Assembly: GCA_041288095.1 (NCBI GenBank)
Contig: JBGGMJ010000195.1
Coordinates: 1 to 27,804, forward strand
Direction of reading: 5' to 3'
Length of the DNA: 27,804 nucleotides
DNA from: Myxococcota bacterium
GTDB taxonomy: Bacteria > Myxococcota > XYA12-FULL-58-9 > JALHOP01
Every line of letters starts with the position of its first letter. The stretch's first letter is position 1. The notes beneath the pieces are model-generated. The model made no database searches. It saw nothing but the letters and a program-made list of their open reading frames with translations, and had not been told where the DNA came from. The position numbers and the translations under genes were made by a program. Shown here piece by piece: positions 1 to 27,804 of this stretch.

Positions 1-975
1 CTCTATTTCAACGGCTCCGTGTACGCGCTGAACAACTCCGGTGAATGGTGGGCGTGGACGGACGGCTGGTATCAAATCGCCGGCGATCCGCGAGATGGCG
101 CGGTCGATCCCGTCGAGCCGGAGCCTCAGCCGGAGCCTCAACCAAACAGCGCTCTCGTCGGCGGTTGCGGAAACTGCGACGGCGTCGATGCGTTGCGCGG
201 CTTCGAGTCGTACATCAATCGCGCCGTGGATTACGTGCTCGTCTGGGGCTGGGCGCAAACCGCGGGCGACCTCATGTACGCCTTCCACTACCTCGATGAG
301 ATGTGGCCGGCGAGCTATAGACTCCATTATAGCGTACCGATGGTCTTATCCGGCGGAACGTTCGCGCAGGTCTACAACGGTAGCCTCGACGACGTGTACC
401 GCGACGTCGCGCGGACCATCGCCAACCGCGACCCGCAAGGCATCATCCGCATCGGACACGAGATGAACGGCAACTGGTACGACTGGAGCCAAGACGGGCC
501 GGCGGGGTCGTCCGCCGAGTACGCTTGGGCGTACCAGCGCCTCGTGAACATCTTCCGCGGCGTTTCGCCGGATTTCAAATTCGTGTGGAACCCGGGCGCC
601 GGCAAATGGGCGGGGATCGATTCCATCTCGACGTACCCGGGTGACGCCTACGTCGACTACATGAGCTTCGACATGTACGAGGATGCCGGCTGGGCCGTGC
701 ACAGCCCCACGGACCGCTGGAATCACTTCTTGGAGAACGACGGTCGCGGTCTGAACTGGCTGGCGCGGTTCGCGGGCGAGCACGGAAAGGCGATCGCCTT
801 CGACGAATGGGGTTCCGCTATCGACGACGGCGTCTTCATTACCAACCTGCATGGTTGGATCGGCTCGCACAACGTCGCCTATCAAATGTACTGGCACAGC
901 AACGCGGCCTTCCCGGGAGGCTTCGAAGACCACCCCGTGAACGCAGCGACGTACAAGAGACTGTTCGGGCGCTAG
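1..975 (+). CDS. Glycoside hydrolase family 26-like (beta-mannanase-type) protein, 5'-truncated by the window edge
   Basis: The frame is open from base 1 (LYFNGSVYALNNSGEWWAW...). GH26 motifs are present: RIGHEMNGNWYDW (acid/base Glu), FVWNPG, YPGDAYVDYMSFDMY and IAFDEWG (nucleophile Glu). A PEPQPEPQ linker separates a Trp-rich N-terminal module from the catalytic domain. Confidence 0.85.
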   Translation, partial: LYFNGSVYALNNSGEWWAWTDGWYQIAGDPRDGAVDPVEPEPQPEPQPNSALVGGCGNCDGVDALRGFESYINRAVDYVLVWGWAQTAGDLMYAFHYLDEMWPASYRLHYSVPMVLSGGTFAQVYNGSLDDVYRDVARTIANRDPQGIIRIGHEMNGNWYDWSQDGPAGSSAEYAWAYQRLVNIFRGVSPDFKFVWNPGAGKWAGIDSISTYPGDAYVDYMSFDMYEDAGWAVHSPTDRWNHFLENDGRGLNWLARFAGEHGKAIAFDEWGSAIDDGVFITNLHGWIGSHNVAYQMYWHSNAAFPGGFEDHPVNAATYKRLFGR

Positions 976-1460
976 ATCGGGTAGAACCGGCTGCCGAGCT
1001 TGGCCACGACGCGGACGCCGCGCTTGCCCTCCTCGGTAGCCTCCTCGATCACTTTGACCCTGGTCGTCACGAAGAAGGTCACGACCGCCTGCAAGCCGTC
1101 GGCGACCTCGAGCTTGCCGGGCGAGATCGTGGCGTTCAGCGCCATGCTGATGATGAGGTCGTCTGACTCGGGATGTGGCTTGAAGCGGAACTCTTCACGC
1201 AGCAGCAGGCTCATCTTGCCGTCGCTGCCGATGGTCGCCTCTCGCACCAGAGGAATGAAGCGTGCGAGGTCGTCGCCGGTGAGCTTGAGCGCCTCGCCGA
1301 TCTCCTGCGGTGACGCCTTCCTGGTACCGGTCGCGGGGCGCGCCTTGTTCAAGGCGGCCAGGAGCTCGCTGAGGAGCTGGCCCTGGGAGGGTGTTGCTTG
1401 CAGGCTCAGCGCGGCGCCGGGGCGCGAGGCGAGGATCCGGCCGATTTGAGAGCTATCCAT
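972..1460 (-). CDS. Hypothetical protein (162 aa, no signal peptide)
   Basis: Protein-like composition and high-GC codon usage. It converges on the GH26 gene with a 4-nt stop overlap, and a candidate promoter lies directly upstream. Confidence 0.7.
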   Translation of the reverse strand: MDSSQIGRILASRPGAALSLQATPSQGQLLSELLAALNKARPATGTRKASPQEIGEALKLTGDDLARFIPLVREATIGSDGKMSLLLREEFRFKPHPESDDLIISMALNATISPGKLEVADGLQAVVTFFVTTRVKVIEEATEEGKRGVRVVAKLGSRFYPI

Positions 1461-1469
1461 GGTCGCGGG

Positions 1470-1497
1470 TTATCGGGGTCCGGGCGCCACGAGTTTC
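1470..1497 (-). promoter_or_regulatory. Candidate sigma28 (FliA/WhiG)-like promoter GAAAC-N17-CGATAA
   Basis: The minus strand reads GAAACtcgtggcgcccggacccCGATAA, ending 9 nt before ATG 1460. It resembles TAAAG-N16-CGATAA, and the pattern recurs at three other sites. Confidence 0.55.
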
Positions 1498-1546
1498 GCG
1501 ATTGATCGCCGCCCGCCGAGCTGATCGGCGGGCGACGACACTCGGA

Positions 1547-1939
1547 TCAATAGCAGCGCGGTTGGCCGAAGCGGTTGTAGAAGTCCGGTCGCTCGTACGG
1601 ACGGCAGGGCCGGTCGAAACGGTGATACGGTGGCGGCATCGGAACCGGGTAGTTGGGCCGGTTCGGGTTCGGATCCCAACGATTCGGGATGCCGTCGTTG
1701 TCGCGATCACGGTCGTGGCGATCCGGGATGCCGTCGCGATCGCGGTCGCGGCGCGGTCCATGCGGACGGTGATAGTGCGGGGACCCGAACAACTGAATGC
1801 CGATGTTGAGCTCGGCGGTCTGAATCGGCGCCGCGAGAGCTGTCGCGAGAATCGCGCTGCCGCTACGAGGTTGCGCGCCCGTCGAAACACCGCTGCTTTC
1901 GCGAACACTCGTGCCCGCGGCAATGACTTCCAATGCCAT
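1547..1939 (-). CDS. Small protein with thrombospondin type 3-like DxDxDGIP repeats and a Pro/Tyr/Arg-rich tail
   Basis: Contains RDRDRDGIPDRHDRDRDNDGIPNRWD. A GGAGG ribosome-binding site lies 6 nt upstream of the ATG. Confidence 0.75.
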   Translation of the reverse strand: MALEVIAAGTSVRESSGVSTGAQPRSGSAILATALAAPIQTAELNIGIQLFGSPHYHRPHGPRRDRDRDGIPDRHDRDRDNDGIPNRWDPNPNRPNYPVPMPPPYHRFDRPCRPYERPDFYNRFGQPRCY

Positions 1940-1988
1940 CGTGAACCTCCCTGGAATGTGAGTGACGGTCTGTTGGACCGAGACAGGA

Positions 1989-2016
1989 CTATCGCCACTA
2001 CCCGCGCTGACGTTGT
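1989..2016 (-). promoter_or_regulatory. Candidate sigma28-like promoter ACAAC-N17-CGATAG
   Basis: The minus strand reads ACAACgtcagcgcgggtagtggCGATAG, about 50 nt upstream of ATG 1939. Confidence 0.45.
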
Positions 2017-2061
2017 GTCACCTATTGGTGCCGGTCTCGCGCGCCTTGATAGGGTCTCGAT

Positions 2062-3405
2062 ATGGCAACCACCGAAGAACGGCCGAGTGAACCTGCCCCG
2101 CACCGCAATTGGATCCAGCTGGCGTTGCTCGTCATCGTGGCGGCCGGCGCCATTGGCTGGGCGGCGGTCTACTTCGTACGCTCCGCGCCACCGCGCGCGC
2201 TGACGATCGCGGCGGGACCCAAGGACAGCACGTTCGCAAGGATGGCCAAGCGCTATCAGCCGATCCTCGCGCGCAACGGCATCAAGCTGGAGATCCTCGA
2301 GACCGACGGCTCACGCGACAATTTGGCGAAGCTCGAAGATCCGAAAGCGCACGTCGACATCGCCTTCGTGCAGTCGGGTCTCACCCCCGGCGACGATCAC
2401 GAGGGACTCAATTCGCTCGGCAGCATGTTCTACGAGCCCATGATGATCTTCTATCGCGGACAGAAGGTCCTCGGTCGCCTGTCCGAGCTGGAGAAGAAGC
2501 GCATTGCCATCGGCCCAGAGGGGAGCGGCACCGAGTGGCTGGCGCTGGCGCTGCTCAAGGCCAATGGAATCGAGCCGAAGGGCGATACGGAGCTCTTGAG
2601 CCTCGAGGGTGACGAGGCCTCCAAGGCACTGCTCGAGGGGCGCGCCGACGCCATCTTTCTCTCGGGAGATTCGGCGTCGGTGAAGACGATGCGCGCGCTC
2701 ATGCGCGAGGACGGCGTGCGTTTGTTCGAGTTCGCTCAAGCGGACGGTTACGTGCGACGCTTTCCTTATCTCAGTAAGCTCGACATTCCAGCTGGCGCCT
2801 TCGATCTCGGTGAGGGCATTCCAGTGCAGGACATGCACATCTTGGCGCCGACCGTGGAGATGGTTGCCCGCTCGAACCTCCACCCCGCTTTGACCGATCT
2901 CCTGCTCGAGGCCGCCTTCCAAGCACACCGTCGCGCTTCGTTGCTGCAGCCCGCGGGCCAGTTCCCGAATGCGTCGACGTACAAGCTGCCCATCAGCCCG
3001 GACGCCTCTCGCTACTACAAGTCAGGCGACAGGAGTCTCACCTATCGTTACCTGCCGTTCTGGCTGGCGAGTCTGGTCAATCGCACACTCGTGTCGTTGG
3101 TGCCGATCCTCGTCATTCTCATCCCGGCTTTTCGGATCCTCCCGTCGGCCCTCGAGTGGCGCGTTCGCCGTCGCATCATCAAGCGCTACGGCCAGATCGC
3201 CGATGTCGAGCGCGCAACGCTGCGCCCGGACCTGTCCGAAGAGCGGCGTAACGAGCTACTCGCGCGCCTCGCGAAGATCGAGCAGGCGATTGTGAGCAGA
3301 AAGCTCCCGGGGTCGCACGTGGAGCAGGTGTACATCTTGCGGCAACACATCGACATGGTGCGCAAGAAGCTCGGGGTGACGGCGGTCCCGAACGCGGGAA
3401 CCTGA
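2062..3405 (+). CDS. TAXI-family (NMT1-like) TRAP solute-binding protein with N- and C-terminal membrane anchors
   Basis: Motifs LTIAAGPKDSTF, ETDGSRDNL, VDIAFVQSG, LGSMFYEPM and RIAIGPEGSGT. The C-terminal YRYLPFWLA plus TM helix is typical of this subfamily. Confidence 0.85.
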   Translation: MATTEERPSEPAPHRNWIQLALLVIVAAGAIGWAAVYFVRSAPPRALTIAAGPKDSTFARMAKRYQPILARNGIKLEILETDGSRDNLAKLEDPKAHVDIAFVQSGLTPGDDHEGLNSLGSMFYEPMMIFYRGQKVLGRLSELEKKRIAIGPEGSGTEWLALALLKANGIEPKGDTELLSLEGDEASKALLEGRADAIFLSGDSASVKTMRALMREDGVRLFEFAQADGYVRRFPYLSKLDIPAGAFDLGEGIPVQDMHILAPTVEMVARSNLHPALTDLLLEAAFQAHRRASLLQPAGQFPNASTYKLPISPDASRYYKSGDRSLTYRYLPFWLASLVNRTLVSLVPILVILIPAFRILPSALEWRVRRRIIKRYGQIADVERATLRPDLSEERRNELLARLAKIEQAIVSRKLPGSHVEQVYILRQHIDMVRKKLGVTAVPNAGT

Positions 3406-3435
3406 CGCTGCTCATCAGTGCTGCTAAGATGGAGC

Positions 3436-4899
3436 ATGACCGCGCGCGTGCGCATGGCGCTACTCGGTTGCTTGCTGCTCGGCACACAACAATGTGCTCC
3501 TTCCGAGTCTTCGCATTACGTCGTCCTCGGCATCGAAGACCCGTCCGCCGTCGCCGGTGCCGCCGATCAGCTGGTGCTCGCCACCGGCTCGGGCGAGCCG
3601 CGAACCTTCGAGCGCGGCGGCCGCGACTTCCCCATCACCGTCACGCTGAGCGCCGAGTCGCCGACCGTTTGGGACATCGTGGTGACGGCCACGAGCGAGG
3701 GCGGCGCCATTGCCTCGTGCGCGGTGGCGCTCGTCTTTCCGCGCGATGACGAGGCACGCGTTTCGTGCGTCTTGGCGGGCGCCTGCAGCGAGGGCGTCTG
3801 TGAACCCCCGCCACCGCCCCCTCCACAGTCTTGTCAGATCGACGACGACTGCAATCCGCCGCCCGCATGCGCCCTCAATAACGCCTGCCGCGTCCGCTAT
3901 TGCGGTGATGATGGAAGCTGTCAGCCGGAGGCGCCCCGACTTACCTCGGTTACTCCCGCCCCCTCCACGGATACCGGGTTTCTCGAATTCACGTTGAACG
4001 GTGTTGGCTTCGCGCCGACCGCCACCGTCTCGATCTTGGGCAGCCCCTTCGAAGTCGTCGAGCGCAGCGCCACGCAGCTCACGGCTCGGCTCGAAGCCGG
4101 CGGCGACGTCGGTGGTTACTTGCCCATCCAAGCGGCCAACCGCGACAACGCGGTCTCGAACACGGCGTGGCTGCTGGCCGTCCCAGAAAGCGGCCTCATC
4201 ATCGAAGACTACGACCCGGACTATGGCGTCCCCGAGGAAACGTTCCGCGTCATCGGTACGAGCCTGCCGGGAAATCTCATGTTCACCGACGGCGCCGGGC
4301 ACATCATGACCTGCGGCGCGAGCACCCCGGTGACCTGGCCGGGCGCGAACGGCACCGAAGCGGTGAGCTGCACCTTGCCCGACGCCTGGGAAGGAGCGGT
4401 GCTGGCGGCCTTCACTGGCTCTGGTGTCATCTACACGCGCGCATTCACCGTGGGCGTGAACCTCGCCAGCGCTCTCAATGTGACGACCAGCGCCAGCTCG
4501 CAACGCGGTGGTGGCTCCACCTCGTCCGCCGTAGCGGATGGTGACCTCGCCACGAGTTGGTCGTCCGAGGCGAAGTGCGGCTCCGCCGTGCGCTGCGCAT
4601 GGGTCGAGGTGGCGCTACCGACGCCGCAGGCGGTGTCGCGGGTGAGTCTGCGCGGCAGCCGTAGCTCCTCCGACCACATCCTGGTTGGTGACCTCGAGCT
4701 CTTCGGCGACAACGACACCGTCGTTGCGAGTCGCACCGTTCACACCGACCGGCCGTTCGGCGATGCCGATGTCGACTTCGAGGACGCCGTTAGCGGCGTG
4801 ATGCGCGTGCGCTTCACCTCGCTGCTCGCGGAGAGCCAGAGCCCGGGCCTTGCCGAGCTCGAGATCTTCGAGAGCATCGTCAATCCCGCCGGCCCGTAA
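3436..4899 (+). CDS. Secreted multidomain protein: Cys-rich segment, IPT/TIG-like domain(s) and C-terminal discoidin (F5/8 type C) domain
   Basis: Hydrophobic N-terminus followed by Cys; CQIDDDC...C...C Cys-rich segment; PRLTSVTP...TLNGVGF (IPT-like); TTSASS...[11 protein letters not shown]...WVEVAL...LAELEIF (discoidin). The start at ATG 3436 is preferred over GTG 3418. Confidence 0.75.
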
Positions 4900-5581
4900 G
4901 ACGCGGATACACGAAGCCGGCGATAGCGGCGCCGACGATGGGGGCGACCCAGAACAGCCACAGCTGCTCGAGAGCCCAACCGCCGACGAACAACGCGGGG
5001 CCCGTCGAGCGCGCCGGGTTCACCGACGTGTTCGTCACCGGGATGCTGATGAGATGAATGAGCGTGAGTCCGAGCCCAATGGCGATCGGCGCAAAGCCCG
5101 CGGGCGCGCGCGCGTCGGTCGCTCCGAGAATGATGAAGAGGAAGACGAAGGTCAGTACCGCCTCGATGAGCAAGGCGGCGACCATCGAGTACTGGCCCGG
5201 CGAGTGCTCACCGAAGCCGTTGCTCGCAAAGCCACCGGATAGATCGAAGCCGGCCTTGCCCGAGGCGATGGCGTAGAGCACCGCGGCGCCCGCGATAGCG
5301 CCCACGAGCTGGGCGAGCACGTAAGGCAGCAGCTCCTTGACCGGGAATCGGCCTCCTACCACCAACCCAACGGAGACCGCCGGATTGAGATGACACCCGG
5401 AGACGTGGCCGATGGCGTAGGCCATGGTGAGCACGGTCAAGCCGAAGGCGAATGAGACGCCCACGAAGCCGATGCCGAGAGTGGGAAAACCAGCGGCCAG
5501 CACGGCGCTTCCACAACCGCCGAACACCAACCAGAAGGTACCGATGAGCTCGGCACCAAGACGATTCCGCAATGGCGTCAT
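4880..5581 (-). CDS. aqpZ: Aquaporin Z
   Basis: [28 protein letters not shown] and [12 protein letters not shown] (both NPA motifs), plus [12 protein letters not shown]. Start placed at MTPLRNRL. Confidence 0.96.
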
Positions 5582-5636
5582 GCCGTATTGCCTACGCCCG
5601 TACCGTGCGGAGCGCAAATGCGCTCCTGTCCGCTGA

Positions 5637-7262
5637 CTACGGCGGGTCGACCGTCAACACGAGGTCGACGTTGCCGAGCGTCGGTGCATAGCCGCCGAAC
5701 GGAACGTTTGCGGTCGCGATCTCGAGGACATTGTCGCCGTCGACGAGATCGCCTTCCTCGATGTCGAAGACGTGGCCCAGCACGCCGATGATGAGGGCGT
5801 TCTGCGAGCCGGCCATGTCGCCCGCGAGCGCGACACCGCTAACGAAGAGCGTCTCCTCCGCCGGCGTGAGATCATAGGTGCGCCACGTATTGCCGTTGAG
5901 GCGGTAGGTGATGCCCCACGTCGAGAGCCCGACGTTCGTGAAGTTGCCGAAGTACTGCACGTTCATGGCGAGCCTCGCCCGCACCGCTTGGGCGCTGCCT
6001 TCGACACCGCGAATCGTCACCGTCGTCTTGGTCGCGGCGCTTGCGTCTCCGAGCATGTAGCCCACCGCGACGCTGTTGTCAGGAGCGGCGACCAGTGCGT
6101 CGCGCACCTCGAACTCACGCGTGTTGTCGATCACCGGTCCGTCAAAACCGACATTGTCCCAGCGCACGACCCAAGCCTGCCTGGCGTCCGCCGGGTGCGC
6201 TGCCGTCCAATACTTGTCGGTCGCGTGGTTGCGCGCGATCAGCTGGACGTATCCGCGGGTGAACGAGAGGTCGAGGTCGGTGCTCGCAACCAAGCTGGCC
6301 GGGCCGAAGTCGACTCCGTCGTTCGAGTACGGCGTCGCCCAGAGCTCGAGGTGTGTTCGTGAGAGCCTCAGCTCGAAGTGATTGAGACTGTGATGCAGCA
6401 CGGAGATGCACTCAGCCGCGAGAGCGTCCTCCTCGTGCACGTAGTCCACGTAGTTACTGTACTCGTTGACCACCGTCACCTTGGTCTCGGCCGGGCCACC
6501 ACAAGAACCGTTGAGCTCGACCGTGATGCCGTTGCGCGGGATGACGCCGCCTTCGAAGTTGCCGGCACCTGGAATGAGAGAAAAGCCCGGCGACGGGATG
6601 GGATCTTCGGTAACCGCGATAGCGATCCAGCCGAGCAGCCCGATGGTTGTTGCATCGGCGTCGAACACGATGGTGCCGGTGCGGTCAGCGAAGTCGAACG
6701 GCTGGCGAATGCGATACGCATTCGACCCGTAGTTCTGCGCCGCGGTCACGGTGAGCAGATGATTGCTCTGAATGGCGCTGTTGCCGTCGCAGATCCGCGT
6801 GTCACCGGGAGGAGACACTTCCGCCGGCACGTCCGCTCGACACTGACTGACACTGCCGGGGCCGATCTCGTTCGGCTTACCCAAGGTGGGTTCGTTGCGA
6901 GCGAGGCTCCAGCGACGCGCGTCGAGCTCGAAGGAGCGCCCAGAGGTCGAAACCGCCGGCGCATCGAAGGTGTCGCAGAACGCCGCCGCCGAAAGACCAC
7001 AACCGGGGTTACCGTCCGGCCAGTCCACGGTTTCTTCGTCGCCATCGCCGCTCGTGGCGTCCCCGCCGGCTGCATCACCCGCGCCATCACCGTCGTCAGC
7101 GCCGCCCGTGCCACCACTCGAGTCACCACCGTCGACGACACTGTCCTCGTCGGTGGCGCCGGCGGGGCCCAAGCCGTCGATCCCGCGCACTTGTCCCATG
7201 CAGCCCACCACAGAGAGCCACACGAGAGGGACGAGCTTTAGGTGACGCCTTCGGTTCATCAC
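5637..7262 (-). CDS. Uncharacterised lipoprotein, divergent paralog 1 of the local family (possible ConA/LamG-like beta-sandwich) with an extra C-terminal domain
   Basis: Lipobox VVGC and Gly/Asp linker. It shares [28 protein letters not shown] and WDNVGFDGP blocks with the genes at 10205, 11346 and 12707. It starts 5 nt after the anti-sigma stop (the start could be 7259). Confidence 0.8.
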
Positions 7263-7267
7263 GTCAC

Positions 7268-8524
7268 CTATTCGAGCTGCGAAAGGCGCGAGCGCAGACC
7301 CGCGGCGTGAATGCTCTTGGGGAACTTATCCAGGAACGTTGCGATGGCGCGTCGCTCTTCTGGCTCCTTGCTCGATTGGCGCAGCGCGCGGATGAGGCCG
7401 TAGCGCGCCGATTCCTCGAGCGTGCCCGATGGGCCGCTGAGATAGATCTCGAAAGCGCGTCGGGCTCCGCTGGGATCACGCAGCGGTCCAAGCCGCAGCT
7501 CGCCGAGCGACACCAGCGCCGCTTGCGCTTCGGCGGTACCAGGATGCGCGGCGATGAGCTCTTCGTACCCTGTCGCGGCTTCGGTGTAGTGTCCGCTCGC
7601 GCGGAGCTCGCGGATGCGGCGCAAGCGCTCGGTGACGTCCGGCCCAACCGGCGCAGCGGGTTCGGGCTCCTGCTCGACCGAGCGCGCTGCCGGGTCGATC
7701 GCTGGAGTATGCTTGCGCGGAAACTTATGTCGCCGCGACTTCGGCGCGACCGAGGGCGACCCGGAATCGCCGTCGGTGTCGGGCTCGGCTGGCGGCGCGG
7801 GCTGCATGCGTGCGAGCTCGGCCGGGTGCTCGGTCACCGCGCCGACGAGGCCCTCGACCACCTCGCGGTCACCGGCGATCAACGGCTTGACGGACCCGTC
7901 GAAGCGATGCGCCGGGGGTAACAGCCATTGCTCACCGCTGCGTCGATCGGTCACCGCGACCTTGCCGCTGAGCAAACGCACCGTGCTGATTGCGCCGACG
8001 TCCACCGAGAAGACCGTGCCCAACGCCGTGACGTCGTAGCCGGCGCCGCGGATGACGAACAGCTCCCCAGGGGGCTGCGGCTCGAGCGCCACCGCGACGC
8101 GGCCCGCCAAGAGCTCGAAGCCGTTGCCGTCGGCGAGCGGCCGCAAACGGCTGCCGGGCGCGAGACAGACCCGGCTTGCGTCTTCGAGCTCGAGGCAGCT
8201 GCCGCGTTCGTCGGCGACGATGGTGGGCGTCACTTCGACGGGACGGCGCATGACGATCAGCACGGCGGCTGCAGCGGCAAAGCCGGCGGCGGCGGCGTAG
8301 AGCGGCGCGAAACGTCGGCGTTTGGGGCGCGGCCGCTCCACCGGCACGAGCTCGCTGTCGATGATGCGCCGGATGGCCAGGAATCCTTCGGCTTCGTCGC
8401 GGCAGGCGTCGCATGTCGCGAGGTGCCGCTCGTAGAAGGCGACGTCGCTGGCCGACGGCGTCTCTTCCAGAGCATGCTGGTCTGCTATGGCGATCCAGCG
8501 CACGCAGTCCTTGGACGGCTTCAT
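7268..8524 (-). CDS. Anti-sigma factor: ZAS/zf-HC2 zinc motif, TM helix, FecR-like domain, C-terminal TPR-like region
   Basis: HLATCDAC (HxxxCxxC); TM segment YAAAAGFAAAAAVLIVM; FecR-like LEDASRVCLAPGS and VTALGTVFSV...VRLLSGKVAV; TPR-like tail ending FLDKFPKSIHA. ATGA overlap with the sigma gene. Confidence 0.88.
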   Translation of the reverse strand: MKPSKDCVRWIAIADQHALEETPSASDVAFYERHLATCDACRDEAEGFLAIRRIIDSELVPVERPRPKRRRFAPLYAAAAGFAAAAAVLIVMRRPVEVTPTIVADERGSCLELEDASRVCLAPGSRLRPLADGNGFELLAGRVAVALEPQPPGELFVIRGAGYDVTALGTVFSVDVGAISTVRLLSGKVAVTDRRSGEQWLLPPAHRFDGSVKPLIAGDREVVEGLVGAVTEHPAELARMQPAPPAEPDTDGDSGSPSVAPKSRRHKFPRKHTPAIDPAARSVEQEPEPAAPVGPDVTERLRRIRELRASGHYTEAATGYEELIAAHPGTAEAQAALVSLGELRLGPLRDPSGARRAFEIYLSGPSGTLEESARYGLIRALRQSSKEPEERRAIATFLDKFPKSIHAAGLRSRLSQLE

Positions 8525-9084
8525 GGTTCATCTCCGGGCTCTGGTGCGCCGAGATCACGCCGCAGATAGCGGCGTAAAGCGGCACGGCCGCGCACCAGGC
8601 GATCCTTTACGGTGTTTCGCGAAACGTCGAGCGCCTCTGCGCACTCGTCGATGGACAGCTCGAGCATGTGGCGCATCACGAGGGTGGTGCGGAGGTCCTC
8701 GGGGATGCGGCGCAAGTACTCCTCGATGGGCCGCGGAGTCTCCTCGCGCACCGACGGCTCGTTCGACTCGAAAATGGAGTCGAGATCGAGGTCGGTGATG
8801 CGCCGTCGCGCCTTGACGCGCGCGCGAATGGCCTTGGCGATGACCCGCGACGTGATGGTGTGCGCCCAGGTGTCGAGGGTGCTCTGACCCTTGTACGAGG
8901 GCGCCGAGCGCAGCACTTCGATGCAGGCGTTCTGGACGGTCTCGTCGACCTCGCTGCGATCGAGCAACGACACCCGGCACAACGCGCGGATCGCCGGCAC
9001 CAGCCGCGACAAGAGACGCGCCGCCGCCTCGCGATTCTGGGCAGCGACTTGGCTCATGAGCTGGAGATCGTCGGCGTATTTCAT
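8521..9084 (-). CDS. ECF (sigma-70 group 4) RNA polymerase sigma factor
   Basis: 187 aa. Region 2 EVDETVQNACIEVLRSAPSYKGQSTLDTWAHTI; region 4.2 LSIDECAEALDVSRNTVKDRLVRGRAAL. Confidence 0.93.
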   Translation of the reverse strand: MKYADDLQLMSQVAAQNREAAARLLSRLVPAIRALCRVSLLDRSEVDETVQNACIEVLRSAPSYKGQSTLDTWAHTITSRVIAKAIRARVKARRRITDLDLDSIFESNEPSVREETPRPIEEYLRRIPEDLRTTLVMRHMLELSIDECAEALDVSRNTVKDRLVRGRAALRRYLRRDLGAPEPGDEP

Positions 9085-9113
9085 CGCGGCTGCGCTAGAC
9101 CCCTCTTTCCAGC

Positions 9114-9147
9114 TTAGTGGAGCCAGAGGCGTTTAGCGGGCGGATCT
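9114..9147 (-). promoter_or_regulatory. Candidate ECF-sigma autoregulatory promoter AGATCCGCCCG-N16-CCACTAA
   Basis: The minus strand reads AGATCCGCCCGctaaacgcctctggctCCACTAA, 29 nt upstream of the sigma ATG. Boxes and spacing are identical at 11272 and 12633. Confidence 0.8.
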
Positions 9148-9152
9148 AATTG

Positions 9153-10133
9153 CTATCGAAAGCGCCAGGCGACACTTAGGCCCGCATAGGGCCGCAACAG
9201 CCAAGGGACGATGTCCGCCGGTGTGGCGCCATGTACTTCGAAGTGGGTGCGACGCAGCTGCGCTTCGACGCCGAGGGTGGCGACGAGACTGAGCTCCGAG
9301 ACCAGCCTGACCTCGCCCTCGAGCATGGGCCCGACGCCGAGCTCGACGTTGGTGGTGGCCGGGGAGGTCTCGGCCGAAGAAGGCAAGGCCTCGGTCACGC
9401 GCCGCGTCCACTGCAGCGTACCGGTTAGGCCGACGCCGCCCTGCACGCGGTCGCCGCCGAAGCGGAAGGCGGCGTGCGCGCGGAGTGACTGTGCCTGCAA
9501 ACGCAACCGCGTCGCCGACTCCGAGAGGTGCAGCGGCGCGGCGTAGCCGTACGCGAGGCCCATGGCGAGCCATTGCACCGGCTCGACGGTCACGCCCGCG
9601 ATCGCGGAATGAAGGACGCTCGAGGTCGCGAGAGCTGAAGCGCGGTAGCCGAGGGCGACCCGCAGGTTGGGCGAGAACGTCCGCGGTAGCCGCTCCAGCG
9701 GTACCGGGCGGCCTTCGAGCACGGCGAGGGTGATCTCCCGCGCCATGGCGCTGAGCTCCTCGATGCGGGCCGCCATGGGGTAGTCCGCTGGCGACGGGAC
9801 GCGGCGGACGTACGTCTCGTCGTGCTCGCGCAAGTAGACGATGAGCTCCGAGCGCGTGGCGCTGATGTCGAGCCACATGACGGCGGCGACATCGTTCTCT
9901 TCCGCCAGGGTCTCGGCGTGTCGGGCCCAAGCCTGGGGCTGCTGCGCCGGCTCGACGTGCCACAGCGGCGTCGCCGGCAGGTCGGCTACTTGCGCCTGGA
10001 CGGCGGCGGACAGCTCCTCCGGTGCGAGGCTTCCGAGCACATAGAGAATGCGACGCGGCTCTTCGGCGTGCCCGGTCTTGGCAACGCTAAAGTGGACGAA
10101 GCAAACCACCGAGAGGATGAACCGCGCTGACAT
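9153..10133 (-). CDS. Putative outer-membrane/exported protein of the ECF cassette (N-terminal alpha/beta domain, C-terminal amphipathic beta-strands)
   Basis: Signal-peptide-like start MSARFILSVVCFVHFSVAKTGHA, alternating beta-strand pattern, and C-terminus PYAGLSVAWRFR. It lies directly upstream of the sigma gene. Confidence 0.7.
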   Translation of the reverse strand: MSARFILSVVCFVHFSVAKTGHAEEPRRILYVLGSLAPEELSAAVQAQVADLPATPLWHVEPAQQPQAWARHAETLAEENDVAAVMWLDISATRSELIVYLREHDETYVRRVPSPADYPMAARIEELSAMAREITLAVLEGRPVPLERLPRTFSPNLRVALGYRASALATSSVLHSAIAGVTVEPVQWLAMGLAYGYAAPLHLSESATRLRLQAQSLRAHAAFRFGGDRVQGGVGLTGTLQWTRRVTEALPSSAETSPATTNVELGVGPMLEGEVRLVSELSLVATLGVEAQLRRTHFEVHGATPADIVPWLLRPYAGLSVAWRFR

Positions 10134-10204
10134 GAGACGAAGAGACCCTACAACACATCCGTGCATGGACGCTGCATGCTTCTCACGCTACCGTCTCTCC
10201 GGCG

Positions 10205-11260
10205 ATGTCGTTTCTCCTCCGAACTGGGTTCGTGCTCTGCCTCGGCCTCGCCGCGTGCAAAGCGGTGGACGTCGTCGGTGATACCCCGATTGTCTGCGAT
10301 CAAGACGACTGGGCGCTCTGCGAAGGCTTCGACGGCTCGGGGCGCGCTCCTTTCGAGCCCGCGCTCTACGGCATCGACTTTCACGTCCACAGCGCCGCGA
10401 CCCTCACGGGAATCAGCTGTGAGACCTCGGGGGACTGCACGCCCTACGTCGAAGACGGCGCTTTGTTTCTGAACTCCGAGGATAGTGGCTACGGCATGGC
10501 CGTGATGCGCATGGAGCGGCCCTTCGACTTCTCCGGTCGCGAGGGACGCATCCACTATCGCAGCGACCTCAAGGGGCAGCCTCGCATGCTCCAGGTGATG
10601 TACTTGAGCCCGACGCTCTCGAACACGTTGCCTGATCTGCGCATCAGCGAGGCGATCGACGCCGGCCCGGCGCTCAGCGTCACTTACTACGGCGGCAACG
10701 GACAGCCGTTCGCGGTGATCAGATGGCAAGATGGCGCGCCCGCGCAAACACTGCTCGTTCAGGGCGACCTCGGGATCACGCGGGGCAATCTTTACGACGT
10801 CGACATCTTCGTCACGCGCACGAGCGCCCGCGTGCTCATCGACGGCGAAAGCGTCTTCGACGCGGCGCTCGATGATCTCGGCTTCGACCGGGGCTACGTG
10901 TATTTCGCGCAGGTCGCGAACGATCCCGCCAAGGACGGGTTCGTCGGTGACGAGGTCAACCGCATCATCTGGGACGAGCTCGCCTTCGACGGACCATTGC
11001 TGCCGAGAAATTCGCTGACGCCCGCCGACAAACAAGACGTGTTGTTCCGCGCTTGGGATGCCGCGGCCTGCACCGTGCGCGGCGTTTCGGCGCAGGGCCC
11101 GTTCACGCCGCCGGTCCTGCTGTTCGACACCTGGCGCGTGCGACTCGATCGAGAAGCCCCAGAGGTTCTGGTGAGCGACATCAGTTGCACGCGGTACGAG
11201 ATGGTGACTCCGCACTCAGGCGACGCGCTCATCGGCGACATCCACGTCGTCACGCAATAG
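10205..11260 (+). CDS. Uncharacterised lipoprotein, paralog 2 (no acidic linker, His motifs partly lost)
   Basis: Lipobox LAAC. Colinear with paralogs 3 and 4 (WALCEGFDG, CETSGDCTPYV, PFDFSGREGR, DLGFDRGYV, WDELAFDGP, VLFRAW). Confidence 0.85.
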   Translation: MSFLLRTGFVLCLGLAACKAVDVVGDTPIVCDQDDWALCEGFDGSGRAPFEPALYGIDFHVHSAATLTGISCETSGDCTPYVEDGALFLNSEDSGYGMAVMRMERPFDFSGREGRIHYRSDLKGQPRMLQVMYLSPTLSNTLPDLRISEAIDAGPALSVTYYGGNGQPFAVIRWQDGAPAQTLLVQGDLGITRGNLYDVDIFVTRTSARVLIDGESVFDAALDDLGFDRGYVYFAQVANDPAKDGFVGDEVNRIIWDELAFDGPLLPRNSLTPADKQDVLFRAWDAAACTVRGVSAQGPFTPPVLLFDTWRVRLDREAPEVLVSDISCTRYEMVTPHSGDALIGDIHVVTQ

Positions 11261-11265
11261 CGCTC

Positions 11266-11345
11266 GAAAAAAGATCCGCCCGGTCCGCCCCCCGGCGCCC
11301 ACTAACCGGGAGAAGCGCACACCCCTGTCGCGCTGGGAGCGGATC
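11266..11345 (+). repeat. Duplicated ~80-bp upstream region, copy 1 (promoter plus 5' UTR)
   Basis: GAAAAAAGATCCGCCCGG...GCCCACTAACC-GGAGAAGCGCACACC---GTCGCGCTGGGAG-G-ATC-ATGAAG is shared with 12627-12706; divergence is concentrated in the promoter spacer. Confidence 0.9.
11272..11305 (+). promoter_or_regulatory. Candidate ECF-sigma promoter AGATCCGCCCG-N16-CCACTAA
   Basis: AGATCCGCCCGgtccgccccccggcgcCCACTAA, 40 nt upstream of ATG 11346. Confidence 0.8.
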
Positions 11346-12626
11346 ATGAAGGTCTTCGTCGTTCTCCTCGGATTGGTGATGGTCGCTGGTTGTGGACGGA
11401 CCGGCAACGGTGATCCTGGGGATCTGCCGCCGGCCGGGGGGAGCAACACCGGCGCCAACGACGAAGGCAGCAACGACGCCGCCGACGACGAGGTTGATAC
11501 GTCGAACGACGACAGTGCGAACGACGACGGTGCGAACACCGAAGAGCCGGACGACACTCCAGTGCTCGAGCCGATCGAGCCGATCTATCCCAAAGACGGC
11601 TTCTGCAACACGGGCGGGATGAGCTGGGGCTGGTGCGAAGACTTCGATGGTCAGGGCACGAGCGGCCCGGTTGCTTTCGACGCGGCCGCCTCGGCCATCG
11701 CCCTGCACAGCCACAGTCACGGGACGATGACCGGCACGCTCTGCGAGACGTCAGGTGATTGCTCGCCTTACGTGCAGGGTGGCTCGCTCTTTCTCAACGC
11801 CGAAGACGGCGGCTTTGCCATGAACGTGTTGCGCGTCGAGCAACCCTTCGACTTCGAGAACCGCGAAGGGCGCGTCCACTATCGCAGCAGCATGCAAGGG
11901 CATGGGCGCATGCATCAGGACATCCACATCACGCCGACGATCTCGAACACGCTTCCGGACCTGCGCTTCGTCGATAAGCCGCGCGACGGTGATGCGATCG
12001 ACATCGACTTCGTCGGCGACGGCGGCTGGCCGTTCACCATCGTGGTTTGGCGAGACGGCGCGAAAGCCTATCTCGCTCACGCCAACGGGCCGATCGGCGT
12101 CACGTCGGGCGTGCAGCAGGATATCGACGTCTATGTCTCGCGCTCACACCTGAGTGTCCGCGTCGACGGTGTGGAGGTCTTCGACTCCGACGAGCATCCC
12201 GGCGAGGACGGTGCGCCGTTTCCCGACCTCGGCTTCACGCGCGGCTACGTGCACTTCGCGCAGCTCGCCTACAATCCCGTCAAAGACGGCTACTACGGCG
12301 ATGCTCCCAACACCTTCCTCTGGGACGACCTCGCCTTCGACGGACCGTCGCTCCCGCGAAACGGCCTCACGCCGGTCGGCAAGAAGGAAGTGCTCTTTCG
12401 CGCCTGGAACAAGGCCTCGTGCACGGTGCGCGGCCTCGCGGCGGACGGCCCAGTCGCCGGCGGTTGGTACATCGACACGTGGCATGTCCAGGTCGACGCC
12501 GGCCAGGCGATTGCCATGGATGACATCACTTGCATCGCGAACCCGGATGGCTCGGGCCAGCCGGATCCGTTCCCGACGCCGTACGGGCAGCCGTTCATCG
12601 ACGACCTCCTCTTCGTCGTGCGCTGA
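11346..12626 (+). CDS. Uncharacterised His/Met-rich lipoprotein, paralog 3
   Basis: GGGAG RBS, lipobox VAGC, Asp/Asn-rich linker, HSHSH and HGRMH motifs. Long identical stretches are shared with paralog 4. Confidence 0.9.
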   Translation: MKVFVVLLGLVMVAGCGRTGNGDPGDLPPAGGSNTGANDEGSNDAADDEVDTSNDDSANDDGANTEEPDDTPVLEPIEPIYPKDGFCNTGGMSWGWCEDFDGQGTSGPVAFDAAASAIALHSHSHGTMTGTLCETSGDCSPYVQGGSLFLNAEDGGFAMNVLRVEQPFDFENREGRVHYRSSMQGHGRMHQDIHITPTISNTLPDLRFVDKPRDGDAIDIDFVGDGGWPFTIVVWRDGAKAYLAHANGPIGVTSGVQQDIDVYVSRSHLSVRVDGVEVFDSDEHPGEDGAPFPDLGFTRGYVHFAQLAYNPVKDGYYGDAPNTFLWDDLAFDGPSLPRNGLTPVGKKEVLFRAWNKASCTVRGLAADGPVAGGWYIDTWHVQVDAGQAIAMDDITCIANPDGSGQPDPFPTPYGQPFIDDLLFVVR

Positions 12627-12706
12627 GAAAAAAGATCCGCCCGGCGGGCCTCGCTCCGCCCACTAACCAGGAGAAGCGCACACCTCCGTCGCGCTGGGAG
12701 AGAATC
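12627..12706 (+). repeat. Duplicated ~80-bp upstream region, copy 2
   Basis: Matches 11266-11345 as described for copy 1. Confidence 0.9.
12633..12666 (+). promoter_or_regulatory. Candidate ECF-sigma promoter AGATCCGCCCG-N16-CCACTAA
   Basis: AGATCCGCCCGgcgggcctcgctccgcCCACTAA, 40 nt upstream of ATG 12707. Confidence 0.8.
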
Positions 12707-14002
12707 ATGAAGCTTTTCGTTGCTCTGCTCGGGGTGGTGATGGTGGCGGGTTGCGTTGGGAGCGTCGACGGCGGCGACCCTCGGGATCTCTCGCGTGGTG
12801 GTGGCAGCAACACGGATACGAACACCGACACCACCGACACCACCAACAACAACAACGACGACGCCGTTGACGACGCCGCCAATGACGACGCGTCGAGCGA
12901 CGACGATGCGGACACCGACGAGCCCGACGCTCCCCCAGAGCTCGAGCCGATCGAACCGATCTATCCCAAAGACGGCTTTTGCAACCAAGGCGGCGTGAGC
13001 TGGGGCTGGTGCGAAGACTTCGATGGTCAGGGCATGAGCGGCCCGGCCGTCTTCAACGCCGCGGCCTCGGGGATCGATCTGCACATTCACAGTCACATGA
13101 CCATGACCGGTACTCTCTGCGAGACCTCTGGGGACTGCTCCCCGTACGTTCAGGGCGGCTCGCTCTTCCTCAACGCCGAAGACGGCGGCTTCGCCATGAA
13201 CGTCGCGCGCGTCGAGCAGCCTTTCGACTTCGAGGGCCGCGAAGGTCGCGTCCACTTTCGCAGCAGCATGCAAGGCCACGGGCGCATGCATCAGGACTTG
13301 CACATCACCCCCACGATCACGAACACGCTCCCTGATTTGCGCACCATGGAAAAGCCGCGCAAAGGTGACGCAATCGATGTCGACTTCGTCGGCGAGGGCG
13401 GCTGGCCATTCACCATCGTGGTCTGGCGCAACGGCGCGAGGGCATACGTCTCTCACGCCAACGGCCCCATCGGCGTCGTGTCGGGAGTGCAGCAGGACAT
13501 CGACGTCTACCTCACGCGCAACCACTTGAGCGTGCGCGTGGACGGTGTCGAGGTCTTCGACTCCGACGATCACCCTGGTGAAGACGGCGCACCGTTCCCC
13601 GACGTCGGCTTCACGCGTGGCTACGTGTCTTTCGCGCAGGTCTCTTACAACCCAGCGAAGGACGGTTTCTCCGGTGACGCCGCCAACACCTTCCTCTGGG
13701 ACAACCTGGCCTTCGACGGACCGTCGCTCGCCAAGAACTCGCTGACCGCTACCGGCAAGAAAGAAGTCCTGTTCCGCGCCTGGAATAAAGCCACGTGCTC
13801 GGTGCACGGCATCACCGCGGATGGCCCGATGACAGTGGGGTGGTGGATCGACACCTGGCATGTCCAAGTCGACGCGGGTCAGTCCGTTACCATGGACGAC
13901 ATCACCTGCGTGGCGAATCCCGACGAGTCGGGGCAGCCGAGTCAGTTCCCGACCCCGTACAACCAGCCGTTCATCGACGACCTCCAATTCGTCGTGCGGT
14001 GA
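12707..14002 (+). CDS. Uncharacterised His/Met-rich lipoprotein, paralog 4
   Basis: Start corrected from 12530 to MKLFVALLGVVMVAGC, by homology to paralog 3 and the RBS. Contains HIHSHM and HGRMH motifs and a Thr/Asn/Asp low-complexity linker. Confidence 0.9.
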   Translation: MKLFVALLGVVMVAGCVGSVDGGDPRDLSRGGGSNTDTNTDTTDTTNNNNDDAVDDAANDDASSDDDADTDEPDAPPELEPIEPIYPKDGFCNQGGVSWGWCEDFDGQGMSGPAVFNAAASGIDLHIHSHMTMTGTLCETSGDCSPYVQGGSLFLNAEDGGFAMNVARVEQPFDFEGREGRVHFRSSMQGHGRMHQDLHITPTITNTLPDLRTMEKPRKGDAIDVDFVGEGGWPFTIVVWRNGARAYVSHANGPIGVVSGVQQDIDVYLTRNHLSVRVDGVEVFDSDDHPGEDGAPFPDVGFTRGYVSFAQVSYNPAKDGFSGDAANTFLWDNLAFDGPSLAKNSLTATGKKEVLFRAWNKATCSVHGITADGPMTVGWWIDTWHVQVDAGQSVTMDDITCVANPDESGQPSQFPTPYNQPFIDDLQFVVR

Positions 14003-14006
14003 ACCC

Positions 14007-16433
14007 ATGCGTAGCACGAACAAGGCCTGGTGTGTCCTCGCTGCACTGATTGGTGTTGCGTGCGATAGCGGAGTGTTCGCGCCCGATGGTGGCGGCGGCA
14101 ACGACGAGACGAGAGCCAGCCTCTTGAGCCTTTCGCCAGCGTCGACGTTACCGGCACCACCGGCTGACCCCAGCAACGAGGTCGCCGACGACCCGGCGGC
14201 GGCGGCGCTCGGCCAGGCCTTGTTCTTCGACCCCGGCTTCTCCGGCGTCCTGCTCGAGAGCGACAACGACGGTCAACATGATGGCGTCGGGCTCCAGGGC
14301 GAGACCGGCAAGGTGTCCTGCGCGAGCTGCCATGTGCCAGAGTCCGCTTTTACGGATACGCGCACCATTCACGAACAGCTGTCGCTGGCGGCAGGCTGGA
14401 CCAACCGGCGCACACCGACGATACTCGATGTCGCTCAGGCGAAGCTCTTGATGTGGGACGGGCGCTTCGAGACGTTGCAGCGCCAGGTACTCGCCGTGTT
14501 CGAGTCGCCGCTCGAGGGCAATAGCTCGCGGTTGTTCTTCGCTCAAGAGGTCGCCCGTCGCTATGGCGGACAGTATCGAGAGATCTTCGGGGTCGACCCG
14601 GCTGTCGTGCTCGGACCCGGCTATCCGCAAATCACCGCGGCGCAGACCGGTTGCCAGCTCACCCTCACCAGCTCGACGACGCCCGATGACGCTTGCAGCA
14701 ACGGCACGCTCCATGGAGTGCCCGGCGCCGCGGACTACGAGGCGCTAAGCGACGAACAGCAGGATGTCGTCACCACGATAGCTCTCAACGCGGGCAAGGC
14801 TGTCGCCGCCTACGAGCGCCTGCTGTCGTGCGGCCCGAGCCGCTTCGATGCCTTCATGCATGGCGACACCACCGCGCTCACCGAGTCCGAGCAACGCGGC
14901 GCCGCCTTGTTCGTCGGCAAGGGGCAATGCGCGAGCTGCCATAGCGGACCATTTTTTTCGGATCAGAGCTTTCACAACGTCGGCCTCTTCCCGGCCATGG
15001 TCTCGGGTGCCTTCATCCGGAAGGACGATCGTGGCGCCGAGAAGGTTGGGCCGAACATGCTCGGCGCGTTCCGCACGCCGACGTTGCGCTGCGTTTCGCA
15101 ACGCCCGTCCTTCATGCACACCGGGCAGCTGCGCACGCTCGCGCAGGTGGTGGAGTACTTCGACAAGGGCGGCCACAAGCAACCCGGCGTCACGCCGGCA
15201 GCCATCGTCGGTTACCTCGGCGAGACCGAGATCGCGCCGCTCGGACTCGATGTGCAAGAGAAGGCCGACCTTGTTGCCTTCCTCGAAGCGCTCGACGGGG
15301 ATGGACCACCGGCGGAGCTGCTCGAGGCGCCGCCGCCCGCGGGCACACAACCCGATCCGGATCCGGACCCGACCACGGGTGGTCCGCCTCATGCCGACCC
15401 CGTCGGACCGGTGCCTCCGGCTGACTGGGTGAACGTCACGAGTAACCTCGCCGGCATGGCCTCCGAGTGCGGAAACGCCGCCAACATCTTCTCGAGTCCC
15501 TGGCGCGACATGCTGATCACCGGTGTCGCTCGACACGGTCTTTATGCGAGCAGCAACGGCGGAGCGACCTGGGTGTCACTCGGCAGCGCCGGCGGCGACA
15601 CCGTCCTTCATCGCATGAGCCACATCGTCTTCGACCCGACGAACGCCAACAGGTGGTGGGAGTCGGGCATCTATGGTTGGGAGTCACCCTGGTCGGAAGG
15701 TGTGTTCATCACCAACGACAACGGCAACACCTTCGAAGGGTTCGCCAACATGGGCGCACAGGGGCAGTCGCACAACGACTCGGTGAGCGTCGACTTCACC
15801 GACCCCGATCGTCAGACCATCTTGTCGGGCGGCCACGAGCAAGGTGTGTCCGATGGCCAAGGCTTGTTCCTCTCGACCAACGGTGGAGGCACCTTCGTCG
15901 ACATCATGAACAGACTGCCCGCAGGCCTCGGCTTCTGCGTGTCGACGCTCGTGCTCGACGATGACGAGCTCTTGGTAGGCTGCGGCGGATCGTGGAAGGG
16001 CCAGACCCAAGCCATCGTTCGCTCGGATGACGGCGGCGCGAGCTGGGAGACGGTCAGCAACATCGGCGGTGTCGGCCAGCCGCTCCTTGCCTCGGACGGA
16101 AGAATCTATTGGTCGTCGGCCAGCGGCGGCATGTTGCGGAGCGACGACCGTGGCTTGACGTTCGACTTGGTCGCCAACGGCAGCAAGACCGGCGCCGTTC
16201 CACCGTTCGAGTTGCCTGACGGACGTGTCGCGTCAGTGTCCGCTAACGCGGTCGTTATCTCGTCCGACAGGGGCGTGACGTGGACGACCGTAACCGAAGC
16301 GATCCCGTTCACGCCGATCGGCGTGACATACTCACCGTTTCGTCGTGCCTTCTACGCATCGCACTTCGATTGCAGCAACAACGTGCCGGCGGACGCGCAC
16401 GCTCGCTTCGGTTGGGACTACGAGGCCCACTAG
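14007..16433 (+). CDS. MauG/bacterial cytochrome c peroxidase-family di-heme lipoprotein fused to a C-terminal BNR/sialidase-like beta-propeller
   Basis: Lipobox GVAC; ALGQALFFDP; CASCH at 14319-14333 and 14928-14942; RRTPTI, MWDGR and FRTPTLR...FMHTG; Pro/Asp linker; repeated Asp-box motifs SSNGGATW, STNGGGTF, SDDGGASW, SDDRGLTF, SSDRGVTW. It starts 4 nt after the paralog 4 stop. Confidence 0.88.
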   Translation: MRSTNKAWCVLAALIGVACDSGVFAPDGGGGNDETRASLLSLSPASTLPAPPADPSNEVADDPAAAALGQALFFDPGFSGVLLESDNDGQHDGVGLQGETGKVSCASCHVPESAFTDTRTIHEQLSLAAGWTNRRTPTILDVAQAKLLMWDGRFETLQRQVLAVFESPLEGNSSRLFFAQEVARRYGGQYREIFGVDPAVVLGPGYPQITAAQTGCQLTLTSSTTPDDACSNGTLHGVPGAADYEALSDEQQDVVTTIALNAGKAVAAYERLLSCGPSRFDAFMHGDTTALTESEQRGAALFVGKGQCASCHSGPFFSDQSFHNVGLFPAMVSGAFIRKDDRGAEKVGPNMLGAFRTPTLRCVSQRPSFMHTGQLRTLAQVVEYFDKGGHKQPGVTPAAIVGYLGETEIAPLGLDVQEKADLVAFLEALDGDGPPAELLEAPPPAGTQPDPDPDPTTGGPPHADPVGPVPPADWVNVTSNLAGMASECGNAANIFSSPWRDMLITGVARHGLYASSNGGATWVSLGSAGGDTVLHRMSHIVFDPTNANRWWESGIYGWESPWSEGVFITNDNGNTFEGFANMGAQGQSHNDSVSVDFTDPDRQTILSGGHEQGVSDGQGLFLSTNGGGTFVDIMNRLPAGLGFCVSTLVLDDDELLVGCGGSWKGQTQAIVRSDDGGASWETVSNIGGVGQPLLASDGRIYWSSASGGMLRSDDRGLTFDLVANGSKTGAVPPFELPDGRVASVSANAVVISSDRGVTWTTVTEAIPFTPIGVTYSPFRRAFYASHFDCSNNVPADAHARFGWDYEAH

Positions 16434-16497
16434 GTCCCGCGAAGGGTAGCGCGGTTTGCGTTAGCTCTATTTCATACGCTATTTCGCAGCTCGCCCG

Positions 16498-17937
16498 ATG
16501 AAACTCCCCCCCTGGGCAGAGTGCTGTCTCTTCATCCTCATCGCGGCGATCATCCGCGTGCCGCACTTCTTCGAGGCGGTCATCGAATGGGATGAAAGCA
16601 CCTTCATCCTCATGGGCCAGAGCCTCGTCGACGGGCATCTGCCGTACGTCGAGCTCTGGGACAACAAGCCGCCGCTTTGCTTCGTGCCTTTTGCTCTCGT
16701 CATCGCTCTGTTCGGGAAGAGCATCGTCGCGGTTCGCGCTCTGGGGCTTACCTGCGTCGTGGCCTGCGCCTGGCTGGTTCGCTGCATCGCGCTGCGCCTT
16801 GGAGGCCGCTCGCTCGGCTTCACGAGTGGAGTCGCCTGCATCGTCCTCGTTAGCTACTCTCCTAGCGGCATGGCGACGATGAGCGAGGTGCTAGCGATCG
16901 TGCCGCTGGCGGGCGCGCTCGCGTTGGCATTGCGCCCCAGGCTTCATGGCGCGGGCTCTTTCGCCGCCGGCGCATGTCTATCAATTGCCTTCTTGATTCG
17001 CACGAACCTCGGTATCACCGCTATAGCGGCAGTCGTTTTTCTGCTGCTGGAATGGTCGCGCACTCGCCAGCGTCGGCTCACGCCAAGCGCACTGCTCGTG
17101 GGCTTGCTCGCGCCGGGGATTTTTTGCGCCGCGCCGTACGCCGCGCTCGGGCTGCTGCCGCTGTTCGTTGCCTCGGTGTTCGCCGCGCCATTCAGTTACG
17201 CCGCGAGCGCGGTGATGCGGCGTCTGGTCTGGCACGCGGCGCCCGTTGTCTTCGCCAGGGTGCCGTCATGGTGGAATGGCCTTGCGAAGGAGCAGCAAAG
17301 GAACCTCGCTTGCACCGCCACGTTCGCTACCTCGACGCTCGTCTCGATTCTGGTGACCGGCACAGGCACGTTGCACTACGGCGTCCAGTTCATGCCGTTC
17401 GCCGCGCTCATGGTCGCGTTCTTGGTGGCGGTCGCCTTGCGTCGCGCGACGCGGCGTCTCCACTACGGCATTGCCGTGTCGACCGTGGTGACGGTGCTCG
17501 TCGTCGCCGGTCACGATGCCGCGCAAGCCGCGGCACGGATGCGCTCGTCCGACCACGGACTCCATGTCTATGGCCCGTCGGTGCAGATTGCCGCGCATAT
17601 CAGTGAGCGCAATCCAGACAAGCGACCGGTGCTGATGTTCAGCGACCATCTCGCGTACTGGTTCATGGCAGCGCGGCCGATGTCGAAGATCATGACCCAT
17701 CCCACGAACGTGCTTCGCGAAGGTGTGCTGCGGATCGTCAATGGGCCGGAGGCGACGACGGTCGGCGAGCTCGAGCGAGTCTTCGCGCTCGAGCCGCTGT
17801 ACGTCGTGCGTCACCGGGGCGGCAAGTTCGCGACGCGCCCCGAAGTCGCCGCGGTCATCGAGGCCGCTGTCGCCGCGAGCTACGCCGTGGAAGCACGGTT
17901 CGGCGAGAGCTGGGTGTATCGGCGCATCGGTCAGTGA
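16498..17937 (+). CDS. ArnT/PMT-like (GT-C fold, GT39/GT83-type) membrane glycosyltransferase
   Basis: First-loop motif EWDESTFILMGQSLVDGHLPYVELWDNKPP, many TM helices and a soluble C-terminal domain. Confidence 0.8.
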   Translation: MKLPPWAECCLFILIAAIIRVPHFFEAVIEWDESTFILMGQSLVDGHLPYVELWDNKPPLCFVPFALVIALFGKSIVAVRALGLTCVVACAWLVRCIALRLGGRSLGFTSGVACIVLVSYSPSGMATMSEVLAIVPLAGALALALRPRLHGAGSFAAGACLSIAFLIRTNLGITAIAAVVFLLLEWSRTRQRRLTPSALLVGLLAPGIFCAAPYAALGLLPLFVASVFAAPFSYAASAVMRRLVWHAAPVVFARVPSWWNGLAKEQQRNLACTATFATSTLVSILVTGTGTLHYGVQFMPFAALMVAFLVAVALRRATRRLHYGIAVSTVVTVLVVAGHDAAQAAARMRSSDHGLHVYGPSVQIAAHISERNPDKRPVLMFSDHLAYWFMAARPMSKIMTHPTNVLREGVLRIVNGPEATTVGELERVFALEPLYVVRHRGGKFATRPEVAAVIEAAVAASYAVEARFGESWVYRRIGQ

Positions 17938-17944
17938 AATGTGA

Positions 17945-19936
17945 TCAATACGTCGTGCCGTCGACGCGATTCCACAGCCACGCCAGCGCGCCGCTGCGCG
18001 CCCCAGCCCGGAGCTCGGTGAAGGACACGCCCGTGAGAGTGCTGGGCAGCGCGACCGGCGCGCGCGCGAGGAGCACTGCGTAGGCGACGCCCGCGACTTG
18101 CCGGGTTTCGGAGAGATAGTCGCCCGCGGAGACGCGGCCGCTCGTCCACGATTGCACATCGATGGGCGCGCCTTTGACGACGTACTCGAAGCGCTGCTGG
18201 AAGCCGCCGCCGGTCGGAGCCGCGCGCACGTGGATGCGATAGAGGCCGGGTCGGAAGCCGGCGCCGACGAAGGAGTTGTCGCGGGTGCGCATGACCGACG
18301 TGTCCTTCACCTTGACGTTGGCGAGCGTCGGGATGGGGCCCGGCAAGTCACTTGCGAGCGTCGACATCGCCGTGTTGACGGTGCCGGTCACCGCGCCTTC
18401 GCTGCGGAACGCCTGGCCGGTCATGGTTTCGACCACGATGTTACTGTCCAGCGTGACGCGCGCGATCGGCGGCGCGTCGCTGTTGTTACCGCTGAGCAGG
18501 ATCCCGGCGTGGCCGACCGACGTGCGCTGCACCGTCCGGTAGAGCCAGTTGTCGCGGATGTCGATGTCGTTGCTGCTCGCCGACGAGTACGACGGCTCGG
18601 ACGCGACGATGATGCCCGCGGCCGAGGTCATGATGGCCCAGTTGTCGTGGATGCGAATGTTGTCGCCGCCGATGACCGCGTAACCGCGCCCGTGGCTTGC
18701 GCCCAGGTGAATGTTGTCGAACCACTCCATGTCACCGCACTTCGCGCACGTGGGGCAATACGTGACGCACGCGATGCCGTCGTCACCGTTGCTCGGCGCG
18801 TTGTTCTTGATGAAGTTCGACCAGACCCATGACTGGCGCGCGCCGCTCGTGTGGTGGATGTGGTCGGCGTACGTGTGATGCACGTAGTTGCCTTCGATGT
18901 ACGAGCGTTGTGAGCCGTACATGAACATGCCGGTCGCGGCTGAGTTGTCGATCTCATTGCCGACGATCTCGGCGTCGGTCGCGTGATCGATGGAGATCTG
19001 GTTGTCCTCCAGAGCGTCGAAGCGCGCCGCCGCATCCGAGGTCAGCTTGAGCCCGAAGAACCCGCAGCCGGTCGCGCGGCAGAGCGTGCTTTGACGCCGT
19101 CGCACGCCCTGCACGGCGCCGAAGATGGTGGCTTGGCGGTTCGGCGCCCAGAGCTTCACGTGCGGCTTGGTGATGATGAAGAGGTTGTTCTTGCGGAAGG
19201 TCTTCGCCGGCGGCAGGTAGACGACGCCGCCGGTGGCGGGGAGCGCGTTCACCGCGGCTTGCAGGGCACCAAGATCGTCGGCGGTTCCGTTACCCGCGGC
19301 GCCGTAGCTCATCGGGTTGACGACCGTCATCGCGGTCAGCGGCGACCAGATCGCTTCAGCGGAGCTAGTCGGCGCGGGCGGCGCGCCGACGCCCGCGATA
19401 GTGAGCTTGGCGACGGCCCCACCCCTGGCTTCGTAGTACAAGACCTGGACGAGGTGATCTCCCGCCGGCACATCGACATCGGCGGTGTAGGTCACGGGGG
19501 ACTGATCCCTGTAGGCGTCGATGACCGGCAAGCCGTCGACATAGACACGCATGCCGTCGTCGACGGTCGCGGTGAAACGATACTTGCCGGCGGCAAAGTT
19601 CTGGCGGCCGATCCAATAGACCGAGAAGTTGTCGGCGGGGACCCCGGCGAGTGGCGCGCTCGCTCGCCAATCGAAGTCGATCTTCGCGTCGCTGCGCTCG
19701 GCGGCACGACGGCTCACGCCCGCGACGCTGTCGTCGTAGTAGAAGCCACGATACGAACCGAGCGGCACGTCCGCGACGCTCAAGTTGCTAGCTTCGATCT
19801 CCAGGGGGCCGAAGCGACGCTCGGCCTCTGCCGCGACCGCGTCTTCGACTTCTTCGCTACCACTGACGCTGCCACCACAGCCGGCAACGAGCAGGAGAGT
19901 GGCCACGAGACGAAGTTGGGTTTCGAAATTGCGCAT
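17945..19936 (-). CDS. Lipoprotein with PA14 domain and right-handed parallel beta-helix (pectin lyase-like) domain
   Basis: Lipobox VAGC. PA14 motifs IDFDW...ADNFSVYWIG...YRFTATVDDGMRVYVDG...YYEARGGA. Pectate_lyase_3-type VNPMSYGAAGNGTADDLGALQAAV...GGVVYLP, followed by Asn/Ile-rich beta-helix repeats. Confidence 0.87.
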   Translation of the reverse strand: MRNFETQLRLVATLLLVAGCGGSVSGSEEVEDAVAAEAERRFGPLEIEASNLSVADVPLGSYRGFYYDDSVAGVSRRAAERSDAKIDFDWRASAPLAGVPADNFSVYWIGRQNFAAGKYRFTATVDDGMRVYVDGLPVIDAYRDQSPVTYTADVDVPAGDHLVQVLYYEARGGAVAKLTIAGVGAPPAPTSSAEAIWSPLTAMTVVNPMSYGAAGNGTADDLGALQAAVNALPATGGVVYLPPAKTFRKNNLFIITKPHVKLWAPNRQATIFGAVQGVRRRQSTLCRATGCGFFGLKLTSDAAARFDALEDNQISIDHATDAEIVGNEIDNSAATGMFMYGSQRSYIEGNYVHHTYADHIHHTSGARQSWVWSNFIKNNAPSNGDDGIACVTYCPTCAKCGDMEWFDNIHLGASHGRGYAVIGGDNIRIHDNWAIMTSAAGIIVASEPSYSSASSNDIDIRDNWLYRTVQRTSVGHAGILLSGNNSDAPPIARVTLDSNIVVETMTGQAFRSEGAVTGTVNTAMSTLASDLPGPIPTLANVKVKDTSVMRTRDNSFVGAGFRPGLYRIHVRAAPTGGGFQQRFEYVVKGAPIDVQSWTSGRVSAGDYLSETRQVAGVAYAVLLARAPVALPSTLTGVSFTELRAGARSGALAWLWNRVDGTTY

Positions 19937-19949
19937 GGACGGGGAGGTT

Positions 19950-19965
19950 TGCAACACGCATGCCG
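19950..19965 (-). promoter_or_regulatory. sigma54 -24/-12 promoter
   Basis: The minus strand reads CGGCATGCGTGTTGCA against the consensus TGGCACG-N4-TTGCW, with exact GG-N10-GC spacing, 13 nt upstream of ATG 19936. Confidence 0.7.
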
Positions 19966-20057
19966 CGACGAAGTGTCGGTAGCACCGTCGCTTTTCGGCA
20001 GCGCGGACCGCTCTCGGCGCGAGCACGCACCGCGAGCGAGGGTGCCTGACCGCACAT

Positions 20058-20076
20058 TCAGGACGAATCGTCCTGA
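20058..20076. promoter_or_regulatory. Perfect 9-1-9 palindrome TCAGGACGA-A-TCGTCCTGA, candidate activator site (or terminator hairpin)
   Basis: Exact inverted repeat, about 120-135 bp upstream of the predicted sigma54 start site and 3 nt past the stop of the delta-60 gene. Confidence 0.5.
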
Positions 20077-20079
20077 GCT

Positions 20080-21438
20080 TCAGGGTGAGAGGCGGATGCC
20101 CGAGAACACGGGGCGAGGGGTTACGCCGTCCGAGATGATGCTGGTGCCCACGGCGACGATGCGACCCCGCGGGTCGATCTCGATGCTGTTGGCGATGTCG
20201 CTGCGCGCCTGCTGGCCGACATCGACCGTGACGATGCCGCCGTTGCCGAACGTCGGGTCCAGCGCGCCGTCGTCGAGCAAGCGCACCACGGCCATGTCGG
20301 CTTGACCCGCAATGCTCGCTTGGCCGGCGACGACGATGCGGCCACGCGCGTCGATCGCGAGGTCATTGGCGGCATCGCTGCCACCAGCGACATCGATGAG
20401 CAGCAGCCCGTTGTCTCCGAAGGCAGTGTCGAGGACGCCATCGTCGGAGAAGCGGCGCAAGAACATGTCGCCGCTGCCGCCGGGCTCGAAGCCCGCGACC
20501 AGCACGCGACCCGCATCATCGACGACGATGCCGTGACATTCGTAGTTGGGCTTGGCGTCCGGGAAGGTGACGCTGCCCGTGCCGGCGAAGCTCGTATCGA
20601 GAGTGCCGTCGGCGCTGACCCTCGCGACGACGATGCGCCGCGGTCCGTCCGGGTCGCCCTGCACGACGCACATGGGAATGCGCCCGCTCGTGTCCTGGTA
20701 GGAACCGCGCCAGAGTCGGTCATCGCCGCCGAGGTCTACGCGTGCCACGCCTTGATCGCCGTAGGTCGTGTCGAGGAAGCCATCGACGAGACGCATGGTG
20801 ATGACGTCGCGACCGCCGGCGTCGTCGAAGCGCGCGTGGCCAGCCACCTTGAGGCCGTTGCCGTCCGCGAAGGTTTGGCAAACGAACTCCTGGCCGATCG
20901 CGTGCGCGCCGGTCGTGACGATGTCCGCTGAAACGTTCCCCAGGAACACGCCACCGCCGCCGAAGCCGGCATCGAGGGCGCCGTTGAAGTGGAAACGCGC
21001 GACGTAGACGCTCGAGAAATAGGGGAACGTGCCGCGGGAGCCCGCGGTGATGATCTTGTCGCCAATCACGGACACGCCGCAGGTGTTCTCGTCACCGGCG
21101 GAGGGCACGGTGACGGTGCCGGTGAGTGAGGTGCCGAAGCCCGGGTCGTCGCCGCCGTTGGGCGTGAGCTTCATGATGCCGACGTCGATCGAGCTGGACG
21201 CGAACGAGTTGCCGGCAAGCACGACGCCACCGTCAGGCAGGAGCGCGGTGTCCCAGGCGTCGTCGCGCGTGGTGCCGAGGGCTTCGAGAATGCGCCCCTC
21301 CGAGCCGAAGCCGGTGTCGAGCTGACCACCCACGCGGGTGTCGACGAGCGCCGTCGCTTCCGGGCTCACGCGCTCGAGGCCGCACGCGCACAGCAGCGCG
21401 ACGGTGACGAGAGAGCTACTCGAGCGCAACGCTGACAT
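20080..21438 (-). CDS. Delta-60 repeat lipoprotein (beta-propeller)
   Basis: Repeats GQLDTGFG, GALDAGFG, GFLDTTYG, GTLDTSFA, GVLDTAFG and GALDPTFG, with GRIVVAG strands; lipobox LCAC. The start could be 21450. Confidence 0.88.
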   Translation of the reverse strand: MSALRSSSSLVTVALLCACGLERVSPEATALVDTRVGGQLDTGFGSEGRILEALGTTRDDAWDTALLPDGGVVLAGNSFASSSIDVGIMKLTPNGGDDPGFGTSLTGTVTVPSAGDENTCGVSVIGDKIITAGSRGTFPYFSSVYVARFHFNGALDAGFGGGGVFLGNVSADIVTTGAHAIGQEFVCQTFADGNGLKVAGHARFDDAGGRDVITMRLVDGFLDTTYGDQGVARVDLGGDDRLWRGSYQDTSGRIPMCVVQGDPDGPRRIVVARVSADGTLDTSFAGTGSVTFPDAKPNYECHGIVVDDAGRVLVAGFEPGGSGDMFLRRFSDDGVLDTAFGDNGLLLIDVAGGSDAANDLAIDARGRIVVAGQASIAGQADMAVVRLLDDGALDPTFGNGGIVTVDVGQQARSDIANSIEIDPRGRIVAVGTSIISDGVTPRPVFSGIRLSP

Positions 21439-21757
21439 CGTTGATCGCATCCTCGCGCCAGGTCGTGCGGACACCGGCTCGTGCAACCTCGGTCTCGCCG
21501 AGAAACCCGGTGACCCAGATCTCGAGTGTAGCGTCGGTGGTGCTCGAGGGCTCGAGGATCACGTGTTGCGGAAACCCGCTCTCGAGACGATAGGCGCCGC
21601 GACCAACCTCGGCGCCGGTCTCATCGGTCGCGGCTACCGTCAGGTTGTCGACCTCGTCCGGGACGACGCGCGACGAAACGATCTCGAGGTCGATGTAGGC
21701 CCGTGGCCCGCAGGCAAGACAAGCAAGCACCAGGAGAGGCAGCGTCAGTCTGATCAT
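21416..21757 (-). CDS. Small hypothetical lipoprotein
   Basis: MIRLTLPLLVLACLAC lipobox; ATGA overlap with the upstream gene. Confidence 0.8.
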   Translation of the reverse strand: MIRLTLPLLVLACLACGPRAYIDLEIVSSRVVPDEVDNLTVAATDETGAEVGRGAYRLESGFPQHVILEPSSTTDATLEIWVTGFLGETEVARAGVRTTWREDAINDVSVALE

Positions 21758-22285
21758 CGCAGCTCGATGGGGCCGAAGTCACCGTCGGGTGCGCTCGGGT
21801 TGGCATAGCGGACCACTATGAACGTCGTCGCCGCCGCGACCACGACCCCAACGCCGACCCAGACCCAAGGGCTTGCGTACCAATGCGTCGGCGGCGGTGG
21901 CGCCGGGGCAACGAGAGCCGCCTGGGCCGCGGCGCGCTCCTGTTCGAGCTGGCGGGCCTGCGCGGCGGCGAGCTGGGCGTTGCGAGCGCGTCGATACGCT
22001 TCCCAGATCTTGGGCGAGTTGTCGGCGCTGGGCACGTAGGTGGGCACGCGCGTCAGCAGCTCGGTCATGGCATCGACGGCGCGCGTGTCGCGATTGCGGA
22101 CGAGGTGAATCGTCGCCAAGAGCTCGTAGATCGCCGTGAGCTCTTTCGCGTCGTTGGTCTCGTTTGCCGCGCGGTACAGCAAGGCTTCCGCGTCGTCATA
22201 GCGGACGGCGTCGTAGGCGCGTTGTGCCGCGATGAAGCTCGGCGACGCGGCGCCGAGACAAAGAATCAACATGAGCGCGATGAGC

Positions 22286-22293
<8 letters not shown>
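21754..22293 (-). CDS. Exported TPR-like protein with C-terminal TM anchor
   Basis: Signal peptide MRELIALMLILCLGAA, helical TPR-like segment AQRAYDAVRYDDAEALL...SPKI, and PPTHWYASPWVWVGVGVVVAAA tail. The start overlaps the activator stop. Confidence 0.8.
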
Positions 22294-23611
<1,318 letters not shown>

Positions 23612-23676
23612 GGTGCGCCTGCGAGCGTACGTGAATGCTTCGCGAAATCGCAAGTCTGCGGATACCCTCGACCTAA

Positions 23677-25188
23677 GTGCCCACCGGAATCAGCTTTGGT
23701 CGATACAGGCTACTGCAGCGACTCGCTGTCGGCGGCATGGCCGAGGTGTTTCTCGCGGCCATCGACGGCCCGGAGGGCTTCAGCAAGCGCGTCGTCATCA
23801 AGCGCTTGCTGCCGCACCTGGCGACCGACTCGGCGTACATCGACATGTTCGTGGACGAGGCGCGGCTCGCCAGTCGCTTCAATCACGCCAATCTCGTCCA
23901 GGTGCACGAGCTGTCGAACACCGCCAACCAGTATTTCATCGTCATGGAGTACCTGCGGGGCTTGGACCTCGCGCACGTCATCGACCACTGCGAGGTAGCG
24001 CGGAAACCGGTGCCCGAAGACGTCGCCCTGCATCTCATCGCGCGCGCTTGCGAGGGGTTGCACTATGCGCATCAGCTTCGTAACGACGCGCACGAGCCGC
24101 TCGCCATCGTGCATCGCGATGTGTCGCCGACGAATCTCTTCGTGACCTGGACGGGCGAGCTCAAGGTCGTCGACTTCGGCGTCGCCAAGTACAGCGGCGC
24201 GATCGGCGAGGAAGAGGGCGTCCTAAAAGGCAAGCCGGGCTACATGTCACCCGAGCAAGCGCGTCTCGAGCCCATCGACGGGCGCAGCGACCTATTCTCG
24301 GCGGGCGCGGTGCTCTACGAGCTGCTGACGCTGGAGCCATTCCTGGCCGCCGGCCCGCATCACGTCATGCTCGCGGCGGCGGGTGGCTTGCGCGACACGC
24401 GACAGAGACTCTCACACCCGCGCATCTCCGACGAGGTACGAGCGGTGCTCGGCCGCATGCTCGAGCCGCGAATCGACAAGCGCTATGCGACAGCACTCGA
24501 CGCGGCACGTGATCTCGATCGCCTGTCGTCGCGGCGCGAGCGTCTGATGTCGAGTGACATCGCTCGCTTCGTCGGCGGCTTGGGTGCGAAGAAAGAAGGC
24601 CAACGCGTTCCCACCGCCATCGTGCAGCCGGGCCAGCACCTGGTGCGGGGAGCGTTGACCGACCCGCGCGTCGATCCGCGCGCACGCCAGCGGCCGCGCC
24701 GGGTTTTCTTCACCGTGGCGACTGTATTGCTCGTGGCCGCTATAGCGGCTGGCCTGTTGCTGCGGCGCGAGGTCACGCTCAGGGAGGTCGTTCCCGTGCG
24801 GCAGTCGGCGCACCAGCCCGAGGCGCCACGGGCACCGGCGCCGATTCCCGAGACCGTGGAGGTAGCAAGAGACCCGCCCCCGGTCCCGCCGCGCCCAGCA
24901 GCGCGACCGTCACCGAGAAAGTCGTCGCGTCCCGAGCGGCGCCGCGCCGAGAGCACACCGACGACTACCCGTCCGCTCGAGAAGGGCCACGTCGCCTTCG
25001 ACGTCCGCCCCTGGGCCGACGTTTATCTCGGTGGCCAACAGCTCGGTACGACGCCCATGGCGCCGATTGAGCTCGCCGAAGGCTCCTACACCTTCACGCT
25101 CGTGAATCCGAAAAGCTCGACCTCGAAGAAAGTCACGGTGCGAGTGCCCGCGGGTGGCACGGTGAAGCTCGAAGCGCGACTCGAGTAG
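23677..25188 (+). CDS. Membrane-bound Hanks-type Ser/Thr protein kinase with C-terminal PEGA-like domain
   Basis: LAVGGMAEVF, VVIKR, HRDVSPTN, DFG, YMSPEQ and DLFSAG; TM helix; Pro-rich linker; RPWADVYLGG..LGTTP PEGA-like segment. Confidence 0.95.
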   Translation: MPTGISFGRYRLLQRLAVGGMAEVFLAAIDGPEGFSKRVVIKRLLPHLATDSAYIDMFVDEARLASRFNHANLVQVHELSNTANQYFIVMEYLRGLDLAHVIDHCEVARKPVPEDVALHLIARACEGLHYAHQLRNDAHEPLAIVHRDVSPTNLFVTWTGELKVVDFGVAKYSGAIGEEEGVLKGKPGYMSPEQARLEPIDGRSDLFSAGAVLYELLTLEPFLAAGPHHVMLAAAGGLRDTRQRLSHPRISDEVRAVLGRMLEPRIDKRYATALDAARDLDRLSSRRERLMSSDIARFVGGLGAKKEGQRVPTAIVQPGQHLVRGALTDPRVDPRARQRPRRVFFTVATVLLVAAIAAGLLLRREVTLREVVPVRQSAHQPEAPRAPAPIPETVEVARDPPPVPPRPAARPSPRKSSRPERRRAESTPTTTRPLEKGHVAFDVRPWADVYLGGQQLGTTPMAPIELAEGSYTFTLVNPKSSTSKKVTVRVPAGGTVKLEARLE

Positions 25189-25358
25189 GCGCACCGGGAA
25201 TAAAAAACCTTCGAGCACTATCGTCAGCAATAACAGCACTGACGCCGACAGCAGCACGCCACCAGAGAACTATTGCTCGCTATCGCGGTGAGCGAGGTCC
25301 ATGGTGCGCGCTCACAATAAAGAATGACGAGACGCTGCACGGAGCAGCTCGCAAGGAC

Positions 25359-25808
25359 ATGTCCATGAATCAAACATCGAATAACGACACCGCAAAGAAG
25401 GACATCATCGAGACGGCGGCGACAGCTGGCAACTTCAACACGCTGGCAAAAGCCCTCGGCAACGCCGACCTCGTGGCAACGCTGAAAGGCGCTGGCCCGT
25501 TCACCGTGTTCGCGCCCACGGATCAAGCGTTCGAGAAGATTCCGAAGGCTGATCTCGAAGCGCTCATGCAGGACAAGAACAAGCTGAAAGACGTGCTTCT
25601 GCATCACGTCATCACCGGTAAGGTGATGGCCGCCGATGTTGGCAAGATGCAGGACGGCGCGAAGGTGGCGACCGTGGGCGGGCGCGATTTCGTGCTCGGC
25701 CGCAATAACGGAAACATCACCGTCGACAAGGCGCTGCTGACGAAATTCGACATTTCCGCGTCGAATGGCGTCATCCATGTGCTCGACACCGTGATTCTAC
25801 CGAGCTAG
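25359..25808 (+). CDS. Single-domain fasciclin (FAS1) protein
   Basis: DIIETAATAGNFNTL, GPFTVFAPTDQAF, LLHHVI and ASNGVIHVLDTVILP. The start may be 25365; no signal peptide. Confidence 0.93.
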   Translation: MSMNQTSNNDTAKKDIIETAATAGNFNTLAKALGNADLVATLKGAGPFTVFAPTDQAFEKIPKADLEALMQDKNKLKDVLLHHVITGKVMAADVGKMQDGAKVATVGGRDFVLGRNNGNITVDKALLTKFDISASNGVIHVLDTVILPS

Positions 25809-25834
25809 CGCCGTCGCACTAGCGTCTGAACGGA

Positions 25835-25869
25835 CTGTCGGTCACGGAGGGCAACCTCGTGACCGGCAG
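25835..25869. terminator. GC-rich hairpin between convergent genes (likely bidirectional terminator)
   Basis: CTGTCGGTCACGGAGG-GCAA-CCTCGTGACCGGCAG forms a ~15-bp stem with one bulge, one G-U pair and a GNRA loop. There is no U-tract. Confidence 0.65.
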
Positions 25870-25887
25870 CCCAACGGCGCCACCGAC

Positions 25888-26208
25888 CTATTCGGCACCC
25901 TTACCGCGTTGCGCTTCGTAAGCCGGCGCGTAAGCGGCGATCACCACCTCGAAGGTCTTGAACGAGTAGCTCTTACCGAGGGAGCCGCTGCTCTCTCTGA
26001 CACCAGAGGTCTTGAGGCGCACGATTGCCTCGGCCTCGAGACGCGCGGGCATACGGACGACGATGCGTCGCTGCTGGTCGAAGGAAAGCTCGAGCTTGCG
26101 CGCGAATTCGCCGAGCTTGGTTTCCAGCGTGCTCATGGCCAGACCGGCCTCCTCCGGCAAGTAGTCCCAACGCGGAAGGACAGCACCGACACCGCTCACA
26201 CTCTTCAT
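25888..26208 (-). CDS. Hypothetical protein (106 aa, no signal peptide)
   Basis: Start MKSVSGVGAV with a GGGAGAG RBS. The upstream 95 codons of the listed ORF look non-coding and overlap the subtilase gene. Confidence 0.7.
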   Translation of the reverse strand: MKSVSGVGAVLPRWDYLPEEAGLAMSTLETKLGEFARKLELSFDQQRRIVVRMPARLEAEAIVRLKTSGVRESSGSLGKSYSFKTFEVVIAAYAPAYEAQRGKGAE

Positions 26209-26241
26209 GGATCTCTCCCAGTATTCAGTTGACGGGGAGAT

Positions 26242-26268
26242 AGATCGGCAGAAGGTCCGCTCGGTTGC
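26242..26268 (-). promoter_or_regulatory. Candidate sigma28-like promoter GCAAC-N16-CGATCT
   Basis: The minus strand reads GCAACcgagcggaccttctgcCGATCT, 33 nt upstream of ATG 26208. Confidence 0.5.
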
Positions 26269-26342
26269 GGTCGCGCGTGGTGAAGGAACCTGCTCGGGCG
26301 TGTGCGGCGACGCACACCGGAAAAATGGGCACTCGTAACGCG

Positions 26343-26369
26343 GCAACTTCTTGGATGAGCGACCGATAT
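26343..26369 (+). promoter_or_regulatory. Candidate sigma28-like promoter GCAAC-N16-CGATAT
   Basis: GCAACTTC-ttggatgagcg-ACCGATAT has the same 8-11-8 layout as TAAAGTTT-N11-GCCGATAA, 28 nt upstream of ATG 26398. Confidence 0.55.
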
Positions 26370-26397
26370 TGCGCTCCCACCTCCAGGAGTCACCACC

Positions 26398-27804
26398 ATG
26401 ACGCCGCCCCAAGTAAGCGCCGGAGCCCCCGGACGTACCGCAGCCCCACAACTTTCCGGCCCCCCGGCCCTCCAATTCACCGCCGGTGAGCACGACGTCA
26501 GCGTCTGGAAGGACGCGAGCGGCGATTCCGTCTACGCGGTGCGTGGGCGCGGTGGTGTCGACCTCGGTCAGGGACGTGCCTCAGGCCAGATTCACCTCGA
26601 TGGCGGCACCGTTTACACGCCCTTCAAGGCCGAGAGCCGTTCCGGTTTCGCGCCACGCGAGGTTCGCTCGGGCCAGCACATCGTCCAGCTCCACACCCAG
26701 GCCTTGCCTGCCTACAAGGAAGAGATCGAGAGGCGCGGCGGTCGCGTCGTTGGCTACCTGCCCGACAACGCCTACCTGGTGCTCGCCAAGGGCCCGGCGC
26801 TCGAAGCAGTGCAGAGCTTGCCGTTCGTGCGCGCCACGATGCCGATGCCCTCGCGGTTCAAGATGGACGCGACCTTCCGCGATGCTGGCACCGACCGGTC
26901 TTTCTTGGACAAGAGCACCGGCGTCGTCGTGTCGGTCGCCGGCAACCAAGCCGTAGCCTCGGTAGAGCGTCAGCTCACGGCGCTCGGCTTCACCGACATC
27001 GAGCGCGGCCATGACACCTTGGTCGCCAAGGGCACCGGGCAGCAGATCCGCCAGGCAGCGGCGCTCGACGACGTCATTTGGGTGGGCCCCGATTCGGTGC
27101 CCAGCAACGATCTCGACAACGCCCGCGTGGTAGGCGGCGTCGATTTCCTCGCTAGAAACACGACGAGCTTCCAAGGCCAAGGTCAGCGCGCCCACGTCCT
27201 CGAGGGCATCGAAGCCGGCCATCCGGGTTTTGCCGCCAACGCGTTTCGCCAGGCGCCCATCGCCGTACTTGACGGCGCCTCCGATAGCCACGGCCAGGCG
27301 ACCGCCGGCATCGTGTTCGGCAACAACCCGGCGTCGAGTCACCCCGGCGCGGTCGGCATCGCTCCGTTCGCGCAGCCTTACTACACCAACCGCAACGCGA
27401 TCTTCCGCGCCGCTCCGGGCAGTCGCGAGCCCGGCAGTCGTTACGCTCTCACCAAGGAGCTCGTCGAGCAGCACAACATCGACGCGCAGACGGCATCTTG
27501 GGGACATGCGCTCACGACGAAGTACGACGAGCGCTCGCGCGAGCTCGACACCATCCTCGAGGAATTCGACCTCCTCGTTACCCAGAGCCAGAGCAACAAC
27601 GGCAATCCGCAATCGCGTCCGCAGGCGTGGTCGAAGAACGTCATTCCGGTGACGGCGCTCTACCACTTCGACAACGCGATCTTCGATGACGACAAGTGGA
27701 ACCGCGGCTCGAGCACGCGCGACGGTGGCGACAAGCGCATTGGTCGCACGCTGAGCTCGTTCTACGACAAGATCGCAACGACGGCGGTCAATGGCGGCTA
27801 CCGC
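26398..27804 (+). CDS. S8 subtilisin-like serine peptidase with prodomain, 3'-truncated (absent from the ORF track)
   Basis: Manual translation gives an AGGAG RBS, ATG 26398 and an open frame to the window end. Prodomain HIVQL...GGRVVGYLPDNAYLV...VQSLPFVR; catalytic-type motifs QGQGQRAHVLEG, DSHGQATAGIVFG, GIAPFAQ, TASWG and TQSQSNNG...AWSKNVI. The catalytic Ser motif is beyond the window. Confidence 0.88.
   Translation, partial: MTPPQVSAGAPGRTAAPQLSGPPALQFTAGEHDVSVWKDASGDSVYAVRGRGGVDLGQGRASGQIHLDGGTVYTPFKAESRSGFAPREVRSGQHIVQLHTQALPAYKEEIERRGGRVVGYLPDNAYLVLAKGPALEAVQSLPFVRATMPMPSRFKMDATFRDAGTDRSFLDKSTGVVVSVAGNQAVASVERQLTALGFTDIERGHDTLVAKGTGQQIRQAAALDDVIWVGPDSVPSNDLDNARVVGGVDFLARNTTSFQGQGQRAHVLEGIEAGHPGFAANAFRQAPIAVLDGASDSHGQATAGIVFGNNPASSHPGAVGIAPFAQPYYTNRNAIFRAAPGSREPGSRYALTKELVEQHNIDAQTASWGHALTTKYDERSRELDTILEEFDLLVTQSQSNNGNPQSRPQAWSKNVIPVTALYHFDNAIFDDDKWNRGSSTRDGGDKRIGRTLSSFYDKIATTAVNGGYR

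Follow-up and report, generated by a model that had tools for sequence, protein, structure and literature searches.

A bipartite motif as the probable autoregulatory promoter of an ECF sigma factor in a Myxococcota genome

FecI/FecR/FecA cell-surface signalling involves a membrane anti-sigma factor with a periplasmic FecR domain, the receptor FecA, and iron transporters as targets. The ECF267 group was published, in the account of Casas-Pastor et al. (2021; PMC7826278), without a conserved promoter, with one to three protein kinases in its genomic neighbourhoods, and drawn in a clade that also contains ECF02 and ECF32. For HrpL, of ECF32, the hrp box is given as GGAACC-N15/16-CCACNNA (PMC8809351; PMC7826278).

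The window analyzed here, i.e., the whole stretch of 27,804 nucleotides, contains an ECF sigma gene whose product probably belongs to ECF267, a group whose description fits this sigma factor and its predicted anti-sigma factor with zinc finger, membrane helix, FecR domain, and TPRs; ECF210 and ECF216 remain candidates. In line with the ECF267 description (PMC7826278), an anti-sigma factor that is FecR-like and fused to TPRs is encoded at position +1, and the hosts are myxobacterial. As to kinases, one lies 14.6 kb from the window sigma gene, and of 18 homolog loci (16–19 kb long), 7 have a kinase match. Also as in that description, no FecA-like or TonB-dependent receptor was found among the 16 window proteins scanned.

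The motif and its gene neighborhood

Three copies of AGATCCGCCCG-N16-CCACTAA, each without mismatches, lie upstream of the sigma gene and of lipoprotein paralogs 3 and 4 (Table 1). An earlier note had described these as identical bipartite copies sharing 18/18 box bases and a 16-nt spacer, and exact matches were found at all of its coordinates. At up to three mismatches, the window holds three matches compared to 0.03 expected. A scan of the genome (212 contigs, 5.85 Mb) that allowed spacers of 14–18 nt returned no exact copy beyond these three, and the next-best matches were two sites with two mismatches each; the motif is not the genome-wide repeat that the earlier note had considered. The assembly is 90% complete, so a further sigma factor or additional sites could be missing.

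The spacer sequences differ among copies, as had been claimed. The sigma copy agrees with the lipoprotein copies at 18/18 box positions, but at 6/16 and 4/16 spacer positions and 10–14 of 30 flanking nucleotides; the copies of paralogs 3 and 4 agree at 9/16 spacer positions and across 27/30 downstream nucleotides. Because the sigma and lipoprotein copies are alike in the boxes and not in spacers or flanks, duplication does not explain the match, which upholds the earlier argument for the sigma copy. The motif is neither palindromic nor repeated, has one orientation relative to genes, and is located 30–40 nt ahead of the start codons, that of paralog 4 having been corrected to the ATG at 12707.

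Table 1. Features of the window and predicted promoters.
Feature	Position	Strand	Remarks
ECF sigma factor, 187 aa	8521..9084	-	Pfam Sigma70_r2 and r4_2; TIGR02937 above cut-off
Predicted anti-sigma factor, 418 aa	7268..8524	-	HxxxCxxC zinc motif 34-41; hydrophobic helix 74-92; FecR domain; TPR
Lipoprotein paralog 1 (distant)	5637..7259	-	Lipobox VVGC; presumed operon member
Lipoprotein paralog 2	10205..11260	+	Without motif
Lipoprotein paralog 3	11346..12626	+	Without Pfam family; fold predicted to be mainly beta (pLDDT 87)
Lipoprotein paralog 4	12707..14002	+	Shares 74% identity with paralog 3
Di-haem CCP/MauG-like protein fused to BNR/Vps10-like domain	14007..16433	+	Presumed operon member
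Exported protein, gene upstream of sigma	9153..10133	-	Ends 5 nt before motif; downstream of no motif copy
Predicted autoregulatory sigma promoter	9114..9147	-	AGAT flank 9147-9144; -35 9143-9137; -10 9120-9114; rank 1, 28.0 bits
Predicted paralog 3 promoter	11272..11305	+	A-tract/AGAT; -35 11276-11282; -10 11299-11305; 27.3 bits; kept in congener
Predicted promoter of paralog 4 and, via read-through, MauG-like gene	12633..12666	+	-35 12637-12643; -10 12660-12666; 27.3 bits

The regulon listed in the earlier note is supported for the sigma gene and paralogs 3 and 4, each with its own site; the anti-sigma, paralog 1, and MauG-like genes have no motif site of their own and enter it by presumed read-through, across gaps of −4 nt (4 nt are shared by the anti-sigma gene and the end of the sigma gene), 8 nt (past the anti-sigma gene), and 4 nt (past paralog 4), respectively. 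There were 13 terminator-like matches (7.4 expected), and those between the presumed operon genes included no convincing one. Paralog 1 matches the paralog 3 family with an hhalign probability of 97%, and its gene order is the same in the congener. Paralog 2, which the earlier note had left out, has no site upstream (best 2.7 bits) and was thus rightly excluded. Ahead of it, TGGACG-N17-TACCGT at 10166–10194 is, by resemblance, a possible housekeeping promoter; a sigma70 promoter scan returned 0 sites and missed this one.

In the anti-sigma factor, the FecR domain scored above cut-off and TPR_14 just under it (22.8 vs. 23.5 bits). A complex model of the sigma factor with the anti-sigma N-terminal domain reached 0.51 compared to 0.07 for the best control, with runs agreeing in at least 45% of contacts and a partner pLDDT of at least 68. 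This mark was reached by 116/157 solved and 2/215 mismatched pairs; among those scoring 0.60 or less were both of the mismatched pairs but no more than 18 of the solved ones. The model weakly suggests that the two pair, and its score may reflect solved complexes that the predictor has memorized.

The lipoproteins matched no Pfam or NCBIfam family and no solved relative; the structural model obtained is confident and beta-rich, and Atlas leads to DUF6645 and a sialidase-like CBM were low in shared features. The MauG-like gene also follows a lipoprotein gene in genomes G002 and G361. The exported protein encoded upstream of the sigma gene, a candidate outer-membrane partner, has homologs at position −1 of clade sigma genes in three loci (L137, L139, L142).

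Recurrence of the motif across the sigma clade

Unseeded expectation maximization was performed on 160-nt stretches upstream of 74 dereplicated Myxococcota homologs (27–41% identity), with the window and its congener excluded. This yielded a.aaa..tcCa.CCg-N16-cCACt with a log-likelihood of 342 compared to 115 for shuffled sequence, i.e., the motif search upstream of homologous sigma genes suggested in the earlier note recovered the same motif shape. Since the motif had been picked post hoc, the fair test is a matrix built without the window that ranks the three copies 1–3; a matrix of 18 K-D-helix homologs placed them at ranks 1–3 of 11,689,370 positions, at 27–28 bits, with the next at 16.3. 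When homolog sites were located by the −35 half alone in a leave-one-out analysis, xCAC followed at spacer 16 in 41/73 and at any other spacer of 10–23 in at most 6/73; 12/73 homologs lacked a good site.

The homologs also refined the register to a −35 element CCGCCCG, a 16-nt spacer, and a −10 element CCACTAA with A at −11. Of the 11-mer that the earlier note had taken as the upstream box, the 7-mer CCGCCCG stands as the −35 element, and the AGAT/A-tract is a variable A/T-rich flank in homologs; AGATCC was rejected as the −35 box because these bases vary across homologs. The first in-frame start codon of homologs peaks 6 nt past the −10 heptamer (11/61, with 28/61 at 1–7 nt), which places the conserved A at −11, and many clade members look leaderless. 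Inferring start positions from these start codons, we predict transcription starts at approximately 9107 (−), 11312, and 12673. Counted from −30 to −13, the spacer is 17 nt, within the 16–18 range of PMC7776599 if its Table S1 counts in this way.

The clade, defined by a 165-bit cut, has a sigma match in 125/331 genomes searched (one class), and homolog source names are Myxococcota, Polyangia, and Polyangiaceae. A zinc-finger anti-sigma domain occurs in 49/103 of the clade. Among 30 of 90 genes scanned at the homologs, many of them cut at a locus edge, 23 have FecR, 17 TPR, and 11 both at E 0.001. A second site of at least 18 bits was found in 5/16 long homolog loci (19 real matches vs. 2 on reversed sequence); of seven second sites, one lies 216 nt before a cytoplasmic aldolase gene and one lacks a clear ORF. 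The myxococcal ‘ETVRSRL’ sigma factors, best by plain similarity, did not match the pattern and are excluded from the clade by the cut. Among 29 metagenome loci with the exact 17-base pattern, none had a sigma, anti-sigma, or lipoprotein homolog nearby, and they were therefore treated as chance; one had an unrelated kinase match.

Among related genomes, the motif and the sigma factor occurred together. Congener G002 encodes a 90% identical sigma factor with the boxes ahead of it at one mismatch, and has the boxes at zero mismatches before two lipoprotein paralogs, one 18 kb away, with differing spacers. In congeners G001 and G003 (97% and 84% complete), a clade sigma, a match to the lipoproteins, and the motif at up to two mismatches are all absent. 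In G361, where the lipoprotein-MauG pair is present and the clade sigma absent, the best site reached 7 bits. In the other relatives, two-mismatch matches were roughly as numerous as in backwards controls.

Specificity residues, probable function, and alternatives

The sigma factor carries E56, R80, and K84 in sigma2 and the helix N157-T-V-K160-D161-R-L-V-R165 in sigma4.2. Across homologs, the −35 sequence varies with the helix residues of the downstream sigma: K-D goes mostly with CCRCCCG, R-D mostly with xCRTCCx, and K-G with TGACCC (4/4). Asp at the sigmaE Ser172 position accompanies C-34 (39/41 vs. 3/20; eight residue changes on the tree), a link that after phylogenetic control comprises only four well-supported independent pairs and is not significant (p = 0.125); the K/R link to −32 has two such pairs. 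At the Arg171 position, K or R accompanies C-31 in 61/61, a partly circular count, and Lys showed a 0.98 preference for −31C in an HrpL-group mutant (PMC7776599). Glu occupies the Lys56 position in 50/61 of the family, where acidic residues have been linked to −11A (PMC7776599). As reported in the same paper, a Ser172Asp mutant of another sigma factor showed almost no selectivity (C 0.32, A 0.25, T 0.22, G 0.21) and Asn84Lys did not favor CC (0.11); C-12 occurs in only 1/4 homologs with Lys at the Asn84 position. Arg is retained in the window sigma at the R176 position, which in sigmaE reads G-35, yet the base at −35 is C. Overall, −31 and −11 fit the published rules, −35 and −12 do not, and −34 covaries, though not significantly after phylogenetic control.

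Taken together, the motif is very probably the promoter of the adjacent ECF sigma factor, which would drive a sigma/anti-sigma/lipoprotein 1 unit, a lipoprotein 3 unit, and a lipoprotein 4/MauG-like unit as a small local regulon. Such a role had been proposed in the earlier note and is supported, at the level of sequence, by conservation across genomes, the family motif recovered without seeding, the constant spacer length, and the joint occurrence of motif and sigma factor. The membrane-spanning zinc-finger/FecR/TPR protein would hold the sigma factor until an envelope signal frees it. K160 and D161 of sigma4 would then read C at −31 and −34 (sigmaE numbering), E56 of sigma2 would accept A-11, and the upstream A-tract may act as an UP element. 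Transcription would start about 6 nt past the −10 box, positive feedback would amplify sigma transcription, and the likeliest output of the regulon is exported surface proteins.

There is a slim chance that the motif is the promoter of another sigma factor of this genome, one placed higher in the regulatory hierarchy and controlling both the sigma gene and the lipoproteins. The incomplete assembly contains 21 other ECF-like matches, and the −10 element resembles the hrp box of HrpL, which is described as not autoregulated (PMC8809351; PMC7826278). However, the −35 sequence tracks the helix residues of the directly downstream sigma, which is the sole clade member in the assembly (209.9 bits vs. 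98.4 for the next), and congeners without this sigma also lack the motif. Slimmer still is the chance that the copies were left behind by local duplication, or form a conserved RNA element, and do not take part in transcription initiation. The locus is duplication-prone, with a second cluster in G002 in which a sigma-less remnant still scores 27 bits and a broken paralog is preceded by a half-site, and the downstream similarity of the paralog 3 and 4 copies points the same way; yet the sigma and lipoprotein copies are alike only in the boxes, and the motif recurs before sigma genes of 27–41% identity. In addition, Rfam gave no match over the motif and only one weak, chance-level match outside it, and the 5′ leaders, including a leader hairpin, fold no better than shuffled sequence. 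Least likely is an operator of a one-component activator or repressor, which the intergenic, conserved position and a sigma54 activator 13 kb away in the window would allow, but which the lack of symmetry or repeats, the fixed 16-nt spacer of free sequence, the single orientation, the start-codon peak, and the association with the sigma clade speak against, as do the 18 long homolog loci, which have no further regulator in common with the window (a match to the sigma54 activator occurs in 1/18).

Beyond the promoter reading, we tentatively raise a broader possibility, which we judge less likely than not. A large, mostly uncultured myxobacterial ECF family may combine a C-rich −35 with an HrpL-type −10 element and often leaderless mRNAs, with orthogonal variants arising by two helix-residue swaps (at −34, C for Asp, G/T for Gly, G for Ser, and T for Tyr; at −32, C or T for Lys or Arg). 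Together with a zinc-finger/FecR/TPR anti-sigma factor and an upstream outer-membrane protein, each copy would form a surface-signaling module that lacks a TonB receptor and recruits exported proteins encoded nearby as these gain the promoter.

Comparison with described systems

Autoregulation of ECF sigma factors is textbook knowledge, so the mechanism is no surprise; it is ordinary, and the promoter is apparently undescribed. Our literature search found no paper giving this promoter, and Datasets S1 and S2 of PMC7776599 could hold such promoters. The gain is a concrete predicted promoter for a sigma clade widespread in myxobacteria, the published description of its likely group having none. 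With this promoter, direct targets can be predicted from sequence, and control of this sigma factor by the FecR-TPR protein can be tested in a simple reporter assay. The ECF specificity code gains a candidate Asp-to-C entry, and pairs of sigma factor and promoter that are naturally orthogonal become available.

Like that of the FecI/FecR/FecA system, the predicted window anti-sigma factor is a membrane protein with a FecR domain. In contrast, it has additional TPRs and a zinc finger, no FecA-like receptor is present among the window genes scanned, and the predicted targets are exported lipoproteins rather than iron transporters. The −10 element CCACTAA fits the CCACNNA of the HrpL/ECF32 hrp box, whereas the −35 element is CCGCCCG instead of GGAACC and the boxes are 1–2 nt further apart; unlike HrpL as described, the window sigma appears autoregulated and has an anti-sigma factor, and no type III secretion genes are found among the window genes scanned. 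As with E. coli sigmaE and AlgU of ECF02 (PMC1540707; PMC7776599), residue 171 apparently goes with −31/−32, 172 with −34, and 56 with −11, and the predicted regulon fits the ‘local regulator’ class of PMC7776599; however, RYC stands in place of the −35 AAC core, and C-34 accompanies Asp172. Compared to the published description of ECF267, the clade has a wider host range than Sorangium and Chondromyces, about half of it carries a zinc-finger anti-sigma domain absent from that description, and a conserved promoter is predicted here.

Three copies of a two-box motif, a probable promoter

The 18 box bases and 16-nt spacer that an earlier note had described are present, identically boxed, at all three of its positions. 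Each copy is intergenic, is oriented with the gene that follows, and ends 30–40 nt 5′ of the start codon. As claimed, the spacers differ: the sigma copy and the lipoprotein copies share 18/18 box bases, 4–6/16 spacer bases, and 10–14/30 flanking bases. At up to three mismatches, the window contains three matches compared to 0.03 expected, and by motif score it holds these three sites only (next best, 9.3 bits). A scan of the 5.85-Mb genome yielded no further exact copy, so the motif is not a genome-wide repeat. On its left side, the motif is conserved over seven bases, CCGCCCG; ahead of these, a variable A/T-rich flank (AGAT plus an A-tract) may serve as an UP-like element.

Motif copies and neighboring genes in the window
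Feature	Position	Strand	Basis
Motif copy 1 (sigma)	9147-9114	-	18 box bases and 16-nt spacer present
Motif copy 2 (paralog 3)	11272-11305	+	18 box bases and 16-nt spacer present
Motif copy 3 (paralog 4)	12633-12666	+	18 box bases and 16-nt spacer present
ECF sigma	9084-8521	-	sigma family domains
Predicted anti-sigma, overlapping sigma gene	next gene downstream	-	HxxxCxxC motif, one hydrophobic helix, FecR domain, weak TPR match
Lipoprotein paralog 1, distant	after anti-sigma gene	-	profile likeness to the paralog 3 family
Lipoprotein paralogs 2, 3, 4	opposite strand to sigma	+	all with lipobox
MauG-like di-haem fusion gene	14007-16433	+	after paralog 4

Among three congeners, only G002 encodes a clade sigma, 90% identical to that of the window; searches of the other two genomes (G001, G003) found neither sigma, lipoproteins, nor motif. 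The G002 motif has one mismatch before sigma and is exact before two lipoprotein paralogs, one of them 18 kb away, while a fourth copy precedes a remnant from which the sigma gene is deleted. This remnant (L026:2744-3400; G002:C28 from ~14743, plus strand), whose motif copy scores 27 bits, fuses the sigma start to the zinc-finger N-terminus of an anti-sigma, and its product could be a small soluble anti-sigma. At L026:1624 (minus strand; G002:C28 ~13623), a left half-site is fused into a frameshifted lipoprotein pseudogene that has lost the −10 box and the 5′ end of the gene. Lipoprotein matches among 401 genomes were confined to the window's own genome, G002, and a further genome, G361, where a clade sigma is lacking and the lipoprotein gene is not preceded by a site.

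A family motif upstream of distant sigma homologs

A profile built from 49 proteins picked by protein sequence alone matched in 125 of 331 genomes of a related class. The best 90 matches plus 13 earlier loci gave 103 loci, 97 of which exceeded a 165-bit cut (window and congener set aside), leaving 74 at <70% identity. The motif search upstream of sigma homologs that the earlier note proposed, run as EM from random starts on these 74 regions, recovered the same shape (a.aaa..tcCa.CCg-N16-cCACt; log-likelihood 342 vs 115 for shuffled sequence); after refinement, 65/74 homologs had a site. One of the 74 regions contains Ns, and later steps used the other 73, of which 61 scored well. When sites were picked by the −35 half alone, xCAC followed at spacer 16 in 41/73 and in at most six at any other length. 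A matrix from 18 sites of sigmas with Lys-Asp at the σ4.2 helix positions K160/D161 ranked the window copies 1, 2, and 3 of 11,689,370 positions (27–28 bits vs 16.3 for the next), and the Arg-Asp matrix again placed them first to third. The window sigma is the sole clade member in the assembly (209.9 vs 98.4 bits for the next protein). The motif is real and specific, and very likely works as an ECF promoter that serves a small local regulon.

The 61 homologs most often have their first in-frame start codon 6 nt past the right heptamer (11/61; 28/61 at 1–7 nt), counts that in-frame Val codons could inflate. Leaderless mRNAs would give this pattern if CCACTAA occupied −13 to −7, placing A at −11; on that register, transcription is predicted to start at 9107 (minus strand), 11312, and 12673. 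Many clade sigmas in L136–L225 are apparently leaderless, often with GTG starts (17/28 starts at 1–7 nt). Leaders of the window genes would span 23–34 nt, with purine-rich stretches preceding ATG; 2 nt past the box, TGG in the window corresponds to an in-frame TTG in G002. An AGCGC...GCGCT stem (11314-11334, 12675-12695) recurs in all four lipoprotein leaders, counting window and G002 together; its folding z-scores are near 0 and no covariation was found.

Some sigma residues appear to go with particular promoter bases. In sigmaE, according to PMC1540707, Ser172 reads G-34, Arg171 the C-31 pair, and Arg176 G-35; in the window sigma, places 171/172/176 are occupied by K160, D161, and R165. Across the 61 homologs, C-34 accompanies Asp in 39/41 cases and other residues in 3/20, T-34 accompanies Tyr at the same place (6/6), C-32 accompanies Lys (21/32), T-32 accompanies Arg (26/29), and A-11 accompanies Glu at the Lys56 position (43/50). 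PMC7776599 links -11A to acidic replacements of Lys56 and gives a measured Lys171 preference for -31C of 0.98; against the fit, its Ser172Asp mutant is almost unselective and its Asn84Lys mutant has no CC preference. The window Arg165 faces C, not G, at −35. On trees built with the helix left out, eight changes underlie the Asp link, but just 2–4 independent pairs have good support (best p = 0.125); for the Lys/Arg link there are two. A residue–base specificity code in the clade is a lead, not an established result.

Proposed regulon and neighboring genes

Of the regulon proposed earlier, sigma and paralogs 3 and 4 have their own sites; the other three genes (anti-sigma, paralog 1, MauG-like) would belong through tight gene spacing and G002 gene order. 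Window scoring found no own site for paralogs 1 and 2 or the MauG-like gene. Before paralog 2, TGGACG-N17-TACCGT (10166-10194, plus strand) is largely kept in G002 and is a possible housekeeping promoter, scoring below the sigma70 scan threshold. In G361 as well (L107), the MauG-like gene follows the lipoprotein gene, with no sigma present; the two may form an older pair that later acquired the promoter.

Second sites of at least 18 bits occur in 5/16 long homolog loci, which gave 19 matches on real and two on reversed sequence; sites of the sigma itself had partly been used for training. Of the seven second sites, five lie before genes whose products have N-termini that, on visual inspection, resemble signal peptides or lipoboxes (arabinofuranosidase B, IgGFc-binding, thrombospondin-3 repeat, FG-GAP, and one without family); a sixth is followed by an aldolase gene, and the seventh by no clear ORF. 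The clade therefore seems to consist of local regulators acting on exported proteins.

Complex prediction for sigma with the anti-sigma N-terminus scored 0.51 (best control, 0.07; contact agreement at least 45%, pLDDT at least 68), a level passed by 18/157 solved and 2/215 mismatched pairs, and weakly supports binding. In seven clade loci (L136, L140, L141, L143, L145, L157, and L193), the anti-sigmas encoded at position +1 have N-termini that align with zinc-finger ones but lack the His and first Cys ligands; they would be zinc-free variants within a single family. Immediately upstream of sigma, 10133-9153 (minus strand) encodes an exported protein with C-terminal alternating hydrophobic strands and a terminal aromatic residue. 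Its homologs lie upstream of sigma in L137, L139, and L142, and similar ends precede many clade sigmas; it is a candidate outer-membrane partner replacing FecA. At 22286-25188, genes for an FHA-sigma54 activator and a PEGA-domain Ser/Thr kinase are divergently oriented, a pairing typical of myxobacteria; no link to the motif was seen.

Comparison with known systems

The sigma probably belongs to ECF267, published without a conserved promoter (PMC7826278), and may alternatively fall in ECF210 or ECF216. One to three protein kinases are described near ECF267 sigmas; the kinase of the window lies 14.6 kb from its sigma, and 7 of 18 homolog loci of 16–19 kb had a kinase match. In the supplement text of that paper, no group with this promoter was found, and literature searches brought up no paper giving it. 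The −10 box fits the hrp box of HrpL, but the −35 box does not. The window system would work like other autoregulated ECF sigmas with a membrane anti-sigma; the mechanism is ordinary, and what appears to be undescribed is the consensus sequence of the promoter and its occurrence across a large clade of myxobacteria.
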